This document shows, one piece after another, positions 1 through 64,000 of a stretch of 64,000 bases of DNA. The stretch is from Candidatus Kerfeldbacteria bacterium. Its GTDB lineage: Bacteria; Patescibacteriota; Patescibacteriia; SBBC01. Both the position numbers and the translations under genes were made by a program. Every line of letters begins with the position of its first letter. The first letter of the stretch is position 1. The DNA lies in NCBI GenBank assembly GCA_043799405.1, contig JAZDNT010000003.1, forward strand, positions 399,461-463,460. The letters run 5' to 3'. The notes below the pieces were generated by a model, which saw only the letters and a program-made list of their open reading frames with translations, was not told the DNA's origin and searched no databases.

Positions 1-174
1 GAACGGCCGGAAACACTTGATGTCGGCGGCAACGTGCTCGTCGGTTCGGACGAAAAGAAGCTCATCGATGCCGTTGATCATTTCGCGCGAACGAAGATCG
101 AGTGGTCCAATCCATTCGGGGACGGTCACAGCGCCGAACGTATGATCGATATCGCGACGTCGCATGTCGCTTAG
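1..174 (+). CDS. wecB: UDP-N-acetylglucosamine 2-epimerase, C-terminal fragment (gene starts upstream of window)
   Basis: Frame 1 is open from base 1 to TAG at 172-174. The translation ...VLVGSDEKKLIDAVDHF...WSNPFGDGHSAERMIDI resembles the conserved NP(Y/F)GDG..A.RI C-terminus of WecB/MnaA epimerases. It is absent from the ORF track because there is no in-window start. Confidence 0.6.
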   Translation, partial: ERPETLDVGGNVLVGSDEKKLIDAVDHFARTKIEWSNPFGDGHSAERMIDIATSHVA

Positions 175-1612
175 AACTTCCATCATAAAAAATACGGCGT
201 GGCTGTTCACCGCTCAGATCGTCAGCATCACCCTGCTCTCGATCGGCGGTTTGATGCTCGCCCGCGTGTGGGGCAACGCCGTATACGGTATCTACGGATT
301 TGCCATATCCTTCGTAGCACTGTTCGGTTTCCTGATCGAATTCGGCCTGCCGACCCTTCTCATCAACCAGCTTTCGCAACGGCGCGAGGAGATCCAACGC
401 TTCATCAAGAACTACACCGCATTCAAGGTCGTCCTCGCGATCGTCGCGTTCTTTCTCATCACCCTCGTTATCTGCCTTACTGACAAATCCGCCGAGGTGA
501 AGGTGACAGTGGTTCTCATCGCGTGCAATACGATCATCGGATCCTTCATGTCGTTCTACTACGCCGTCTTCCGTTCGTTCGAGAAGATGAAGTACGAGGC
601 GACGTTGACGATGATCTTCAACGCGCTCGCGCTGGTCCTCATCATCGCGGTGCTCGTCGGCCATTTGGGGCTCCGCATATACGTGATCGCGAGCGTCGCG
701 CTGACCGTCCTTAACCTCTTCGTCCTCCTCCGCGTGCTCGGCCGCACCCATGCGCTGTTCGGCACGAAGCTCGATCTTCCCTTCATACGCCAAACCTTCC
801 GGCAGGCGGTCCCGCTCGCACTCAGTACGGTCTTCATCAGCATCTACTTCAGTCTCGATACGGTCATGCTCTCGTTCTGGAAGGACAACGCGACGGTCGG
901 ATGGTACACCGCCGACTACCGCGTCATCTTTTTGCTCATGACCTTCATCAACCTCTTCTTCGCGACGACGTTCCCAGTCATCTCGCGCCTCCTCGACCGC
1001 GAGAACCAGATGATCCGCGTCATCCTCGCTATGTCGCTGCGGATCGTCGTGACGCTCGTCCTCCCGGCAACGATCGCGCTATCACTTCTCGCGCCGCAGT
1101 TCGTCAACCTGATCTTCGGCGCATCGTTCGGACCGGGCGCTAAGGCGCTCTCCATCCTCATCTGGGCGGCGTTTTTGAGCGGCATCAGCATGGTCTATAG
1201 CAACACTGTGCTCGCCTCAGGTCGAAAAAAGATTTACGCATATGGTACAGCAATCGGTGCGCTGCTCAATATCGTTTTGAACATCCTCCTCATACCGCGC
1301 TGGAGTCTCAATGGCTCTGCAGTCGCAACTGTCGCATCCGAAATCATCGTCCTAATATACTTCATGATCTACTGCAACAAACGCGTCATCGGTGTTCCCG
1401 TAGAATCCCGGCTCGCGAAACCCCTAATCCTCTCGACTATCCTCATCCCGCTCTTCATTATTTCGCGCTCACTCCCCGTACACTTCCTCATCACCGGAAC
1501 GGGGATCGGCGTACTCTACTTCGCACTGCTGTTCGCTATAAAAGCCGTGACTCCGAGAGATATCACCGACGTCATCGCTTCTTTGCGATCGAAGGAATCC
1601 ACGACGACATGA
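164..1612 (+). CDS. Wzx-like polysaccharide flippase (MOP superfamily)
   Basis: 482-aa ORF that is hydrophobic throughout (about 12-14 predicted TM segments). N-terminus NTAWLFTAQIVSITLLSIGGLMLARVWG is typical of polysaccharide biosynthesis/flippase proteins. It overlaps the upstream epimerase gene by 11 nt. Confidence 0.75.
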   Translation: MSLRTSIIKNTAWLFTAQIVSITLLSIGGLMLARVWGNAVYGIYGFAISFVALFGFLIEFGLPTLLINQLSQRREEIQRFIKNYTAFKVVLAIVAFFLITLVICLTDKSAEVKVTVVLIACNTIIGSFMSFYYAVFRSFEKMKYEATLTMIFNALALVLIIAVLVGHLGLRIYVIASVALTVLNLFVLLRVLGRTHALFGTKLDLPFIRQTFRQAVPLALSTVFISIYFSLDTVMLSFWKDNATVGWYTADYRVIFLLMTFINLFFATTFPVISRLLDRENQMIRVILAMSLRIVVTLVLPATIALSLLAPQFVNLIFGASFGPGAKALSILIWAAFLSGISMVYSNTVLASGRKKIYAYGTAIGALLNIVLNILLIPRWSLNGSAVATVASEIIVLIYFMIYCNKRVIGVPVESRLAKPLILSTILIPLFIISRSLPVHFLITGTGIGVLYFALLFAIKAVTPRDITDVIASLRSKESTTT

Positions 1613-1743
1613 GAATCGTCATTTCACACAATAATCCCACCGGCGGCGCACTACGCGCTCACTACGCCAAGCGGGGATACCGGAACGTGCAACGGTTCTC
1701 GTGGGAAAAGACGGCCGCTGCGCTAATTGCGGCACTGCAATAA
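1609..1743 (+). pseudogene. Collapsed glycosyltransferase remnant (44 codons)
   Basis: ATGA overlap with the flippase stop. The translation MRIVISHNNPTGG...RFSWEKTAAALIAALQ joins a GT4-like N-terminal MRIV strand directly to a GT4-like C-terminal FSWEKTA...L tail. It sits exactly where GC-rich sequence gives way to AT-rich sequence. Confidence 0.4.
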
Positions 1744-1786
1744 CATCGCATCCAATACGGCTGCGTACGGTCGCCGTTATTGGGCG

Positions 1787-2404
1787 CTATGTGTTCCCGG
1801 TGAATCTGCTTTTTCTTCGATATTCCACAATCTGCAGAAGCATGTAAAATACCAACAAATAATAGACGTACATCGCGAAAGTTTCAGCGAGGAATTCATT
1901 TTTTAGTATGAGAAACAGCGGGCACATGCAAAGACACGTCAAGGCGATACCCGCAATATATTTTGAATCCCATTGATACGCATTGTACACTAAAAATAGC
2001 AGCCAGAAGAGCGCCAATAGCGCCCCGACCTTCCAGAAGAGGAGTACTGCAACCAAGGCGTACACAACGATCTTTATTGTAGATGCATATCGTTTTCGGA
2101 TGATGTCGCTAATGACATTTCCGACCACGGCCCCGACATGTTTCTTAATCGCGTCGATAATCGCGAGGTCTCGGTCATGTCTAGTGAAGGGTGCTATTTT
2201 TTTTATGACTTCAATGACGAGGACTGATAGCAATAAAATGAAAATGACATTAAACAACTGGCTCACCGTCATAATCTGCTGCTTCGAGATCAGCAATGGG
2301 TGAAACAGTATCATGATGCCGATCACCAGAAAAAGATAACTTGAACCAAGCCTCAAGATCAGGCTGAATAGCACGACGGCGATCAAAATTCCCAGGTAGA
2401 GCAT
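1787..2404 (-). CDS. Polytopic membrane protein, unknown function
   Basis: 205-aa ORF with about 6 hydrophobic segments. It is separated by 1 nt from the upstream giant membrane protein gene. Confidence 0.6.
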   Translation of the reverse strand: MLYLGILIAVVLFSLILRLGSSYLFLVIGIMILFHPLLISKQQIMTVSQLFNVIFILLLSVLVIEVIKKIAPFTRHDRDLAIIDAIKKHVGAVVGNVISDIIRKRYASTIKIVVYALVAVLLFWKVGALLALFWLLFLVYNAYQWDSKYIAGIALTCLCMCPLFLILKNEFLAETFAMYVYYLLVFYMLLQIVEYRRKSRFTGNT

Positions 2405-2405
2405 G

Positions 2406-5400
2406 TTAGTTCTTCCGCTTTGTTAGAATGCGCGCCACAGACACACCGACAAGAAGGTAGAGCAGTGCCAGGCCGAACGTTGTGGCGGCCACGTATTGTC
2501 CGATGATGAACATTTTTTGCGGCCTGTACTCAATGATGATCTCGATGTCCTTCGGTTTCGAACCGGCCCGATAGAACCAGATATTCGAGAAACCGTTGAT
2601 CGCCTGGTGGCCGCCTATTTCCTTTAAGTTGTTGGTTTCCCACGCGCTGCCCGACGGCAAGACATCGTTTTGAACGGTCACGGCATTAGCTGCGACGGCG
2701 CCCGAATCTTGCTGCGTAGCATTGTTCGGTGGGATAACTTTTTCTGATGCTACGTATGCCTTCCAGTTAACATTATAATTCTCGGTGAACACTACGGGAA
2801 TGTTACCGCTGGCCGACTTCAGCACCACACGGTACTTCGTCGGGGATATCTTGCGGTATTCCACCCGCGAGACCTCGTAAGCGGCCGGACTCCGTTCTTT
2901 CACGAACGAAATCGTTTCCGGCAGATTGACCTGCCGCAGTTCAAAATTATCGAAATTATTTACCGATGCATGGCTGCTTCCGGGAACGGAGAAGTAGATC
3001 AGCGCCCTATTGGACTCACCCTGTTCGTACACGAATTCCTCGTGATGCCATTTGGTATTGCCGGTAACCGCGCTGATGCCGTGACAGTAATCCTCCTCGG
3101 TCAACTTGAGGCAGACCGTTGGTTGTTCGCCAGATACATGCTGCACGTCATAGGAAAATACGTACTTCTGATGGGGTTGAAGATTGCCCACCACCTTCGT
3201 CTGGCACACGCCTCGCTGCGTGTTGTGGAACTGAAGGATGTGTTTGCGCGTCGCCGAGCTATTGACCGAGTAGTCGGATACTTCCGACGTACAGTTGTAC
3301 GTGGGTTCTGGCCAACCACCAGTCTCGAACGACGAGTCGACGACTAAATTTTGGATATTGATGGCGTCGGATAACTGTAATGTATATTTCCCCTGACGGA
3401 GAAAGATCGTATCGGCATAGAGGGGATTGTTCTGCTGGAGTTGACGTTCGCTGGCATCTTGTTTCTCCAGCAACACCGTCTTCTTGTCCACATCCACGCT
3501 TTTCACGGTAAACACCACCCCGGGCGACGTGGTATCCCGACGCTTCTGATAGTATACGATCTGATACTTACCGTCCTCGGGTATGTTCAATTTGGTGATA
3601 ATTTGATGGTTGTTATGGAAAACATCCAGCGGTGAATCTTCGGAAAACTCAAGAGGGACGACCAATGTATTGGCGTTATATGTGCGTGCAGTGTTCACCA
3701 GGTACGCCGACCTATAGTTTTTGTTCAGAATGATGCCATCCAACACATTTCTTTCATTCCCGGCTATCCATGTTAATTGTTCGGGCACGTAAATGTGCGG
3801 CAGGTATTGTTCGTTTGACAATTGATAAATATCAAAATAATCGTTAGTTTGGGTCTTTGCCGTATCACGTAAATTCTTTAACCACGTATTGTAGTACTCC
3901 TGCGTCCAGTAACTCTCGTTCCTGAACGAGTTTTTATCATCGTACGATGGAATAGCTGAAGAGAAATCCCGTTTCAAATTGATGATGTCGCGAACATTGG
4001 ATAAACCGAGGTATCTTTCAGTGCAATTTTTTATCTGTTGGCAATAGCCAAATTGCACCACGTCAGTTAACAACGGCGATTGATCAGGGGATGAACCGAT
4101 GTCTTGTTTGGTCACCAGGTTAATTAAGGGGCTCACTCCGGAATAGAGTTTTTGGTCATCATTATATTTGACATAAAAACCCAATGGCAGCCAGAGTAGA
4201 CGATAATCACCGAAGTCGTTATTATATTTTTGTGCCAGAGAACTGTAAATATTTGATAATTGATATTGATGCAATCTTGAGCGATAAACATTCAGCACAT
4301 AAGGAGAGGCATTCAATAGTACGAACAGTATCAACGTACCAAAAAATGCCCGTTGATATTTTTTTTCTTTTCGCAGGTTGACATGCAGCGCGTAGACGGC
4401 TAACGCGAAAAGCCAGACGGCACTGAAGGTGATCAGATAGTAGAAATGGTTCAGATCGCGGAACATTCCGGAAAGCGGCAATTTGTAGAACCAGTCTCCG
4501 GTCCAGCTGAAGGGCTCGGCTCTGCCTTTTGCCAATACTATACCGGCTGCGAATATCACGAATCCGATAATGAAAAATCTATTTATAACCAGGCTTATTT
4601 TTTTTCGGTAAATACCGTAGGCGAGAAAGGGAAGGCCAAAGATCACAATCTGGCAAAATGCCCAGATATTATAAAACCATTTTAAATGTATGGTTTGAAG
4701 AAAATCCTTCACTGACCAGGAAACAAAAGGCAGATAGAAAAGATCCATGATGTTGTTCTGTTGGAAGCCCTGATATGAATTTTGCAATAGCCCCTGACTA
4801 AAAGTCGAAATTCCCCGGGGATGAGGCAGATATACCAGTAGCCACGAGGCAGAAAGCAAAAAATTGACGATAATGTAAACAACGAACAATTTAATGAGGG
4901 ATTTCCAGTGACGGAAATAGAAACAGGAAAAAACAAGGAGTAATACGGCATTGATAATAAAGAATTGAATTTGACTGGCAGCTAAGCTGAATACAACTGC
5001 CCCTGCAAGCGCCACGGCAAGGGTTGGCTTTTCAAGATACCGCATAAACAGATACACCAATAACGGCGTGAAACAAAAAGACAATATGTAACTGGTATAC
5101 CCATGATGGGTGACCAGGAATAATTGAGAAGAAGTCAGGTATAATAAACCAGCCATTACCGCTAACCAGGCAGGCAAAGCGATTTTTTTTATGAGCAGAT
5201 ATACGAAAAACGCCGACAGAGAAAACATGCCGACGAGAAATAGTATTGTGATTGCATTGCTGCTTACATGGCAGTTCAATAAAAGCCAGTAAAACAATAG
5301 TACATAATAATGATTTCCAGGAGTTATTTGATTATTTATCCAGGAGGAATTTAAAGGCGCTTTGACAAAATAATCTAAGGTTTGGGGGGGCATCCAGTCG

Positions 5401-5540
5401 TATGACAGTCCTATTGAAGCGGGGTGGACAATCAAGAACAGGAACATAACACAGCTGATGGCGATGAACACTAACAAGACCAAAAGGTTCCTGGTTGTGT
5501 TGCTGCGGAAATTGATGTTCATGCACATTATAGGTGACAA
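2406..5540 (-). CDS. Giant GT-C-like polytopic membrane protein with a large extracytoplasmic domain and C-terminal TM anchor (tentatively AftD/DUF3367- or YfhO-like)
   Basis: 1044-aa ORF. The N-terminal ~440 aa has many TM helices, followed by a ~550-aa soluble region and a final TM segment (FIIGQYVAATTFGLALLYLLVGVSV). The start may be an internal Met at 5522. Confidence 0.6.
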   Translation of the reverse strand: MSPIMCMNINFRSNTTRNLLVLLVFIAISCVMFLFLIVHPASIGLSYDWMPPQTLDYFVKAPLNSSWINNQITPGNHYYVLLFYWLLLNCHVSSNAITILFLVGMFSLSAFFVYLLIKKIALPAWLAVMAGLLYLTSSQLFLVTHHGYTSYILSFCFTPLLVYLFMRYLEKPTLAVALAGAVVFSLAASQIQFFIINAVLLLVFSCFYFRHWKSLIKLFVVYIIVNFLLSASWLLVYLPHPRGISTFSQGLLQNSYQGFQQNNIMDLFYLPFVSWSVKDFLQTIHLKWFYNIWAFCQIVIFGLPFLAYGIYRKKISLVINRFFIIGFVIFAAGIVLAKGRAEPFSWTGDWFYKLPLSGMFRDLNHFYYLITFSAVWLFALAVYALHVNLRKEKKYQRAFFGTLILFVLLNASPYVLNVYRSRLHQYQLSNIYSSLAQKYNNDFGDYRLLWLPLGFYVKYNDDQKLYSGVSPLINLVTKQDIGSSPDQSPLLTDVVQFGYCQQIKNCTERYLGLSNVRDIINLKRDFSSAIPSYDDKNSFRNESYWTQEYYNTWLKNLRDTAKTQTNDYFDIYQLSNEQYLPHIYVPEQLTWIAGNERNVLDGIILNKNYRSAYLVNTARTYNANTLVVPLEFSEDSPLDVFHNNHQIITKLNIPEDGKYQIVYYQKRRDTTSPGVVFTVKSVDVDKKTVLLEKQDASERQLQQNNPLYADTIFLRQGKYTLQLSDAINIQNLVVDSSFETGGWPEPTYNCTSEVSDYSVNSSATRKHILQFHNTQRGVCQTKVVGNLQPHQKYVFSYDVQHVSGEQPTVCLKLTEEDYCHGISAVTGNTKWHHEEFVYEQGESNRALIYFSVPGSSHASVNNFDNFELRQVNLPETISFVKERSPAAYEVSRVEYRKISPTKYRVVLKSASGNIPVVFTENYNVNWKAYVASEKVIPPNNATQQDSGAVAANAVTVQNDVLPSGSAWETNNLKEIGGHQAINGFSNIWFYRAGSKPKDIEIIIEYRPQKMFIIGQYVAATTFGLALLYLLVGVSVARILTKRKN

Positions 5541-5546
5541 CCTTGA

Positions 5547-8213
5547 TTACTCTTTCGTGGTTGTTGGTTTCGAATTTTTCCTTTGTTTCGCCCAGTAGTT
5601 ACAACCCAGAAAGCCGAAAAATCCAAGGAATGCGACCCCAGTAAGCATCATGCCGAGGTAGAACAGCCGTTGCGGGTAATATTCCACCACCAAATTGAAA
5701 TTATACGTTCCGTCCTGATTACGCGTACAGATGATCGATTTTCCGCAAATATCGCTCGTTGTAACGACCCAGCCGTTGGAATACCCGTTGGCCATAAAAT
5801 GATACTGCGCTGGAATTTCCAATGTGTTGTTTGAAGGGAAATACGTTTCGTAGAAATGGCCGGAAGGAATGTTGTCGTTCTGTATGGTGCCTTTAAAGTT
5901 CTTTGATATATAGCGCAGCCCATCATAGGCGAGCAATCCTTCGTCGATCAGCGTCTGCTTGTCGCTCGCGGTAATGCTGAATCTGTCTTGTGTATTGGGG
6001 AGTGACGGCGCGTGGGCGCTCACGATATTCTGCGGCCGTGCGTACAGTTTCCATTTGGCATCATAGGTTTCTGAAAACACGAGGGGGAAGTCTTTCTGCG
6101 CATGCGAAACGGTAATGACGTACTTGATAGGATTGACCTTATGAAAGGCAATGAGGCCCGGTGTCATTAGGGATGTTGGTTGCTGCGTCGCCGAGAGCGA
6201 GGGCGCATCCGTCGCCTTGTCCGTGCTGACGATAAGCGTGGTCTTGTGGAGCGCGATCGCTGCGGCGTTATCGTCTTTGGTGGTCTCAACGTACCTGTCA
6301 AAAAATCCCTTGTTCATCTCTTCGTTGCCGAGCACGTAGAGGCTCCTTGGCGAAAAATCCTCTTTACTTAAAAGATCGGGGTACCGATCGTACCCGATGT
6401 CAGCATAGACGACATCCTTCGGCACATAAAAAAGCGGGAGAAAATACGTTTCATCGATCGTATAGAGGTTGATGTAGTCCTTCTTGAACACCGGCATGAT
6501 GACGCCCCCGTCTTCGAGCTGGGAGATCTTGTCGTTGGCATCACCCAGAAACTTCTCGTCGACGTCCTTGTTGAACACCAGGTAGGAATCGTTCATAAGG
6601 CCCATCAGCCGCATGATCCATTCGGGGCGGGGATAGGTGGCGAACGTCTCTCCGTAGTTGAACCTTCCGATATTGAGGAACGAGGAGGGCGTCTGTACCG
6701 GTTTCCGGAACAGCTTCGTGGTGACGTCGTTGCCGATGAATTTCCATTTCGGGTACTGCGACCACCCCGGTGAATTGATGCAGCCGTAGGGAAGGTACTG
6801 CACCTTGAATTCATAGGGTGATTCGGTATTGACGATGTGCGACGCCTCAGAGTAATCGTCCGGGACCTTCACGAGATAGGAATAGGTAGCGGTCAGGTAG
6901 TTCTTGTCCTGATCGAACGCGAATGAAACGTTCTGCTGCAGCTTGCCGGTATAGAACGGGAGGGGAAATACCACCAGAACGGCGATCGCCACCCATTTGA
7001 TTGTCTGGTTGATCCTGCTTGATGAGATGAAATAGACGTAGATAAGCATCATGACAACAAAAGGAAGGAATACCATGAACTTGTCGTAACTCCTCGTCGC
7101 ATTGACGACGGGGAGGCTGAAGAACTTGACGCTCAATGACGCGAGCGGACCGTAGAATTTCGCTATTGCCACGATCAGTACCGCGAAAAACGACAGGAAG
7201 AACAGTCCGCGCCGCCGGTAGTGATCTGGTTTCCTCAACAATCCAGCCGCTACCAGCATGACCGGCAGGAAGGACAGTACAGTGAGCAGCATCCTCAACG
7301 CGGTATTCCGGATGACATAATCGGGAAATTTCCCGACGGTATTGATCGGCATGAATCGGATAATATCGAGGATATGCGTCGATTGCCACTTGATCCATGA
7401 CACGATGTCCCAACCGTCGAACGAATTCGCGAGTCCAGACGCCCCGCTGAACACGCTCGTGGAATACGGCAACAACCAGAAGATGTTCGTCATGAACAAA
7501 ACGCCATATACAATAATGCTGCGCTGTACGTACAGTGCGCCCTTCCTCAGATTGGAACAAATTATAAAGAGCGACATGAACAACAGCACCAGACAAAATG
7601 CCACCAGAAACCCGGGGTTGTTGAATCCCATCGAGCACAGAAACGATGCAACGACAAAACCAACGAGATGTTTTTTCGAACCGCTTCCTTCGATTATCCT
7701 GTACGCCAGAACCATCATGACCGGAATGAACAGGTAGAAGATCTGCTGGAACGTGTACCCGAACACGTGCATGAACAGATATAGGGTATATCCGTTCAGG
7801 CCGTAGACCAGGGAAAAGAACACCTGCCTGACCGCGGTTTTCTTATCTTCAGGAAACAGTATCCGCAGCGACCAAAAGAACGACGCCGACGCCATAAGGG
7901 TAAAGGCCGGTATACAGAGCGTCTGGAAGATGTTGTCAGGGAGCCTCAACAGCGACACAAGAACAATGATCAGCTGGTACGGCAATACCGCCTGGATCAT
8001 GGATTCCTGTCCCGACCCGTTCCCCAGCGAATTGCCCCAGGTGTAAAAATACGACCGGGCGGCGCCCTTCATATCGAAAAAAAAGGCGTCATCCGCTGCC
8101 GATACGATATAGCCCTTCGGGAACACGTTCGCGAAAAAGATCCACACGAAGATCGTGGCGATACCCACTACTACCGCGATCGAGAAAACTTTCCTGTTAC
8201 GAAAAAGATTCAT
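5547..8213 (-). CDS. Second giant GT-C-like polytopic membrane protein, same architecture as the neighbour
   Basis: 888-aa ORF with an N-terminal multi-TM domain, a soluble domain and a C-terminal TM segment (LFYLGMMLTGVAFLGFFGFLGC). It lies in tandem with 2406-5540. Confidence 0.6.
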   Translation of the reverse strand: MNLFRNRKVFSIAVVVGIATIFVWIFFANVFPKGYIVSAADDAFFFDMKGAARSYFYTWGNSLGNGSGQESMIQAVLPYQLIIVLVSLLRLPDNIFQTLCIPAFTLMASASFFWSLRILFPEDKKTAVRQVFFSLVYGLNGYTLYLFMHVFGYTFQQIFYLFIPVMMVLAYRIIEGSGSKKHLVGFVVASFLCSMGFNNPGFLVAFCLVLLFMSLFIICSNLRKGALYVQRSIIVYGVLFMTNIFWLLPYSTSVFSGASGLANSFDGWDIVSWIKWQSTHILDIIRFMPINTVGKFPDYVIRNTALRMLLTVLSFLPVMLVAAGLLRKPDHYRRRGLFFLSFFAVLIVAIAKFYGPLASLSVKFFSLPVVNATRSYDKFMVFLPFVVMMLIYVYFISSSRINQTIKWVAIAVLVVFPLPFYTGKLQQNVSFAFDQDKNYLTATYSYLVKVPDDYSEASHIVNTESPYEFKVQYLPYGCINSPGWSQYPKWKFIGNDVTTKLFRKPVQTPSSFLNIGRFNYGETFATYPRPEWIMRLMGLMNDSYLVFNKDVDEKFLGDANDKISQLEDGGVIMPVFKKDYINLYTIDETYFLPLFYVPKDVVYADIGYDRYPDLLSKEDFSPRSLYVLGNEEMNKGFFDRYVETTKDDNAAAIALHKTTLIVSTDKATDAPSLSATQQPTSLMTPGLIAFHKVNPIKYVITVSHAQKDFPLVFSETYDAKWKLYARPQNIVSAHAPSLPNTQDRFSITASDKQTLIDEGLLAYDGLRYISKNFKGTIQNDNIPSGHFYETYFPSNNTLEIPAQYHFMANGYSNGWVVTTSDICGKSIICTRNQDGTYNFNLVVEYYPQRLFYLGMMLTGVAFLGFFGFLGCNYWAKQRKNSKPTTTKE

Positions 8214-8379
8214 GGGTCTATGGACATTTCCGGTGATAGTACGCCTCTAGCACATTATAAATATACCATACTCCCAAAGAATCACATACGATACATTGAT
8301 TGAGTGATGACAACGAAAAATCGCGCCATATGCCCGCTGTGCTAACGGTCACCCTAATCGAGGAAAGCGAAGATATTCG

Positions 8380-9315
8380 CTATTCTTTGACCGCAGTGAC
8401 GGTCATCGTCTGACCGTATCCTGTACATGAAAGCACGACCTCGACCGGGATGAATAACAACCGGATGAGGTACCGCGCAACGGATTGGAATAGTAACTTG
8501 TGCAGCTTCGGATTCTTGTCCTGCAGCAGCACGCCGAAATTGTCCATCTGATCACCGAAAAAATTCACGTACGAAATCTTGACTGTCTTGAAGCCCTGCT
8601 GACGCAGCAAGAGCCGCATCGAACCGTTCGTGAACAGCACGACGTGCCGCGGAATATCGTAGTAGTACTTCGTGTGCGACCCGAACCATTTCCCCATCGA
8701 GTTGATGTTCGGGGTCTGCAAGACGAGTTCGCCGCCCTTCTTGAGCTTCCGGTACGCCAGCGCAGCGAATATTTTTGGATCGGGCATGTGTTCGATCACG
8801 TGCGAACCCCGGATTGAATCGAAAAAATCATCGGAATAGACGGAGAGGTCCTTTTCGGTGCCCAAACGCACGTTGTCGAGGCCATGGCTGTGGCAGGTGT
8901 CCACGGCGATGCTACTGATGTCCATCCCATACACATCAAATCCGGCGTTCTTCAACAGGTGCAGAATGTCACCGCATGCACACCCGAAATCAAGGATCCG
9001 TCCGGTCTTCGAAGGAAGCGCGGATACGAACTGTCCGAAAAATTCGGCTATCTTCTTCCACGCGATTTTTCGTGTCGCACGGTATCTCTCTTTAATGATC
9101 CATTCCTTTGCCCTAAACTGCAATGTCCTGTTGCTCTGGAGATCGACGTAGTAATCCGATTGGTAGAACTCGGACAGGTTATCCGGCGGTACGATAAACT
9201 CCGTGTGGCAGTCTCTGCAGCGAAAGACGTCAAATGTTCCCGGCATCGTCTTCCGCCTATCGCGCTGGGAGAACAGAAATTTCGCGACATCACTACCGCA
9301 CACGGGACATTTCAT
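8380..9315 (-). CDS. Class I SAM-dependent methyltransferase with N-terminal zinc ribbon
   Basis: MKCPVCGS...FRCRDCHTEF is a CxxC...CxxC ribbon. ILDFGCACGDIL is a SAM-binding motif I. An alternative start is at 9342. The longer track ORF (to 9618) overlaps the upstream gene and is unlikely. Confidence 0.75.
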   Translation of the reverse strand: MKCPVCGSDVAKFLFSQRDRRKTMPGTFDVFRCRDCHTEFIVPPDNLSEFYQSDYYVDLQSNRTLQFRAKEWIIKERYRATRKIAWKKIAEFFGQFVSALPSKTGRILDFGCACGDILHLLKNAGFDVYGMDISSIAVDTCHSHGLDNVRLGTEKDLSVYSDDFFDSIRGSHVIEHMPDPKIFAALAYRKLKKGGELVLQTPNINSMGKWFGSHTKYYYDIPRHVVLFTNGSMRLLLRQQGFKTVKISYVNFFGDQMDNFGVLLQDKNPKLHKLLFQSVARYLIRLLFIPVEVVLSCTGYGQTMTVTAVKE

Positions 9316-9328
9316 GCCTGCGATGGTG

Positions 9329-10255
9329 CTACCGGTAGCCATGGAACGATATGGTTTTACGGCGAGGGTAGTATTTCTGCGTTGTCTCGGCAAGCTGGTC
9401 CAGTTGCGAACGGCGCAGACTGACATTCCGCCAATGCTCCAGTACACACTCATCTGGATATGTTGAGTACACGTACTGGCCGTAGGTCTCGTAATCTGAG
9501 ACAAACGACCCCTCATTAACGTCGATATTGTCCATGATAGCCCGGTACCATTCCGTTCCGCAGTGCGCTTCGATCTTCCGTTTGAGCGCGGCCATCTTGC
9601 TCTTTTGGACCAGCACATGATGGCTGGTAAAGTTCACCACCGCCTCGACTGTTTCTCCGGTCAGCTTCCGGTATGTGGTAAGGTATGGGATGTGGCAGAA
9701 CTGGCCACTCGCCGGCATGATGACCTTTCCCTGGTCAACGAACTTCTGGGGTCGGCAAAACACGGTATCCGCGTCCGTGATTAAAAAATACTCGTGCGTC
9801 GCGTATACATCTCCGCTCCATTTGAGAAGTTGCTGGAACAGCCAACCGGATCTATCGATGCCTGATACGAAATACCGGATGTCCTTTTTCGTGACCGGCA
9901 ATACGGTATTCTCATCGATAAAAACACACTGTTTCTCCCTGCACAGCGCGACAATAGCTTCCGATTTCGGGCTGATGATGAATATGGTGCCGAGGGGGTG
10001 CCTGACGTACTCCCGTATCGAATCGATCACATGCACGAGAACCCCGTAATCCTTCTCGGCGGCGGCCATTACGACATCGATGGGAACGTCCGAACTGACT
10101 TTGTCGTCGAAGTTAACGTCCTTCCCGCTGATTTTTTTCCACCATAGCCGGGCCATAATGCACCTGTTCTTCAGCAGTACCAGCGGATGGCGCGTGTAGT
10201 ACCGGATGATCGGATGGCCAATATAATACCTAATTTTGTACCATGTTCCCATCAC
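9329..10255 (-). CDS. Uncharacterized GT-A-like nucleotide-sugar transferase candidate
   Basis: 308-aa ORF. EYFLITDADTVF contains a DxD-type motif after a beta-strand, as in GT-A folds. ATGA overlap with the upstream methyltransferase gene. Confidence 0.45.
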   Translation of the reverse strand: MMGTWYKIRYYIGHPIIRYYTRHPLVLLKNRCIMARLWWKKISGKDVNFDDKVSSDVPIDVVMAAAEKDYGVLVHVIDSIREYVRHPLGTIFIISPKSEAIVALCREKQCVFIDENTVLPVTKKDIRYFVSGIDRSGWLFQQLLKWSGDVYATHEYFLITDADTVFCRPQKFVDQGKVIMPASGQFCHIPYLTTYRKLTGETVEAVVNFTSHHVLVQKSKMAALKRKIEAHCGTEWYRAIMDNIDVNEGSFVSDYETYGQYVYSTYPDECVLEHWRNVSLRRSQLDQLAETTQKYYPRRKTISFHGYR

Positions 10256-10881
10256 TCGTTCCTAATAATCGATGCGTTATATGACAGTATCTGCTTCGGC
10301 ATCACCGATTCCATGACCTTTTCGTACCATTTCCACACCGTTAGAAATCGCGAGGGATATACGTGGGCCTCGAAAAACTTGAACGTAGCCGACGGAAACA
10401 CCTCCCGAATGACCTTCTTAAAATAGCCCTGCGCGAAATGGTTATGCCCGAGCATCTTGACCATGTGAGGATAGAACAGCGGGTTATACCGGTTGCCCTC
10501 GATGATGATGATATGGCCGTCCTTCTTGCACACCCGCTTCAGTTCCCGCAGCGCAGCGATGTGCCGCTCATGCCGTTGTCCCTCTTCGTCGATATGGTGC
10601 AGGATGTCGTGCAGAAACACGTAATCGAACGTCGCGTCCGGAAACGGAAGGTCGTAAATGCCTGCCCGCTTAAAACGCAACTCGTTGATTTTTCTCAGAT
10701 CCGCGTGCTCGTAGATATCGATGCCATCAACGTCGAGCTTGTACTCATTAATGAATATCAGCGCGTCGCTGCCGTCGCCGCAACCGACATCGAGAAGTCG
10801 CTTCCCCGGTTCAAAATGGAAATCGAGCTTATTGAACAGATCGTTCTTGTACTGGCCGTAGTGCATTAAATCTTTAGGCAT
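10252..10881 (-). CDS. Class I SAM-dependent methyltransferase
   Basis: LLDVGCGDGSDAL (motif I) and DYVFLHDILHHI (post-I/II) are seen. Confidence 0.8.
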   Translation of the reverse strand: MPKDLMHYGQYKNDLFNKLDFHFEPGKRLLDVGCGDGSDALIFINEYKLDVDGIDIYEHADLRKINELRFKRAGIYDLPFPDATFDYVFLHDILHHIDEEGQRHERHIAALRELKRVCKKDGHIIIIEGNRYNPLFYPHMVKMLGHNHFAQGYFKKVIREVFPSATFKFFEAHVYPSRFLTVWKWYEKVMESVMPKQILSYNASIIRNE

Positions 10882-10915
10882 ACTGCAATTCCTGTTAATT
10901 GTACCTGTTCTTTTC

Positions 10916-11617
10916 TCAACGTACTTTCTTTCTGAATTTCATCGTCATGAAATGGCTGTGACGCGTGTCGATGTTGCCGAGACGTGACGGCAGCGGGAAA
11001 TAGCCGGCGCCGCGTACCGCCTCGGTAGTAAACCCGAAGGCCTCGAAATACTCCTTCAATCCCCGGATGTTGTAGATCCGAATGTGGTGCCAGGATTCCA
11101 AGATAGACCGATCGTCCCGGTGTAGCGAGAAGGGATTACCAATGGCTCCCTTCTTGCTCGATATGTTCGTGAGCGAGAATATCTGCCACCCCATGATACT
11201 CGCGAAGATGTTGCACCAGCTGCTGGCGTTTTCCGTGCTGATGATCGCGTAGCCGCCCGGTTTCAATATCCGGTGTATCTCGGAGATGAAATTGTCGGTT
11301 TTATGGAGGTGTTCTATCACCTGATTCGCATGGATGACGTCGAAGAAATTGTCCCCGAAATCGAACCGGGCGTTCAGATCGAACTTCTTCATTGCGATCC
11401 CTCTTTCTTCCGCCTTCTGTATGGCCTCATCCACAACTTCAACCCCGTACATCCTGTCGGTATGAATCACCTCTGCGAACTTCTTCGTGAGCTCCCCGTC
11501 GTCACATCCGAGGTCCAGGAAGGTCGCGCCCTCGTTCTGTTCCAGCAACCCGATGATGTTCCGATGGTTCAGTTCAACGGCCTGTGCATACAGTTTTTGC
11601 AGTCGTTCTTTCAGCAT
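10916..11617 (-). CDS. Class I SAM-dependent methyltransferase
   Basis: FLDLGCDDGELT (motif I), FDVIHANQVIEHL and LKPGGYAIIST are seen. Confidence 0.8.
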   Translation of the reverse strand: MLKERLQKLYAQAVELNHRNIIGLLEQNEGATFLDLGCDDGELTKKFAEVIHTDRMYGVEVVDEAIQKAEERGIAMKKFDLNARFDFGDNFFDVIHANQVIEHLHKTDNFISEIHRILKPGGYAIISTENASSWCNIFASIMGWQIFSLTNISSKKGAIGNPFSLHRDDRSILESWHHIRIYNIRGLKEYFEAFGFTTEAVRGAGYFPLPSRLGNIDTRHSHFMTMKFRKKVR

Positions 11618-11620
11618 ACG

Positions 11621-12781
11621 TCAGTCCGTAAATAGTGTAGTAAATAACTTGCCGAATATGATATTCCAATCGAATTCTTTCCCGAATGCTATTGCGTTAT
11701 TCTTATACTGCCCGTAGTTCTCCCAGATATCGACGATTTTTCCGGCAATATCATCGGCATCATATCTGGCGATCAGTCCAGCGTGCTTGTGCACAATGTC
11801 CTTTGCGATGGGGGGCACGTCAGTGATCACAATTGGCAGTCCGCAGCCAAGATATATCTTGATCTTCCCAGGATCGGCGAAGTAGCTGAAATTGTTCCTG
11901 TCTTCCGGGTAGTACGGTGCCAACGCCACGGAACACTGCAGCAGGATCTTCTCGATGTCGCTATCGGCGTCGATCCTGCCGTGCACACGGAAACGGTTCT
12001 CGAGCTTGTTGTCCTTGATCTGTTCCCGCAGCCAGACGACGTCGCCACCTCCCACGACCTCGAAAAGAAAATTGTCGTGTCCCTTGTGTATGAGCTGCTT
12101 CGCGATATCCACGAAAAGCTCCACGCCCTTCATCTTGAGCACGGCGCCGAAATAGACAATCTTGTTCTTGTCGTACCTCCGAAAGTCATCCGCCCGGTAC
12201 GACAGTGAATTGTTGCCGTACGGTGCGACGCAGAACCGTATTCTCGCGTGGTCCAGGTGGTGGTCGTGGATTCTCCCCTTGAGCATGTGTTCATTCAGAG
12301 GTACGACGAAATTGCTGTGGTATAGCGCGAATCTGTCGATCGCATAGTATATCCGATTCATCACGGTGTTCTGATACCTGACGGGCGTATAGTCGATGAC
12401 GTAGTAAGCGACCTGTTTCACTACACCCACCTTCTTCAGCGCAATGCCGACGCATGCGAGCAGGTTGTTCATTCCGAAAAACAGATCGAATCCCTTCGCG
12501 TACTTGATCCCATACCAGAAGCCGAGAATGAGATCCTTGACGTATGATACCGGTTCCGGCCTGTAGAACTTAATGCGTGATTTTTTTTGTGTTGCTTTCG
12601 TGTTATCAAAAAACTTCAATCGAATGGCCCCGTCGCTTGAGCGCCTAAACGGAAATTTGATGTTGACGATTTTTTTACAGCCCTGTTTGAGTAGGTAGCG
12701 TACAATCTCATCATCAGTGCCGGTGGTACCCTCATTGTCATGGGAAAAAATCGCGATCTTCTTGTGTTTCAGGTCAACCAT
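11621..12781 (-). CDS. GT-B (GT4-like) glycosyltransferase
   Basis: Two-domain length. KIAIFSHD N-terminal strand and a C-terminal ...LGCGLPIVITD region. The start is chosen at MVDLKHKK and overlaps the upstream gene by 8 nt. Confidence 0.6.
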   Translation of the reverse strand: MVDLKHKKIAIFSHDNEGTTGTDDEIVRYLLKQGCKKIVNIKFPFRRSSDGAIRLKFFDNTKATQKKSRIKFYRPEPVSYVKDLILGFWYGIKYAKGFDLFFGMNNLLACVGIALKKVGVVKQVAYYVIDYTPVRYQNTVMNRIYYAIDRFALYHSNFVVPLNEHMLKGRIHDHHLDHARIRFCVAPYGNNSLSYRADDFRRYDKNKIVYFGAVLKMKGVELFVDIAKQLIHKGHDNFLFEVVGGGDVVWLREQIKDNKLENRFRVHGRIDADSDIEKILLQCSVALAPYYPEDRNNFSYFADPGKIKIYLGCGLPIVITDVPPIAKDIVHKHAGLIARYDADDIAGKIVDIWENYGQYKNNAIAFGKEFDWNIIFGKLFTTLFTD

Positions 12782-13400
12782 GCGATGCCGGATTAATATC
12801 AATCGCTCCGCCGCTCTTTTTCAGGATAAAGTCGATTTCGGTCGCTCCTCCGAACCAATGGCACCAGAACCGCTCGAAGAACGGCGGGGAGAGCCGGATG
12901 AGGAAATTCATCAGCCGCACGAGCGGCCTCAACAGCATCGGACATTGGTTGAAATGGATGTACTTTTCGTACACGCCGTCATTCGGGTAGAGGCCAAAAT
13001 ACTTGATCTCCTTCTTCAACACCTTGAACTCCACGTTCGTGTAGAAGTGCTGATAGTGACCTTTTTCCAGGCAATCGAAGCTGGACCACCCGAACGGCCT
13101 GACATGGGTGAGGTCGGTAAAAGCGCCAAGCGACGAAAAATGGGGGACCCTGAGATACACCACGCCCTCCGGCTTCAGGATTCTGTACAATTCTTCAATT
13201 TTCTTCATTGGCTCATTCAGGTGCTCCAACACGTGGTACATGTGGATCTCATCGAAAGAGCTGTCGGGGAAAGGATAGGGAACCGTATTTAAGTCATGCA
13301 CGACATCAACAGTGCCCTCAATATGCACCCTATCCAGACCGATGCTGCCAGGGATCCTTGTCTTACCGCAGCCGATGTTGAGAACCTTCTTGTCGTCCAT
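12774..13400 (-). CDS. Class I SAM-dependent methyltransferase
   Basis: VLNIGCGKT (motif I), FDEIHMYHVLEHL and LKPEGVVYLRVP are seen. The start is chosen at MDDKKVLNIGCG. Confidence 0.75.
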   Translation of the reverse strand: MDDKKVLNIGCGKTRIPGSIGLDRVHIEGTVDVVHDLNTVPYPFPDSSFDEIHMYHVLEHLNEPMKKIEELYRILKPEGVVYLRVPHFSSLGAFTDLTHVRPFGWSSFDCLEKGHYQHFYTNVEFKVLKKEIKYFGLYPNDGVYEKYIHFNQCPMLLRPLVRLMNFLIRLSPPFFERFWCHWFGGATEIDFILKKSGGAIDINPASHG

Positions 13401-13417
13401 AGTGTCGTTAAGCCCCT

Positions 13418-14470
13418 CTATCGAGCAGATGCACATAACTCAATGATCTGCCGCGCCCTGTTGTGGTAGGTGTGGTCCCGCTGCACCCGTTGCATACCCT
13501 TGGCGATGATATCAACCCTTTTGTCCGGATTCTTGAGGTAATAATCTATCTTGTCATACCATTCATCGCGATTCTTTGCAATCACGATCTCCTCACCCTC
13601 CTTGAAGTACTTCCGGATGCACGCCACGTCATCCGTGATCTCAAACCCGCCGCATAACGGTATCTTGAAGGTCCTCTCGTTGCAGTCGCCGCCGTATTCC
13701 CGTTGGAAATCCTCATGGATGTTAACGGAGATCGTTGACGACCGGTAGATGTTCCCTTCGTCTTCCAGGCTCAATGGAGGTTTTTTAAATGATTTTACGC
13801 CGGGAATGTTGTAGTACTGACCGATCTTCTGGATGAATCCAGTCGCCTTATCAAACAAGTTCCAATCCTGTCCGTATATCTTGGTGCGGTACCGGACCTT
13901 CAGTGGAAAGAGGTACTTATTAAAAAACTCCTTTTTTTGGGGAAGATTCGTCCCGATATACGATATATCGGACGCGAATTCATCCTTAAAAAAACCATGA
14001 AGAGTGACCGCATCGGCTGCCAGGGGAACCGTATGGTAGGCATATCCTGTTTCCTTCTCGAAACCCTCCATCCTCCTGTCGCCCTGTTCGACGACATGAT
14101 AGAACACGTCGCCGTAGCTTCCGTTCTTGATGAGCGCGACGGTATCCCGGTCGTCCTTCAGGCTTTTCGCCTCGTTGATGCGGTTTCTATGCAGCGGCGA
14201 ATCCCAAAAATCGATCCTCACGCAGACCCGCATGCCCGCATTCCGGTACTTTTTCATCAGTTCGAAATCCAGGAACTTCTTGTGGTAGTAGTGCGTCGCG
14301 GTAAGGAAAATATCCGGCCGGTGCTGGTTTAAGAAATCGGCCAGCGAGTCATTCGCGGTGAACGTATGGAATTCGTGGCCCAGATCGGTGAAGGCGTTCT
14401 TGAAACCGTGGTATATCGCCCGATAGGCGTAGATGGAATCGGGATTGGGATAATGGTACGCGATTTTCAT
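13418..14470 (-). CDS. CgeB-like glycosyltransferase (Glyco_trans_1_2-like C-terminus)
   Basis: 350-aa ORF. The C-terminal NERTFKIPLCGGFEITDD...IVIAKNRDEWYDKIDYYLKNP...RVQRDHTYHNRARQI resembles the CgeB/DUF3880 family. Confidence 0.55.
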   Translation of the reverse strand: MKIAYHYPNPDSIYAYRAIYHGFKNAFTDLGHEFHTFTANDSLADFLNQHRPDIFLTATHYYHKKFLDFELMKKYRNAGMRVCVRIDFWDSPLHRNRINEAKSLKDDRDTVALIKNGSYGDVFYHVVEQGDRRMEGFEKETGYAYHTVPLAADAVTLHGFFKDEFASDISYIGTNLPQKKEFFNKYLFPLKVRYRTKIYGQDWNLFDKATGFIQKIGQYYNIPGVKSFKKPPLSLEDEGNIYRSSTISVNIHEDFQREYGGDCNERTFKIPLCGGFEITDDVACIRKYFKEGEEIVIAKNRDEWYDKIDYYLKNPDKRVDIIAKGMQRVQRDHTYHNRARQIIELCASAR

Positions 14471-14596
14471 TGCCGATGGTTGTTCAACATGCTACCGTGA
14501 CACGATTGCTGACGGGACACTCCATGCGGATTAGCTATCAAAGCCACAACCATATACCCGGCGGTCGCTTGTTACATTAAATAGTTTACAATTCGA

Positions 14597-16207
14597 CTAC
14601 TTTTTATTCCAGACATAGAAATTCAATCGATCAAAAACCGAAAACGGTAATATCTTCTGCATGATATTGATAAGATAGGCATCCCTTCCAACCAAAACCC
14701 GGGGCGGCACAGATGGAGCATCTATTAATTTGTTGATAACCAATGCAACATCTTCTGGGGAGGCCAATGGCAAGAGCCATTTAAGAAGAATGCTTTTCTC
14801 CCTCGCCGCCTTGTGCGCCATTTTTTTCTTGGATTCGATGCGTAATGCGCCGGGAGCAACATTCACAACTTTGGTCCCAGGAGATAATTCGTAACGAAGT
14901 GCTAAACCCAACGCTTCCATCGCGAATTTCGATGCGCTGTATAAACCGAAATTTGGAGAGGACAGAAACCCATTGAGTGATGTGATATTGATGACCAACT
15001 TCGGTTTATCCGGGTGCGAAAAAGCCGCCTTAAGCAGGCGAAATGACCCGATACAATTAGTATCCAAAATGTTTTTAAAATCTTCAACGGTAAATCCAAG
15101 GGTCGGCCCTGAAAGTGTTATACCTGCGTTATTGATAATTACATCAATACGTTTTTCCTTCATCAAAATTTCATGTATCGCATTTTGGCATTCATTTTCT
15201 GAGGTAATATCTAGTTTTAACGGACGCAGAGAGGACGTTTCCTCATACGTCGCGTTTCGCGAAGCGCAATATACGATATGGCCTTCTGAGTTGAGATGTT
15301 GTGCGATGGTCTTTCCCAGTCCCGAACTGCCCCCGGTAATTAAAATCACTTTTTTATCGCTCGTGGTATCATGGGTCGCATTCCTCATAACGTTGAACAA
15401 CCATACTTTAATTCTCGAGGGTATGATATAGATAGAGAGATAGTGTATAAGAGAATATAACCGATTAATCACACCGGCCCTGTAACCATTATTTTCATAC
15501 ATACGTCGAACACGAAGTGTCATTAATTCCATCTGTTTTGTAAGTCTGTTTGTCATTGAGCCCTTCACCACCCTGTATTTCAACAACACATCTGATAAAT
15601 TGGCGAATTTCGATTCTTTCCCCATTCTGAAATATAATTCATAGTCATCTGCGGGCGCGTACGCGGGATTATAGTATCCCACTCTATCGAGAATGGATTT
15701 TCGGTACATCACGAGCGGATGCGAAAAAGGGCTGTATCGAAAAAGTCTTTTCCTGATCTCACCGTCGGATAAATGATATTTTCTTTTTCCGATCACCCTG
15801 CCATTTTCATCCATTATCTCCATGACTCCACCCACAATCCCCACTTCAGGATGTGCCTCCATGAAATGATACTGCTTTTCTAACCTATCCGGATACGACC
15901 AATCATCATTATCGAGCCTGGCAACATATTTCCCTTTCGCCAACGAAAGCCCTTTATTCAGTGTATTGCACCCCCCCAAATTAACCTCATTTTTAAACGC
16001 TCTGATCCGTTCATCTTGTTGGGAATACTTCTGGATTATTTCCCAACTGGCGTCTGACGAACCATCATCAATAATGATGAATTCGAAATCAGAAAAAGTC
16101 TGGTTTAAAATGCTTTCAATAGCAAGGCCGACGTATTTTTCAGCATTATATACCGGAGTTATAACTGATATTTTTGGATGATGGCTTTCAACCATATAGC
16201 TTTTCAT
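14597..16207 (-). CDS. Fusion protein: GT2 glycosyltransferase (N-terminal) plus short-chain dehydrogenase/reductase (C-terminal)
   Basis: The N-terminal part has ISVITPVYNAEKYV...IIIDDGSSDAS...LDNDD, which are GT2 motifs. The C-terminal part has VILITGGSSGLGKTIA (TGxxxGxG) and YSASKFAME (YxxxK), which are SDR motifs. It is a single 536-aa ORF. Confidence 0.8.
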   Translation of the reverse strand: MKSYMVESHHPKISVITPVYNAEKYVGLAIESILNQTFSDFEFIIIDDGSSDASWEIIQKYSQQDERIRAFKNEVNLGGCNTLNKGLSLAKGKYVARLDNDDWSYPDRLEKQYHFMEAHPEVGIVGGVMEIMDENGRVIGKRKYHLSDGEIRKRLFRYSPFSHPLVMYRKSILDRVGYYNPAYAPADDYELYFRMGKESKFANLSDVLLKYRVVKGSMTNRLTKQMELMTLRVRRMYENNGYRAGVINRLYSLIHYLSIYIIPSRIKVWLFNVMRNATHDTTSDKKVILITGGSSGLGKTIAQHLNSEGHIVYCASRNATYEETSSLRPLKLDITSENECQNAIHEILMKEKRIDVIINNAGITLSGPTLGFTVEDFKNILDTNCIGSFRLLKAAFSHPDKPKLVINITSLNGFLSSPNFGLYSASKFAMEALGLALRYELSPGTKVVNVAPGALRIESKKKMAHKAAREKSILLKWLLPLASPEDVALVINKLIDAPSVPPRVLVGRDAYLINIMQKILPFSVFDRLNFYVWNKK

Positions 16208-16314
16208 TCATCAATTGCAACGACCCGACACCCATTTCTCTCAGTACCGTATCCCGACTCCGCAATTTTGTTAGTAATTTTTGTATTACTCCCTCTTTAC
16301 TCACGCTCATCTCC

Positions 16315-16554
16315 TCAAGTTCTAGAAAGTTTCCCACGGAACGTTTCAATCGTTATATTCCTCTGGGTTACCTCGCGTTCGAACTTTTTTATTTTCCCGC
16401 TCTTGGCGGCAATTATATTCTGGTAAAATGGAATAGTATGATGATAGTGATACAAAGCTCCTGTTCCTATTACGCCGCCAACAATAAGTATCATGATTAT
16501 CACGAAAAACTTTATAGTTGGTTTTCTAGAAAATAATTTAGTGAAAAAGTTCAT
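16315..16554 (-). CDS. 79-aa membrane-anchor protein, or truncated paralog of the N-terminus of 17683-19014
   Basis: MNFFTKLFSRKPTIKFFVIIMILIVGGVIGTGALYHYHHTIPFYQNII aligns with FLTKFFSKKLSIKFVVVIVVLLAGAAGVGVLYHYRHTIPFYTTII. Nucleotide similarity continues into the 5' flank (CATTGTGGTAA versus CATGGTGGTAA). Confidence 0.45.
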   Translation of the reverse strand: MNFFTKLFSRKPTIKFFVIIMILIVGGVIGTGALYHYHHTIPFYQNIIAAKSGKIKKFEREVTQRNITIETFRGKLSRT

Positions 16555-16716
16555 TGTGGTAAAGAGATAGAAATAAATATTCAGTACGTTCGCTATATTT
16601 CGTGTTTATTTCGCTACATAATATGACTGTTTTCATAACGCAAAAAAAGATATCGGGTAATTGTATTCAACTATTCTTCTTTTATCGGTTGAAGGCATAA
16701 TCTTGGAAAACCACGG

Positions 16717-17658
16717 CTACTTCCTGATTCTGTGATGGTTCTCTACGAACCATTTGTATGACCGTCGCAACCCCTGTTCCAGGTCTACTTTATGCCTCCA
16801 CCCCAACCCATGCAGTTTCGATACGTCCAGTTGCTTTCTCGGCATTCCGTCCGGTTTGGTGCTGTCCCATCGTATCTCCCCCTTGAAACCGACCACGTCC
16901 TTGATTTTCTCGGCTAGTTCGCGTATGGAGATGTCTTTGCCTGTCCCGATGTTCACTATCTCCGAACCATCATAGTGCTTCATGAGAAAATATACCGCGT
17001 CGGCCAAATCATCGATATACATGAATTCCCTTTTCGCCGAACCGGATCCCCACAACACCACTCCCTTTGCGCCGCTTATTTTCGCGTCATGAAATCTCCT
17101 GATGAGCGCTGGCAGCACATGGCTTGTCTCCAAATTATAGTTGTCGTTCGGACCGTATTGGTTGGTGGGCATGACCGAGACAAAATTGGTCCCGTACTGG
17201 CTGTTGAAGCTCTGGCTCATCATGATCCCGGCGATCTTCGAGATCGCGTACGCATCATTGGTCTCCTCCAACAATCCGGTGAGGAGATACTCTTCCTTTA
17301 TCGGCTGAGGACACATCCTCGGATAAATGCAGGAAGATCCAAGAAACAACAGTTTCTTTACCCCATGTTTCCAGGCGTTGTACAGGACGTTGTTCTGCAC
17401 CTCTAAATTTTCATAAATGAAATCGGCTTTCTGGGTCTTGTTCGCCATGATGCCGCCCACTTTTGCAGCCGCCAAAAACACGTACTCGATGCGTTCGCTC
17501 TTGAAGAACTCCTCTACCGCCTTCTGATCGAGCAAATCCAGCTCGGATCGTGTTTTCAGGACGAGATTCGTATATCCCTCGAATTGCAGTTTTCTTAGTA
17601 TAGCCGAACCAACGAGACCACGGTGACCGGCGACGTATATCTTTGAATCCTTTTTCAT
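16717..17658 (-). CDS. fcl: GDP-L-fucose synthase (GDP-4-keto-6-deoxymannose 3,5-epimerase/4-reductase)
   Basis: [14 protein letters not shown] (Rossmann), YAISKIAG (YxxxK), ...[12 protein letters not shown]..., [11 protein letters not shown] and [12 protein letters not shown] give a strong overall family resemblance. Confidence 0.85.
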
Positions 17659-17682
17659 GATGAAGCGCTTCTTAGGTAAATA

Positions 17683-19014
17683 TTATGGCGTGGGAAAATA
17701 TGTCGGGTTGATCTCGGCAACACCTATCGCGTGGGTATACGTGCTGTTCAGTCCGACGTAATAGAGATAGATCTTGTTCGCGTCGATTACAATGGATGGA
17801 TGGTATACGCCGAATGAATCCCAACTTCCGACAGGACCGGCCTGTAGTATGGGGTTGTCCGCGCTCTTTTTCCAGGTCTTCCCATTCGTCGATGATGCAA
17901 GCCCGATTGCGAACCGCGAGGGAAATTTACGGTCGGTCGCTTCATATGCCATGACGAACCCGTTACCGTACTTCACCACGCTATGCACCTCAATGGTATA
18001 CGCGTCAAAATTATTGGAGTTTTTCGAGTGCATGAGGACCGGGTTCTTCGAATAACGCGTCCATGTAACCCCATTATTGCTCGTTGCCAAACCGATACCC
18101 ATCCTTCCGTCTGCGGCATTGCCACCGTACCACATCATGAATGCATCCTTTCCGCCGTACTCGTCGCCGTTGAAGTAGACCGACGGTTCGAATATCCCTT
18201 CAGATTCCCACGACTTTGCATCCGTCGCGGTAAAGATAGGATTATTTTCATACTTCGACCAATGGATCAAATCCTTTGAGAATGCGACGCCTATCGCACC
18301 GACTTTATTCCAGTAGAAGTCGGGAGAACCTTTCGGACTACCCGAATAGTACATCCAATAGGTGCCGTCGTTCCGCTGGATGATGCAGTTCGGGTAGACC
18401 GACACTACCCCGGAGTCCCATGTCCCTGTCGGACCCGGGGTGAGCACAGGAGCGGACAACTTGGTAAATTTTTTATTGTCCTTACTCCTTGCCAACCCGA
18501 CAGAGGCGCCATCTTTTGTGCCCGCATAATAGAATAGATTAATCGTCCCGTGCGCGTCCTTTACGATACAATTCCCGGCAACATGATTATTGCTATCCCA
18601 TTTTGCGCTATCTGTCGAGGCAGTCAGTATGGGTCCATTCTGATATTTCTGCGCCTTCGGTAAGCCCTTCTTTTGTAGATCTTGTATTTGGGCATCACTC
18701 TTTGCGAGCGACTGCTGTGTTTGTTGAAGCGCTGTGTTCGATGTCGCGACATTGCCGTTGAGCTGCTGGATGGTTTTTTCATCTTCGGCGAGTTTTTTCT
18801 GTAACGCTGCAATTGCGTTATTTTTTTCCGAAATTGTCCGTTTCGATTCCCTAAGCTCCTTATTTTTTGTAGTAATTATGGTTGTATAAAAAGGGATTGT
18901 GTGGCGGTAGTGGTACAAAACGCCGACACCCGCTGCGCCGGCGAGCAGCACAACGATTACCACAACAAACTTTATAGACAGTTTCTTAGAAAAGAATTTT
19001 GTGAGAAAAACCAT
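17683..19014 (-). CDS. Membrane-anchored coiled-coil protein with a five-bladed beta-propeller glycosidase/phosphorylase-like domain (GH43/GH32/GH130 superfamily)
   Basis: N-terminal TM segment, a Q/K-rich coiled coil, then repeated W-containing blades (GTWDSGVV, YWMYYSG, IGVAFSKDLIHW, MMWYGG, IGLATSNNGVTW, IGLASSTNGKTW, GSWDSFGVYHPS). The start is chosen at MVFLTKFF. Confidence 0.6.
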   Translation of the reverse strand: MVFLTKFFSKKLSIKFVVVIVVLLAGAAGVGVLYHYRHTIPFYTTIITTKNKELRESKRTISEKNNAIAALQKKLAEDEKTIQQLNGNVATSNTALQQTQQSLAKSDAQIQDLQKKGLPKAQKYQNGPILTASTDSAKWDSNNHVAGNCIVKDAHGTINLFYYAGTKDGASVGLARSKDNKKFTKLSAPVLTPGPTGTWDSGVVSVYPNCIIQRNDGTYWMYYSGSPKGSPDFYWNKVGAIGVAFSKDLIHWSKYENNPIFTATDAKSWESEGIFEPSVYFNGDEYGGKDAFMMWYGGNAADGRMGIGLATSNNGVTWTRYSKNPVLMHSKNSNNFDAYTIEVHSVVKYGNGFVMAYEATDRKFPSRFAIGLASSTNGKTWKKSADNPILQAGPVGSWDSFGVYHPSIVIDANKIYLYYVGLNSTYTHAIGVAEINPTYFPTP

Positions 19015-19140
19015 GGTGGTAATGTTTACATTCGAATAACATGCATTTTGGGTGTGCAAGGCAATACTGTATGTGCGCTATCAGTATATTCTCCGGGTCT
19101 TGTGTCTTTGCTGCCGTATAAAATAACTGTTTTCATATTG

Positions 19141-20088
19141 CTATCGCTTCTTTCGAACAATGTACATTGGACGATTGATCACCTCGGAATGGATGTTCGC
19201 GATGTAGAGCGCAATCAAACCAAGACAAATAAGGATGATCCCAACAAGGAACACGATGATGATCGCGAGAGTTGCAGAACCGGTAATACTCAATCCCCAG
19301 GCGGTAGGGTAGACATATTTAAAGACGACAACTACCAGACCCAACAACCCGGAAAAAAGGGTGATGATAAGCCCCAAGTACCCGGCGAGACGGAGTGGGA
19401 ATAAGCTTAATGAGACAATGCTGGCGAACGCAAGCCTGAACAGCTTGATTGTGCTATAGCTGGCAGAACCCGATGCGCGTACATTGGCGTCGAAGTACAC
19501 GTATGCGCTCCGGAACCCCATCCAATCAATCAACCCGCGGGTGATACGGTTCTTTTCTGATAATGTATTGAATGTGTCAATGACCTCTCGATCGATGAGT
19601 CGAAAGTCGGTCGTGTACGGAATAAGCTTCACATATCCAATCGCATTAATTATCTTATAAAACCAGAATGACCCGATCCTTTTCACAAAATCCTCGCCCT
19701 TGTTGACTCTTCGGATCCCGACAACCACCTCGGCGCCTTCCTCCCACTTTTTTATAAAGTCCGGTATCTGCTCGGGTGGATGTTGTAAATCAGCATCCAA
19801 CATTATACAAACGTCTCCAATACACTGATTGATCCCCGCGGTCGTCGCGATCTCCTTACCAAAATTCCTTACAAACTCGATCACTTTGACTGTTGGATCA
19901 CTCGCGGAAATACCCTCGAGTATTGCTTGTGAACCATCAGTGCTTGCATCATTCACAAAAAGTACCTCTGTATCATACGCGATCGATGACAATACCTGCT
20001 TGAGTTGTTGGTAAAACGTCGGAATACTTAGTTCTTCGTTGTAGACCGGTACCACAATCGATATTTTTTTTCGATGAGGTGAGTTCAT
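19141..20088 (-). CDS. GT2 polyprenyl-phosphate glycosyltransferase (DPM1/ArnC-like) with C-terminal TM helices
   Basis: ISIVVPVYNEE, FVNDASTDGS and MLDADLQHPP motifs, with two C-terminal TM segments. The start at 20088 gives an ATGA overlap with the flippase stop. The track ORF N-terminal extension is rejected. Confidence 0.8.
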   Translation of the reverse strand: MNSPHRKKISIVVPVYNEELSIPTFYQQLKQVLSSIAYDTEVLFVNDASTDGSQAILEGISASDPTVKVIEFVRNFGKEIATTAGINQCIGDVCIMLDADLQHPPEQIPDFIKKWEEGAEVVVGIRRVNKGEDFVKRIGSFWFYKIINAIGYVKLIPYTTDFRLIDREVIDTFNTLSEKNRITRGLIDWMGFRSAYVYFDANVRASGSASYSTIKLFRLAFASIVSLSLFPLRLAGYLGLIITLFSGLLGLVVVVFKYVYPTAWGLSITGSATLAIIIVFLVGIILICLGLIALYIANIHSEVINRPMYIVRKKR

Positions 20089-21368
20089 AATGGTGGTTCG
20101 ATGACGGTGATCGGCGTCAGCTGATCCTTGTTCATCCGCACGCTCTTCAACAGGAATAATAGCAAAAATACGATTGCAGTAAAAGTGGCCGCCATCACGT
20201 ACATCAGGAATTGCACGGTATGCGGACCCATCGTGAATGCCAAGGGAATCACGAAACATCCGCTAAGCAGGGGAAACAGGAAACGCCTGGACGGCGTCGC
20301 GAGAAAATACGTTACCAGGATATGGATCACGGAATACAGTCCGAACACGACGCCGGTCAGCCACAGTACTGATGAGAAGTTCAAGTACCGCGAGCCGAAC
20401 AACACTCGGATGATGAATGGGCTGAACAGCGCGAAAAGTGCGACTGCGCTGATGGTAATGAGCACAATGGCGGAAAGGGCTTTTGCAATGATCGACCTCG
20501 ACGATTCGTTCTTCGCGTGTCTGGAAAGCACCATCGGAAATAACACGAGCGCCAACGATCCGCCGAAAAAGAATACCGCCTTCCCTAACAACGAGATGGT
20601 GCCGTACTGACCAGCGAGGTCGGGAGCTAGGTAGCGCTTGGCAATGAAGAGGTCGATGTTGAGCAGAATCGCAAGACCAATATTCGCTAGCAGCGCGTAG
20701 GATCCTCGACGGAGCAACTCCGGTGTTGAGGGGGGCGCCGTGAGGGCGGTACGCGGAAAACTCCGCAAGCGCGCCCAGAGAAACGCAACGTACACCATGA
20801 CGATCGAACCGACGCCAAGAAGCCCGACAATACCAAGGAGCCGGAATCCGATGATCATTGCAATCGCGACTCCGATCAACTTAATTGCCGGACCCAAGAG
20901 GTTAATCACCGAAAGCCTCATGAACTGCTGGCGCCCTTGGATGACGCCTTGCACGACCGGATAGATGAAGGCGGTCGGTATCGAAATGCCAAGTAGTACT
21001 AACGTGATACCGCTCGAGAAATGGAAAAAGTGTTGTATCAGCGGCGTCAGCATGAAAAACACCACGAAAAGTGCGGCGCCGGCGATCCATGCCTGCCGAT
21101 ACATTCTTTTGACGAAATAACCCGATGCTCTTTCGTCACCCACTGCGGTATAGCGGGATACGAATTGCGTGGTCAAGATGGAGTTTGTATTCGCAGGAAT
21201 TGCAATAACGTTCAACACAGCGAACATGGTCAAGAGCTCTCCGTACTGCGCAGTCGTGAGCAACCGTGCGACCAATGGGTTGTACAAATAATTCAACGCG
21301 CCGCCCACCAACGACGAGACCATGATGATCAGACTTTTCCTATATAGCGGGTCGCTAAACACATTCAT
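20085..21368 (-). CDS. Second Wzx-like polysaccharide flippase (MOP superfamily)
   Basis: About 427 aa and hydrophobic throughout. ...LVGGALNYLYNPLVARLLTTAQYGE is typical of the polysaccharide biosynthesis protein family. Confidence 0.7.
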   Translation of the reverse strand: MNVFSDPLYRKSLIIMVSSLVGGALNYLYNPLVARLLTTAQYGELLTMFAVLNVIAIPANTNSILTTQFVSRYTAVGDERASGYFVKRMYRQAWIAGAALFVVFFMLTPLIQHFFHFSSGITLVLLGISIPTAFIYPVVQGVIQGRQQFMRLSVINLLGPAIKLIGVAIAMIIGFRLLGIVGLLGVGSIVMVYVAFLWARLRSFPRTALTAPPSTPELLRRGSYALLANIGLAILLNIDLFIAKRYLAPDLAGQYGTISLLGKAVFFFGGSLALVLFPMVLSRHAKNESSRSIIAKALSAIVLITISAVALFALFSPFIIRVLFGSRYLNFSSVLWLTGVVFGLYSVIHILVTYFLATPSRRFLFPLLSGCFVIPLAFTMGPHTVQFLMYVMAATFTAIVFLLLFLLKSVRMNKDQLTPITVIEPPL

Positions 21369-21564
21369 GTGAATATAGCTGCAATTATAACTCAACCTGT
21401 ACGATCAGAATGTATGTCGTAAAACTACCATTCAACTTAAAATTATATGCAAAAAATGGGGTTGCGTCAATCGCTCCACGGCATCGATCACTAAGTTATA
21501 CAGGTGGCCTAATTCACGAATAATCAGTACAATAAAAATGACAGGGGCACAAAGCAACAACCCC

Positions 21565-21753
21565 ATGCACATCACCTTCATTACCACGTCTATCCACCAA
21601 AAAAAAGAGGGCGTTGAAAAACACGTCCTACCAGTCGCGTGCGAGTTAATGACGCGAGGGCATTCGATTTCAGTACTCGCGTTCCGCGTTCAGAACGTCA
21701 AGACGAAAGAGCTTATCGCTTCACTGCGATTGAAAGAACCCAGCACTTCATGA
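21565..21753 (+). pseudogene. N-terminal fragment of a GT4 glycosyltransferase (62 codons)
   Basis: MHITFITTSIHQKKEGVEKHVLPVACELMTRGHSISVLA matches the canonical GT4 N-terminus (beta1, G-rich loop, helix, GH.V.V). It ends in a TGA that overlaps the ATG of the complete GT4 gene that follows. Confidence 0.45.
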
Positions 21754-22952
21754 AAATTGCCGTCTACTACAATTTAGGACCCGGCGGCGGAAAAAAGGCA
21801 CTATATTTTATTATCCAAGGAATCCTGAAAAATAACCACACCGTTGATGTCTATACGACATCGTTAGCTGAGCACGAATTCTATGACTTACGGCCGTTAG
21901 TGCGGACCTACATTATTGAGCAAGTGAGCGGCGTTAAAATAATTCCCAGTCACGGACCACTAAAGGTGCTACGAACCATTCGTCACTTATTACCAACTGA
22001 AAAGGCAATCGCAAAAAAAATTCATGCCGGACAATATGATGTGGCGCTAGTTACCAATTGTCGTTTTACCCAACATCCGCAATTACTACGACTCCTACAT
22101 ATTCCAGTCGTACTCTACTCGCAAGAAGTGCTCCGCGGATATTATGAAAAAACTTTGTTACAGAATCTAGGAAGCGCTGGCGAACCGTCGCGTATGAGAA
22201 GTATTCGCTGGAAAACTTTTATCATCTCTTACTTACTCAATACCTGGGCACGCATCGATCGCCAAAATATTCTCTCGGTGTCTCCAGAGCATATTCTTGT
22301 TAACTCGTTTTTTTCCCGCGAGAATTTTATGCGCGCCTATGGTATTACTCCAACGACCTGCTACCTCGGAGTCGAGCGCCAGCAAAGCCGACCGAAAACA
22401 AGAACGGAGCGAAATAATTATATTTTAAGCGTCGGTGGATTTGAACCTACGAAGGGTCATGACTGGGTTATCCGGGCCCTAACAAAAATTCATCCGGATC
22501 TTCGACCCCATCTGGAAATCGTTGGTGATCGTGGATCGAAACAGTACCAAAAGATATTATGCGACCTCTCGGCACAATACGGAGTCACAACTGTTTTTCA
22601 TCAAAATATTCCTGATGCTGGCATACAAGATCTCTATGCGCGTGCGCTCATGGTAGTATGTGCACAGTGGATGGAGCCATTTGGCTTTGTACCGATAGAA
22701 GCTCAATCATTCGGCACCCCGGTAATAGCAGTTCGTGAGGGCGGCCTTCGAGAAACAGTAATCGATCATCACGGTGGTCTTTTGTGTAATCGGGATGTCG
22801 ATGACATGGCTGAAGCAATCTCCCGTCTACTCGAGAATGAGAAATTATGGGCCAAGTTATCAAAAAACGGTCCTGATTTCGTTCAAGAGCGTTTCTCTTG
22901 GGACCAAACCGCCGAGCGTATTGAAGCCTTGTTACGATCAGCCCATGAATGA
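21750..22952 (+). CDS. GT4 glycosyltransferase
   Basis: MKIAVYYNLGPGGGKK N-terminus. The C-terminal EPFGFVPIEAQSFGTPVIAVREGGLRETV matches the E..G....EA...G.PV GT4 signature. Confidence 0.8.
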   Translation: MKIAVYYNLGPGGGKKALYFIIQGILKNNHTVDVYTTSLAEHEFYDLRPLVRTYIIEQVSGVKIIPSHGPLKVLRTIRHLLPTEKAIAKKIHAGQYDVALVTNCRFTQHPQLLRLLHIPVVLYSQEVLRGYYEKTLLQNLGSAGEPSRMRSIRWKTFIISYLLNTWARIDRQNILSVSPEHILVNSFFSRENFMRAYGITPTTCYLGVERQQSRPKTRTERNNYILSVGGFEPTKGHDWVIRALTKIHPDLRPHLEIVGDRGSKQYQKILCDLSAQYGVTTVFHQNIPDAGIQDLYARALMVVCAQWMEPFGFVPIEAQSFGTPVIAVREGGLRETVIDHHGGLLCNRDVDDMAEAISRLLENEKLWAKLSKNGPDFVQERFSWDQTAERIEALLRSAHE

Positions 22953-23862
22953 TACCGAAACCAAAATCGGGGTAATTATACTGAATTGGAATGCGGCGGC
23001 TCAAACTATGACCTGCATACGCAACCTTGACCTGCCACAAAAATTGTCAACACACATTTTTATTATTGATAACGGTTCCAATGAGAACGATAAAGTGTTC
23101 CTACAGGCCGTGGAATCCAAGACCGTATCAGTAATATATCTCCAGCAAAATATGGGTTTTTCTGGCGGAATGAATGTAGGTTTACGTGCGGCAGATCAAG
23201 CCGGCTGTGATTGGGTTCTGTTGTTGAATAACGATGCTCAGCTACAACCTCGAGGTCTTGAGACGCTTGTCACTGAAGCTATCAATACACAGCTTGATAT
23301 AATATCTGCCCGTCTTTGGCTAACAAAAGAGGGTCAAAAAATTCAAACTATTGGCGACAAACTCGGATGGTATCTTGGAACAACGCACACCGAATTCAAT
23401 GGAAAAAAAGATACTGGCCAACAAATTCCTTCTGCAACAATTGATTTTGTTACCGCAGCGGCGGTACTGGTCAAACTGTCAACAATCAAACAATTGAATT
23501 TTTTTGACGATAATTTTTTCACGTATTGGGAGGATGTGGATTTATGTCTTCGCGCCAAAAAATTTGGGTTTTCGATTGGTGTCAGTAACAACGTGGTAGC
23601 CTATCATTCCCCGGGCCAATCAACTCATAATAAACCATATTTTCGAATTTATCTTTTTCAACGAGCTCGTATAATTTTCTTTAAAAAACACTTAGGACGT
23701 CGGCTATGGTTTCGCCTGCCACTATTTATAATCGCAGATTTTTTTGCTCTTCGTTATTTATGGCGAATATACTTTAAAAATGGAAAATTTTTTCAAGTAC
23801 ATTACTGGGGAATAATCGATGGCTTACGCAGTAAACGCGTCAGAAATGCGAATTGGTCTTGA
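22945..23862 (+). CDS. GT2 glycosyltransferase (rhamnosyltransferase-like)
   Basis: IGVIILNWNAAAQT, IIDNGSNEND, LLLNNDA and YWEDVDLCLRAKKFG motifs are seen. The start overlaps the upstream stop by 8 nt. Confidence 0.8.
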   Translation: MNDTETKIGVIILNWNAAAQTMTCIRNLDLPQKLSTHIFIIDNGSNENDKVFLQAVESKTVSVIYLQQNMGFSGGMNVGLRAADQAGCDWVLLLNNDAQLQPRGLETLVTEAINTQLDIISARLWLTKEGQKIQTIGDKLGWYLGTTHTEFNGKKDTGQQIPSATIDFVTAAAVLVKLSTIKQLNFFDDNFFTYWEDVDLCLRAKKFGFSIGVSNNVVAYHSPGQSTHNKPYFRIYLFQRARIIFFKKHLGRRLWFRLPLFIIADFFALRYLWRIYFKNGKFFQVHYWGIIDGLRSKRVRNANWS

Positions 23863-24958
23863 TGCACGTCCAATCTTTACGAGCGAAATAACTGGTATCG
23901 GCACGTACGTACTGAAACTGGTCCAATACCTCCAGCGTCACGGGGTTCGGTTAACGCTTTTCACAAATTCGATTGATGAGGCGCCGGCAGATCTTGACCT
24001 TTCGCAAATCACCGTTGTCCATGCTCCCGGACGTCGGTATGCATGGGAAGTTCGGAGCTTACCCCGACTCATCCGGCAACATCCTATTGATCTTTACCAT
24101 GCGACGTGGAATTTCGGTATTCCAAAAACAAGAATTCCTACTTTATTGTCACTCTTCGACGTCATCCCTCTCGTATTACAAGAACACTATGCAACCTCAC
24201 TGTCGTCCCGAATCGAACTTGCGGTCTATCGCCATTTCGTCGGGCAATCAATCCGAAGAGCTACCGAAGTTGTCACAATCTCTAATGCCTCGCGGTCAGA
24301 CATACTGCGTTTCTTTCCTTCGGCAACATCGAAGTTGAATGTGATCCCGCTCGCGGCAGATCCGCCAGCAACCTCAGACGACTTGAGTAAACCCGCGGAA
24401 GCCCCTGACGGAATGTACCTTCTATACTTCGGCGGGTTTGAAAAAAGAAAAAATGTTGAAACGTTACTTTCAATATTTCCGGAAGTACGCAGGCGTTTCC
24501 CCGACGCTAATCTCGTGCTCATCGGTAAAAAGAACCGATACTACCGAGATAACCTGCAACGATACGAGCATATATCGGGAGTGACATTTACAGACTACCT
24601 CAATCGTACGGTACTCAACGCGCTCATCAAACACGCCACGATTGTACTATATCCGTCCCGCTATGAAGGATTCGGTCTGCCTGTGCTCGAAGCGATGCAA
24701 TTCGGCACTCCCGTTATCACTAGCAACGTATCGTCCCTCACAGAAATTGCCCGCGGTGCCGCCGAACTCATCGATCCGTATAGTCCCGAGCAGCTCATTA
24801 ATGCAATCGTAAAATTACTTTCGGATAAACAACTGCGCCAACAGCTCGGCGAACAAGGAAAGCGTCGGGCTCACGACTACTCCTGGGAAAAAACAATTAA
24901 TTCGACATTTTCCATATACGAACGTATGGTGGGGAAAGATGTATGGACACGAAAGTAA
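23846..24958 (+). CDS. GT4 glycosyltransferase
   Basis: MRIGLDARP start and the PSRYEGFGLPVLEAMQFGTPVITSNVSSLTEI signature. An alternative start is at 23819. Confidence 0.8.
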   Translation: MRIGLDARPIFTSEITGIGTYVLKLVQYLQRHGVRLTLFTNSIDEAPADLDLSQITVVHAPGRRYAWEVRSLPRLIRQHPIDLYHATWNFGIPKTRIPTLLSLFDVIPLVLQEHYATSLSSRIELAVYRHFVGQSIRRATEVVTISNASRSDILRFFPSATSKLNVIPLAADPPATSDDLSKPAEAPDGMYLLYFGGFEKRKNVETLLSIFPEVRRRFPDANLVLIGKKNRYYRDNLQRYEHISGVTFTDYLNRTVLNALIKHATIVLYPSRYEGFGLPVLEAMQFGTPVITSNVSSLTEIARGAAELIDPYSPEQLINAIVKLLSDKQLRQQLGEQGKRRAHDYSWEKTINSTFSIYERMVGKDVWTRK

Positions 24959-25884
24959 GCGTCATCACCACGGTCCTCAATGAGGCCGAAACAATCGATG
25001 CCTTTCTCGGTAGCATCCTCAAACAAACCATGCTTCCAGACGAAATGGTCGTTGTCGACGGAGGATCGACCGATCCGACGGTTGTACGCTTGCGTGAATT
25101 TACGCAACATCATCCCGAGATCAATCTCCGCATCGAAGTAGCCGAAGGGAATCGTTCGGTCGGAAGGAACGCCGCAATCTCCCTAGCCCGAAATGACATC
25201 ATCGCAGTGACTGATGCAGGCAACACCCTTGACCAAAAATGGCTACGTGCGATTACTGAACCATTCCGTACGGATCCGAACGTTGATTTTGTCGGCGGCT
25301 GGTACCAACCGACGGTCAAGACTGTATGGGACCAGTCGCTCGCCATGGTTTTCGGGTTCAGGGCGGATCGGGTAGATACAACAACGTTCCTGCCGTCGAC
25401 CCGCTCCATGGCGTTCAAAAAAACGCTCTGGCAAACCGTCGGGGGGTTCGACGTGACCAACTCCCACTCAGAAGACACGCCGTTCTCAATCGCTATGAGA
25501 AAAGCCGGGAAGAAATTCGCGTTCGCTCCTGATGCCGTCGTCTACTGGCACATGGCTGATGGATACGGACGGCTCTACAGAACGTTCGATCGCTACGCGC
25601 TCGGCGATGGGCAGATGAGATTATGGATGTCCCAATACATTATAGTCCTAACCGGCCTTGCGATCGAACTCACGCTTTTTATCACGGGATTCTTTTTCAC
25701 TTACATTTTGTGGCTTATCGGCATTGCCGGAGCTATCGTGTATCTGTATCTTCCATTACTAAAAACTGGGTACCACAAAAACGCACGGAGCTGGTACCAA
25801 GTTCCACTCATGAAACTTATACTCGTCTGCGGCAACGCTCATGGGTTCGTCCGCGGATTGCTAGAAAAAAGGAAGACCGCATGA
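24943..25884 (+). CDS. GT2 glycosyltransferase with C-terminal membrane helices
   Basis: VSVITTVLNEAETI, VVVDGGSTDPT, AVTDAG and SEDTPF motifs, with two TM segments near the C-terminus. Confidence 0.8.
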   Translation: MDTKVSVITTVLNEAETIDAFLGSILKQTMLPDEMVVVDGGSTDPTVVRLREFTQHHPEINLRIEVAEGNRSVGRNAAISLARNDIIAVTDAGNTLDQKWLRAITEPFRTDPNVDFVGGWYQPTVKTVWDQSLAMVFGFRADRVDTTTFLPSTRSMAFKKTLWQTVGGFDVTNSHSEDTPFSIAMRKAGKKFAFAPDAVVYWHMADGYGRLYRTFDRYALGDGQMRLWMSQYIIVLTGLAIELTLFITGFFFTYILWLIGIAGAIVYLYLPLLKTGYHKNARSWYQVPLMKLILVCGNAHGFVRGLLEKRKTA

Positions 25885-26966
25885 ACGTCCTCTTCATCAT
25901 CAGGTCGTCCATCGAACAGCTGTCGGGTGGTGACAAGATACAGATAATCGGCACGAAACAGGCGCTTGAAAAGCTTGGCGTGACGGTGACGATCTCGAGC
26001 GAGGCGGCACCCGACTTTAGCGGTATCGACATTGTCCACGCATTCAACCCATCTCAGCTATCAGCAGTGCCGCTTCGTGCAGCACATGCCGCCGGCATCC
26101 CGGTTGTCATCTCGACCATCCACTGGGATATGCGCACATACTATCGCGCCATGTTCGCGGTGAATCGCGAGTACCTTTCGCTGAAACCGCCTCACTACGC
26201 ACGCCACTATGTCACATCCCAATTCAAGGCGCTGTTGTACAACTATTTCTGGAACCCCTACGTCCTCCGAAAACTGCGCAGCGTGTTTCATCTCGCTGAT
26301 CTTCTTCTACCAAACTCAAACGCGGAGGCGGACCTTCTCATTAACGATTTTTCCATTCCAAAAGACCGTATTGTGCCGGTCGTGAACGGTTTCGATGCCA
26401 CGATGGCGGAACGCGCGACCGCGGGGCGGTTTAAACGAGAACGTCACCTCGACGATTTTGTCCTCTGCGCCGGCCGCGTTGAATACCGGAAGAACCAGCT
26501 CGCACTGATCGAGGCGCTCATGCATGAACCGTACCCTCTTGTGTTCATCGGCCGGCCGTTCGATCGCGGGTACATGGCGCTCTGCACTACGCTTGGCGAG
26601 CGGCGGGGGAACACCGTGTTCATCGACCACATGGACCAGCAGCAGCTCTACGGCGCGTACCGCGATGCGCGCGTCCATGCGCTCGTGAGCTGGTACGAAA
26701 CGCCGGGCCTTTCATCGCTCGAGGCTGGCGCCGCCGGAACCAACCTTGTGGTAACACGCGGGGGGTGCACGGAAGAGTATTTCGGTACGGACGCCGTCTA
26801 CTGCGAACCGGACGATGCCACCAGCATCAACAACGCGGTATGTAAAGCGTGGGATATGCCAAAATCCGATGCGTTGCGGAAACGGGTCGCCGAGAAATAT
26901 TCCTGGGATGAGGCCGGACGACAGACGCTAGCGGCGTACCGAAGGGTGAAGACCGCGCAGCAATAG
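25881..26966 (+). CDS. GT4-like glycosyltransferase
   Basis: ATGA overlap with the upstream stop. MNVLFIIRSS...GGDKIQI N-terminus and C-terminal SWYETPGLSSLEAGAAGTNLVVT. The track ORF start at 25623 is rejected. Confidence 0.75.
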   Translation: MNVLFIIRSSIEQLSGGDKIQIIGTKQALEKLGVTVTISSEAAPDFSGIDIVHAFNPSQLSAVPLRAAHAAGIPVVISTIHWDMRTYYRAMFAVNREYLSLKPPHYARHYVTSQFKALLYNYFWNPYVLRKLRSVFHLADLLLPNSNAEADLLINDFSIPKDRIVPVVNGFDATMAERATAGRFKRERHLDDFVLCAGRVEYRKNQLALIEALMHEPYPLVFIGRPFDRGYMALCTTLGERRGNTVFIDHMDQQQLYGAYRDARVHALVSWYETPGLSSLEAGAAGTNLVVTRGGCTEEYFGTDAVYCEPDDATSINNAVCKAWDMPKSDALRKRVAEKYSWDEAGRQTLAAYRRVKTAQQ

Positions 26967-27191
26967 CCACCAGTACCACACGGTCAGCGGTATGCCGGTC
27001 GCCAGCGAAAACATGATATTCCGTTCGGTCGACAGATGGAGCACGTCCTGCGCAAAGAACTGCACCGTCTTCACCGGCAGGAACATCGCCCACATGAACG
27101 CGCGAGCGGACGCTCCGTAGTAAAGCCCGACAACCCCGACGAGGAACGCCGCGCCGATGATGATCGGTCCAGTTGCCTTAAAGGACTTCAT
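26928..27191 (-). CDS. Small three-TM membrane protein (87 aa)
   Basis: MKSFKATGPIIIGAAFLVGVVGLYYG... is hydrophobic. The start overlaps the upstream membrane protein stop by 14 nt, and the 3' end overlaps the convergent GT4 gene by 39 nt. Confidence 0.4.
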   Translation of the reverse strand: MKSFKATGPIIIGAAFLVGVVGLYYGASARAFMWAMFLPVKTVQFFAQDVLHLSTERNIMFSLATGIPLTVWYWWLLLRGLHPSVRR

Positions 27192-28683
27192 AGAGCGACG
27201 CCTCGTTGATGCGATGGACTTCCTTGAAATATTTCGTATCATTGAATTTTGCGCGTGAATAACCTGTTCCGTATCGTGCAAAGCTCGCGTCCCAGTACAC
27301 GTACTGCACGCCGAGCGCCTTCGCACGCGCCGCGGCATCCGCTGCGGACGTCGTCACGAACAGCGTACCTACCTGCCCGGCAAGCTGGTATCGAGCATCA
27401 CGACTATCACCACCGACAGCGGTATCCATAACGACTGCGCGCTCGGCGATCGCCGGAAGATAATATCCCCACTTGAACGTGGCCGCGATCACCGACGTCT
27501 TCGGCGTGTTGCCCGCAATCCACTGGTACATCGACACGTCATCGTCGAGGATGACCGACGCGGGGTTCTTCTCCTGGCCGGTGATCCAAAGCCCAAGTCC
27601 TCGAACGTGGAGCACCTGGGGAACGACCATGAATGCCCACATGGCGATGACAAGCGACGGTACGATCAGTCGATTGCCTGAACGGCGCCCCAGCTGAACA
27701 ACGCTGTGGACGAAGACGGCGAAGAGGATCGCGACGCCCTGCATGAAGTACACGTTGAAACGGAAGGGATAGAACATCGATCCGAGGTACGCCGACTGCG
27801 AGAGCATGAACGCGATCGCGAGGTAGGCGAACAATTCGAACCGAAACCGCCGTACCAAGAATATGATCGTGCCAATGCCGACGGCCACGAGCGCGATGGT
27901 CGGCGTTCCCTCTCCGGTCGACAGCATCGGTCGGATACCATACTGTATAGCGTTTGCCGCGAAATACGCGGGACGCAGCGCGAAGACCGTCCCGAATCCC
28001 GCCGTCACAACGACAAGGGCTATCGCGCGCCACTTCGCGCCCCACCGCTGTCCGACCGCATAGACGGACGTGACGGCAACGTACAGCAGGGCGACAAGAA
28101 ACCCGAGTTCGTGGGTCTTTACCAGCATGCCGGTCAACCCGAGCGAGAGCACCAACCAGCGATCATTCCGCGTCGCGATCCATCGGTACTGCGCGTAGAG
28201 TACCCAGCTCACCAACAGCAGACCCGTCATCTGCTCATAGCTGCCCTCGAAGAAGTTCTCAAGGTAGAACTTCGAGAACGCGAGGTACGCGATCGCGAGG
28301 ATGGCTACCGGTCTCGATTTCAGCCAGTCCGCGACGAGAAGGTAGAGGGGGATGAGCGCGAGCGCGATACAGAGCGCCGCGAACGCAATGGTCATCCGAA
28401 ACACGTCTGTATACCCCGACAGGGTCCCGAACGCCGCAAGAAAGACCGGCGTAACGAACCGCTCAGAACCCCACAGTTGTCCCAGTTGGGGAAAGAACGG
28501 CATCGTGAATCGGATGTTCCGTTCGAGCATGAGATATTTTACAACAGACGTATGGTAACCCGGATCATCGCCTGCCGGATACGGTGAAATCGTAAACAGA
28601 AAAACAGCAAGCCCACCGACAATCATGATAAGCATAAGCACTGCGGCTGCTTTGCGTACTGTGGGGTGTTGAACGCTGATCAT
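27178..28683 (-). CDS. Polytopic GT-C/ArnT-like membrane protein with a C-terminal soluble domain
   Basis: 501 aa with about 12 TM segments followed by a ~110-aa soluble tail. It sits within the glycosyltransferase operon. All internal overlapping ORFs on both strands are R/P-rich and are rejected. Confidence 0.6.
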   Translation of the reverse strand: MISVQHPTVRKAAAVLMLIMIVGGLAVFLFTISPYPAGDDPGYHTSVVKYLMLERNIRFTMPFFPQLGQLWGSERFVTPVFLAAFGTLSGYTDVFRMTIAFAALCIALALIPLYLLVADWLKSRPVAILAIAYLAFSKFYLENFFEGSYEQMTGLLLVSWVLYAQYRWIATRNDRWLVLSLGLTGMLVKTHELGFLVALLYVAVTSVYAVGQRWGAKWRAIALVVVTAGFGTVFALRPAYFAANAIQYGIRPMLSTGEGTPTIALVAVGIGTIIFLVRRFRFELFAYLAIAFMLSQSAYLGSMFYPFRFNVYFMQGVAILFAVFVHSVVQLGRRSGNRLIVPSLVIAMWAFMVVPQVLHVRGLGLWITGQEKNPASVILDDDVSMYQWIAGNTPKTSVIAATFKWGYYLPAIAERAVVMDTAVGGDSRDARYQLAGQVGTLFVTTSAADAAARAKALGVQYVYWDASFARYGTGYSRAKFNDTKYFKEVHRINEASLYEVL

Positions 28684-28686
28684 AGA

Positions 28687-29712
28687 TTAGGCCGAACGGG
28701 ATGATAGTGCGTGTTCGAGCGCACGCGCGAACGCATGTACGTCCTTTACCGGCACCAGTTGTGCCCTCTCATCAACGATCTCCCTGTGCGGTCCGATATC
28801 GAATGCCACTACCATCGTACCACACGCCTGAGCCTCGGCGATGGGCATATCGAATCCTTCCCAGAGCGTCGCGGTTGCATACACGTCTGCGGCCGCGTAG
28901 TACTGCGGTAATTGGTCTTCCGGCACAAATCCGACGAAACGGACGCCGTCCCCGGCTTCGCGCTCGAGGCGTTCAGCGTACGCCCTGAAGGTCGGTTTGC
29001 CTGCGATGAGTAACCGGGCTCGGGGGATGCCTCTCCTCGCCTCCTGAAACGCGCGGATGAGAAGGTCAACGCCTTTATGAGGGCTTATGCGGCCGATGTA
29101 CACGACGAGCGGATCTGCGCCAATACCATACTTCTTCCTTACCAGCGTACCATCAATACCGCTGTGGTATGCCTCCCGGTTAATCGAAATGTGCTCGACC
29201 TCGCTGTCCTTTCGGATCTCCTGTTTCAGGACATCAGCAAGGTAGCGGCTGATCGATACGACGCGGTCTGCGGGACGTATCGTCATATTCGAGAGCCAGC
29301 GGAACAGCGTAATGTAAACTTTTTCGAACACCGATGGAAACGTCGAGGTCGGTGGCACTCCGTAATTGTGGGTCCAGTAAACTATTCCGTAACGCCGCTT
29401 TGCAAGCCAGCCGACGATCGTCATAGGATAAAAATGGGCATACACGATCTCGTAGGTCCGCACTGCGCGCGCCATCCGGAAAACTTTTACAATGTCAAGA
29501 AAAAACAGTAACCGATACACACGCTGAAGGAACAACGAGCGCGGCATGCCGAACTTCCGCACCTCAACACCCGGCACCACGATCGATCCGTCAAGGCAGA
29601 AGACGGCGACGTTATCGCCTTGGGCGGCAAATCGCTTCGCTTGCTCTTCGACGACACGGTCAATACCGCTGTAGTGGTGGAGCGTCGGCGTCAAGAGCAC
29701 AATGCGTTTCAT
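28687..29712 (-). CDS. GT4 glycosyltransferase
   Basis: MKRIVLLTPT start with an ATGA overlap to the upstream gene. ATLWEGFDMPIAEAQACGTMVVAFDIGPHREIV signature. Confidence 0.8.
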   Translation of the reverse strand: MKRIVLLTPTLHHYSGIDRVVEEQAKRFAAQGDNVAVFCLDGSIVVPGVEVRKFGMPRSLFLQRVYRLLFFLDIVKVFRMARAVRTYEIVYAHFYPMTIVGWLAKRRYGIVYWTHNYGVPPTSTFPSVFEKVYITLFRWLSNMTIRPADRVVSISRYLADVLKQEIRKDSEVEHISINREAYHSGIDGTLVRKKYGIGADPLVVYIGRISPHKGVDLLIRAFQEARRGIPRARLLIAGKPTFRAYAERLEREAGDGVRFVGFVPEDQLPQYYAAADVYATATLWEGFDMPIAEAQACGTMVVAFDIGPHREIVDERAQLVPVKDVHAFARALEHALSSRSA

Positions 29713-30842
29713 GCGGGTCTCTCTAAGAGCTTCCGATAGAGCGCTTCGTAGGCGGAAATGGCGGTTTCCCATTCAAATCGTTTCTGCGGGACTAATGCGC
29801 GTTGACCCTTAGCAATATCGATTACTGCACGTGCGATTCCCTTTGGATCTCCTGGCTCAAAAAAGTGAACGTCGCCCGAAGCGACCTCAGGAAGGGAGCC
29901 CGCCCTGCTCACGGCAACCGGCTTTCCCATTGCACAACTCTCCGCCGTTGTGAATCCGAACCCTTCCGAAATTGAAGGAACAACAACACAATCAACAACG
30001 CTTAACAGATTAGGAAGCTCGTTCCGGGGCAACGGATCAATGAGTTTCACCTTCTGACCAATGCCGAGCCGTCGTATGGTCTCTTCAATGGCCCGAAATG
30101 GTTGAACAGGATCACGCGATAGTAACAGTAGACAGTATGAACCGGGGATCGCCTGTGCAATTTCAGGGACGCTTTCGAGCAACGAATCAATGCCTTTTGC
30201 CCAGCCGGTCCTTCCGAAGTAGAGGTACAGGAAACCCGATCCAAGATTCAGTCGTTCCCGTTCCTTTGCGCCATCGTGCATCGTCGGGTCGAACAACTGA
30301 TAATCGATGCCGTGGTAGATCCTTTGAATGTTCTTTCCTGACCGGTGGACTGCCTGTATCGCCGAACGCGTAACGTCCGAAACGCCCACATAGGCATCGA
30401 ATGTCAGGCGAACTACGAAACGCTCGAACAGCCAGTGCAGCCACGCGGACAGCTTGTTCATACGAATGGCGCGGAACCAAAGGTCTCCCCAGATCTCATG
30501 CACGGTGATAAGGACCTTCTTGCGGAGCAGTTTTGCGGCAAGCCACGCCGGAAACGCGGCATTATAGGTAGTCGTATGGATCACGTCACACGACGAGGCG
30601 CGACGCCATATCGGGAACACCGCACAGAGAGTAAACCAATAACGAAGCCCGAGTCGCGGCAAGCGGATACGGTGAATAGCAACGCCGTTAAGTACCTCGT
30701 CCATCTTTGTTCCGGGTAGGCACGACGTAACAATCTCTACTTCAATTCCCTTCGCTGCAAGTCCTTCAGCGAGATGCTGAAAAAACGTCTCTACCCCACC
30801 GATGTGCGGAAAATAGTACTCTACAACAAACAGTATCTTCAT
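29709..30842 (-). CDS. GT4 glycosyltransferase
   Basis: MKILFVVEYYFPHIGGVETF N-terminus and PSISEGFGFTTAESCAMGKPVAVSRAGSLPEV signature. Confidence 0.85.
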   Translation of the reverse strand: MKILFVVEYYFPHIGGVETFFQHLAEGLAAKGIEVEIVTSCLPGTKMDEVLNGVAIHRIRLPRLGLRYWFTLCAVFPIWRRASSCDVIHTTTYNAAFPAWLAAKLLRKKVLITVHEIWGDLWFRAIRMNKLSAWLHWLFERFVVRLTFDAYVGVSDVTRSAIQAVHRSGKNIQRIYHGIDYQLFDPTMHDGAKERERLNLGSGFLYLYFGRTGWAKGIDSLLESVPEIAQAIPGSYCLLLLSRDPVQPFRAIEETIRRLGIGQKVKLIDPLPRNELPNLLSVVDCVVVPSISEGFGFTTAESCAMGKPVAVSRAGSLPEVASGDVHFFEPGDPKGIARAVIDIAKGQRALVPQKRFEWETAISAYEALYRKLLERPA

Positions 30843-30881
30843 TCTTGTATTGCTTGTATCATTCTCTCGTACTCGGTATGA

Positions 30882-31226
30882 CTATCTCTTTAATTCCTGT
30901 CCATCAATCTGCTTCAGGGCGTCGTCGCTAATGAAGGCATCGATCTTTCGTTCGGTGCGTTTTAGGATTACGTAGTTCCTAAATGTTATCCCGAAAAGGA
31001 TCACGATCCCGATGATGACGATGAGATCGAACGTCCTGCTGATGCTGAACGTCTTAAGGATAAAATTCACGCTATGGGGGAAAACGACCACTACGATGAG
31101 TCCGATCCACAGCACCTGCCACATGACTGCCTCGACTTTACCGAACTCCTTTCTCCGAAAGTGCAGGAAGGTGAAATAGGTCATCCATAACGCGAAGAGG
31201 ATGGCGACGATTTGGATTCCGATCAT
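30882..31226 (-). CDS. Small membrane protein (DUF2304-like partner of the GT2 gene)
   Basis: 114 aa with 4 hydrophobic segments. ATGA-type overlap with the upstream GT2 gene. This GT2 plus small-membrane-protein pairing is a known arrangement. Confidence 0.6.
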   Translation of the reverse strand: MIGIQIVAILFALWMTYFTFLHFRRKEFGKVEAVMWQVLWIGLIVVVVFPHSVNFILKTFSISRTFDLIVIIGIVILFGITFRNYVILKRTERKIDAFISDDALKQIDGQELKR

Positions 31227-31885
31227 GAAAACCTCCAGATGAGCATGTTAATAAAAATACGCAATCCGTCGATGACTGTAGTTCCCTTATACTTATCATG
31301 GTAGACGGTATCGATCGGTATCTCACAAAAACGAAGATGGTGTTTTCCGGCATTGACAACCATTTCCGTCTCTGCGGCATAGCGGGGCGACCGCCACATG
31401 ATTTTTTCGAACACCGTACTCCGAAATGCCCGAAACCCTGCCTGCGTATCGGATAGAAAAATCCCGAAGAGCAGTTTAGTAGCGATAGAAAAGAAATAAT
31501 TTCCAATCCTCATCGCAATCGGCATTTCGCCTCCGATATGCCGGGCACCGAACACTATGTCAACGTTCCCTGTTTCGATCTTTTCAATAAAGCGCGGAAT
31601 ATCCTTTGGTTTATGCTGTCCATCAGAATCCATGAACACGACAATATCAGCACCCAATTGAATTGCTGCCCGCGCGCCGGTTCGAAGCGCAATTCCCTTT
31701 CCGAGATTAATTCGGTGCCGCAATACGCGCACTTCGGGAGGTACCGTCGACAAAATCTGACGGGATCCTTCATCAGAACCATCGTCAACAATAATCATTC
31801 CGTCGCAATACCGCAGCGCCTCTTTAGCTATCGGGAGTATACGATCTTTTTCGTTGAACGCCGGTATGACGACCCATGTCTTCAT
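31223..31885 (-). CDS. GT2 glycosyltransferase (DPM1-like, soluble)
   Basis: VVIPAFNEKDRI, IIVDDGSDEGS and FMDSDGQHKP motifs are seen. Confidence 0.8.
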   Translation of the reverse strand: MKTWVVIPAFNEKDRILPIAKEALRYCDGMIIVDDGSDEGSRQILSTVPPEVRVLRHRINLGKGIALRTGARAAIQLGADIVVFMDSDGQHKPKDIPRFIEKIETGNVDIVFGARHIGGEMPIAMRIGNYFFSIATKLLFGIFLSDTQAGFRAFRSTVFEKIMWRSPRYAAETEMVVNAGKHHLRFCEIPIDTVYHDKYKGTTVIDGLRIFINMLIWRFS

Positions 31886-32124
31886 TGATCTTGTAAGAAA
31901 TGATTCATGTCTAACAATACGTCAGATATTCTTAAACAAAAACGTCTCTACGTCAATCACAAGCCTTGATTCGTTCTTTCGTGTATCCTACTTTCTACAT
32001 GAGTAATTACTGCCTGTGTCCTACCTTTGTACCATATTCAAAGACCCGAATCAATCCATAAGCGCTAACGTACGAATACGAAAAAGACAACCTCTGAACC
32101 AAGGCTGCTTGTTGTCGATGTTGC

Positions 32125-32295
32125 TTAGCGTGTACCTATACCCGATTCCGTCGCACCGACCTGCTGCTCAATGGATCGGTCAACGGTCTGGTACTTATCG
32201 CGCACGTTCCCGTAAAGGAAGTACACGAACAGCGGGATGCTGAGCGTAAGCACGCATACCCAAACCACCTTGCCGATGTGTGTTGTATGTTTCAT
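32125..32295 (-). CDS. Possible 56-aa single-pass membrane protein
   Basis: Not in the ORF track (under 60 aa). The translation is MKHTTHIGKVVWVCVLTLSIPLFVYFLYGNVRDKYQTVDRSIEQQVGATESGIGTR. It is the only plausible coding potential in the 500-bp gap 31886-32394. Confidence 0.35.
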   Translation of the reverse strand: MKHTTHIGKVVWVCVLTLSIPLFVYFLYGNVRDKYQTVDRSIEQQVGATESGIGTR

Positions 32296-32394
32296 TGCTT
32301 TTTATTTTACGCACATCACTATTGTAGCACCTTTTTCGAACAAAATCAAGCACGACCAGCTTTTACTTAAGCAGCGCTCAATATTTTTTCTCTG

Positions 32395-32742
32395 TTACAA
32401 CTTTTGCACCAACTGCATCATTTCGTTGTAGTGCCGTTCGATGATCTTCGGATCCCGATACCTCGAGGAAAAGATCTTCAGGTGGTCCATCGCCGCAACA
32501 ATTGATTCCTTGATTGGCGAATCAATATCGCCGCCGGTCGCCCGAAAGGCGTTCCGTACGATGAGCTCGATCTGCGTATCAGTGAGCTTTTCCGCTGCTG
32601 ACGGGTCGAGGTCCTCGAGCACCTCTGCCATCTCCTTTGTCTGCGCTTCGCGGTGCGCCTGCTTAAAGCACAGAACGAGCGCTTTGCAGACATCGAGCGG
32701 CGTTAGAGGTTTTTCGCTGTCGATGCCGTATATGATCGCCAT
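32395..32742 (-). CDS. Hypothetical soluble helical protein
   Basis: 115-aa ORF with normal amino-acid composition. No family was recognised. Confidence 0.55.
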   Translation of the reverse strand: MAIIYGIDSEKPLTPLDVCKALVLCFKQAHREAQTKEMAEVLEDLDPSAAEKLTDTQIELIVRNAFRATGGDIDSPIKESIVAAMDHLKIFSSRYRDPKIIERHYNEMMQLVQKL

Positions 32743-32828
32743 AATTCCTCCACAAGTCGTTCAGCTACAGCGTACCGCATGAGGTAACGCTGTCAATCAT
32801 CGGTGCGTGTTCCTTCTTTATGTTGCGG

Positions 32829-33413
32829 TTATTCCCCAGAAACCTGAAATGTCAGGGTCTTCAGCAATAGATTAGGGTCTTTGACTGCGAGACTATAGGT
32901 ACCGGGCGGCGTCCCGGGCAGTACGATCCACGTTTTCGTCATTGACGTAAGGTGTTTCAAGAAGTCTGGGCGCGGGCCGGGCTTCCCTATTCCGATACAC
33001 CCTCCGATATCCTCAATGTACGTTTCAAGGCCTGCCCACGACTTCAGATGATCGTACACATCTTTACGCATGATGCCGCTTCCGTTCCGGAGATAGTTCC
33101 GCTGGTTCTCGGCAATGTTATCTGTACTTCTCTCGTCGGGAGGCATTTGTACGCTGTTCGGATAGAAATCGACCGGCAGAGCGTTTCCGTTATCCCCGGT
33201 CATCGATTGAATGCTGATGCTTTCGCACGTACTGAACCGCCAGCTTGCAACGAAACCGGATGCGCGGATTACAAGCGTATCGCCCGGCCTGACAACAGGA
33301 GTCAAGACCTTCAGACGAATCACGTCGATGCTGTACCAGGCGTATATACAACCTCCGATCACAACGGTCGTTCCCACAATGAATGCGATCGTCTTTCGTT
33401 GAATGTGTTTCAT
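32829..33413 (-). CDS. N-terminally anchored extracytoplasmic protein
   Basis: The start at MKHIQRK gives an ATGA overlap with the upstream hydrolase stop. There is one TM segment (IAFIVGTTVVIGGCIYAWY) followed by a beta-rich domain. Confidence 0.6.
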   Translation of the reverse strand: MKHIQRKTIAFIVGTTVVIGGCIYAWYSIDVIRLKVLTPVVRPGDTLVIRASGFVASWRFSTCESISIQSMTGDNGNALPVDFYPNSVQMPPDERSTDNIAENQRNYLRNGSGIMRKDVYDHLKSWAGLETYIEDIGGCIGIGKPGPRPDFLKHLTSMTKTWIVLPGTPPGTYSLAVKDPNLLLKTLTFQVSGE

Positions 33414-34285
33414 ACGATGCCCATCATCCATTGAAGTATACACCGTGCGAGTTCGCGCTCGTGCTTTACAAAGGAATGGTCAGCGCCGCGTATGATCGAA
33501 CCGTCGTACCGCGGCACGTTCTTCGCCTTTATGCGGTAAAGCTCAATAAGCTCCTTAGCGCTTCGGTCCATGTGTTCATCTCTGCTCCCGAAGACGACAG
33601 CAAGCGGCGAGCGGAGGCTCTTCATCGCGGTCCATCGCGCGTTCGGATTATACACTGGAAAGACGTCTTCTGCCTCGCCGGGATTGTAGAGGCTGATGAA
33701 ACGGCTTGCGCAGTACATTTTCTTGTTGAGCCACACGAGCGCGTTCGGATCGCGGCGCCGGAGTCGCTTCGCTTTCCGGAGCACCCGCTCAACGACTCTC
33801 CGTCCTGCGTGACCCCAATCCGCAGCAATATCGCTCAAACCGCCGGCGAGCAAGAGCCCTTTAACGCGCCGGTCATGCGTACGGTACATGTAGTAGACGA
33901 TCTTGTTCGCTCCGGTCGAGTGTCCTGCGAGAATGACATTTTTATATCCACAACGATGGGCGCATGCGATCATGGCTTTGATGTCGAGAACACACTTCTT
34001 AAAGTCCTCATATGCGACACCGATCGTCTTTTTATTGCTGCGGGCGGCGATATCGTGCCCGCGGTTGTTGAACTTGAAGTACCCGAGGCCATTGAGCGTG
34101 CATCTTTTCGATAGCTCACGTACGAACGGCATGCCATGGTAAAACGCGGACGTAAGCCCATGGAGCCAGATCAGCGCGGTACGCTTTTTGCCGCGCGGAT
34201 GTGCTGTTATTCCGGCAAGCGTAATCCCGTCAGACGTTTTTGCCTCGACAAATTCCAGTCGTTCCATATCGGCATTGTACCACAC
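33410..34285 (-). CDS. Alpha/beta-fold hydrolase
   Basis: Nucleophile elbow GHSTGA (GxSxG), an upstream HG oxyanion region (WLHGLTSAFYHG) and a C-terminal ADH. The start may be at 34267. Confidence 0.7.
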   Translation of the reverse strand: MWYNADMERLEFVEAKTSDGITLAGITAHPRGKKRTALIWLHGLTSAFYHGMPFVRELSKRCTLNGLGYFKFNNRGHDIAARSNKKTIGVAYEDFKKCVLDIKAMIACAHRCGYKNVILAGHSTGANKIVYYMYRTHDRRVKGLLLAGGLSDIAADWGHAGRRVVERVLRKAKRLRRRDPNALVWLNKKMYCASRFISLYNPGEAEDVFPVYNPNARWTAMKSLRSPLAVVFGSRDEHMDRSAKELIELYRIKAKNVPRYDGSIIRGADHSFVKHERELARCILQWMMGIV

Positions 34286-34342
34286 AATTCAGAACAAAAC
34301 GGCGTATACCGCAACGACTGCGAAGAAGCGGCGCGCTTGTTT

Positions 34343-36073
34343 TTACTGCGCCGGCGACGGACACGCATCCTTCAAACCGACACAGGCGTAGACGCACCCG
34401 GGGCACGTAGCGTAATCGCTCGGGTAGCTGCACTCCTGGTTCGGGTCATTGACGTTCTCCGCGATGCTTCCTGATGATCCGCAGACACAGTACCCTTCGT
34501 AGCTCCAGTGTGCGTTCGGGATCTTGTCGGGTGTACAGTTTGCCTGGATGCACGAGATGCCGCTCTGCGGACTGAAGGTATAGCCCGGTTTACAGCCATG
34601 TTCGTCGACGGTAATTTCAGGGGCAGCAGTGTTCGTATTTTCATTGTCGTTCGCGTTCGCCTGATTCGCATTCTGGTACTGTGCCTTTTCCTCCTTCAAC
34701 TGCTTGACGAGGCGGTCGATGATCTCGCTCATCCGTTGTTTCCAGTTCTTCTGTAGGTCTTCCTTGTTCTCCCGGAGCATACGTTTGATCTCATCCCTGA
34801 TACGGGACCGAAGCGCGTCGAGATCGAAGCCTTCGCGTTCTGTTGCGGGAAACAGTCGTTCGAGGTCGCCCCCGAACAGAAGATCGAGGATTGCATCTCC
34901 GCCGCGTTTGTCCTGATCGATGATGCGTTCGAGCACGTCAAAGTTTATAAGCCGGCGGATTTCGTTGCCGACCTCCTGGTACACGATCTGCTGTGCCTGT
35001 CCGAGCACCCGGTTCAGAAGGTCGCGTCCGAGCATCTTTACGACGTTCGCTACCGATATCTTTTCCGCCTCACTGGTGAACCGTTCCGCACCCTTGTCGA
35101 ACTGCTGTGCCATGAGTTCGAGCGCAACGACATTCTCCCGGAACTCTGCCATGGTAATGTCACGATTTCTCAGTTGTTCCTTCAAGTCTTCGTGCGCCTG
35201 CCGCAATTCTGCAGCGCGATTCCGTAGATCCGTCGCTGCATCGCTGTACATCTTTTTCACGTCGGTGACGAGCTTCTGCTGTTCGTTAATGTCATTAATG
35301 ATACGGTTGATCCGTTCGGCACGACCAAAGACGGCGTTCAGGTTCGGATTCTTCACGATGTTCTTCGTGATGATCGCCGACACGATAGGGCCAACGACCG
35401 GACCCATCCACCGGGTCGCGCGATCGGGGAGCGATACGATGAACTGGCAGACGTTCTTGATGCAGCGGAACGCGTTCTTGAGCCGGATCTTCGCCTCTGC
35501 AGCGGGGACCAGGCTGTAACGCGAAGGGAACCCTTCGGAGACGCTCACCGCATTCGCCGCCTCTCCGGTACCGAACGTCTGAATGTAGGTGAGATGACCC
35601 TGCTCAAAGACGATCAGTGCCTGAGCCGACAGGTACGATTCAACGACGCCTTCCTCGTACAACCCTGGAAGGTAATCGACCGCTTCCATGCCCGAGCCGC
35701 CGATGGCTTTTTCTATATCGCTCTTCGACATCGAGTAGTCAAAATCCTGCGGCGATAGGGTTGTTGCCGTTGAGGTCGCTTCCGGGACGTATTCATCTAC
35801 CGAAGCGATGCTGCCGCCTAAAAATGTCACTTTTTTTCCGATTTCGGGATAAAACCATACCTCATTCCTGGCAAGAAACGACGCCGTATCCGACTCCTGC
35901 GGAACATAGGTAATCGCGAATTGCGCCGGCTGACCGTAGGCATCAATGACCTCCTGCTGTGCCGAGACAACGTCGCCGGAGTTCCCGGATTTCCTCTGTG
36001 ACCAAACAAACCACAACGCCGCTGCAATAATGACGACAATCACTAGTATCAGCAGCCCCTTTTTCATACACAA
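34343..36073 (-). CDS. Secreted or anchored protein with a long coiled coil and a Cys-rich C-terminal module
   Basis: N-terminal TM/signal (GLLILVIVVIIAAALWFVW), a central helical heptad-rich region, a low-complexity N/A/D tract, and a final ~90 aa containing 11 Cys (HGCKPGY...SCIQANC...GYCVCG...ECSYP...TCPGCVYACVGLKDAC). Confidence 0.65.
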   Translation of the reverse strand: MCMKKGLLILVIVVIIAAALWFVWSQRKSGNSGDVVSAQQEVIDAYGQPAQFAITYVPQESDTASFLARNEVWFYPEIGKKVTFLGGSIASVDEYVPEATSTATTLSPQDFDYSMSKSDIEKAIGGSGMEAVDYLPGLYEEGVVESYLSAQALIVFEQGHLTYIQTFGTGEAANAVSVSEGFPSRYSLVPAAEAKIRLKNAFRCIKNVCQFIVSLPDRATRWMGPVVGPIVSAIITKNIVKNPNLNAVFGRAERINRIINDINEQQKLVTDVKKMYSDAATDLRNRAAELRQAHEDLKEQLRNRDITMAEFRENVVALELMAQQFDKGAERFTSEAEKISVANVVKMLGRDLLNRVLGQAQQIVYQEVGNEIRRLINFDVLERIIDQDKRGGDAILDLLFGGDLERLFPATEREGFDLDALRSRIRDEIKRMLRENKEDLQKNWKQRMSEIIDRLVKQLKEEKAQYQNANQANANDNENTNTAAPEITVDEHGCKPGYTFSPQSGISCIQANCTPDKIPNAHWSYEGYCVCGSSGSIAENVNDPNQECSYPSDYATCPGCVYACVGLKDACPSPAQ

Positions 36074-36180
36074 CTACTGTAGCTTGTTGGATTGAACCTC
36101 GTCAAAAGAGTCATACACATGCAACACAACGCCACATGCCATTTTGTAGGCATAAGGCATTGTGTTTTTATCCTCAACGT

Positions 36181-36579
36181 TTACTCAGTGGTTACGCCGT
36201 CGAATTCCGGACCGTCCGCTGTTGCCTCCTCTTTCGTCTTCCTGACGATCCCGTCCTTGTGGTGCGCAGGCGAATAGATCGTATAGAGCTTCAGGTCCTC
36301 CGTGTCAGAGGTGTTGATCACGTTGTGCTCGGCTCCTGCCGGAACGACAATGACCGAACCGTCGCTGAGCGCGTACTCGTTTCCGTCAATGATGCACTTT
36401 CCCTGCCCTTTTTCAAAACGGAAGAACTGGTCGTTGTCGGTATGGACCTCCATGCCTATCTCTTCAGAGGGCTTTAAGCTCATCAGTACGAGCTGGCTGT
36501 GCGTTCCGGTATACAACACCTTCCGAAAGTTGGTGTTCGCGATCGTATCCTTCTCAATATTCGTGTTAAATCCTTTCAT
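36181..36579 (-). CDS. Cupin domain protein
   Basis: EIGMEVHTDNDQFFRFEKGQG...DGSVIVVPAGAEHNVIN matches the two cupin motifs (H.H...E and P.G..H.). Confidence 0.75.
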   Translation of the reverse strand: MKGFNTNIEKDTIANTNFRKVLYTGTHSQLVLMSLKPSEEIGMEVHTDNDQFFRFEKGQGKCIIDGNEYALSDGSVIVVPAGAEHNVINTSDTEDLKLYTIYSPAHHKDGIVRKTKEEATADGPEFDGVTTE

Positions 36580-36701
36580 ATGTACCTCACTGAATTAATT
36601 GTTAGGAATATTCATAATGTTTAGTCAGCTATCAGCTATAGGGGACGATGTTAGAACTCTTTTTCCCTCGAAGCTGGGTCAACGTCGGACACCTCAAGAC
36701 A

Positions 36702-37283
36702 CTATCTAGTTGCAGCCGGTGGTTCTTTTGTCGAACCGCGGGCGAGAACCTGATCGAGAAGGTCTGGTTCGTTATCCTGTAATTCCGCCAGGTACATTCT
36801 TACGTTACTAGACGCGGGCGTCCGACACTCGGCCGCGGCGAGCGCGAAGGCCACAGCGCGATGATGACCTTCGAGCAGTACGATCCGACCATCCGGTTTC
36901 CGGAGACCGATCATCGTGGTCGGCGCGGTAAACGACTCGCTCATTTTTCTGATATCAGCTCGGGCTGACCATTCGCTCTTTTGTGCTGGATCCGCGAGCA
37001 GGTCGGCGAACGTGGTCTCGTTCTTTTTCGTCACCCGCGCCTGCCATCCTGAATACGGGCCAATGAACATGGCAGGTATTTCGGTAGCCGGCTCGGACAG
37101 CTCATAGAGTGCCCACGCACGATCCGCTAGCCGGAGCTGAGTTGCGGTAAACGTCCTCCATGACGTCCAGTCCGGCCAGCCTTTAATTTCGGTCGCAGTC
37201 TTGATCCAGCCCGGGTTCGTCGCTTCTCGCGAGGTCCAGTCGGCGAAAACCTCGGACCAGTTCGAATCACGAAGCTTTTTCAT
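36702..37283 (-). CDS. Hypothetical protein with a possible ParB/sulfiredoxin-like motif
   Basis: 193-aa ORF. IVLLEGHHRAVAFALAAA resembles the (D/E)GHHR motif of ParB-like nuclease domains. This is a weak single-motif call. Confidence 0.5.
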   Translation of the reverse strand: MKKLRDSNWSEVFADWTSREATNPGWIKTATEIKGWPDWTSWRTFTATQLRLADRAWALYELSEPATEIPAMFIGPYSGWQARVTKKNETTFADLLADPAQKSEWSARADIRKMSESFTAPTTMIGLRKPDGRIVLLEGHHRAVAFALAAAECRTPASSNVRMYLAELQDNEPDLLDQVLARGSTKEPPAATR

Positions 37284-37376
37284 ACACCTAAAATATCATA
37301 ACAATAGTAAGCCCTCAATGTCGTACATGGTCGGGGTGATCCCACCCATCGGCGGGACGACCTTCCCGCTCCACAG

Positions 37377-37551
37377 TCGGGGTACCGAGATTCGAACTCG
37401 GGACCTTCCCGCTCCAGTCGGGGTGACTGGACTTGAACCAGCGACCTCTTGGTCCCAAACCAAGCGCTCTAGCCAGCTGAGCTACACCCCGACTGGAGCG
37501 GGACGCGCGGACTTTACCCCGCCGGATGGCGGGGAGCTGCGCTATACCCCG
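37377..37551 (-). pseudogene. tRNA-Pro-like shell U2, split by the intact tRNA-Pro
   Basis: The 5' half is CGGGGTA TA GCGC [30-nt D-loop containing the hairpin CCCCGCC ATCC GGCGGGG] GCGC G TCCCG CTCCAGT. The 3' half is CTGGAG CGGGA AGGTC CCGAG TTCGAAT CTCGG TACCCCG A. The acceptor (7/7), anticodon stem and T arm are intact, but there is no anticodon loop and no G18G19. Confidence 0.6.
37418..37491 (-). tRNA. tRNA-Pro (anticodon TGG), no encoded CCA
   Basis: The minus strand reads CGGGGTG TA GCTC AGCTGGCTA GAGC G CTTGG TTTGGGA CCAAG AGGTC GCTGG TTCAAGT CCAGT CACCCCG A. All four stems are Watson-Crick, and C1:G72 with A73 is typical of bacterial tRNA-Pro. Confidence 0.9.
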
Positions 37552-37634
37552 ACTGTGGTGCGGGACGCGCATCTTTTTCTGCGCCAATCCCCGTCATGCC
37601 GACTCTACCAAGTTCTGCCCCAGCCGACAAGCGA

Positions 37635-37943
37635 TTATATGAGCGCGACGGTAACAAGGGCCGTTACCGTTATAAGCGCAAGCCACCCGATCGTCATCAC
37701 AACCGCAGTAATCGCCTCCCGTTTCTGTCCGTTCATGAAAAGGACAGCCGGGTAGCCGAACACAAGGCTTCCGACGACCGCGGCCGATACACAAAAAAGC
37801 AGCAGGAACGCGGTCGCGGCGAGAACCGTCGTCATCTGGCCGAACAGGCGTTCGCCATTTCGCATGATCGTTGCGACGACTGCGACGTACGCCGCGACGC
37901 CGAGCGCGTTCAAAAGGGTCCTTGATACAACCGATTTTTGCAT
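37635..37943 (-). CDS. Small three-TM membrane protein
   Basis: The start is chosen at MQKSVVSRTLLNALGVAAYVAVV. The protein is hydrophobic and lies downstream of the TSP3-repeat protein gene. Confidence 0.55.
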   Translation of the reverse strand: MQKSVVSRTLLNALGVAAYVAVVATIMRNGERLFGQMTTVLAATAFLLLFCVSAAVVGSLVFGYPAVLFMNGQKREAITAVVMTIGWLALITVTALVTVALI

Positions 37944-37975
37944 ATCGATGATTCGATTATAGCTATAGAGTAGAC

Positions 37976-39301
37976 TTACGGCGCGACGAACGTCGCATCC
38001 GCCGATGTAGTGCACTTCGGGTTCGGTGCGGTCGAGCAGCCGCGTATCGCGTAGTGGTACGTCGTTCCGGATGTTACGGTAAACGAAATCGCGTGGCTCT
38101 TCGTGAACGCGAAGTCGCTCCGATGGCTTCCGTACGCCGTGGTTGGTCCCCAGTTGACGATCCCGTCTGCCGATACGTCAGTCGACCAGCTGACCGTCGC
38201 CTGTCCGCCGCTAAACGTTACCGTTGTGCCGGAGATGACCGGCGCGGTCGAATTCTTCATGCGTGCCCAGCGTGCAGACTGTTCGTCAGTCGCGGCACCA
38301 GGACCTAATGGGTTCGACTTCTGATCAACCTCCGTCTTATCACTAACGCCGTCGCCATCCGTGTCCTTATAGAGCGGCGACGTTTCATACGCGTAGAATT
38401 CATCACCGTCTTTTAATCCATCACCGTCAGTGTCTGCTTTATCCGTTTTCGTACCAATCAGAAGCTCAACGCGGTTCACGAGCCCGTCCTTATCAGTATC
38501 GTTCGACTGGTCTTTCAGCACTGCGGGAGTATTTTCCGAATCCGGCCAGTTCTTCGGGAAGATGTACACGGTGAACTGGATATCGTTCCGGACGCCCATA
38601 GTGTAGCCATCGTCGCACGTGTACTGCGCTCCATAGACCTTGGGGTGCGCGAGCGACTTGTAGTAGTTAATGTCGCACTCACCCGGTTCCGTTGAGATCT
38701 TCTGCACGATTGTCTGGTCCTCCGGATCGACGTTGCGGAACGTGAATGTTAACGGTACTGCAGGGTCAAAGACACCGAGACGCTGCGCGTAGAACCTTCC
38801 GGTGATCATCGCGTTCCTGTTCGTGCAGTCGCCGCTGTAGAGGCCGAGCGGCACGGTCGTTACCGCGTCCGGCGTGTACGATAGATAGACCGCGGCTGCC
38901 GAGCACCACCAGTTCGTCATAAGATACATCGGGCCTAATGGAGCATCCGCAAGGAATTCCTCCCTGGTGATCATGGTCGGTTTCGACGCGCCCGATGCGG
39001 CGTTACCGGGATTCACATCGCCGTAGTTATACAGGTCGAGCTGCGGACCCTGTTGTTCGACCGTTTTCAACACCTTGTGATTATCGTCAGAAAGGTACTT
39101 AAAGTAGTTCACGATCGAGCTCTGCTTCGTCGCCTTGACCCGTTTCGCCTTCTGGGTCACCTTTATCTGCTGGCGGTGCTTTACGGTCATTCCAGAAATA
39201 CGGATCTTCGTTGCTGCGTCTGCGGCGAATCCTGCGCAGAGAAACACCAGCAACGTCGCGATAATAAAACTCGGACGGAAATGCGTTCGTAGAATTTTCA
39301 T
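37976..39301 (-). CDS. Secreted protein with thrombospondin type-3-like Ca-binding repeats and a C-terminal FN3/PAP-N-like domain
   Basis: Signal-like N-terminus (FIIATLLVFLCAGFAADA). Three D-rich repeats: DTDKDGLVNRVE, DTDGDGLKDGDE and DTDGDGVSDKTE. The C-terminal ISGTTVTFSGGQATVSWSTDVSADGIVNWGPTTAYG is an FN3-like beta sandwich. Confidence 0.7.
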   Translation of the reverse strand: MKILRTHFRPSFIIATLLVFLCAGFAADAATKIRISGMTVKHRQQIKVTQKAKRVKATKQSSIVNYFKYLSDDNHKVLKTVEQQGPQLDLYNYGDVNPGNAASGASKPTMITREEFLADAPLGPMYLMTNWWCSAAAVYLSYTPDAVTTVPLGLYSGDCTNRNAMITGRFYAQRLGVFDPAVPLTFTFRNVDPEDQTIVQKISTEPGECDINYYKSLAHPKVYGAQYTCDDGYTMGVRNDIQFTVYIFPKNWPDSENTPAVLKDQSNDTDKDGLVNRVELLIGTKTDKADTDGDGLKDGDEFYAYETSPLYKDTDGDGVSDKTEVDQKSNPLGPGAATDEQSARWARMKNSTAPVISGTTVTFSGGQATVSWSTDVSADGIVNWGPTTAYGSHRSDFAFTKSHAISFTVTSGTTYHYAIRGCSTAPNPKCTTSADATFVAP

Positions 39302-39395
39302 ACGTAATTCATTAGCGGATAAATGCACAATTGGTGCGACTCTATCCTAACGCAAAAACGTCGTGTACGCCAATCGATGCATCATCATGGATCGC

Positions 39396-39736
39396 TGGTG
39401 CCGCGGATCAGAACCCCGTAACGCGAGGTTACTCCCCGCTTGGTGCCTGGGGTCAGAATCGAACTGACGACGCCTGCCTCTTCAGGGCAGCGCTCTACCA
39501 TTGAGCTACCCAGGCACCAAGCGGGGACTAAATGTTCACTCGCTTGAGATTATTCCTATCAATCGAACGGTCCTAGTATACGCCTCGCGTACGGGGCAGG
39601 TCGAACTGACAGAGTTTACCCCGAGCTTGCCTCGTGGACAGGCTCTTTCCCGCCACCTTAAATCCGAATCTTCAACGAAGGCGGGATCCCGCAGTAGGCG
39701 GGACAGGGCTGCGCTCTACTACTGAGCTACCGCGGC
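39396..39736 (-). pseudogene. tRNA-Phe-like shell interrupted by a 56-nt anticodon-loop insert and a T-loop insert that contains the intact tRNA-Phe
   Basis: The sequence is GCCGCGG TA GCTC AGTAGTA GAGC G CAGCC CTG [56 nt, 39703->39648] AAGA GCCTG ... GTCAG TTCGA [insert including tRNA-Phe] TT CTGAT CCGCGGC A CCA. The acceptor is 7/7. The CTGAAGA and TTCGATT loops are restored when the inserts are removed. The D-loop lacks GG, and the anticodon stem has a C-C mismatch. Confidence 0.55.
39441..39515 (-). tRNA. tRNA-Phe (anticodon GAA), CCA encoded
   Basis: The minus strand reads GCCTGGG TA GCTC AATGGTA GAGC G CTGCC CTGAAGA GGCAG GCGTC GTCAG TTCGATT CTGAC CCCAGGC A CCA. The cloverleaf is canonical. 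Confidence 0.9.
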
Positions 39737-39797
39737 ACCAAGAGATTTCATATTAAAAAACTACGCGCCGAAAGAATACCACAGCGATTCTTCCGAA

Positions 39798-40307
39798 TCA
39801 AGCGTGGGAAAAGATCTCGAGCGTCTTCTTCACCTCCTCGGGCACGCCGAGGATGCAGTCGTGCTGATCGACAGTTGTGGCGTCGACCCAGGCGAACCCG
39901 TCGAACTCATCTTCTGGGTAGACGACGTCGCCCGAGTTTGCCCGGCATGCGAACTTCGTGCAGACGACCGGCGTGCCGTCGGGCCGGCGGAAAACGACGC
40001 TGTCGATGTAATGGAAATCGAACACGTCGAGTCCGCTCTCCTCTTTTGCCTCCCGCGTCAGCATTTGTTCAACGAGGTGCTCCCAGTCGACGACATCGCC
40101 GTTCATGCGCGTCGGCGGAGTACCCGTCATATCCTTGTGCTCGAGCTTACCGCCGACCGGCGCGTACTTTCCCGGATGTGCGATCTCGTGCTTTGCGCGC
40201 TGCAGCAGCAGGCACTTCCCGTCCCGGTACACGATGGCTGTCGCAACGAAGTAGAACAGCTTTCCGGGCTTCGCCTTATCGAGCATGATCGGAGGAACTG
40301 GAATCAT
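39798..40307 (-). CDS. NUDIX hydrolase
   Basis: GGKLE...REAKEESGLD is a Nudix box (REx2EExGU) with an unusually long insertion between the G and RE parts. Confidence 0.7.
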   Translation of the reverse strand: MIPVPPIMLDKAKPGKLFYFVATAIVYRDGKCLLLQRAKHEIAHPGKYAPVGGKLEHKDMTGTPPTRMNGDVVDWEHLVEQMLTREAKEESGLDVFDFHYIDSVVFRRPDGTPVVCTKFACRANSGDVVYPEDEFDGFAWVDATTVDQHDCILGVPEEVKKTLEIFSHA

Positions 40308-40480
40308 ATATCTCCTATTAATCCGTCGCGACCGAAGCGGCGAGGATCAACGAAGGGAAAGTCGCCGACGCGCCAACGCGCTGTGGCGACGGCGCGAGTG
40401 GTATCGCCTGCCCGCCGTACAAAGGACCTTTGTACTTTGGCAGGCGGGGACGAGGAAACTGTAGGTGTCCTCGCCGAACA

Positions 40481-42436
40481 TCATAGGATCTGGTACGTAC
40501 CTTCCTGGTACGCCCATGAAGCGCCGGGACCTGACGAGAACCAGACGCTCGAGAGCCCGGACTCATAGGTGATGATCGCATTGTTCTCAAGGTACAGCTT
40601 CTGAGCTGTAACCTCCTTCATTTCCCCGTTCTGGCTTACTTTCGCGACGCCCTTCGGCGCATAGACGACGGCGGCTGCGTTCGGATTAATGCTCGGCTTC
40701 GAGAAATTGTTGCCGATGTCGAAGGCGGCGACGGTCGGATCGAGGCTTGCGCTCATCGCGATCCCCATAATGAACGTTCCCGCAGTCGAGTTATGCAGGA
40801 ACATGGAATCGTTCTGTGCTATGATACGCCCGCTCGTCACTTTCGTACTCTCATCTTCCGGATTGTCGGCAATTATAACCCCGCTCTTGGATCCGTACGC
40901 GTCCGAGAGCGCAAGATTCGCACCATTGATCAGGGTGATATTCCCTTTGACCCAGACTGCCCCGGCAAGCGTTACGGTGTTAGAGATCGTTACGTCTCCA
41001 ATGTACTTTCTCGATCCGATGCTGCCGCCGGTAATGTTGCACGGATCCGGGCTGCCGCCGCACGGGATCGGTTCTCCGGCATCCTCTGCCGCCTGTTCCC
41101 ACACTGCGATCTGCTGGTCGGAAATTGGGAACACGACCGGCTCGGGATCGGTGCTACCAGGAACCATATCGATGTCAATACAGTATAGGGTGTTATCACC
41201 ATTGTCGCATTGTTCCGTACCGCCATTTGCATTAACATTACCGCTCGTGACGTTCCGGTAGTACGCCTTTTTTCCTATGCTGGCTTTTGTCATGGTATAT
41301 GCGCGCGCATCGCCGCCGATCGTTTCTATTTCTAACGTCGGTTGAACGCCTCCCATCCATACCTGAAACGCTACATCGCACGCCGGAGAAGAGCAGAGTT
41401 CCGCGACCGATGCGAGCGGGTTGCCGGTCATTGCCGTATTATTAGCATATGCCGTATCGGTCGTTGACCTGACCATTGAAAAGTAATTGCTGCCGTTTGC
41501 TCCGCTTACTTGTAAGACCAGCCAGTATCTCACTCCGGAAGAGAGGAGGGTCTGTGGAGTAAATGCGAAATCTTTATAAGCATCCTGCCATCCTGGGTCG
41601 GTGATTAGCGGAAGTGATGACGCGTTAATAGGTATCTGCGCTCCTGAAACCATCATTCCTGGTATACCACTGCCGTTATCATAGTAGATGGAAAGAGTGG
41701 GGTTCGCGGGGGCAGAGCTTGTACGCGCCATCTTCAAGCTCACCTTCGTCACCTTATCGACGGTCGTCGGTTTGAAACTCTGAACAACGTACCGAGTGGA
41801 GGTTGATCCGCGTACATCGAAGGTTGTGTAGGAAGCGGCAGGGTCCGTCTCGGCTTCGATTACGGAATCGCTAATTGACAGGATCGCGTCCCCCGAAATT
41901 TCAGTACCGCTGCCGCTCCCAGTCGCGATACTGATAGGCCCGGCAACGTACACGTTCCCGGGAGTACCGCCTGCGCCGAGGATTTTTGCACCGTTGTTGA
42001 ACACGATGCCGCCGGTTCCTGACTGAACACCGTAGACGAACGAGGCGTGTTCGCTGTTAGTAGAAAGCCGTACCTGTATCTGTTTTGAAAGTGACTGACC
42101 CCTAAACGTCGTTGTTCCTGTTGCTGTTATGATCCTATTGATGCTGTCCCAGCTGACAGAGAATTTTCCCTGACCGAATGACGTATCGGTCTCCCCAGAG
42201 TAGTTCGATGGGTTACCCTGGCAATCCGATGTGTTCATCGGGTTGTTCAGGCACCACACCGCTTTCTCTATTCCCGCCTCGGCGATCTGGATAGTATTCT
42301 GCTCACTGGTGCGTTTTCCGCTCGCCGATGTGTTGGTCTGGGTATAATCAAAGATTGCGATCGTGATGATGAGCACGACGCTCGTGAAGATGAGCACAAA
42401 TGCGAGGCTGTTACCGCGGTAACGTTCTTTATTCAT
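40481..42436 (-). CDS. Large pilus-associated protein (PilX-like N-terminus, minor pilin or tip candidate)
   Basis: 651 aa. N-terminal RGNSLAFVLIFTSVVLIITIAIF hydrophobic helix without Glu+5, then a G/S/T-rich beta-rich region. ATGA overlap with the upstream pseudopilin gene. Confidence 0.6.
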   Translation of the reverse strand: MNKERYRGNSLAFVLIFTSVVLIITIAIFDYTQTNTSASGKRTSEQNTIQIAEAGIEKAVWCLNNPMNTSDCQGNPSNYSGETDTSFGQGKFSVSWDSINRIITATGTTTFRGQSLSKQIQVRLSTNSEHASFVYGVQSGTGGIVFNNGAKILGAGGTPGNVYVAGPISIATGSGSGTEISGDAILSISDSVIEAETDPAASYTTFDVRGSTSTRYVVQSFKPTTVDKVTKVSLKMARTSSAPANPTLSIYYDNGSGIPGMMVSGAQIPINASSLPLITDPGWQDAYKDFAFTPQTLLSSGVRYWLVLQVSGANGSNYFSMVRSTTDTAYANNTAMTGNPLASVAELCSSPACDVAFQVWMGGVQPTLEIETIGGDARAYTMTKASIGKKAYYRNVTSGNVNANGGTEQCDNGDNTLYCIDIDMVPGSTDPEPVVFPISDQQIAVWEQAAEDAGEPIPCGGSPDPCNITGGSIGSRKYIGDVTISNTVTLAGAVWVKGNITLINGANLALSDAYGSKSGVIIADNPEDESTKVTSGRIIAQNDSMFLHNSTAGTFIMGIAMSASLDPTVAAFDIGNNFSKPSINPNAAAVVYAPKGVAKVSQNGEMKEVTAQKLYLENNAIITYESGLSSVWFSSGPGASWAYQEGTYQIL

Positions 42437-42993
42437 GGTTGTTTATAGTTGTTTAGGTGAGCATTAAGGATCGAGTATTGGGTGTAGGTTGAACCAACGA
42501 GTGCGTGCTGGGTCGCGAGCGTAATCGTCACTGCAGAACGGAGCGCTACCGTTGGTGAATTATACCTGAAATACACCTCTTTCACGCGATCAGCGACCGA
42601 CGTTACGCCGGCTGTTCGTATGCTGTCATCGTGTGGGTCGAGCACGTACTTGAGCTCAGAACCGTCAACATACAGTGCGCCGTAGTCGACTTTGTCCGAA
42701 GAGATGCTGTCAGCGGTTAATTTTGTTGGGAGCGTAAACACCAGCACGGTATCGCTCGTCGTATGCGTCGTACCGTCGAAATCGTGGCTTGATTCGACCG
42801 TTTTCGCCTGCCGCAGGGTATCGTTCAGCGTCGTAAGGATCCTGCTCGCGCTTAAATCCACTTCGATGCGTATCTGCTCGCTGTTCATGAACGTTCCGGC
42901 AACGAGGTAAACGTTGTAGACAATTATGCCGACGACCGCGATCGTGAACATCGCGACGAGCATTTCGGCAAGGGTAACGCCGCGCCGGTTCAT
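42433..42993 (-). CDS. Type IV pilin-like protein (prepilin-type N-terminal domain)
   Basis: MNRRG|VTLAEMLVAMFTIAVVGIIV has Gly at -1 and Glu at +5 followed by a hydrophobic helix. ATGA overlaps on both sides. Confidence 0.75.
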   Translation of the reverse strand: MNRRGVTLAEMLVAMFTIAVVGIIVYNVYLVAGTFMNSEQIRIEVDLSASRILTTLNDTLRQAKTVESSHDFDGTTHTTSDTVLVFTLPTKLTADSISSDKVDYGALYVDGSELKYVLDPHDDSIRTAGVTSVADRVKEVYFRYNSPTVALRSAVTITLATQHALVGSTYTQYSILNAHLNNYKQP

Positions 42994-44126
42994 AGGCCGA
43001 GCCCGCTCTGACCGATGAGCGACGAAGCAGAATAGGTTTTCGTCGCTCCGTTTGACTGTTGCCACGTTATCGTCACTGTTGCCTGCTTCATGGTCGTGCT
43101 ACCTGCATCAGGGTACGGCTCGATCACGACGTAGCCATTGTCGTTGAATACCGTCGGCGTGCTGTCCGGAAGGTCGTTAAGGCCGAGGCGGATCCACGCC
43201 GCCGGCATTGTCGGGGTCACGGGCGTATCGAAGTTCCACGTTTTTGTTTCCGTCGTGACTGTCTGTATATCGTCAACCTCGGCGTGTACGCCGTTCCACC
43301 CGACGAGTGCTGCTGCGCCGCTCGTCAACGGACTTGACGCATCAGTCGCGGTCGCGACAGTATTGCTGTTTATCTTTACCGTAATTGTAACTGGCGTGGG
43401 CGTATCGGAAACAACTAGTTCCAATGTGTACCACTCGTTCTTTGCAATAGTCGCATTTGCCGAAGCCAACCTCGACGACACTCCGTTAACAAGCTTCTCA
43501 AGGTAAACGTTCTCTTTGCCCGGAGCCGTGGGAACCGTATCGTAGTCGGTCTGTATACCACCGATTGTATACTCACCGATCCTCAAGCGGTATAGTGTTC
43601 CTGCATACGAAGCGCGCGCGACGTAGCCGATTGACCAACCGATGTTCGGATCATTGCTCGAAACGCTGTCGCTTACTACTTTCCACTTAGCAATCAGCGC
43701 GACGTTGCCATAAGTCTCCTCCGGAAACTTCAGAAGTCCAGAGGGTGTGCCTGAAAATCCCGTTGATTTTGCGAGCATAAGAACGTTCGGGACAGTATGG
43801 CTGCTGCTATCGTTATTGTCGACGACAACGCTCCACGATCCGGCATTGTAGAGCACGTTCCGTAACGGACAGTTCGTAACAGGTGTACAGCTCGTCTGCG
43901 TCGGAAGGTTCTCAAATCCCGCCCTCCGAAGTGCATTGATCTCTTCGTCCGCTAATACTGCCGCCTGTGAACGGAACGCGGTACTGCGGTTTACCCCCCG
44001 GACACTCGCCATCGATACCATAAGGACCGATAGTAGTAGGACGACTGCGAGCGACAGCAATGCCTCAAGAAGCGTAAAACCACACTGTCTCGGAGATGGG
44101 TGTCTTTTTCGTTTTATTCTTCGCAT
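42990..44126 (-). CDS. Type IV pilin-like protein (prepilin-type N-terminal domain), large
   Basis: ...RQCG|FTLLEALLSLAVVLLLSVL is the canonical prepilin peptidase site G/FTLLE. The protein is 378 aa. Confidence 0.75.
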   Translation of the reverse strand: MRRIKRKRHPSPRQCGFTLLEALLSLAVVLLLSVLMVSMASVRGVNRSTAFRSQAAVLADEEINALRRAGFENLPTQTSCTPVTNCPLRNVLYNAGSWSVVVDNNDSSSHTVPNVLMLAKSTGFSGTPSGLLKFPEETYGNVALIAKWKVVSDSVSSNDPNIGWSIGYVARASYAGTLYRLRIGEYTIGGIQTDYDTVPTAPGKENVYLEKLVNGVSSRLASANATIAKNEWYTLELVVSDTPTPVTITVKINSNTVATATDASSPLTSGAAALVGWNGVHAEVDDIQTVTTETKTWNFDTPVTPTMPAAWIRLGLNDLPDSTPTVFNDNGYVVIEPYPDAGSTTMKQATVTITWQQSNGATKTYSASSLIGQSGLGL

Positions 44127-44255
44127 GGCATATACAGTATCTCACACGCACCACGCCTGCTCAAGCCCAGCAGCCTATGGGACGTTTACGTTTTATTCCG
44201 TTACCTATATGCTACCTGTAGGCTCACGACCAATGAGACAGTCCTTGAACCTGAT

Positions 44256-44996
44256 ATGAGAAACGGAAAAAAGATCATCGCCGTGCTTCCAGCGTACAAT
44301 GCAGAGAAGACCTTATCGTTGACGCTCAATGACATTCCAGAGGATTGGATCGATGAGATCATTCTCGTCGATGACGCGAGCACTGATGGCACCGCTGCGC
44401 TCGCGCGAAGCCTCGGTATCACCACGATCGTGCACCAGAAAAACAGGGGTTATGGCAGGAACCAGAAAACATGCTACCGTGCTGCCCTTGAACGCGGGGC
44501 CGACATCGTCATTATGGTGCATCCCGATCACCAGTACGATCCAACGCTCGTCCCACAGCTCCTCGGCCCGATCATAGATGGAAGCGCTGATGCCGTATTC
44601 GGTTCACGAATGCTCGTTCATGGCGGAGCGCTTAAAGGGGGTATGCCGGGCTGGAAGTACGCTGCCAACGTCATGCTCACTGCAATTGAAAACAGCGTTC
44701 TTGGTCTCCGTCTGAGCGAATACCATTCCGGCTTCCGCGCATATAGCCGCCGCGTCCTTGAATCAGTACGGTACAATGACAACTCCGATGGTTTTGTCTT
44801 TGACACCGAGATCATCGTCCAGTTGAAGCTACATGGATATAAAATCAAAGAGGTCCCCATACCGACACGGTACTTTAAAGACGCATCATCAGTCGGCCTT
44901 CACGGAAGCCTCGTCTATGGTACGAACATCCTCCGCGTTATGGGGCAGTATATCCTGCACAGGTTGAAGCTCCGTCGTTATACAAAATTCTTGTAG
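44256..44996 (+). CDS. GT2 polyprenyl-phosphate glycosyltransferase (DPM1-like)
   Basis: IIAVLPAYNAEKTL, ILVDDASTDGT and VMVHPDHQYDP motifs are seen. The start is at MRNGKK, and the track N-terminal extension is rejected. Confidence 0.8.
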   Translation: MRNGKKIIAVLPAYNAEKTLSLTLNDIPEDWIDEIILVDDASTDGTAALARSLGITTIVHQKNRGYGRNQKTCYRAALERGADIVIMVHPDHQYDPTLVPQLLGPIIDGSADAVFGSRMLVHGGALKGGMPGWKYAANVMLTAIENSVLGLRLSEYHSGFRAYSRRVLESVRYNDNSDGFVFDTEIIVQLKLHGYKIKEVPIPTRYFKDASSVGLHGSLVYGTNILRVMGQYILHRLKLRRYTKFL

Positions 44997-44997
44997 T

Positions 44998-46485
44998 ATG
45001 AGGCGGGTCTACCTAATCGTGATCGTTGCTATCGCGGTCGGCATGGGACTGCGGATCGCCGCAGGAGGAACGAGGTTGCTGTGGAACGACGAGGCGGAAA
45101 CAACAATCAATAGTCTGCAGATACTCGACCACGGTTACCCTTCGAGCACGTACAAGGGGAAAGCGCTCTATGAGAACGCGGTCTACATACCCTCGGATGA
45201 TCCGAAGTACGCGTACGAATCGACAAACTACTATGGAACAAAGTTCGAACGCAACAAGGGCTGGCTGACGTACTACTACCAGGCTCCGTTCTTGAAACTG
45301 TTCGGTTTTTCGACGACCAGTGCGCGGTTACCATTCGTGCTGTTGTCCGGCGTAACGATCCTCCTCATTTTCGTGCTCGGCAGAAAACTATTCACCCCGA
45401 TGGCTGGCGCAATTGCTGCATCGCTCTATGCCATTAATTACTTCAGTATCTGGTACGAGATGCAGGCACGGTACTATTCGCTACTCGCAACACTTGCAGT
45501 TCTATTCCTATATTCGTCGTACCGGTCAGTGACCGACGGAAAGTGGCGGTCCTACCTGCTCGCTTTACTTTCGCTCGTGCTATTATTCTATACTCATCTT
45601 GTCGCATTCATCGCCGCTGCGCTCTTTTTCGTATGTGCACACACGTTCAAGGCCCGAACAATACGCTCGGTCGTCTCGACCAAAATCGCTGTAACTGTTG
45701 TCGGTATTGCGATTACTGTCATCCCCTGGATACTTGTTGTCCGGCTTTGGGAGGTGCCAAAGTCGTTCTCCGATTATTCGCTCGTTATGTATTGGTCAAT
45801 CATCCTCGTGCTGATAGGGGCCGGGATCGTAGCTGTGCTCCGTTATACACGGAACCTCATCGAGTATTCCTTCTCTCGTTTCACGGCGGTCAACTATCTC
45901 CTCCTCTACTGCGTAGTCGTCACCGTGCTCAAGCCGTTCCTCACGCCGGACGAATCGTTCGGTGCCCGTACCTTCATCGAACTTAATCCAATATTTTGTA
46001 TCCTTGGCGGTACGCTCGTCACGCAGTTCATGGACCGCCAGTGGCGCCAACGAGCGTCTGCGCTGTTATTTCCCTGTATCTTTCTGGTCTGCACATTCGC
46101 CTTCTTCAATGTCGGCATGACGCGCACTGCGCCGGTCAGCGTCGATGCGGGGTGGGTCAGATCATCGATCGCTGCACTCGACCGAATGAGTGTTTCTGCA
46201 ACGACGCCGGTCTTTGTTTCGTTCCAACAATTCCCGTTCATGCTCTACAGCGATTACAACATCGACCTCGTTTGGCCGATTCGAACGTCCTACCTGGATT
46301 CATATCCGAATCGACTCATTATGATCCTCGACCACCGCATGCTCTGGCCTAGGATCTTCTACCGCAGGGAACTATTGCCGATGCGTGAGTACAACTTCGC
46401 ACAACGACTCAAGCGATGTACGGCGCAACAGGTGATACCCGAAGTTGTACTCTATGATTGTCCGGCCTTGAGACCAGCAAACTAA
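44998..46485 (+). CDS. GT-C membrane glycosyltransferase (ArnT/PMT_2-like)
   Basis: 495 aa with about 11 TM segments. The first loop has LWNDEAETTINSL (DE motif after TM1), as in ArnT/PMT family enzymes. It starts 2 nt after the GT2 stop. Confidence 0.65.
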   Translation: MRRVYLIVIVAIAVGMGLRIAAGGTRLLWNDEAETTINSLQILDHGYPSSTYKGKALYENAVYIPSDDPKYAYESTNYYGTKFERNKGWLTYYYQAPFLKLFGFSTTSARLPFVLLSGVTILLIFVLGRKLFTPMAGAIAASLYAINYFSIWYEMQARYYSLLATLAVLFLYSSYRSVTDGKWRSYLLALLSLVLLFYTHLVAFIAAALFFVCAHTFKARTIRSVVSTKIAVTVVGIAITVIPWILVVRLWEVPKSFSDYSLVMYWSIILVLIGAGIVAVLRYTRNLIEYSFSRFTAVNYLLLYCVVVTVLKPFLTPDESFGARTFIELNPIFCILGGTLVTQFMDRQWRQRASALLFPCIFLVCTFAFFNVGMTRTAPVSVDAGWVRSSIAALDRMSVSATTPVFVSFQQFPFMLYSDYNIDLVWPIRTSYLDSYPNRLIMILDHRMLWPRIFYRRELLPMREYNFAQRLKRCTAQQVIPEVVLYDCPALRPAN

Positions 46486-46534
46486 TCGACGGAACGCTCA
46501 TGAGTACGGTATACTTCAGCAAGGATGACATAGT

Positions 46535-46762
46535 ATGAGACAGTATCGTAAAACAATTCGTACCGTTATTATTGCAGCCGCCTTCCTTCTCCTCGAGCCT
46601 AGGGAAACGCACGCCTACCTCGATCCGGGGAACGGCAGCTACTTCATCCAGATTGTCATTGCGGCGGCGCTCGGCGGGCTTGTCGCAATGAAGTCGTCGT
46701 TCTCGAAGATCAAGGGCCTTTTCACCAAACTCTTTTCGAGACGACAGAACACGAAAGATTAG
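46535..46762 (+). CDS. Small two-TM protein with a YLDPGNGS motif
   Basis: 75 aa: a signal-like helix, then AYLDPGNGSYFIQIVIAAALGGLV, then a basic tail. Confidence 0.5.
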   Translation: MRQYRKTIRTVIIAAAFLLLEPRETHAYLDPGNGSYFIQIVIAAALGGLVAMKSSFSKIKGLFTKLFSRRQNTKD

Positions 46763-46768
46763 GAGTGT

Positions 46769-48145
46769 ATGGGAAAGCTCCCGAGTTCATACCGTGATCC
46801 GAGCGGCTTCGTGTTTTCGCATGATGGCGCAATCTACCGGCAGGTAAACAGCTCATACCGCGAGCACTACGACCTCTTCATGCAGTCGGGGCTCTACCAC
46901 GAGTTGCAAAAGCGCGGACTGCTTGTATCACATACCGAGGTTGCGATCAGGAGCCCACAACCATCGACCTTGTATAAGATCCTGAAGCCGGAACGTATTC
47001 CTTTTGTCTCGTATCCGTATGAATGGTGCTTCAGTGAGCTCAAGGATGCAGCGCTCCTTACGCTCGAAATCCAAAAAACCGCGCTGCGATCCAGTATGTC
47101 ACTGAAAGATGCGAGCGCATTCAATGTACAGTTCATAGGTACGCGTCCGGTATTCATCGATACGCTCTCGTTCGAGCGGTACCGGGAAGGCAAGCCGTGG
47201 GTCGCTTACCGGCAGTTCTGCGAGCAGTTCCTCGGTCCGCTCGTGCTCATGAGCAAACGTGACGCAAGGCTCGGCCAGCTCCTGCGGGTATTCCCTGACG
47301 GGATCCCCGTAGATCTCGTAAGCACGCTCCTTCCGCTAAAAACATGGATGGCGCCGTCGCTTCTCGCCCACATCCACTTGCACGCAAAAAGCCAGCGTCG
47401 ATTCTCGACGACCGCCGCATCAACGCCGCACCGTTCCATTGATAAGCCGATCCTCGAACGACTCATCGCGACGCTCCAATCGACGGTTAAAGGCTTGTCA
47501 TGGGAACCGCAAAAAACGACGTGGACGAGTTACTATGAATTAACTAACTACACTGATAGAGGAATGGAGCATAAAAAGAAGGTCGTTGAGAGCTTCATGA
47601 ACAAGCTTTCACCGAAGACGGTCTGGGACCTCGGTGCGAACACCGGTACGTTCAGCGATATTGCGGCGTCAAAAAAAATATCGACGATCGCGTTCGACAA
47701 CGATATTTGTACGGTCGAGCTCCTGTTCCGCCGCTGCACGGAAAGAAAGGACGCGAATACCCTTCCGCTCATCCTCGACCTTACGAATCCAAGTCCGCCC
47801 GTTGGTTTTGCAAACAGAGAACGAATGACGCTCGAGGAGCGCGGGCCGGCTGATATGGTACTTGCATTAGCGCTCGTCCATCATCTCGCAATTGGAAAGA
47901 ACGTTCCGCTGAGCTCGCTTGCTTCGTATTTCTCGAGGATCGGAAAGTCCCTCATCATCGAATTCGTTCCGAAATCGGATTCGCAGGTGCAGGCCATGCT
48001 CTCGAACAGGGATGATATTTTTGACGACTACGACGAAGAATCGTTCAAGCGCGAATTCTCCCGTCATTTCACGATACGATCTTCCGAGCAGGTCGCTGAT
48101 TCCTCAAGGATCATCTACCTCATGGTCAGGAAACATACCGCATGA
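46769..48145 (+). CDS. SAM-dependent methyltransferase (large, C-terminal MTase domain)
   Basis: VWDLGANTGTFSDIAA (motif I) and DMVLALALVHHL are seen. The N-terminal ~270 aa is uncharacterised. Confidence 0.65.
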   Translation: MGKLPSSYRDPSGFVFSHDGAIYRQVNSSYREHYDLFMQSGLYHELQKRGLLVSHTEVAIRSPQPSTLYKILKPERIPFVSYPYEWCFSELKDAALLTLEIQKTALRSSMSLKDASAFNVQFIGTRPVFIDTLSFERYREGKPWVAYRQFCEQFLGPLVLMSKRDARLGQLLRVFPDGIPVDLVSTLLPLKTWMAPSLLAHIHLHAKSQRRFSTTAASTPHRSIDKPILERLIATLQSTVKGLSWEPQKTTWTSYYELTNYTDRGMEHKKKVVESFMNKLSPKTVWDLGANTGTFSDIAASKKISTIAFDNDICTVELLFRRCTERKDANTLPLILDLTNPSPPVGFANRERMTLEERGPADMVLALALVHHLAIGKNVPLSSLASYFSRIGKSLIIEFVPKSDSQVQAMLSNRDDIFDDYDEESFKREFSRHFTIRSSEQVADSSRIIYLMVRKHTA

Positions 48146-49677
48146 ACGTTCTTGTCCTCATCTATCCGTATCTGTTCGCCGTTTTTCCCGTGCTCTTCTT
48201 GTATTTCCACAATGTACAGCGGTACCCCGTACCGTTGAGCGAGGTTATTGTTCCACTCATCATCGTTGTGGTTGGTGTATTCGCTTTGCAGGCAGCAATC
48301 AGACGAGCCATAAAAAATCAAGATAAAACATCATTACTTATTTCTGTTTTTTGCCTGTTATTTTTCTCTTTTGGATCTGTTTCCGAGCTCTTCCATAGTT
48401 ACGATAGGTCATTATCGATCGCTTTTTTGGGACTGCTCTTTTTTTCGTTCTCGTATCTATTGCTGACAACAAAAAATGATCTATCGTATCTCAGCCGGAC
48501 AGCGGCATTCATAGGAATCATACTGGTCGTCCTCCAGCCTGCACTATATACCCTAAACGCGATCGGTGCGTACGGTTACGCTCCACGTAAGCTCAGTATC
48601 ACGGACGAAAACTCCACATCGGCATCAGAAAAACCGAATATTTTCTACATTATACTTGACGGATACGCCCGACAAGACATTCTCAAGAGTCTGTACGATT
48701 ACGACAATGAATTCTTCCTCTCGTCGCTTAAACAACGCGGATTTTTCATCGCAGAAAAGAGCAGGACGAATTACAACCAAACGCTTCAGTCAATCGCCTC
48801 ATCGTTGAACATGCACTATTTGACCGCGCTCGCACGTTCAAGCGACGATCCATATCGACATGAAGCGCCGCTCTATGAGGCGATCAGGAATAACGCCGTC
48901 TTCTCGTTTGTGAAAAAGCTTGGGTATACCACAATAGCCTACGGATCCGGACTCAACGGAACAACGTTCACGACGACAATTACGAATGCGGACATTTCGA
49001 TTGCACCGTCAAACGCGCTTACAGAGTTCCAAAATCTCCTGATCAACACAACGCCAATCCCGACGCTTTTGGAATCCGTCCATCTCGCGACCCAAACCGG
49101 ACTTTTCAGGAACAGGGTATCATATCCGCTTAAACATCTCGCTGACCACGCGGGAGATAGCGGTCCACAATTAATTTTTTCGCACATCATCTGTCCGCAT
49201 CCGCCCTTTGTCTTTGATGAAAACGGCAATCCTGTATACATGGAAAATTTTCCTTGCCTTGCTGACGGCAGCGTATGCGTTATCACTGATAAAGACCGAC
49301 AGATCTACTACACCGGTTACCGACAACAGGTAACGTTCATCAGTAATGCCATCCTTAAAGTCATCGACGATATACTACAGCTATCGTCAACGCCGCCGAT
49401 CATCATTCTACAATCCGATCATGGTCCCGGCATGCAGTGGATCATGAACGACGTTGGCGCGACCAATCTTCAGGAGCGCGTACCGAATTTTATCGCGCTC
49501 TATCTACCAGGCGAAAGCACAGTACGTCCATACGATACAATAACGCCGGTTAACATCTTCCGTCTTATCTTTAACCGATACTTCGGGACTTCGTACGAAA
49601 TGCTTGATGACCGAAGCTACTTTGCTACAGTTAAGCATCCGTACACTTTTATCGACGTGACCGACAAAATTCGATAA
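48142..49677 (+). CDS. Membrane-anchored alkaline-phosphatase-superfamily enzyme (sulfatase/LTA-synthase/phosphoethanolamine-transferase-like)
   Basis: Five N-terminal TM segments, then NIFYIILDGYARQD (metal/nucleophile region) and IILQSDHGP (SDHG motif). ATGA overlap with the upstream methyltransferase gene. Confidence 0.7.
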   Translation: MNVLVLIYPYLFAVFPVLFLYFHNVQRYPVPLSEVIVPLIIVVVGVFALQAAIRRAIKNQDKTSLLISVFCLLFFSFGSVSELFHSYDRSLSIAFLGLLFFSFSYLLLTTKNDLSYLSRTAAFIGIILVVLQPALYTLNAIGAYGYAPRKLSITDENSTSASEKPNIFYIILDGYARQDILKSLYDYDNEFFLSSLKQRGFFIAEKSRTNYNQTLQSIASSLNMHYLTALARSSDDPYRHEAPLYEAIRNNAVFSFVKKLGYTTIAYGSGLNGTTFTTTITNADISIAPSNALTEFQNLLINTTPIPTLLESVHLATQTGLFRNRVSYPLKHLADHAGDSGPQLIFSHIICPHPPFVFDENGNPVYMENFPCLADGSVCVITDKDRQIYYTGYRQQVTFISNAILKVIDDILQLSSTPPIIILQSDHGPGMQWIMNDVGATNLQERVPNFIALYLPGESTVRPYDTITPVNIFRLIFNRYFGTSYEMLDDRSYFATVKHPYTFIDVTDKIR

Positions 49678-49692
49678 TCGTTAGGACCAATG

Positions 49693-50145
49693 TTAATTGC
49701 GTATATCCCTGTTCCGTAGCGCGACCCCGCTTAGTACAAACAACAACGCGACGTACGTTACGATAAGCCACGGCATGGAAAGCCAGTCCCACCATCCATG
49801 AACCGTGAATCTTGATACAGGCCAGAGCAACGGTGTCAAAAGTTCCCGGTGTCCTGGGATATCGATGAGAATATGCACAGCCCACGGCCACGTCACCATA
49901 TACACGCGGCGAAAGTACAGCATCGCGAACAGTGTCACCGCAGCCCACACGATGAGACTGTGGGATATATCATAGAGCGGTAGGGAGAAGCGGATGCGCC
50001 CTTCTGTTACCAGCCAGAACGTCGTTGCAGGAAGCCAGATGAGGTCGGGTAGAATACCAAATAACACGAGCCACTTCCAGTGATGCGGCGTTTTTTTCGC
50101 GCTGGCTATCACATACGTGACAAGCCCATGTGCAAGGATATCCAT
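49693..50145 (-). CDS. Membrane-bound metal-dependent hydrolase (YdjM/DUF457-like)
   Basis: 150 aa. MDILAHGL N-terminus, conserved His residues (SHS, HILIDIPGH) and 4 TM segments. Confidence 0.55.
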   Translation of the reverse strand: MDILAHGLVTYVIASAKKTPHHWKWLVLFGILPDLIWLPATTFWLVTEGRIRFSLPLYDISHSLIVWAAVTLFAMLYFRRVYMVTWPWAVHILIDIPGHRELLTPLLWPVSRFTVHGWWDWLSMPWLIVTYVALLFVLSGVALRNRDIRN

Positions 50146-50278
50146 ACCGTCGTTACTGCCAGGTCCGGCTCTGCCGGAAACCTCTTAATACGACCTCGCC
50201 TGCCTTCGCCGTAGCGAAGCTCCGGCTTCGCGCAGGCAGGTCATTATCAGCTCCGCCTAGCACCAGAACGGGCATTAT

Positions 50279-50661
50279 TGGAAGACATGTGAGGGATCGA
50301 ACCTCCGACCTCGTCATTACCTGCCCGCCGTACGGAGTTATCTTATCAAACGTCCTTTTGGTGGGCGATCCAGGACTCGAACCTGGGACCTCGTCATTAT
50401 CAGTGACGCGCTCTAACCATCTGAGCTAATCGCCCACCAAAAGGAAACTTGATATAAATTCTATTATTTATCCAGTTGTAACGTTCTGCAAACACTCCGT
50501 ACTCCGGTCACCGCTTTCTGCGGGATCCCGCCAGAGGCGGTGACAGGCGGGTCAGTGACCCCGCACAACTCGCTATCGCTCGTTTGCGGGGCAGGCGCGC
50601 TTCCTTCATCTAACCACCTGCCTGCCCGCCACAGTGGAGCGACGGCGGGAGCTACATGCCC
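50279..50661 (-). pseudogene. tRNA-Ile-like shell whose anticodon loop is interrupted by an insert that contains the intact tRNA-Ile
   Basis: The 5' part is GGGCATG TA GCTC [29-nt hairpin insert] AGGTGGTTA GATG ... GGTCA CTGA | CCCGCC.... The 3' part is ...GGCGGGCAGG | TAA TGACG AGGTC GGAGG TTCGATC CCTCA CATGTCT T CCA. The acceptor pairs 7/7 with two G-T wobbles. CTGATAA is restored when the insert is removed. The D stem is broken. Confidence 0.5.
50359..50435 (-). tRNA. tRNA-Ile (anticodon GAT), CCA encoded
   Basis: The minus strand reads GGGCGAT TA GCTC AGATGGTTA GAGC G CGTCA CTGATAA TGACG AGGTC CCAGG TTCGAGT CCTGG ATCGCCC A CCA. The cloverleaf is canonical. Confidence 0.9.
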
Positions 50662-50821
50662 ACCATCTGCCGACCTTCAATTTTCAAATTACTGCCCAAC
50701 CGACAGCGTGTCTAGGGTAACAAATTGTCCGTCCCAACACAACCCTTCCGGCAACGCGAGCGGCGTACCTTGCGTCGGTTCCTGGATTCTGGTATACTCA
50801 CGCTTTCGTTTTGATGATTGT

Positions 50822-52579
50822 ATGAAACCCGTCACACGAGACACGTTCAAGCTGTACTATCAGCACTCCATGCGGCACCGCGGCGTCATGTTCCTTGTGC
50901 TAGGAGGTGTCATCGGCGGTGTAACAGTCAGCACCGCCATTCCCTACTTCTACAAGGTGTTCTTTGACGTGCTCACAAAAAGCGGTGCTAAAAGCGCTCT
51001 CGGACACGACCTGGTGCACATTATTCTCATTATCCTTGCGCTGAACGGCGTCGGTTGGATGTTCTGGCGTATCGCGACGTTCGCGGTCAACCGCTATCAG
51101 CCGAGAGTCATGGCCGACCTGTACAACTCATCGTTCGAGTACCTCCACGGCCACTCGGTGAGCTTCTTCCTGAACCGCTTCGTCGGATCCATCGTCCGGA
51201 AGGTCGGACGCATGGTGCGCACCTTCGAGAGCATCTCCGATCGCCTGATGTTCAATCTGCTCCCGCTCGCGATCCGTATCCTTATCATCGTCGGCGTCCT
51301 TGCGATCTGGCGTCCGGTGCTCGGCCTCATCCTTGCGGTCTGGACAGCGATCTACCTGACCGCAAGCTACTACTTCGCGTTGTACAAGCTCCAGTTCGAC
51401 GTAAAGGCCGCTGCTATCGATTCCAAGGCGACCGGCTACCTCGCCGACACCATCACGAATAATACGAACGTCAAGCTCTTCACCTCAAAGCTTGCCGAGC
51501 TCGCTGGTTTCATGAAACTGACGGACAAGCAGCGCCGCCTCCATACCTTCTCCTGGGACCTCGCTGCGTACATGGAGGCGTTCCAAGGTGGGTTCATGGC
51601 CATCCTTGAGTTCACGGTGTTCTTCTTCGCCATCCGGCTCTGGCAGGCCGGCACGTTCTCCGTCGGCGATTTCGTCCTTATCCAGACCTACCTCATCCAG
51701 CTCATGTCAAACCTGTGGGAAGTGTCCCGCATCATCCAACGCCTGTACCAGGACCTCGCGGAGGCGGAGGAGATGATCGAGATCCTGAACGAAACGCATG
51801 AGGTCGTCGACAAACCGGGCGCGAAGGAACTCGTCGTCCGGGAAGGCAGGATCGTTTTCGATCGCGTCTCCTTCATGTACAACCAGACGCGCGAGGTCGT
51901 GCACCGCCTCTCGCTAAATGTCGCACCGGGCGAACGGATCGGCATCGTCGGTCCCTCAGGCGCCGGCAAGACGACGATCATCGGGCTCCTGTTCCGGTTC
52001 TTCGACGTTGCCAGCGGACATATTACCATTGACAGCCAGGACATTGCTGACGTGACGCAGGATTCCCTGCGGAGGCAGACCGCGTTCGTGCCGCAGGACC
52101 CGATACTGTTCCACCGGACCATCATGGAAAATATCCGTTACGGCCGGCCAGACGCGACCGACAAAGAGGTCATCGCTGCGGCGCGCGACGCCCACTGCGA
52201 TGAGTTTATTAGCCAATTCCCGGATGGATACTACACCTACGTCGGCGAACGCGGCGTGAAGCTCTCCGGCGGCGAGCGCCAGCGCGTCGCCATTGCGCGG
52301 GCCATTCTCAAAAGCGCCCCTATACTGGTGCTGGACGAAGCGACAAGCAGTTTGGACTCGCACGTCGAAGCGCTGATTCAGGACGCGCTTACAAGGCTCA
52401 TGCAAGGAAAAACAACTATTGTTATTGCCCACCGTCTTTCAACGGTCAACAAGATGGACCGCATCATAGTACTCGACCACGGCCACGTGACCGAAACCGG
52501 AACGCACAAAGAACTCCTCGCGAAAAGCAGCGGATTGTACAAGAAGCTCTGGAAGCTCCAGGCCGGCGGGTTCATCTGA
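50822..52579 (+). CDS. ABC transporter, fused permease/ATPase (MsbA/lipid-exporter-like)
   Basis: Six-TM N-terminal domain. Walker A GPSGAGKTT, signature LSGGERQRVAIARA, Walker B ILVLDEATSSLD and H-loop IAHRLST are seen. The start is at MKPVTRD. The track start at 50540 reads through the tRNA-like region and is rejected. Confidence 0.9.
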   Translation: MKPVTRDTFKLYYQHSMRHRGVMFLVLGGVIGGVTVSTAIPYFYKVFFDVLTKSGAKSALGHDLVHIILIILALNGVGWMFWRIATFAVNRYQPRVMADLYNSSFEYLHGHSVSFFLNRFVGSIVRKVGRMVRTFESISDRLMFNLLPLAIRILIIVGVLAIWRPVLGLILAVWTAIYLTASYYFALYKLQFDVKAAAIDSKATGYLADTITNNTNVKLFTSKLAELAGFMKLTDKQRRLHTFSWDLAAYMEAFQGGFMAILEFTVFFFAIRLWQAGTFSVGDFVLIQTYLIQLMSNLWEVSRIIQRLYQDLAEAEEMIEILNETHEVVDKPGAKELVVREGRIVFDRVSFMYNQTREVVHRLSLNVAPGERIGIVGPSGAGKTTIIGLLFRFFDVASGHITIDSQDIADVTQDSLRRQTAFVPQDPILFHRTIMENIRYGRPDATDKEVIAAARDAHCDEFISQFPDGYYTYVGERGVKLSGGERQRVAIARAILKSAPILVLDEATSSLDSHVEALIQDALTRLMQGKTTIVIAHRLSTVNKMDRIIVLDHGHVTETGTHKELLAKSSGLYKKLWKLQAGGFI

Positions 52580-52584
52580 TAACA

Positions 52585-52616
52585 AAACCACCGTCTCATC
52601 GGCGGTGTTTTTTGAC
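52585..52616 (+). terminator. Intrinsic terminator after the ABC transporter gene
   Basis: AAAACCACCG TCTCATC GGCGGTG TTTTTT is a GC stem followed by a T6 run, 6 nt after the stop. Confidence 0.6.
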
Positions 52617-52631
52617 AATTCGCGCGCTCAG

Positions 52632-53936
52632 CTAAAGGCCCAATACGTCGCATGCATACAGGAAGGTTCCAGCGGTCCATCCTAGCATCGGTGGTAAGCC
52701 ATATTCATTTGCAGTATCGATTCCCCCTGTTATCACATTATATTTTTCCCACAAATTTCCAGTACGAATGAAATTAATCGTCACACAGGATAGGTATTTC
52801 TCCGCCAGTCGCTTCGCAGTATCAGAAAAACCGTACCGCAAACAACCCGCAATGGCCGTAAACTGCAGCGGCGGCCAACCATTCGGCGCATCCCATTGGT
52901 ATGTTTCACCGTCATGACCGGCCCCAGGAACGCATGTGACGATCCCATGCTCAAGTTCAAGCGATAAGATATTTTGATGGATCCTTTCCGCCTGTTGCTT
53001 CGAGGCAAGGCCCAACCAGAGCGGAAATAGCGTTGCGGCGGTCATGATGCTTGAGCGATGTTGTCGTGCAGCATCATAATCATAGAAACATCCTGTTCCG
53101 TCATCCCAACAGTATTGATTCATTAGTTGACTACGTTGCACTGCGGCCATTTCCCATGTGTTGCTCTGGCCGTTCTTTAAGATACGAGACGACTCAGCCA
53201 TATTGTTCTCAAACGCAAACAATAACGAGTTGAGATCGACCGCGTAGAAATCTAAACACCGGCGTTTAAAACGAGGTGTAAAATCCCATCCGGATTCAGC
53301 TTCTGCAGAAGCATGGTACATAAATGCCGATCGTTCCGTACGGGCTTTAGGAATTCGAATGATACGTTTTTCGACATAGTTCCCAAACTCTGCAATTTCA
53401 GCGGTCGACTCGCTGCTTCCGTAATGGTTCAGCCCTCGTGGTCCCTTTCGTTTCGACATCCAAAATAGGTATTCTTTCTCAAGGGTCGCATACGCAGCGC
53501 GGAGCCACACGTCGTCCTTTTTGAATTCATACAACGCCCGAACCATACACGACGCAACCGGTGGTTGCGAACGGGTCATGCCGCCTTTTCCGACAAAGTT
53601 AGGCATGTACCCGAAGGAATCAATCATGAACAGCACATCGTCTACATTGTGCCGTGCCTGCTCATGTTGACCATCCCGTAGCAACCCCTCATTAATGAAA
53701 TACGTGTCCCAATAGAAAAACATATGGAACACCGGGCCTGCGGTCGGGACGCTGAACGGATACGGCAAACGGATTTCAACGACATCATTAGGTGATGATG
53801 TCCTGACTGTATCGTTCCAATGGTCATGTATGAACTTCTTGACGACGAATACCTTGGATGCTACTTCGGGCCTCATGCAATTCACTATACCAAAAAGCGG
53901 CCTATGAGACGATGGGCAATCCGTCTTTGCGCCCAT
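52632..53936 (-). CDS. treA: Trehalase (GH37)
   Basis: YQWDAPNGWPPLQ matches GH37 signature 2 (QWD.P.GW.PLQ). FFYWDTYF, SQPP and GWDFTPRF blocks are also consistent. The start may be the internal Met at 53876. Confidence 0.8.
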   Translation of the reverse strand: MGAKTDCPSSHRPLFGIVNCMRPEVASKVFVVKKFIHDHWNDTVRTSSPNDVVEIRLPYPFSVPTAGPVFHMFFYWDTYFINEGLLRDGQHEQARHNVDDVLFMIDSFGYMPNFVGKGGMTRSQPPVASCMVRALYEFKKDDVWLRAAYATLEKEYLFWMSKRKGPRGLNHYGSSESTAEIAEFGNYVEKRIIRIPKARTERSAFMYHASAEAESGWDFTPRFKRRCLDFYAVDLNSLLFAFENNMAESSRILKNGQSNTWEMAAVQRSQLMNQYCWDDGTGCFYDYDAARQHRSSIMTAATLFPLWLGLASKQQAERIHQNILSLELEHGIVTCVPGAGHDGETYQWDAPNGWPPLQFTAIAGCLRYGFSDTAKRLAEKYLSCVTINFIRTGNLWEKYNVITGGIDTANEYGLPPMLGWTAGTFLYACDVLGL

Positions 53937-54036
53937 GATAAAACCGCCTCATCGACGGTTCTTTATGTTGACGACTGGAATGCGGTTTTGAAATTTCAGT
54001 ATGGTGGCCTCGACCAGCCCACTTACTTCTTCCGCT

Positions 54037-54846
54037 TCAATTACATTCTATTACTCGATTATTCCAAACAGCAGTGTACCAGAAGATATGGTGTTTGATG
54101 GTTACTTGATTGGCTTTTTCCCAATTACATTTTTTTCCTTCTTCGTCCGATAAAAGAAATGTATAATTTTTTCCACCATCATTAATCACGATGTTATATT
54201 GGGTATAAAAGTCCGGAAGCTTGTATTTGTAAATCGCAAGAGAACCGCTCTCCATACTGACTCCCACAATTGTACCCTTTGTTGTTATAGGGATACCTAC
54301 GGTTAACAGGAAGATGGCCGAGTATAACAAAAAGAGGGCGTAGGCAAACGCCGTCGTTATTTTAAATACTACATTCTGGTTTGCTATCCCTAACCAGTAT
54401 ATGTAATTTAGTTTTGACATTCGTTTGGAAAGGGTTTTATCTTTGAACGCAAGGAAACCAAGAGCTACTACAATATAAAAGATATTCCAAAGAGTAAACG
54501 CAGTAAAATAAAAAGCAGATCCTGTGGTTTCGATATTATGAAAATGAAATACCAGATCGTACAAGTAAAAAAGTGAAATAATAAAAAAGGAAAAGCCAAT
54601 TATGTGCCTAGCGGAAAAATTTTTTAGAGACCTGATGATAATGTTTCTAGAGTTTTTGAAAAATGCATTGATTATGGAATAAACGGCTATGATTATCAGA
54701 ATGAGTACAGTGTACGGCGCTACAGCTTTAAGGTATTCTGGTTTGGCTTGGTGCAAATTATAAATAGTGTACACGTCCAGAATGGCGAAAAGGGCCAGAA
54801 AACATATTAAAATTTTGGCTCCGGATGATAAAAATTTCATTTTCAT
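54037..54846 (-). CDS. AT-rich polytopic membrane protein with a small C-terminal soluble domain
   Basis: 269 aa with about 7 TM segments. A sampled 60-nt row (54421-54480) counted 21 G+C. Confidence 0.6.
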   Translation of the reverse strand: MKMKFLSSGAKILICFLALFAILDVYTIYNLHQAKPEYLKAVAPYTVLILIIIAVYSIINAFFKNSRNIIIRSLKNFSARHIIGFSFFIISLFYLYDLVFHFHNIETTGSAFYFTAFTLWNIFYIVVALGFLAFKDKTLSKRMSKLNYIYWLGIANQNVVFKITTAFAYALFLLYSAIFLLTVGIPITTKGTIVGVSMESGSLAIYKYKLPDFYTQYNIVINDGGKNYTFLLSDEEGKKCNWEKANQVTIKHHIFWYTAVWNNRVIECN

Positions 54847-54970
54847 GTTATTAAGTCCTCAATTGAAGCGCCAAGAGTTTTAACGATAATTGCCATAGTT
54901 TGATATATACGCCACGTACGACGCAACATGCTAATGGTAGCAATAAAATTGGGATCCATCCAGTAACAAA

Positions 54971-55000
54971 GCACCGCCCACAAGGCGGTGTTTTGTTGTT
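54971..55000 (-). terminator. Hairpin terminator downstream of 55015-56550 (bidirectional appearance)
   Basis: GCACCGCC CACAA GGCGGTG is flanked by A-rich sequence on one side and T-rich sequence (TTTTGTTGTT) on the other. Confidence 0.55.
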
Positions 55001-55014
55001 CTGGATGATCAAAG

Positions 55015-56550
55015 TCAACGGATATCCAGGCGCTTCACGGTCACATCAAGTTCCGGCGTCATAGTCGATGCGTAGTACCGTCCTTTTTTCAAATCCATTT
55101 TCTGAAGCAGTACCCGTGTAGTGCTGCGGTATAGGACGTCACTCGCGAACACGACACCCGGTTGATTCGGCATCAATCGCGCCTTTTTCTGGGCCATATG
55201 CATCGCATGACTCGCTGGGAGTACGCCAATATAATACGTCATATCCGGTGTGAAATGAGTACCGGTCAGTATAACCGTACCATTCTGCTTGAGTTGGGCA
55301 TTCTGTAGTTTCGGCGACGTTGCGGAGTGGGTAAAAGAATACACAATCTGGACTTCATTAATGAAGACGTTGCTGACGGAGGGCAGTCCGACGATCCGCC
55401 ATCGCAACCCTTTTGTAGTGTCCCAATCTGACGGAACGGTCGTCTTTTCATCGCGATAAATAGGAAGCCACTGGATGCCGTCCGGCGATATGGCAAATTG
55501 GAGCGACTCCTGCAGCGTCGGGATCCAATCCGTTCCGAGCCGGACCGAGAGGACCATAACCCCTGGCGGCGTGAACGGACGGGATACTGCGACTTTGTTT
55601 CCGTCGCTCATCGTCGTCGTGCCATCAAAGTCCAAATACCCGCCGCGCACCCGGACACCCGAGCTCAGCGTCGTATCGATCCCACCGACATCAAGACCGT
55701 TCTTCTTTGAAAACGTCTCGACATAGCGCGCGGTGCGCACGCGTTGGTTTCGTTCGCGGACCAGCACCTCGTTCTTACCGCTCGACAACACCAGCGGCAT
55801 ACAGGTCATACACACGCGGGTCATCGTCAACGACGAATCGAGTGCCGATACCCGCCCGAGATCGACCGTCTGTCCTTGATCGAGCGTGACCGAAAGCTCG
55901 GGGAACTCGATCCACGTCGACGAAAGCGTATTAAGAAGAAGCGCCTTCACCCGATACGTGCCTTCGGTCAATGACAGTGAAAATGAACCGTCGCTTGCAA
56001 CCATGGCCGTCCGAAAGAAGTTCGGATCTGACACAAGCTCCACCTGAATCCAGATATGGCCGGCGACAAATTCTTTCTTTAACTTTTTTTGCAGCGAATC
56101 CACGGTGCCCTTGACGGTCGAGCGGAGTCCGGCCCGTTCCATGGTGAAATTGACGGTATTCGTCTCGTCGGTCGACCCCTCGGAAAAGGAAAAGAATCGC
56201 TTATCGGGGAACTTCAATGTCGCGCTCCCGGCTGAAACGAAATGCACCTGATCTGGCTCGATGACCGCTTTATACAACCCGGTGTCCGTGCCAACGTCAA
56301 TCTGGTAACGCCCGTTCGCATCCGAGTGTGCATATCCCGCGCTTACGGTCGATTCCTTTCCGTAATCCAGCGGGCTGGTCACCCCGTACACATCGACGCG
56401 CTGATTGACTGCTGGCTGGCCAAGCGGATCGGTCAGTACCCCTGATACAGAATTCGCAGACGCGGTATTCGCATACAAACAACCCATACAAACAATACCG
56501 GCTACAACGACCAGGACTGGTAAATATGTTCGCTTCCTAGATATCCACAT
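55015..56550 (-). CDS. Secreted protein with an N-terminal carboxypeptidase-regulatory-like (Ig-like) domain
   Basis: Signal/anchor (YLPVLVVVAGIVCMGCLYA), then SGVLTDPLGQPAVNQRVDVY...SDANGRYQI, typical of CarboxypepD_reg-like beta sandwiches. The rest is beta-rich. Confidence 0.65.
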   Translation of the reverse strand: MWISRKRTYLPVLVVVAGIVCMGCLYANTASANSVSGVLTDPLGQPAVNQRVDVYGVTSPLDYGKESTVSAGYAHSDANGRYQIDVGTDTGLYKAVIEPDQVHFVSAGSATLKFPDKRFFSFSEGSTDETNTVNFTMERAGLRSTVKGTVDSLQKKLKKEFVAGHIWIQVELVSDPNFFRTAMVASDGSFSLSLTEGTYRVKALLLNTLSSTWIEFPELSVTLDQGQTVDLGRVSALDSSLTMTRVCMTCMPLVLSSGKNEVLVRERNQRVRTARYVETFSKKNGLDVGGIDTTLSSGVRVRGGYLDFDGTTTMSDGNKVAVSRPFTPPGVMVLSVRLGTDWIPTLQESLQFAISPDGIQWLPIYRDEKTTVPSDWDTTKGLRWRIVGLPSVSNVFINEVQIVYSFTHSATSPKLQNAQLKQNGTVILTGTHFTPDMTYYIGVLPASHAMHMAQKKARLMPNQPGVVFASDVLYRSTTRVLLQKMDLKKGRYYASTMTPELDVTVKRLDIR

Positions 56551-56585
56551 ATTGTTTAAAGTTTACACCACTCGCTAACCAATCC

Positions 56586-56612
56586 AAAACCGCCTCGTTG
56601 GCGGTTTTGTTG
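56586..56612 (-). terminator. Hairpin terminator at the end of the 16S transcription unit
   Basis: AACCGCC TCGTT GGCGGTT is flanked by A-runs and T-runs on both strands. It lies between the 16S trailer and the start of the next protein gene. Confidence 0.55.
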
Positions 56613-56839
56613 TTGACCCCGTTAGAGAGCCGCATGAAAAACCATACACGCTCAGCTACCAAAAGAGAGTCACCAAAGGGACTCTCTAACGGGGTTGACA
56701 ATCTGGAATGCGGTAAGGCATGTCCCGTACCTTCGCGTGAGCGATGGTGCGGGAACGCAAGCGATCTGCGTCATGACCCGTCACGGACATTAGCAGAGGA
56801 CGTTTCACGTCCATAAGTCCTTCTCATGGTACGTCGCAT

Positions 56840-56917
56840 CCAGCACCATTTCCACCTCTACAATCGCCGATAACGCCGGATTTTCGCCGACGATTTCAGA
56901 AATAGAAATGGTGCTGG
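56840..56917 (-). repeat. Trailer hairpin module A (copy 1 of the A/B pair)
   Basis: CCAGCACCATTTC...GAAATGGTGCTGG forms a 13/13-bp closing stem. It lies about 110 nt 3' of the mature 16S end. Confidence 0.8.
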
Positions 56918-57472
56918 AGGATTTCCCGAGGAGAAGAACACGACCTCTAGGTTCACGCAGAAAGTACACAATCTGCGCTGAACTCGAAACGACTAGCCCG
57001 AAGGCGAGTCGCTTCAGGTCTCCCTAGAAAGGAGGTGATCCATCGACAGCTTCCGCTACCGATGCCTTGTTACGACTTAGCCCCTATCATCGAGCCTACC
57101 TTGGTTCCCCGTACGGGGCATTTCAGGTATTCCCGACTCTCTTGGCTTGACGGGCGGTGTGTACAAAGCCCGAGAACGTATTCACCGCACCATGGCTGAT
57201 GCGCGGTTACTAGCGATTCCAGCTTCATGAGGGCGAGTTGCAGCCCTCAATCCGAACTGAGGGGTGGTTTGGTGGGATTGGCTCCGCCTTACGGCTTCGC
57301 AGCCCATTGTTACACCCCATTGTAGCACGTGTGTAGCCCAGGTCGTCAGAGGACCATGCTGACTTGACGTCATCCCTTCCTTCCTCACGCTTAAAGCGTG
57401 CAGTCTCGAGCGAATATTTTAACACTCGACAGGGGTTGCGCTCGTTAGGGGACTTAACCCAACAGCTCACGC

Positions 57473-57503
<31 letters not shown>

Positions 57504-57619
57504 TCAGCACCCTCGAAGGCTTCCCTAGTTTCCTAGGGCGTGCAGCTGAATTTCTAGACCTGGTAAGGTTCCTCGCTTAGCGTCGAATTGAACCACATGC
57601 TCCACCGCTTGTGCGGGCT

Positions 57620-57668
<49 letters not shown>

Positions 57669-57773
57669 GATGCTTATCGCGTTAGCTGACGATACTGCGA
57701 GGGTCGATACTCGCAACATCTAGCATCCATCGTTTACAGCGTGGACTACTGGGGTATCTACACGATTGTTACT

Positions 57774-57850
57774 TTCGGCGAGGAAACCTGAACGGTTTCC
57801 TCGTCCGATACCACTCCTTCCCTTTCATGGTGTCGATCCTTGCGCCTCGG
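57774..57850 (-). repeat. Module C (copy 2), at the 3' end of the 16S insertion
   Basis: TTCGGCGAGGAAACCTGAACGGTTTCCTCGTCCGATACCACTCCTTCCCT...CCTCGG matches about 46 of the first 50 positions of module D. It ends 13 nt inside the insertion. Confidence 0.8.
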
Positions 57851-58486
57851 CTAGGGTCCCGCCCTTCGGGCACCCTGATCCTCGGCGCTGCGGACTCGAC
57901 GTTCCATTTTGTCCCCTCCTCATGTGAGGAGGGGTGTCCGGTCGAATGACCGGACGGGGTGGTCGTGGTATGGACGCATCATTTCTGTGCGTCTCTGCAT
58001 GTCGCCATGCAGGTCAGACTATATCTTTCACCCGAAGGGTGACTCGGCGTATAGTCGTTGAGGGGTTTAGTGCTCATCCAGTCGTTAGAAAGGTTAGGGT
58101 GAGGGTCGATGGATTCTATAGTTTATACACGCCGCTAACCCGTAGGCGTGTCACGCCCCGCAGTTTCCAGGCACGCGTTTTCGTGTCCCGCCTTAACAGA
58201 TCACGAAGCTGTTTTTCGACCCCCACCCACTTCTAAAGACCAAAAGAGCACTAAACTTCCCTGCGGGTTGTCTGCACCGAATGATTTTTACTGTTGCCAG
58301 TACATTCGGATACTCAGAGTTTCCCGCAAATAGCCAAGTTTATTTATTCTCGCCTTGCGACGAGAGAGGACATGAGGCTTTTTCTCTCCCTTCGATCGTA
58401 CCCCTACGATCTTTCAATCAATCACATCGCGAACGTGAATTTACTTCACGTGAGCGATACAACTGAAGGGAAGGGGGAGCATCAAC

Positions 58487-58565
58487 CCAGCACCATTTCT
58501 GCCTCCGACAAAACTCACAAACGATTTCCCATCGTCGAAGTTTTCAGAAGTAGAAATGATGCTGG
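58487..58565 (-). repeat. Module B (copy 2), at the 5' end of the 16S insertion
   Basis: It has the same 13-nt start, CCAGCACCATTTC. The other arm, CGTCGAAGTTTTCAGAAGTAGAAATGATGCTGG, matches about 28/33 against module A. It begins 12 nt inside the insertion. Confidence 0.8.
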
Positions 58566-59291
58566 GAGAATTGCTTTATCCCATTCGCTCCCCACGCTTT
58601 CGTTCGTTGAGTGTCAGGATCGTTCCAGCACACTGCCTTCGCTATTGGTGTTCTTGCCGATATTAACGCATTTTACCGCTACACCGGCAATTCCGTGTGC
58701 CTCTCCCGTCCTCGAGTTCCGTCGTATCACCTGCGGCCTCACGGTTGAGCCGTGAGATTTAACAGGAGACGTGCGGAACCACCGTTGAACGCTTTACGCC
58801 CAATAAATCCGGATAACGCTCGGGGCCTTCGTATTACCGCTGCTGCTGGCACGAAGTTAGCAGCCCCTTATTCCTTCGGTACACTCAGTGTTGTTCCCGA
58901 AGAAAAGCAGTTTACACCCCGAAGGGCTTCTTCCTGCACGCGGCGTCGCTCCCTCAGACTTTCGTCCATTGGGGAAGATTCTCGACTGCAGCCTCCCGTA
59001 GGAGTCTGGGCAGTGTCGCAGTCCCAGTGAGGCGGGTCGTGCTCTCACACCCGCTATCCGTCATAGCCTTGGTAGGCCATTACCCTACCAACAAGCTGAT
59101 GGACCATAGGCCCCTCCCAAGGTGGCTTGCGCCTTTACTCCCGTTCCATATGGATCGGGACATCATCCGGAATTAGCCCGTCTTTCGACGAGTTATACCG
59201 AGCCTCGGGGTAGGTTACCAATGTGTTACGCACCCGTTTGCCACTCATACCTGTATTGCTACAGATCTTCGTTCGACTTGCATGCCTAAGA

Positions 59292-59331
<40 letters not shown>

Positions 59332-59631
59332 ATAAATGACGCGTATGGGTTTGGCTCCCCATACACCGCGATTCGATTGTTGGGATGGACGAATCGCTTA
59401 AGCACCTAGAATTTGACGTTTATCCCGTGTTTGACACGGGATCTTGTGACGGACCGTCGGAGAACAGAGAGGGGAGCCGGTACCGAAAGAGCAAAAGTTA
59501 AGTCGCTCTGGACCTTTGATCTCTACCCTCGGTTCTCCGGCGATCGCGTCGTTTGCTTGCTTGTCCAGCACCGAACAGAGTTCTGGTGCTGGGTTCCTTA
59601 CCGCATTTCAGTTGTCAACGTACCGGATCGA

Positions 59632-59698
59632 TTCGGCGAGGCAACCTACGGTTTCCTCGTCCGATGCCACTCCTTCCCTCGTCGGGGTCGCTCCTCGG
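59632..59698 (-). repeat. Leader module D (copy 1 of the C/D pair)
   Basis: TTCGGCGAGGCAACCTACGGTTTCCTCGTCCGATGCCACTCCTTCCCT...CCTCGG lies about 300 nt 5' of the mature 16S start. Confidence 0.8.
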
Positions 59699-60072
59699 AT
59701 TTCCCCTGAAATGAATTCAGGGTCGTCCTCGTCCCGACGTTCTTTGAGGTACAACGTTCACAGCACTCGGATATCCACTCATCTGAACGGATACAGACTG
59801 ATGTGAACGGTTTGGGGCGAGGCGACGAATTCATTTCGCGCCGAGCCTTGAGGTGCGACGTCCGAAGCCCGTCGGACGGAGTTGCTCTTTCGGAAGAAAA
59901 AACAGTGAGTGCCGATGGTACAGCAATCCCTGTTTTTCCTCCTTACGGCCCCTTGTTACAAAGAGTGTAAGGTTATCGATTTAATGTGCGTGTGTGTTGC
60001 CGAATGTATCGTCTCCTTTTAACGGTCTTATCCTCGGAGGACAAGAACGACAATAGATTATCGACGTTCATG

Positions 60073-60101
60073 AGCATACTCTCTTTAAAAGTCCCTGTCA
60101 A
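60073..60101 (-). promoter_or_regulatory. Candidate sigma70-type promoter for the 16S transcription unit
   Basis: The minus strand reads TTGACA-17 nt-TATGCT. It would give a leader of roughly 730 nt. This is sequence-pattern evidence only. Confidence 0.35.
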
Positions 60102-60270
60102 GTGGATGCTGTAACAGAGCCTTACGTTAGAGATCCCTTGACAAGAGGTTACTTTTTATGTACCGTCTATAGTTTCCGGCCTATCGGGACACAGCAGGCT
60201 TGTACGTCCACCGTGCAGCCGCTCGCTGCACATTGACATCAACGGTTCTCCTTCAAAAAGGAGGCAGCTT

Positions 60271-60756
60271 ATGGTGCTCTCCCAGAGGAAGGTCTGGGAG
60301 TGGGTTCGTAGGTACGGACCACAGGAAGGCGCCGCACTGATCGGAGCACTGATCGCGGCGTACATCCTTCGACCGCTCATACTCGCGAGCGGGCTTCCGT
60401 GGAGTACGGTCGTAACAGCGTACGTCGTCACGTTCGCGGACGCGCTCACCTACTACATCTTTGCGCAGGTCCGCGAGTACCGCCGCCATCGCCGTGACGG
60501 CGTACGGAAACGCGTGGCTTTCATGCTCGCGTTCCGCGACCTCGCGGTCGAGTACGGCGTCGCGGACATCGTCGACACCGTGATCACGCGCCCGTTCTGT
60601 ATGTACTGGGCGTTTCGGATCACCAGCAACCCGGTTTTCGGCGTACCGCTCGGTATGCTCGGAGCTGGGTTGGTCTTCTACACAATGGTCATACCGGGCT
60701 ACGAGCTCCGGAAACAGCTGTTCGACCCTAGCCGTAATCCAGGGAGGGAGCGATGA
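60271..60756 (+). CDS. GC-rich cassette gene A: four-TM membrane protein
   Basis: AAGGAGG lies 7 nt upstream of the ATG. 161 aa with hydrophobic segments. It forms an ATGA overlap with gene B. Confidence 0.65.
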   Translation: MVLSQRKVWEWVRRYGPQEGAALIGALIAAYILRPLILASGLPWSTVVTAYVVTFADALTYYIFAQVREYRRHRRDGVRKRVAFMLAFRDLAVEYGVADIVDTVITRPFCMYWAFRITSNPVFGVPLGMLGAGLVFYTMVIPGYELRKQLFDPSRNPGRER

Positions 60757-61148
60757 AGATGCTGCGGAGGGACAAAACGCTCCACCTGCAGCTCGACACG
60801 GAAGATCCGGGGATCGTGCTCATGGCGATCGCACGGGTTGCCTTCGGGCTGTTCAGCTATCCGCTGACGGTCCAGCCGGGTGACCCACCGATCACAGCGC
60901 CTCCGGAACTCCCGAGCGACGTCGCGCACAGCCTTATCGTACACACCATCGAGGACCGCCTCGGATTCAACCCGTTCGCGTACGACAATCGGCAATGCAT
61001 GATCTCCGCCCAACAGCAGGCAGGCAACACGATCGTCGTCGGGCGCAGCATGTCCGACGCGATTCTCGGGATGTTCCTCACGGATCTTACCCGGATGATC
61101 GCCGAAGCGTCGGCGTCGTCCGAGAGCGCTGCTCACATGGAAGTCTGA
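60753..61148 (+). CDS. GC-rich cassette gene B: hypothetical 131-aa protein
   Basis: GGGAGGGAG Shine-Dalgarno sequence and translational coupling to gene A. No family was recognised. Confidence 0.6.
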   Translation: MKMLRRDKTLHLQLDTEDPGIVLMAIARVAFGLFSYPLTVQPGDPPITAPPELPSDVAHSLIVHTIEDRLGFNPFAYDNRQCMISAQQQAGNTIVVGRSMSDAILGMFLTDLTRMIAEASASSESAAHMEV

Positions 61149-61169
61149 ACCCACAAGGAGGCACGAGAC

Positions 61170-61334
61170 ATGAACGAGAAGGGAAGGTGCCCGGTTTGCG
61201 GCAAGTCTGATGCGCCGCTCACGGAAATGGATCGCCGCGTTGTGATCGGGGTGCACGATGACGCCGCTGTTGGAGGGACGTGCGACGGCGTTGGTGAGCT
61301 GCCGGTACAGAGCGGCGACGAGATCCCCGACTAG
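61170..61334 (+). CDS. GC-rich cassette gene C: 54-aa protein with an N-terminal CPVC knuckle
   Basis: Not in the ORF track (under 60 aa). AAGGAGG lies 8 nt upstream. The translation is MNEKGRCPVCGKSDAPLTEMDRRVVIGVHDDAAVGGTCDGVGELPVQSGDEIPD. Confidence 0.5.
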   Translation: MNEKGRCPVCGKSDAPLTEMDRRVVIGVHDDAAVGGTCDGVGELPVQSGDEIPD

Positions 61335-61344
61335 GGAGGCACGG

Positions 61345-61683
61345 ATGAGCGGCAAGAAGAAGCCCAAGAAGGCCTTCATCCGCCCGGCAGGTGGATCTTG
61401 GCAGGAAGTACCCGACCCAATCATCACATTCGCGATGGGCGACCTGCCGATCGGTGTCGGGGGCACAGAGTTCGCCGACTACGTCGCCCGAAGCATGGGG
61501 TTCACCGGCCGCTACCTCCTGGAATACCGGGAGATACAGGACGACGGCTCCATGAAGTCCATCGGAGTGATCGAGGGCGAAGTGCCATCCCGCGCACCAG
61601 GCGACCAGCTCATGGTGCTTCCAGACGGCAACGAGCTCGTCGCGACCTACGTCGCCCCACAGGAGGAGAACCCTGCACCGTAA
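61345..61683 (+). CDS. GC-rich cassette gene D: hypothetical 112-aa protein with a Lys-rich N-terminus
   Basis: GGGAGG Shine-Dalgarno sequence 6 nt upstream of ATG 61345 (MSGKKKPKKAF...). The track start at 61258 lacks a Shine-Dalgarno sequence. Confidence 0.6.
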   Translation: MSGKKKPKKAFIRPAGGSWQEVPDPIITFAMGDLPIGVGGTEFADYVARSMGFTGRYLLEYREIQDDGSMKSIGVIEGEVPSRAPGDQLMVLPDGNELVATYVAPQEENPAP

Positions 61684-61752
61684 CCAACGTGCTGTCAGCC
61701 GTCGAGCAAACGCCCGACTGGCAGACAGCAAACATTTCAGAAGGATGACGCC

Positions 61753-62193
61753 ATGAGCGACGAGAAGTTGCTTCACCGGGGACGCAGCTTCCCCGAGGTA
61801 TACGTGAGATCTGCAATCTGCATCTTCACGCTGGTTCCGGAGGTCTCGTCGGACGCATTCTACGAAGTGACCGTGCAGATTCCTCCAATCGACAATCGGG
61901 GAAGGGGCTTCACGTTCCCGGCGCTCAACGAGGCCGAGGTCTACGAGCGGGACGGGACGGGCGTCACGAGGTTCGCACTCACGCAGGCCGGGCGCTCGAA
62001 GATGCCCGGCTTCTACCAGCCGATGCTGAAGGGGGCGAGAGGCCGGATCCCCTGCCTGGCCCCTTGGTTCACGGGATGGAGGGTGACGTCGATCCGACTC
62101 GAGCCCTGCGGCGACATCCCCATGATCGAAGGTGCGCTCTACTGGGAGGAGCGTACCGACATCCCGATCAAGCCGAAGCGGCACAAGAAGTAG
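61753..62193 (+). CDS. GC-rich cassette gene E: hypothetical 146-aa protein
   Basis: GAAGGA lies upstream of the ATG. Amino-acid composition is ordinary, unlike the R/P-rich antisense ORFs. No family was recognised. Confidence 0.6.
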   Translation: MSDEKLLHRGRSFPEVYVRSAICIFTLVPEVSSDAFYEVTVQIPPIDNRGRGFTFPALNEAEVYERDGTGVTRFALTQAGRSKMPGFYQPMLKGARGRIPCLAPWFTGWRVTSIRLEPCGDIPMIEGALYWEERTDIPIKPKRHKK

Positions 62194-62328
62194 CTCGAAG
62201 TAAGGCGTGTCCCAATCGTCCGCAAACTGACGAAACGGACCGACAACCACAAGAGCCCCAACGGACTGAACATCCTGCGGGGCTCTTAGCATATGCCTCG
62301 CCAACCTCCCCCGTTGCTCCGCAACAAC

Positions 62329-62350
62329 CCCCTCCACAATTGTGGAGGGG
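62329..62350. repeat. Perfect 22-nt palindrome between convergent genes (terminator-like); related copy inside the 16S insertion
   Basis: CCCCTCCACAATTGTGGAGGGG followed by TGTCC. Compare 57913-57934, CCCCTCCTCATGTGAGGAGGGG, which is also followed by TGTCC. Confidence 0.7.
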
Positions 62351-62376
62351 TGTCCTGCAACAGCAGGACGGGGAGG

Positions 62377-63660
62377 TCAATCCAACCGCACGCTGTTAAT
62401 CTTTCGATTCTGCCTGACGCTCAAGAATGCCAGCAATATCATGGCAATGCCTATGCCAAAGAACACGCGCATGATCGGGTAGTGCTCGCCGAGCCAGCTC
62501 ACGATGAGTATCATCGGCAATCCGACGAGGTTCATGAGCGTAATGAGAGAACCGAACACGCGTCCGCGCGTGTGGCCCGGCGTCTCCTCGTGGAACGTCG
62601 TTTGCGCCGCGACGATGATCAGCACGTCGGCAAAGCCGGTAAGGAACACAAGCGCCATGATATACCAGAGCCGCACCACGTCGTGGACTACCAAGACGTC
62701 AGGATTGCCAAGGTAATTCACGAAGGGAATAAGACAGAGCGTAACGCCAGCGCCAACGATCCCGGAGATGATAAGGGTCGACTTCTTCCAGCGACGCTTC
62801 GCGATATTCCCGACGAACGCGCCGATCGCCGCGCCGAGGCCAGCCGGCAGGATCAGGAACAGCGACATCTGCTGGACATTGAACCCGAGAACGTTCGTTG
62901 CGAGCGCCGGGATGAGCGCAACGACAGACCGCTCGAACCCGAACACGAGCGAGAACTGTACGACGAGCATGAGGATGATGGGCGTGTGCCTTATGAAGCG
63001 TACGCCGTCCCTGATCTCACCCTTGAGGTTACGGAAAAATTCGATCGTCTTGATACGATGTTCGAGGTGTCCTGTCAGCCTCGGAAGTATTGCGTTCAGG
63101 GCTGCTGATACAAGGAATGCAAAAAAGAGAATTGCGTAGACCTTCGTCGGACCGAGGAGCTGTATGAGCGGACCCGCAATCGAGTAACCGATCAGGAATG
63201 CGATGTACACCGTTGAAACGAACATCGCGTTCGCGATGAACAGTTCGGTCCGCGGAACGAGCTCAGGAATCGTCGCGCTTTCTGCCGGACCAAAGAACTG
63301 GCTTATCGCGGATATGATGAAACCGAGCACAATAAGGGCGGCTGGCGAGTCTCCGCAAGCGAAGAATACCACAACGACTAGCGCCCGGAGGATGTTAGAG
63401 AGGAACAGGATCGTCTTGCGGTCGAACCGGTCCGCCATAGCGCCAGCCAACGAGGAGAACAGTATCGGCGGTACACTCACCACCGCGACGAGAACGCCGA
63501 CGAGCGTGCTGGAGTGCGAGATCTCGAAGATACGCACAGCAAGGGCGAAGTTCAGGATATGTCCGGCCGACTGGTTCAAGATCTGCGAAGACCAAAGCTT
63601 CAGGAAGTTGCCGTGGCCGAGAATGGGAAGCGCCTTCAGGACGCCTTCACGGAGTTTCAT
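62377..63660 (-). CDS. MFS transporter
   Basis: 427 aa with 12 TM segments. N-terminal NFLKLWSSQILNQSAGHILNFAL and the loop motif GAMADRFDRK (the G..aDR.gR motif between TM2 and TM3). Confidence 0.8.
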   Translation of the reverse strand: MKLREGVLKALPILGHGNFLKLWSSQILNQSAGHILNFALAVRIFEISHSSTLVGVLVAVVSVPPILFSSLAGAMADRFDRKTILFLSNILRALVVVVFFACGDSPAALIVLGFIISAISQFFGPAESATIPELVPRTELFIANAMFVSTVYIAFLIGYSIAGPLIQLLGPTKVYAILFFAFLVSAALNAILPRLTGHLEHRIKTIEFFRNLKGEIRDGVRFIRHTPIILMLVVQFSLVFGFERSVVALIPALATNVLGFNVQQMSLFLILPAGLGAAIGAFVGNIAKRRWKKSTLIISGIVGAGVTLCLIPFVNYLGNPDVLVVHDVVRLWYIMALVFLTGFADVLIIVAAQTTFHEETPGHTRGRVFGSLITLMNLVGLPMILIVSWLGEHYPIMRVFFGIGIAMILLAFLSVRQNRKINSVRLD

Positions 63661-63672
63661 GTTTTTAAAATA

Positions 63673-63999
63673 TCATTTGGCGAAATGACCATACCACTCC
63701 ATTTTTGTTCGTAACGCAGTGACGTCGTGTTCATTAAGAGCATCAAGATATTGCTTTAGTTTTTCAAAGCTAACGATGTCGACAATGAAAAACTCATTCT
63801 TTTTATTGTTGTCAACATCAATAAATGCATAGTTTATTTCAGCTTGAAACACATCAGTTATTTGTTCGATTTCTGTCTTATCAGTGTCAACCTTAAAACA
63901 CTTTTGATATCCATCACAAACTATTACCGGATAATTGAGTGTAAAAATGATGTTGCTTTGCTCATTTTCTGGAAGAATTGAATCTGTGTTTCGAAAATA
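63673..63999 (-). CDS. AT-rich hypothetical protein, C-terminal part (gene starts beyond the window end)
   Basis: The minus-strand frame is open from 63999 to a TGA whose complement is at 63673-63675. The translation is ...NYPVIVCDGYQKCFKVDTDKTEIEQITDVFQAEINYAFIDVDNNKKNEFFIVDIVSFEKLKQYLDALNEHDVTALRTKMEWYGHFAK. Confidence 0.45.
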   Translation of the reverse strand, partial: YFRNTDSILPENEQSNIIFTLNYPVIVCDGYQKCFKVDTDKTEIEQITDVFQAEINYAFIDVDNNKKNEFFIVDIVSFEKLKQYLDALNEHDVTALRTKMEWYGHFAK

Positions 64000-64000
64000 T

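Follow-up and report, generated by a model that had tools for sequence, protein, structure and literature searches.

An ORF-less group I intron with an expanded P1 loop at site S788 of a Kerfeldbacteria 16S rRNA gene

The 16S rRNA gene on the minus strand of the window, which is the whole 64,000-nt stretch of DNA analysed in this study, is interrupted by an insert of 817 nt which is very probably an ORF-less group I intron, located at site S788 and spliced from the pre-16S rRNA. The insert has exact boundaries, a group I core and an internal guide sequence (IGS), it is free of an ORF, and its helices are supported by covariation across a family of introns at the same site. Its actual splicing, and the autocatalytic nature of that splicing, are what the sequence would lead us to expect. 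The interrupted gene is laid out as follows.

57028..59337, minus strand: 16S rRNA gene with its intron (Rfam RF00177, 1343.7 bits, model 1-1533)
57761..58577, minus strand: group I intron, 817 nt, site S788 (exon junctions; RF00028 match inside; homologous introns at the identical site)
58578..58582, minus strand: 3' end of exon 1, GGGAU (five bases, E. coli 784-788), forming the 5' strand of P1 (sequence; pairs with the IGS GUCCU)
57751..57760, minus strand: first ten bases of exon 2, UAGAUACCCC (sequence)

The bacterial SSU model of Rfam aligns end to end with window positions 59337 to 57028 on the minus strand, in agreement with the claim of an earlier sequence-only reading that a 16S gene is split in the helix-24 (790) loop by 817 bp into exons of 760 and 733 nt. 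In rRNA sense, exon 1 ends in ...GGGGAGCGAAUGGGAU with 58578 as its last base, the insert runs from 58577 to 57761 as AAAGCAAUU...AACAAUCGUG (exactly 817 nt), and exon 2 begins with UAGAUACCCCAGUAGUCC at 57760. Mapping of the 806R primer places the break at the single phosphodiester bond between E. coli U788 and U789, and exon continuity is perfect: 806R has 0 mismatches on the joined exons, so the exon sequence is continuous, a point which the earlier reading had left to be checked. The ligated junction would read GGGAU-UAGAUACCC. The closest named 16S comes from the Patescibacteria group, from a MAG of Candidatus Kerfeldbacteria. Among related CPR 16S genes the insertion site is common to a Kerfeldbacteria MAG (L045, exons 86-90% identical) and to L115, an independent contig from a metagenome (exon identities 96.2% and 98.6%), both of which carry homologous S788 insertions with the same ends; the latter is a near relative with a syntenic 16S leader and trailer.

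The assignment to group I comes from the Rfam scan that had been recommended earlier, which returned Intron_gpI (RF00028) at 62.7 bits, above the gathering score of 50 (E = 1.5e-13, model 1-253, positions 58425-57995 on the minus strand). The elements of the core and of its 3' side are listed below, all on the minus strand.

57995..58425, minus strand: catalytic core P3-P9 (RF00028, 62.7 bits; covariation; 82/83 near-invariant columns kept)
58348..58365, minus strand: P2 hairpin UCUCGUC-GCAA-GGCGAGA with a GNRA loop (7/7 pairs with two-sided changes in 23 introns)
58333-58338/58043-58048, minus strand: P3
58323-58328/58262-58267, minus strand: P4
58271-58319, minus strand: P5 with its extension
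58259-58261/58063-58065, minus strand: P6, with an extension of roughly 190 nt without an ORF
58050-58056/58017-58023, minus strand: P7
58029-58041, minus strand: P8, CACCC-UUC-GGGUG in the window intron
57995-58012, minus strand: P9 with a GCGA loop
57973..57993, minus strand: P9.1-like hairpin GACGCA-CAGAAAUGA-UGCGUC, loop conserved family-wide (6/6 pairs with two-sided changes)
57761..57773, minus strand: 3' tail AGUAACAAUCGUG ending in omega-G (57761); all family members end in G(U/C)AACA...GUG

The window intron departs from the family at only one of the 83 columns with conservation of 95% or more, and the loop of the P9.1-like hairpin, CAGAAAUG, is nearly invariant across the S788 family. 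The sequence-only reading had pointed to a U at the end of exon 1 and a G at the end of the insert as group I hallmarks, and both are present in the sequence: the border with exon 2 reads ...AAUCGUG followed by UAGAUACC, with the terminal guanosine in place. The universality of this G in the family is by construction, because the homologs were picked by a pattern that requires GUG. The J8/7-P7-P9 sequence AAGAUAUAGUCUGACCU appears to resemble Tetrahymena-type IC1 cores.

About 70 introns at S788 were recovered from public genomes and metagenomes, and the covariation within this family supports helices P1 to P9.1. The members in ordinary-looking 16S genes have a P1 loop (L1) of 7-13 nt and a LAGLIDADG_2 endonuclease gene in P6, whereas the CPR-type members, the window intron included, are without the endonuclease gene and have P1 loops of 41-255 nt (17 CPR-type members, against 51 others with 7-13 nt). 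For 59 non-redundant cores RNAalifold recovered P1, P2 and P4-P9.1; where it had not drawn P1, P3 and P7 they were set by hand, as P3 and P7 cross and hence are not both drawable. With these hand-set helices 95.2% of the cells are canonical, against 34-42% with slid partners. The structure derived from the window intron is paired at 88.2% in 23 full-length introns, compared with 72.2% in shuffled alignments (0 of 500 reach the observed value) and 38-42% with slid partners; the covariation score is 0.505 against 0.206 (0/500 shuffles), and 246 cells with two-sided changes are observed where 83 are expected. Helices P3, P4, P5, P6, P7 and P9 are 90-100% paired and show two-sided changes, while the family-wide value for P8, only 44%, comes from an alignment out of register, P6a likewise being not in register in the MAFFT alignment. 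Between L115 and the window intron there are many compensatory changes in P2, P3, P4, P9.1 and one L1 hairpin in spite of exons 96-99% identical, and therefore the structure is under selection in this lineage. A further pairing drawn by RNAalifold, of P3/J3-4 with the 3' splice site, involves invariant columns only and competes with P3, and was taken as an artefact.

As to the guide sequence, the sequence-only reading had leaned to group I without a convincing P1 or IGS. The group I hint stands, and the missing element is now located by homology to the IGS of short-L1 members.

58367..58371, minus strand: IGS GUCCU (intron 207-211), which supplies the 3' strand of P1; G207 pairs with U-1 (homology to the short-L1 IGS)

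In about 50 members a unit of GUCCUCU and a GNRA-capped P2 follows the 5' splice site after 7-13 nt, and it is this unit which identifies the IGS in the window intron. It escaped the earlier reading because the P1 loop has taken up 206 nt of folded RNA. The exon sequence GGGAU and GUCCU form a P1 with the canonical U.G wobble at the splice site, and RNAalifold recovered this helix independently. Across 59 members the four pairs nearest the splice site (U.G, A-U, G-C, G-C) are invariant, and the fifth is AU in 45, GU in 4, GC in 1, AC in 8 and AA in 1; the splice-site U.G pair itself occurs in 59/59 members, and in 22 of the 23 rows of the MAFFT alignment. In the window intron P1 has only 5-6 bp, two of them wobble pairs, and the P10 adjoining the IGS has 2 bp, against 4 bp (AUCU/AGAU) in short-L1 members. 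Other placements of the IGS were considered: no U.G-compatible pairing exists near the intron 5' end or directly behind the 81-nt hairpin, and GCUCCCC (intron 98-104) pairs with exon GGGGAGC and not with the splice-site U, so GUCCU was preferred by homology.

The RNA that separates the IGS from the 5' splice site is itself highly structured.

58372..58577, minus strand: L1 domain, the enlarged P1 loop (intron 1-206; predicted fold at -89.7 kcal/mol; z = -8.3 relative to 200 shuffles)
58486..58566, minus strand: 81-nt hairpin in L1 (intron 12-92), specific to this genome, with a paralog in the 16S trailer
58394..58411, minus strand: L1 hairpin GAUCGUA-GGGG-UACGAUC (intron 167-184), proposed hairpin-presented P10-like guide

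A stem of 3-9/93-100 closes the 81-nt hairpin and is followed by a three-way-junction domain at 103-192, and these closed sub-domains are predicted to bring the splice site and the IGS together. The domain is common to L115, with compensatory changes in its hairpins. Within it the motif GGGGUA (58399-58404) is complementary to positions +5..+10 of the 3' exon (UACCCC). For the window intron alone a complement of 6 nt is equalled by 279 of 1000 shuffles, and the minimum-energy fold pulls part of the motif into the hairpin stem. GGGUA is present in L1 of 16 of the 17 L1-expanded introns, with covarying hairpin stems. In the L1-expanded introns GGG(G)UA is always the longest complement between L1 and the 3' exon (5-9 nt), and UACCC is almost absent from the introns themselves. 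The complementarity covers +4..+10 of the 3' exon across the family, varying in extent on both sides, and the loop G or A tracks the exon +10 C or U in most members. The GGG(G)UA hairpin loop is a candidate substitute for the adjacent P10, and probably a relocated form of it.

Removal from the pre-16S rRNA would proceed by the standard two-step transesterification initiated by guanosine. In the first step the exon GGGAU and the guide GUCCU would form P1 with its U.G wobble at the cleavage site, and the P3-P9 core, whose P7 provides the guanosine pocket, would catalyse the attack between U-1 and A1; in the second, omega-G (57761) would enter the pocket and the exons would be ligated, restoring the 790 loop. 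The independently folded domain of 206 nt in the P1 loop would leave the guide far from the splice site in sequence and near to it in the fold, and the usual P10 strand beside the guide, nearly lost with its 2 bp, has apparently been replaced by the pairing of the L1 loop GGGGUA with UACCCC. The intron would be inherited vertically in a Kerfeldbacteria-like CPR lineage, as a member of the large S788 intron family.

The claim that the insert has no sense-strand ORF of 60 aa or more, and so no homing endonuclease, is borne out, the longest sense-strand ORFs inside it being 32-36 aa. Neither of two antisense ORFs (100 and 153 aa) matches Pfam even at E<=1, and hmmsearch of the six frames of the insert with a LAGLIDADG profile built from 47 family ORFs gave no match. 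A degraded endonuclease gene was also considered and rejected, as tblastn with the family ORFs matches only the similarity of the RNA core, besides the negative Pfam and hmmsearch results. Related S788 introns encode a LAGLIDADG_2 protein in an ORF of roughly 200 aa in P6; with this homing endonuclease gene absent, the intron is therefore no longer mobile by homing.

Both ends of the intron have relatives in the flanks of the 16S gene.

57774..57972, minus strand: P9 peripheral extension of GC-rich hairpins (fold prediction)
57774-57822, minus strand: last module of the P9 extension (G-rich strand, hairpin and CGAA), with a paralog in the 16S leader
59632..59679, minus strand: leader copy of the intron 3' module, ~300 nt upstream of the mature 16S 5' end (sequence paralogy)
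56839..56918, minus strand: second copy of the L1 81-nt hairpin, in the trailer, ~110-190 nt beyond the 16S 3' end

The intron 3' module and its leader copy are 92% identical over 50 nt (E = 8e-15), and both contain a 29-mer pattern whose one degenerate Y is U in the intron and C in the leader; the paralogy between intron and leader is found also in L115, with lineage-specific shared states. An ancestral origin of the similarity between L1 and trailer was rejected, since L115 and L045 have no such similarity: L115 has short unrelated hairpins at both places, in L1 and in the trailer. A 15-nt match, AUCGCUCACG(U/C)GAAG, is seen between L1 and the trailer, and could be chance. The C-rich strand of L1 can pair with the G-rich strand of the 3' extension at -29.3 kcal/mol and with the leader copy at -34.1; for the former, shuffles have a mean of -20.1 and an sd of 4.0, which puts the duplex ~2 sd away, and one shuffle reaches -36.1. 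A long L1/3'-extension helix acting as splice-site clamp or RNase III substrate is kept as a minor possibility only, with this margin of ~2 sd only and with the differences among the window intron, L115 and L145 favouring a local L1 fold.

With a copy of the 3' module in the leader and a copy of the 5' hairpin in the trailer, each half of the 16S is therefore flanked by leader-like sequence upstream and trailer-like sequence downstream. It is conceivable, if quite improbable in our estimation, that the intron ends are wired into pre-16S processing, the shared copies binding a common partner such as a processing factor or complementary strands. If true, intron folding and excision would be coupled to leader-trailer processing, or there would be an RNase-based route to a two-piece 16S; taken with the 3'-exon guide on the L1 hairpin, this would be an embedding of a group I intron in rRNA maturation for which no description was found in the literature examined. 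The paralogs would be of interest only if functional.

These arrangements bear on the question of whether the insert is spliced at all. Some bacterial 23S genes carry intervening sequences (IVSs) that are cut out by host endonucleases, and the insert might be a group I-derived IVS, unspliced, which RNase III-type enzymes remove at the peripheral arms, leaving a two-piece 16S held together in the ribosome. The short P1 and weak P10 would fit this, as would the copies of the 3' module in the leader and of the 5' hairpin in the trailer, the regions which form the pre-16S processing stem, and the capacity of the L1 C-rich strand to pair with the 3' extension or the leader copy. The 790 loop is a subunit-interface and IF3 site, and a break there should be harder to tolerate than at known fragmentation sites. 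Moreover, the catalytic core is complete and intact at 82/83 near-invariant positions, and core helices, IGS and omega-G are kept by compensatory change even between very close relatives, which would be unexpected if catalysis were dispensable. The end-to-end duplex, ~2 sd better than shuffles, is marginal and without covariation support, the covariation among the window intron, L115 and L145 favouring a local L1 fold. We hold this reading to be highly improbable, even with the report that RNase III-type IVSs are probably also found in CPR rRNA genes (PMC11270868).

An error of assembly deserves mention as well, in that misassembly is a known problem of rRNA regions in metagenomes and a mis-join could have put foreign DNA inside the 16S gene. 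No point in support of such a chimera was found in the data; the break at a single bond with perfect exon continuity, and the homologous introns with the same ends at the same site in independent assemblies, the syntenic near relative L115 among them, speak against it. The chance of a chimera is negligible, and the insert is not an assembly artefact, which settles the assembly concern of the sequence-only reading. With a spliced group I intron as the preferred explanation, one may still ask if its splicing proceeds only with a protein cofactor, be it an RNA chaperone of the host or a maturase from a gene elsewhere, so that it would be group I but not strictly self-splicing. This is a variant of the main explanation and not an alternative to it. 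The ~590 nt of peripheral RNA (the L1, P6 and P9 extensions) could lead to slower folding or to protein-dependent splicing; the large peripheral insertions, short P1 and weak P10 are in favour, as are the loss of the endonuclease/maturase-type ORF of the relatives and the failure of many nuclear rDNA group I introns with P1 or P9 repeat insertions to self-splice in vitro (PMC8395846). Nothing in the window points to a cofactor, however, and the CPR group I introns tested, which are tRNA introns, self-splice in vitro (PMC13011429). Dependence on a cofactor appears rather unlikely.

Group I introns, ORF-less ones included, are already well documented from the 16S genes of CPR bacteria: Tsurumaki et al. 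2024 (PMC11270868) report that insertions in CPR rRNA genes are removed from transcripts, and that 134 of 378 16S insertions are group I by Rfam, 49 of these 134 being ORF-less. The CPR rRNA introns described there, and by Brown et al. 2015 as cited there, share host group, gene and element class with the window intron, which falls in their ORF-less category. That survey classed insertions by Rfam match and ORF content, without secondary structures, and named sites 16IS1-10 without numeric positions; the text available has no mention of an expanded P1 loop, a GGGUA hairpin or leader and trailer paralogs. The S788 LAGLIDADG_2 introns of metagenome 16S genes (loci L059-L147) have the same site, IGS GUCCU, P2-P9.1 core, 3' tail and CAGAAAUG loop and form one family with the window intron, but they differ from it by their 7-13-nt P1 loop, 4-bp P10 and P6 ORF; the L1 of the window intron measures 206 nt, its adjacent P10 is nearly absent and it lacks an ORF. 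In fungi and myxomycetes the nuclear group I introns at S788 are reported as subgroup IC1, e.g. in Mucilago crustacea (PMC8395846); their site is identical in E. coli numbering and peripheral insertions, some of them in P1, are known there, the hosts being eukaryotic rather than bacterial and the likeness being one of site and description. Giant sulfur bacteria have self-splicing 16S introns (Salman et al. 2012, as cited in PMC11270868 and PMC5421297), which are likewise group I in bacterial 16S and hinder PCR detection; the hosts differ, and the comparison is by description only. Finally, IVSs excised from rRNA by RNase III are likewise extra RNA in rRNA genes with long self-complementary arms, and in the window intron these arms also have relatives in the leader and trailer. 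RNase III-type IVSs lack a ribozyme core, and the rRNA stays in fragments after their removal, unlike the window intron with its complete and constrained group I core, IGS and omega-G.

In the window intron one sees how a homing intron decays until it is fixed in an essential gene, present as a single copy in a reduced genome, and passed on by vertical inheritance, the pattern of decay being the loss of the endonuclease gene, the strict keeping of the catalytic core and the growth of the periphery. The ~70 introns assembled for this one site, some with the endonuclease gene and some lacking it, and with P1 loops short or long, are suited to the questions of how far a guide can move from its splice site and whether a hairpin loop can supply P10.

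The insertion also has a practical side. The sequence-only reading had expected a 3'-end mismatch of the 806R primer at the junction, and primer mapping bears this out: on the gene its mismatches are at the two 3'-terminal bases only. The mismatch proposed for 515F was found too, the site being GTGCCAGCAGCAGCGGTAA with one mismatch at primer position 12. The gene would not be amplifiable with 515F/806R, and a product, if formed, would exceed the expected length by 817 bp; owing to the 3' mismatch of 806R and this extra length, the lineage should therefore go unseen in standard V4 surveys, which are already recognised to be biased in this way against CPR bacteria.

On the minus strand, positions 59337-57028 were aligned by Rfam to the bacterial SSU model end to end (1-1533, 1343.7 bits), which agrees with the sequence-only reading that an 817-nt insert splits the 16S gene at the 790 loop into exons of 760 and 733 nt. 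On the joined exons the 806R primer has no mismatch, and on the gene it mismatches only in its two 3'-terminal bases; by this mapping the insertion point lies between E. coli 788 and 789, which standard intron nomenclature calls S788. The 515F primer has a single mismatch at position 12 (C to A), and the longest sense-strand ORF within the insert is at most 36 aa; the mismatches of both primers and the lack of a sense-strand ORF of 60 aa or more had been described from the sequence alone, and these descriptive statements were correct throughout. In the helix 17 region (about 58860-58900) this 16S has 17 nt fewer than the Rfam consensus (model about 453-469), that is, a shortened helix 17. The boundaries in rRNA sense are as follows.

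58578 (-), last base of exon 1 (760 nt), which ends ...AAAGCGUGGGGAGCGAAUGGGAU
58577-57761 (-), the insert, 817 nt, AAAGCAAUUCUCCC...GUAACAAUCGUG
From 57760 (-), exon 2 (733 nt), which starts UAGAUACCCCAGUAGUCCACGC

Rfam, run over the whole window, gave for the insert a group I match above the gathering score (Intron_gpI, RF00028; 58425-57995 (-), whole model, 62.7 bits against 50, E = 1.5e-13). Upstream of P3 the alignment has low posterior probability, and P1 and P2 were not identified by Rfam. The helix reading of the match, all on the minus strand, is given below with what lies 3' of it.

P3, CUUGGC (intron 240-245) with GCCGAG (intron 530-535)
P4, UGCGGG with CCCGCA
P5, with a 40-nt extension
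P6, GGG with CCC around a GC-rich extension of about 190 nt
P7, GACUAUA with UAUAGUC
P8, CACCC-UUC-GGGUG
J8/7, AAAGA
P9, CUGCAUG-GCGA-CAUGCAG
3' of P9, a P9.1-like hairpin with loop CAGAAAUGA
3' of this hairpin, about 200 nt of more hairpins and then the tail AGUAACAAUCGUG

The P9.1-like loop, CAGAAAUG(A) at window 57979-57987 (intron 591-599), is near-invariant across the family while its stem covaries freely, a pattern which suggests a tertiary contact or a protein-binding site. Strings like this loop are also seen in the 3' strands of the L1 (P1 loop) and trailer hairpins, GCAGAAAUGGUG and GGUGGAAAUGGUG.

A search of species-representative genomes, one for each species, for the P7...J8/7-P7' pattern yielded 58 loci, mostly of Patescibacteria, with the majority of matches outside 16S genes; several contigs hold two or three cores (for example L044, L043 and L028), which illustrates how densely such introns populate the rRNA operons of the candidate phyla radiation (CPR). 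Two of the 58 loci have an intron at this 16S site: a Blackburnbacteria MAG (L029), whose 350-nt intron reaches 81 bits in Rfam, and a Candidatus Kerfeldbacteria MAG of the Patescibacteria group (L045), with 86-90% identity to the window's 16S exons and a 674-nt insert that breaks the gene at the very same bond and shares the ends (AAACGAAUU...AACAAUCGUG). Metagenomes were also searched for the 3' junction of GUG with UAGAUACCCNNGUAGUCC; of the 89 loci obtained, about 70 contain a complete insertion after ...GGAU. The closest relative (L115) shows 96.2% and 98.6% identity to the window in its exons, and 76-84% in a leader and trailer that are syntenic with the window's. Besides the S788 intron, the only insertion that the window's gene has, the 16S gene of L045 (JACPSJ010000001, 2411-5475) holds two more, three in all: one of about 150 nt near position 70-92, and one close to the 3' end, of about 770 nt at about position 1450 in the window's spliced numbering, which Rfam scores as group I (59.4 bits). 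A Saccharibacteria contig (L024) has an 805-nt insertion (5765-6570) near 16S position 1361 that matches group II intron domains D1-D4 (RF01998, 44.5 bits), beside two group I introns in its 23S gene.

The sequence-only reading had found no convincing P1/IGS pairing; its group I reading is now supported by the Rfam core match and completed by an internal guide sequence (IGS). Most S788 relatives start GAGGGAUCUU-GUCCU-CUUC... and show a textbook P1 (exon AGGAU/GUCCU), a P10 (AUCU/exon AGAU) and, after these, a P2 capped by a GNRA loop. The unit of GUCCUCUCU plus a GNRA hairpin lies at intron 207-230 in the window, 165-187 in L045 and 150-173 in L115, and since it is common to the relatives and the window's intron, the IGS is assigned to GUCCU at 58371-58367. 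The P1 pairs are U-1.G207, A-U, G-C, G-C and G.U, with A1-U206 as a possible extension. The guide had been missed because it is 206 nt apart from the splice site.

The family is cleanly divided by L1 length, 7-13 nt in 51 members versus 41-255 nt in 17. The short-L1 group has ACAGGAU exons and generally an ORF; the expanded group has CPR-like exons (AAAGGAU, AUGGGAU, AAGGGAU) and is mostly ORF-less, except for L078 and L124 with a LAGLIDADG_2-type ORF. Members of about 860-900 nt carry in P6 a sense ORF of about 200-260 aa for a LAGLIDADG_2 endonuclease (PF03161; E = 9e-33 and 2.5e-38 in two examples), and 386-nt members on three contigs are deletion derivatives with scraps of this ORF, of which the window's intron has no trace. 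About 50 16S genes of soil and other metagenomes (among L059-L147), with general bacterial exons GGGGAGCAAACAGGAU and UAGAUACCCUGGUAGUCC flanking the site, have an S788 intron of 860-940 nt encoding LAGLIDADG_2 in P6 (for example L060 3822-4698 (-), L116 and L136). The window's L1, 206 nt and typical of the expanded group, folds at -89.7 kcal/mol (z = -8.3) into two closed sub-domains, and therefore just about 20 unpaired nt lead from the splice site to the IGS.

Intron 3-9 with 93-100, stem of L1 sub-domain 1, capped by an 81-nt hairpin
Intron 103-192, L1 sub-domain 2, a three-way junction

In L045 (intron about 200-285) and L145 (about 130-215) two extra hairpins lie within the P3 5' strand (CUUG...GC) and make P3 a multi-way junction.

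For 59 non-redundant family cores with the variable interiors taken out, RNAalifold recovers P1, P2 and P4-P9.1; P1, P3 and P7 were set by hand where it had not drawn them (P3 and P7 cross). The resulting 59 pairs are 95.2% canonical over the 59 cores, compared with 34-42% for slid partners, and compensatory double changes occur at 37 pairs versus 10-16. A second test used 23 full-length introns, aligned with MAFFT and left unedited, and a structure of 56 pairs derived from the window's intron, with P7 as a pseudoknot: 88.2% of cells are paired against 72.2% in shuffles (0/500) and 38-42% with slid partners, the covariation score is 0.505 against 0.206 (0/500), and 246 cells are changed on both sides against 83, the bulk of the signal coming from P2, P3, P4, P5, P9 and P9.1, with P8 out of register. 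Among the 83 columns with 95% or more conservation across the other 58 sequences, the window's intron deviates at one (J3/4, A to U), and L115 differs from it by compensatory changes in P2, P3, P4, P9.1 and one L1 hairpin. Purifying selection acts on the ribozyme in this lineage, and a decaying relic was rejected.

The strand 5' of the window's IGS (CUCAU) can form only 2 bp with the 3' exon, versus 4 bp in short-L1 members. In 16 of the 17 L1-expanded introns there is a hairpin with the loop motif (A)GGG(G)UA(U) and covarying stems (GAUCG/CGAUC, CCGG/CCGG, CCACC/GGUGG, CGUG/CACG and others), usually 8-25 nt upstream of the IGS and near the 5' end in L078 and L124, whose L1 is shorter; the exception is L029, where the exon reads UAGAGACCCC. 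Four points suggest that this hairpin pairs with the 3' exon: an intron holds GGGUA only once, and that copy is always within L1; in each case it is the longest L1/3'-exon complement, of 5 to 9 nt (in L065, AAGGGUAUC and GAUACCCUU); UACCC is virtually missing within the introns; and the complementarity extends variably on either side of the motif, the L1 base facing exon +10 being G in 3 of 5 exons with C and A in 7 of 11 with U. The window's candidate is as follows.

58411-58394 (-), L1 hairpin GAUCGUA-GGGG-UACGAUC, with GGGGUA complementary to UACCCC (+5 to +10)

Taken alone, its 6-mer complement is not significant (279/1000 shuffles), and part of the motif sits in a stem of the minimum-energy fold. 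Judging from the family, it is probably a hairpin-presented 3'-exon guide, that is, a relocated P10, and it would also prevent the exon CCC from re-pairing with the exon GGG of helix 24.

The 790 loop is a subunit-bridge, IF3 and P-site region, and because of these roles the insert must be removed. Ordinary group I splicing is the account with the best support. In it, P1 would form across the folded L1 domain, an external guanosine in the P7 pocket would attack the bond between U-1 and A1, the terminal intron G (omega-G, 57761) would then take its place, the residual P10, the GGGG loop or both would hold the 3' exon, and exon ligation would restore GGAUUAGAUACCC. In agreement with the need for removal, PMC11270868, citing Brown et al. 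2015, reports that transcripts lack the CPR rRNA insertions. As for strict autocatalysis, precedents point both ways: self-splicing in vitro is seen for CPR tRNA group I introns (PMC13011429) and is lacking in many rDNA introns whose peripheral insertions are large (PMC8395846).

Group I introns were already on record for the 16S and 23S genes of CPR bacteria in 2015, and a catalogue followed in 2024. Insertions of at least 100 bp occur in 48% of CPR 16S genes, and 134 of 378 such insertions are group I by Rfam, 49 of them without an annotated ORF (PMC11270868). In the nuclear SSU genes of eukaryotes, S788 is a recognised insertion site for group I introns (PMC8395846). The window's intron therefore belongs to a known class of elements, and only its peripheral details and the illustration of primer bias add anything. 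In the papers covered, no published description was found of a guide displaced by a 200-nt L1 domain, a loop-presented P10 candidate or leader/trailer paralogs; such details are peripheral architecture and no new mechanism.

These paralogs are pieces of the intron that recur around the 16S gene, as listed below.

57822-57774 (-), intron 756-804, last module of the P9 extension, GGGAAGGAGUGGUAUCG plus hairpin GACGAGGAAACC...GGUUUCCUCGCC plus GAA
59679-59632 (-), copy of this module in the 16S leader, 92% over 50 nt, E = 8e-15
56918-56839 (-), trailer copy of the 81-nt L1 hairpin at 58486-58566, CCAGCAYCAUUUCU...GAAAUGGUGCUGG

A 29-mer pattern matches both copies of the module, with none expected by chance; its single degenerate position, Y, is U in the intron copy and C in the leader copy. 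L115 has the same pair (intron 479-539 and leader 4791-4851, 84% over 62 nt, E = 2e-12), and in the module core the copies agree within each genome and differ between the two (GGGAAGGAGUGG...GACGAGGAAACC in the window, GGGAAAGGGAGG...GAAGGGAAAACC in L115). Such shared states indicate a pattern of concerted evolution, by gene conversion or by co-adaptation to a common partner. The leader copy probably derives from the intron, because L045 has the module in its intron and not in its leader. The L1/trailer hairpin pair is specific to the window's genome, L115 having short unrelated hairpins at both sites, and this 80-nt hairpin may be a small mobile or recombining element.

The mundane reading is that the paralogies arose by recombination in a compact genome, between its few stretches that are non-coding and structure-tolerant, and the more adventurous one that they reflect a coupling of intron removal to pre-rRNA processing. 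A leader-trailer stem of about 24 bp has its leader strand at about 59620-59596, directly 3' of the leader module, and its trailer strand at about 56718-56694; a convincing RNA partner accounting for the leader/trailer paralogies was looked for and not found.

Downstream of the 16S, the rest of the window (1-57027) contains neither a 23S nor a 5S gene, and the trailer ends at 56575-56612 in a hairpin and then a short U run (AAAACCGCC-AACGA-GGCGGUUUUGG), kept in L115, which suggests that the 16S is transcribed alone and the rRNA genes are unlinked. A promoter-like TTGACA-17-TATGCT lies at 60101-60073 (-).

Follow-up and report, generated by a model that had tools for sequence, protein, structure and literature searches.

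We found that five small genes, A to E, which lie between the promoter region of the 16S rRNA gene and a convergent transporter gene in a Candidatus Kerfeldbacteria genome, are on balance probably an old, resident, and recombination-prone accessory operon, possibly one concerned with phage or host interaction, a function that we infer only. Coordinates are those of the window, meaning the whole 64-kb stretch of DNA that was analyzed. A to E form one operon, divergent from the 16S rRNA promoter and ending at a conserved hairpin before the convergent MFS_3 gene. This operon is the form taken here by an island that is specific to the lineage and turns over its genes quickly; further small genes come and go in it, and gene E is an insertion. 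An earlier note on this DNA had proposed a horizontally acquired module. Part of that proposal stands, as gene content turns over, E is inserted, and alleles are shuffled; the recent arrival of the whole module from a foreign source does not.

All five genes are on the + strand, and ORF calls returned them at the lengths previously noted (161, 131, 54, 112, and 146 aa). Gene A (60271..60756), the operon's first gene, encodes a basic protein of 161 aa (pI 10.1); gene B (60753..61148), coupled to A, an acidic protein of 131 aa; gene C (61170..61334) an acidic CxxC..H..C zinc-ribbon mini-protein of 54 aa; gene D (61345..61683) a 112-aa protein that is acidic overall and accounts for the product with a Lys-rich N terminus described before; and gene E (61753..62193), inside a strain-specific 521-bp segment, a basic protein of 146 aa. 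The NCBI annotation of this Candidatus Kerfeldbacteria MAG consists here of exactly these five genes (V1907_04395-04415), each listed as a hypothetical protein. The Shine–Dalgarno sites were all located at the sequences reported earlier, four of them strong (AAGGAGG at 60258 for A, GGGAGGGAG at 60742 for B, AAGGAGG at 61155 for C, and GGGAGG at 61334 for D) and that of E weaker (GAAGGA at 61740). The proposed translational coupling of A and B is likewise borne out, the stop of A and the start of B overlapping as ATGA (60753-56). This coupling is the sole pair-like (toxin/immunity) feature of the cassette. Several results show that all five are real coding genes of this genome: only frames of the + strand have GC3 > GC1 > GC2; A, B, D, and E each score best for codon usage in the frame that is annotated; substitutions relative to a related locus favor the third codon position of the sense frames; dN/dS is 0.2-0.3 for A, B, and D (0.30 for B and 0.26 for D); and the NCBI calls agree. 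Judged by these ratios (0.20-0.30), A, B, and D are under purifying selection. An alternative start of D at 61258 (141 aa, overlapping C) was rejected because neither the Shine–Dalgarno site nor the NCBI call nor homologue alignments support it.

The cassette is framed by conserved borders. To its left lies the 16S rRNA gene (57028..59337, - strand, 2310 nt; Rfam SSU_rRNA_bacteria, 1343.7 bits), which contains a group I intron (57995-58425; Rfam Intron_gpI, 62.7 bits). A 16S promoter-like site (60073..60101, - strand; TTGACA-17-TATGCT, 10/12 matches in a consensus scan) points away from the cassette, and the leader sequence around it is conserved in four related loci (L002, L003, L123, and L124). 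The putative promoter of the A–E operon (60138..60166, + strand; TTGACA, 17-nt spacer, TACCGT) was suggested by aligning the upstream regions of six related loci, across which the -35 box and the spacing are kept, with TTGACA-N18-TAGATT as the counterpart in L001 and L124; the consensus scanner missed it because its -10 box is weak. The 5' leader that follows (60167..60270, + strand) has a conserved GTGCAGC..GCAC stem-loop, with a loop of varying length in the upstream alignment, and then the Shine–Dalgarno site of A; its fold is no better than that of shuffles, and Rfam, even at a relaxed threshold, matched neither the leader nor the terminator nor the region of the palindrome. On the right, a terminator-type hairpin (62252..62286, + strand; AGAGCCCC-(19 nt)-GGGGCTCT; dG -18.9 kcal/mol, z = -3.6) closes the island. 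Its sequence occurs once in the window, and a near-identical hairpin, loop included, closes the island in L001, L003, L004, L123, and L124; L005 has a compensated form of it. An alternative description of this hairpin as a small conserved ORF, 'MFSPLGL', was discarded because only the hairpin part of the ORF is conserved. Directly after the MFS stop codon lies a GC-rich, 79-nt multibranch inverted-repeat structure (62300..62378, no strand assigned) with three hairpins within an outer stem (dG -56.1 kcal/mol, z = -7.3); analogous CCCCTCC/GGAGGGG hairpins are found in L003, L005, and L124 but not in L001. The 22-nt palindrome at which the region had been said to end is indeed perfect (62329-62350), but it is one arm of this 79-nt structure, and the hairpin at 62252-62286 is more likely the operon terminator. 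The convergent MFS_3/MFS_1 transporter gene (62377..63660, - strand; Pfam MFS_1 5e-35, MFS_3 1.9e-22) is the conserved right-hand border of the island and is 66-78% identical in L001, L005, L075, and L124.

Gene A, the anchor of most islands, matches an unnamed family over its full length, with conserved charged and aromatic motifs. A profile search returned 581 cluster representatives at E<1e-3 (273 at E<1e-10), membrane proteins of ~145-190 aa with the motifs RYxPxE, EFGxAExxD..RP, GKxxADxxFY, and YELRK. In an alignment of 50 sequences R14, Y15, and P108 are invariant and 13 more positions are at least 90% conserved, and A carries the family-conserved R14, Y15, E19, R89, E94, D102, R107, P108, and Y144-E145. 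The AlphaFold2 model of A is confident (pLDDT 94, pTM 0.86) and has four long helices, in keeping with the four-TM product listed earlier; A is a four-helix membrane protein of a large uncharacterized cellular family present in many phyla. Of the structure work that the earlier note had proposed, a search with A gave no PDB or viral fold match, and the model of D is moderate (pLDDT 66.6) with no credible fold match; an ATP-grasp fold for D was discarded (TM-scores ~0.27, rmsd ~10 Å). Every A-family member is named 'hypothetical protein' in its source, profile A1 had no match among GTDB representatives, and exact-sequence look-up of A, E, and P0001 returned no record. Sixty-seven low-GC metagenome loci with A-family genes gave no functional clue, their synteny being clade-specific only (AKR, CysK, CysE, RumA, histidine kinase); three of the family's representatives are fusions with Orn/DAP decarboxylases.

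Genes B, C, and D differ in how they are conserved, and the spread of B and C given here is that in the related loci fetched and may be wider. B is 69-71% identical in L003 and L004, and divergent B alleles (23-32% identity), again overlapping A by 4 nt, follow it in L002 and L123. For D, identity is 81-82% to L003 and L004 (P0006) and 37-38% to L001 and L123, and 23 positions are invariant. Copies of C occur in L001, L003, L005 (4 domains), L075, L123, and L124. The family alignment confirms the CPVC-knuckle mini-protein of the earlier note as a CxxC..H..C zinc ribbon: C7, C10, and H29 are invariant, the fourth ligand Cys is aligned in 9/11 sequences, and the C-terminal tail is acidic (..EIPD). 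C-type genes multiply and decay; in L001 and L123 they contain in-frame stops. Searches of the PDB by sequence and by profile, run for A to E, produced no credible match beyond a lead from the C family to the N terminus of LysW, the top profile match, which covers 24 residues and is nonsignificant (E=0.015).

The DNA of the window aligns with L003/L004 up to 61729 and resumes at 62251; the 521-bp segment with gene E (61730..62250, + strand), which lies beyond the stretch following D and ahead of the operon terminator, is replaced by a 10-bp stretch in L003, and in L001 the terminator comes after D with no E-like gene between. A homologue of E is absent from every locus fetched, and among 5.8 billion proteins E found only itself. 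E is a 521-bp insertion, seen only here and absent from close relatives.

A resident locus is supported by the gene-neighborhood comparison that the earlier note had suggested. At least six related metagenomic genomes carry a GC-rich island of small unknown genes in the same slot, bounded by the 16S promoter on one side and the convergent MFS_3 gene on the other (...trmD-CYTH-MFS, island, 16S). Most islands start with A, which is usually followed by B, coupled to it, then by one to four copies of C, and by D; no other island has E. From short metagenomic contigs (0.9-10 kb) we read the following arrangements: 16S, A-X1-C-X2-X3-X4-D, MFS-CYTH in L001; A-132-117-64-63-135-299-93, MFS-TrmD in L005; 16S, A-B*-104-125-D-61 in L123; 16S, A-125-125-142-C-C(TM)-51-87, MFS-MT-CYTH-HisPhos-TrmD-..-S16 in L124; and A-B-C-D followed by the terminator in L003/L004. 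Orthologues of A lie in this slot in L001, L002, L003, L005, L123, and L124, adjoining the 16S 5' end in L001, L123, and L124 and facing the convergent MFS gene in L001, L005, and L124. L075 has 16S, 108 aa-C, MFS, and as it has no A, A is not strictly required at the slot. Homologous genes thus sit between the same conserved flanks in diverged relatives, as in a resident island. Between distant loci A is only 34-52% identical and MFS 66-78%, and therefore the locus predates those splits. We take the locus to be old and resident rather than a mobile element that landed recently.

Within this fixed address single genes have been swapped between lineages by recombination. The window is 82% identical to L002 in A but only 23% in B, and L002 is 64% identical to L123 in B but only 41% in A, with a DNA breakpoint at the 3' end of A, although L002, a contig of 1.4 kb, could be a chimera that assembly created at that conserved 3' end. 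A second case is independent of L002: in the comparison of the window with L003, C has a dS of 1.9 and its neighbors 0.37-0.52, and two separate data sets supplied L003 and L004. Apart from a borderline STAS and a weak YdjM match in L001, the island cargo of relatives gave no significant family match, and literature on Kerfeldbacteria and DUF7830 yielded nothing relevant.

The principal alternative, that the whole cassette is a recently acquired mobile module (a prophage remnant, a toxin/immunity pair, or an anti-phage defense system) and foreign by its G+C, we consider unlikely. Its G+C is certainly high: 60160-62376 has 0.618 against 0.513 for the 64-kb window and is the top among all 2.2-kb windows of that stretch. 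The earlier note was right that the region is GC-rich, but it overstated the contrast, because its comparator, a gene at 54 kb (GC 0.348), is the low extreme of the window, where per-gene GC runs from 0.35 to 0.60. In L001, L005, and L124 island genes have 0.58-0.71 GC and flanking genes 0.49-0.59, so that the slot is filled and equally GC-rich where A is only 34-52% identical; a host-trained codon model gives the cassette genes positive scores, codon usage being host-like; and the dinucleotide signature (delta*, 94th percentile) is not extreme, with a tetranucleotide correlation at the 16th percentile, both against a reference of 64 kb of heterogeneous region. Raised G+C seems to be common to the islands of all relatives, and exchange within a joint pool of GC-rich genes, or GC-biased conversion accompanying recombination, would account for it better than a recent foreign source.

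The insertion of E, the variable gene content among relatives, and weak matches of C-type proteins to phage small-protein families (phrog_9824, 5e-5 and 1e-4; phrog_5559, 0.006-0.03) speak for mobility, but the mobility and phage searches do not. No tRNA lies within 9 kb of the cassette, no integrase or att site was found at it, and no meaningful flanking direct repeats, a feature raised in the earlier note, surround it; the neighboring genes encode a CarboxypepD_reg-domain protein, a trehalase, an ABC transporter, and the MFS protein, and the flanks of relatives CYTH, TrmD, and S16. IMG/VR contains no relative of A, B, C, D, or E, and tblastn found no relative among INPHARED phages for A, E, or a C-type protein and none among PLSDB plasmids for A. 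These results, with the missing integrase, tRNA, and repeats, leave the suggested phage-derived origin unsupported. Scans of A to E and of two long antisense ORFs against Pfam, PHROGs, PADLOC, and NCBIfam gave nothing significant, in agreement with the earlier failure to recognize any family; in PHROGs A, B, and D had no match at all and C only the weak matches, to families of unknown function. A defense-type module found no backing in PADLOC-DB 2.0, which had no match at E<=1 for A to E or the antisense ORFs and, for ten cargo proteins of related islands, none at E<=0.1 except a meaningless PycTM match (0.09). Nor was a toxin or antitoxin domain found in A to E (Pfam, NCBIfam, PADLOC). A phage, toxin/immunity, or defense role is possible.

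The neighborhood and sequence conservation would also fit a lineage-specific housekeeping operon for rRNA or ribosome biogenesis or growth control, which would run divergently from the 16S promoter and whose zinc-ribbon and basic-tailed small proteins would bind RNA or ribosomes. Every relative that reaches that far keeps the 16S promoter next door, C is a zinc ribbon of ribosomal-protein size, D and E have Lys-rich tails, Shine–Dalgarno sites are strong, and selection is purifying. We nevertheless regard this reading as doubtful: L075 has only two genes, without A, B, or D, and E is unique; in-frame stops interrupt C-type genes of L001 and L123; A changes much faster than the MFS gene nearby; and outside the lineage A-family genes lie in unrelated contexts. 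With low confidence we prefer a role in interaction or conflict (related to phage or host, and immunity-like) over housekeeping, because of presence/absence variation, allele swapping, paralogue expansion, and pseudogenes. With similarly low confidence, A may be a membrane platform for B, C, and D as small acidic soluble partners.

Carrying the conflict role further, the 16S-side slot could be an integrase-free site for the capture and exchange of motif-bounded small genes and, with A-B-C-D, an undescribed conflict system of episymbiotic CPR bacteria; we give this a slim chance. Small genes bounded by short palindromic motifs would here be inserted into, or swapped within, the tail of the A operon. 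A rival reading, an integron-like array without an integrase (CALIN-like) in which motif-bounded genes enter that tail by site-specific recombination, is improbable. Three motifs recur after nonhomologous genes across islands (GTGTCCCAATCGTCC..AACGGAC, CCGTTCGCGGTCGC, and GCGCCCGGATnATCCGG), the E segment ends with the first of them (62207-62221, with no other mismatch-free copy in the window), the L005 island contains an internal copy of the terminal hairpin, and all genes are on one strand, most without their own promoters. No tyrosine recombinase, however, was found close to the island, either in the window or in its relatives; judged by eye, the motifs lack the attC layout (R''-L''..L'-R', GTTRRRY); several junctions are too tight for a recombination site (ATGA overlap, 10-nt and 21-nt spacers); and the motifs could be mRNA-stabilizing or attenuator hairpins.

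Very improbable is an amino-group-carrier pathway in which C is LysW-like, A handles an amino-acid-derived substrate at the membrane, and MFS_3 exports the product. The LysW knuckle as best PDB match of the C-family profile, the acidic tail of C and its size of ~50 aa, the decarboxylase fusions of A-family representatives, and the constant MFS_3 neighbor favor it, but no island has an ATP-grasp ligase (LysX) or a LysZ/Y/J/K-type enzyme, the second knuckle of C is H..C rather than CxxC, its C terminus is ..D rather than EDWGE, and the LysW match spans only 24 residues and is nonsignificant. Finally, that the antisense ORFs (60699-61466, 255 aa; 61219-62337, 372 aa), the longest in the region and named in the earlier note as a possible objection to its reading, are the real genes can be practically dismissed, since they have GC1 > GC3, the mirror image of true coding on the opposite strand, negative codon scores, 60-63% identity to L003 versus 69-88% for the sense frames, no family matches in Pfam, PHROGs, PADLOC, or NCBIfam, and NCBI gene calls opposite them on the + strand; they are high-GC by-products.

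CPR genomes are tiny, and much of the biology of these bacteria, host attachment and phage resistance for example, is thought to lie in unannotated small proteins. The resident accessory operon that we favor is a tractable example, with a fixed address by the 16S gene, a conserved anchor, the membrane protein A with its large and unnamed family, and a cargo, reshuffled among close relatives, that consists of zinc-ribbon mini-proteins and small membrane proteins. If it is an interaction or defense locus, it would be a marker of strain-level diversification in Kerfeldbacteria and the first functional handle on the A family with its 581 unannotated clusters; if it does no more than collect dispensable genes, it is a routine accessory region.

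Compared with known systems, the components have partial likenesses. Outside the Kerfeldbacteria lineage the A family stands alone in unrelated contexts (aldo-keto reductase, CysK/CysE, RumA; low-GC genomes), some members are fused to Orn/DAP decarboxylases or a SARP regulator, and none then has B, C, or D downstream. In size and knuckle C resembles CPxCG zinc-finger mini-proteins (Pfam DUF7830 and similar DUFs), with a weak DUF7830 match (E=0.003) for the L075 C-type copy and a weak precomputed Pfam match in the P0012 neighborhood, but all matches are below Pfam cut-offs and the window's C has none at E<=1. With LysW/ArgW (Pfam Zn_ribbon_LysW) it shares ~50 aa, acidity, a CPxCG knuckle, a beta-hairpin, and an acidic C-terminal tail, but differs in its second zinc site (H..C), its C terminus (..E[IT][PA]D, not EDWGE), and the absence of a LysX/Z/Y/J/K partner. 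Like integron arrays and CALINs, the locus has small, co-oriented, mostly promoterless genes of unknown function, a single-gene insertion (E), and palindromic motifs that recur after unrelated island genes; unlike them it has no IntI in the window or any related locus, and its motifs, in only a handful of copies, share sequence and, judged by eye, not attC structure. To flexible genomic islands and hotspots (e.g. defense islands) it corresponds in its conserved borders (16S leader, MFS gene), gene content that varies in close relatives, mosaic alleles, atypical composition, and small hypothetical proteins. Unlike such islands, it has no integrase, transposase, tRNA anchor, or recognizable defense, toxin, or phage genes, and it is a single operon led by a conserved membrane-protein gene, immediately beside the 16S promoter of a CPR bacterium.

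The five same-strand open reading frames described in the earlier note, A (60271-60756, 161 aa), B (60753-61148, 131 aa), C (61170-61334, 54 aa), D (61345-61683, 112 aa), and E (61753-62193, 146 aa), all on the plus strand, are genuine genes, as codon statistics, third-position bias, and dN/dS agree, and they form a single operon-like block. Proteins A, D, and E are V1907_04395, _04410, and _04415 at 100% identity (NCBI; 495-kb contig, from a Candidatus Kerfeldbacteria (CPR/Patescibacteria) MAG), and the locus-tag numbering indicates that NCBI calls exactly five genes here. Under a codon model trained with 23 long window ORFs, A, B, D, and E each score best, and positively, in their annotated frame; for a decision on C the gene is too short. 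The plus-strand frames follow the order GC3 (0.75–0.85) > GC1 > GC2, and two long antisense ORFs show its mirror image. We dismissed the antisense ORFs, raised earlier as possible real genes, as high-GC artefacts; the coding signal sits on the plus-strand frames. Compared with the closest relative, the metagenomic contig L003 (82% DNA identity), third codon positions carry most substitutions, and dN/dS was 0.21 for A, 0.30 for B, and 0.26 for D. Likewise borne out were the Shine-Dalgarno sites, the ATGA in which A and B overlap, and the palindrome of 22 nt (62329-62350).

The block occupies an island between the promoter side of the 16S rRNA gene (57028-59337, minus strand) and a convergent MFS_1/MFS_3 transporter gene (62377-63660). 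A candidate A-E promoter, TTGACA-17-TACCGT (60138-60166, plus strand), keeps its position across six relatives, and a promoter-like site of the 16S gene (60101-60073, minus strand) lies ~740 nt from the mature 16S 5' end. The intervening leader (59338-60072, minus strand) contains a perfect 12-nt inverted repeat (59483-59494/59882-59893), and parts of it are conserved in L002, L003, L123, L124, and L075. The 16S gene itself measures 2310 nt versus a 1533-position model, with a 431-nt group I intron (57995-58425, minus strand) and about 350 more inserted bases. Within the window it is followed by no 23S gene and therefore appears unlinked; intron-bearing and unlinked 16S genes occur in other CPR genomes.

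Related loci were recovered by searches with A and D followed by contig look-ups of the matches, and L075 and L076 were added through a GTDB genome scan with the MFS protein. With bare numbers giving protein lengths in aa, B* a divergent B allele, and X1–X4 other genes of the L001 island, the layouts are 16S / A-X1-C-X2-X3-X4-D / MFS-CYTH (L001), A-132-117-64-63-135-299-93 / MFS-TrmD (L005), 16S / A-B*-104-125-D-61 (L123), 16S / A-125-125-142-C-C(TM)-51-87 / MFS-methyltransferase-CYTH-HisPhos-TrmD-...-KhpA-S16 (L124), A-B-C-D followed by a terminator (L003 and L004), and A-B* (L002). Between the distant loci compared, A is 34–52% identical and the flanking MFS protein 66–78% identical, indicating that the slot was occupied before these lineages split. 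We conclude that the locus is syntenic and old, and that the content of the island turns over one gene at a time.

This turnover can be followed gene by gene. The 521 bp that carry E (61730-62250) are absent from L003 and L004, where the same terminator hairpin as in the window stands ~60 nt after D; these two loci share their arrangement and come from independent data sets. Among 5.8 billion proteins, no homologue of E other than E itself was found. L002 is 82% identical to the window in A and just 23% in B, while its B is 64% identical to that of L123 (41% for A); the switch in DNA similarity from one partner to the other falls at A's conserved 3' end, in a 1.4-kb short-read contig that is a possible chimera. 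The 4-nt A/B overlap is kept in the window, L002, L003, and L123. Between the window and L003, dS is 1.9 for C versus 0.37–0.52 for neighbouring genes. L005 has a multiplied set of C-type genes (four domains over three ORFs); L124 has two, of which one bears a membrane anchor at its C-terminus. The C-type gene of L001 (2440-2592) has a single in-frame TAA inside the CxxC, replacing the residue after the first Cys, and an uncalled C-type ORF of L123 (about 1775-1925) has a single in-frame TAG ahead of the His; both retain an intact SD site and start codon, so that recent pseudogenization, read-through, or an error in sequencing may each account for the stops.

The island is closed by a hairpin, AGAGCCCC-loop-GGGGCTCT (62252-62286), that is nearly identical across relatives (L001 4190-4230; L003 1750-1785; L123 3320-3357; L124 3550-3590), with two copies in L005 (2420-2455 and 4400-4435, one of them inside the island) and compensatory changes there. 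The loop is also conserved: its 19 nt, AACGGACTGAACATCCAGC, are kept where neighbouring proteins are just 35–50% identical, a degree of conservation that exceeds the need of a plain terminator. The perfect 22-nt palindrome at which the earlier note let the cassette end is the middle arm of a 79-nt GC-rich multibranch structure (62300-62378; dG −56 kcal/mol, z = −7.3) immediately behind the stop codon of the MFS gene, in which an outer CCTCCCC/GGGGAGG stem encloses three hairpins. This structure had no match in Rfam; CCCCTCC/GGAGGGG hairpins resembling it are present in L003, L005, and L124 and not in L001. Three short palindromic motifs, GTGTCCCAATCGTCC..AACGGAC, CCGTTCGCGGTCGC, and GCGCCCGGATnATCCGG, recur behind non-homologous genes across islands (L001 2593-2648, 2985-3080, and 3741-3804; L124 1247-1277, 1656-1693, 2072-2104, and 2690-2732; L005 2375-2594; L123 2671-2727), including after E in the window (62207-62221). 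They may represent hairpins of the mRNA or borders of cassettes; as borders they would fit an unlikely rival reading, a cassette array that works without an integrase.

A housekeeping role linked to rRNA, an unlikely rival reading, would fit the address beside the 16S gene. At 67 low-GC metagenome loci, A-family genes stand in other, clade-specific housekeeping contexts. B-E are missing from those loci: A-led blocks recur in the Kerfeldbacteria slot, and outside it the neighbourhood search returned the A family without them. The slot can also do without A, as in L075 (16S / 108 aa-C / MFS). This 3.6-kb contig (CAYGGS010000093.1), filed under a 'Gammaproteobacteria' MAG, is probably misbinned because it carries a Kerfeldbacteria-type MFS gene (76% identical), a C-type gene, and 16S leader motifs common to Kerfeldbacteria loci.

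Recent mobile acquisition, an unlikely rival that follows the earlier note's horizontally acquired module, draws on gene-wise turnover, the E segment, and GC content. G+C is 0.618 in the interval versus 0.513 in the window, the maximum among 2.2-kb stretches, but the gene chosen for comparison was the window's low extreme, and gene G+C across the window is heterogeneous (0.35–0.60). Dinucleotide bias stands at the 94th percentile of the window and tetranucleotide correlation at the 16th, so the interval is unusual in composition and not dramatically foreign; its codon usage is host-like by the model trained on window ORFs. Positions 1-50000 are mostly a patchwork of what appear to be surface-polysaccharide/glycosylation genes and membrane proteins, with G+C swinging from gene to gene (0.41–0.60), which makes the 64 kb a poor baseline for normal composition. 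The strongest compositional outlier, in the opposite direction from A-E, is a 269-aa ORF at 54037-54846 (minus strand; G+C 0.348, GC3 0.37) with no Pfam match, a better candidate for recent foreign DNA. In L001, L005, and L124, island genes have 0.58–0.71 GC versus 0.49–0.59 for flanking genes, indicating that the island inherited its high GC, which therefore does not signal a recent arrival in this genome. Against acquisition, too, the locus lacks integrase, transposase, and tRNA genes as well as flanking repeats, and searches there gave no sign of mobility, of phage origin, or of known defence systems. Cargo proteins of the relatives' islands matched no defence or Pfam family apart from a borderline STAS domain and a weak YdjM match in L001. 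The observations of the earlier note are thus confirmed, and its interpretation is supported in part. We infer that A-E is an accessory operon that resides at this locus and is prone to recombination. Exchange in a shared gene pool, or GC-biased conversion as already proposed for recombining bacterial genomes, may explain its GC enrichment.

A is a member of a large cellular family. At E<1e-3, a profile built from three sequences retrieved 581 cluster representatives, of which 273 also passed E<1e-10. Most measure 135–190 aa; charged and aromatic positions are strongly conserved across the family, whose members are all named 'hypothetical protein' at source and match no Pfam or NCBIfam model. 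Four representatives (P0013, P0120, P0142, and P0056) are fusions: in three, from Actinomycetota (Klenkia soli among them), an A-type domain of four helices, single or tandem, is N-terminal to a PLP-dependent Orn/DAP decarboxylase, and in one it is joined at the C-terminus of a SARP/NB-ARC/TPR regulator. The structure prediction suggested earlier gave a confident AlphaFold2 model of A with four long helices (pLDDT 94, pTM 0.86; 50 sequences), for which Foldseek turned up no counterpart among solved structures or viral proteins. B is an acidic protein in which a single helix is borderline hydrophobic; D, also acidic, has a Lys-rich N-terminus and 23 invariant positions, its structure model mediocre and its fold search without assignment; E is basic, with no recognisable features. 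We tentatively postulate that A may serve B, C, and D as a platform in the membrane, and the diversification pattern weakly suggests a role of the island in interaction or conflict.

C, an acidic mini-protein, has about 50 aa, a tail ending in Asp, an invariant CxxC and His, a fourth Cys aligned in 9 of 11 sequences, and weak matches to phage families of unknown function. A LysW-like carrier pathway, a very unlikely rival, draws on its best profile match in the PDB, the N-terminal knuckle of LysW (E=0.015), but every testable defining feature of LysW is absent from C, and we therefore treat the match as a lead only. The locus is well defined and testable, as are the A family and the C mini-proteins. 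As an accessory island that is hypervariable in content and fixed in its address, the locus represents a familiar phenomenon, here composed of wholly unannotated proteins in a CPR bacterium.
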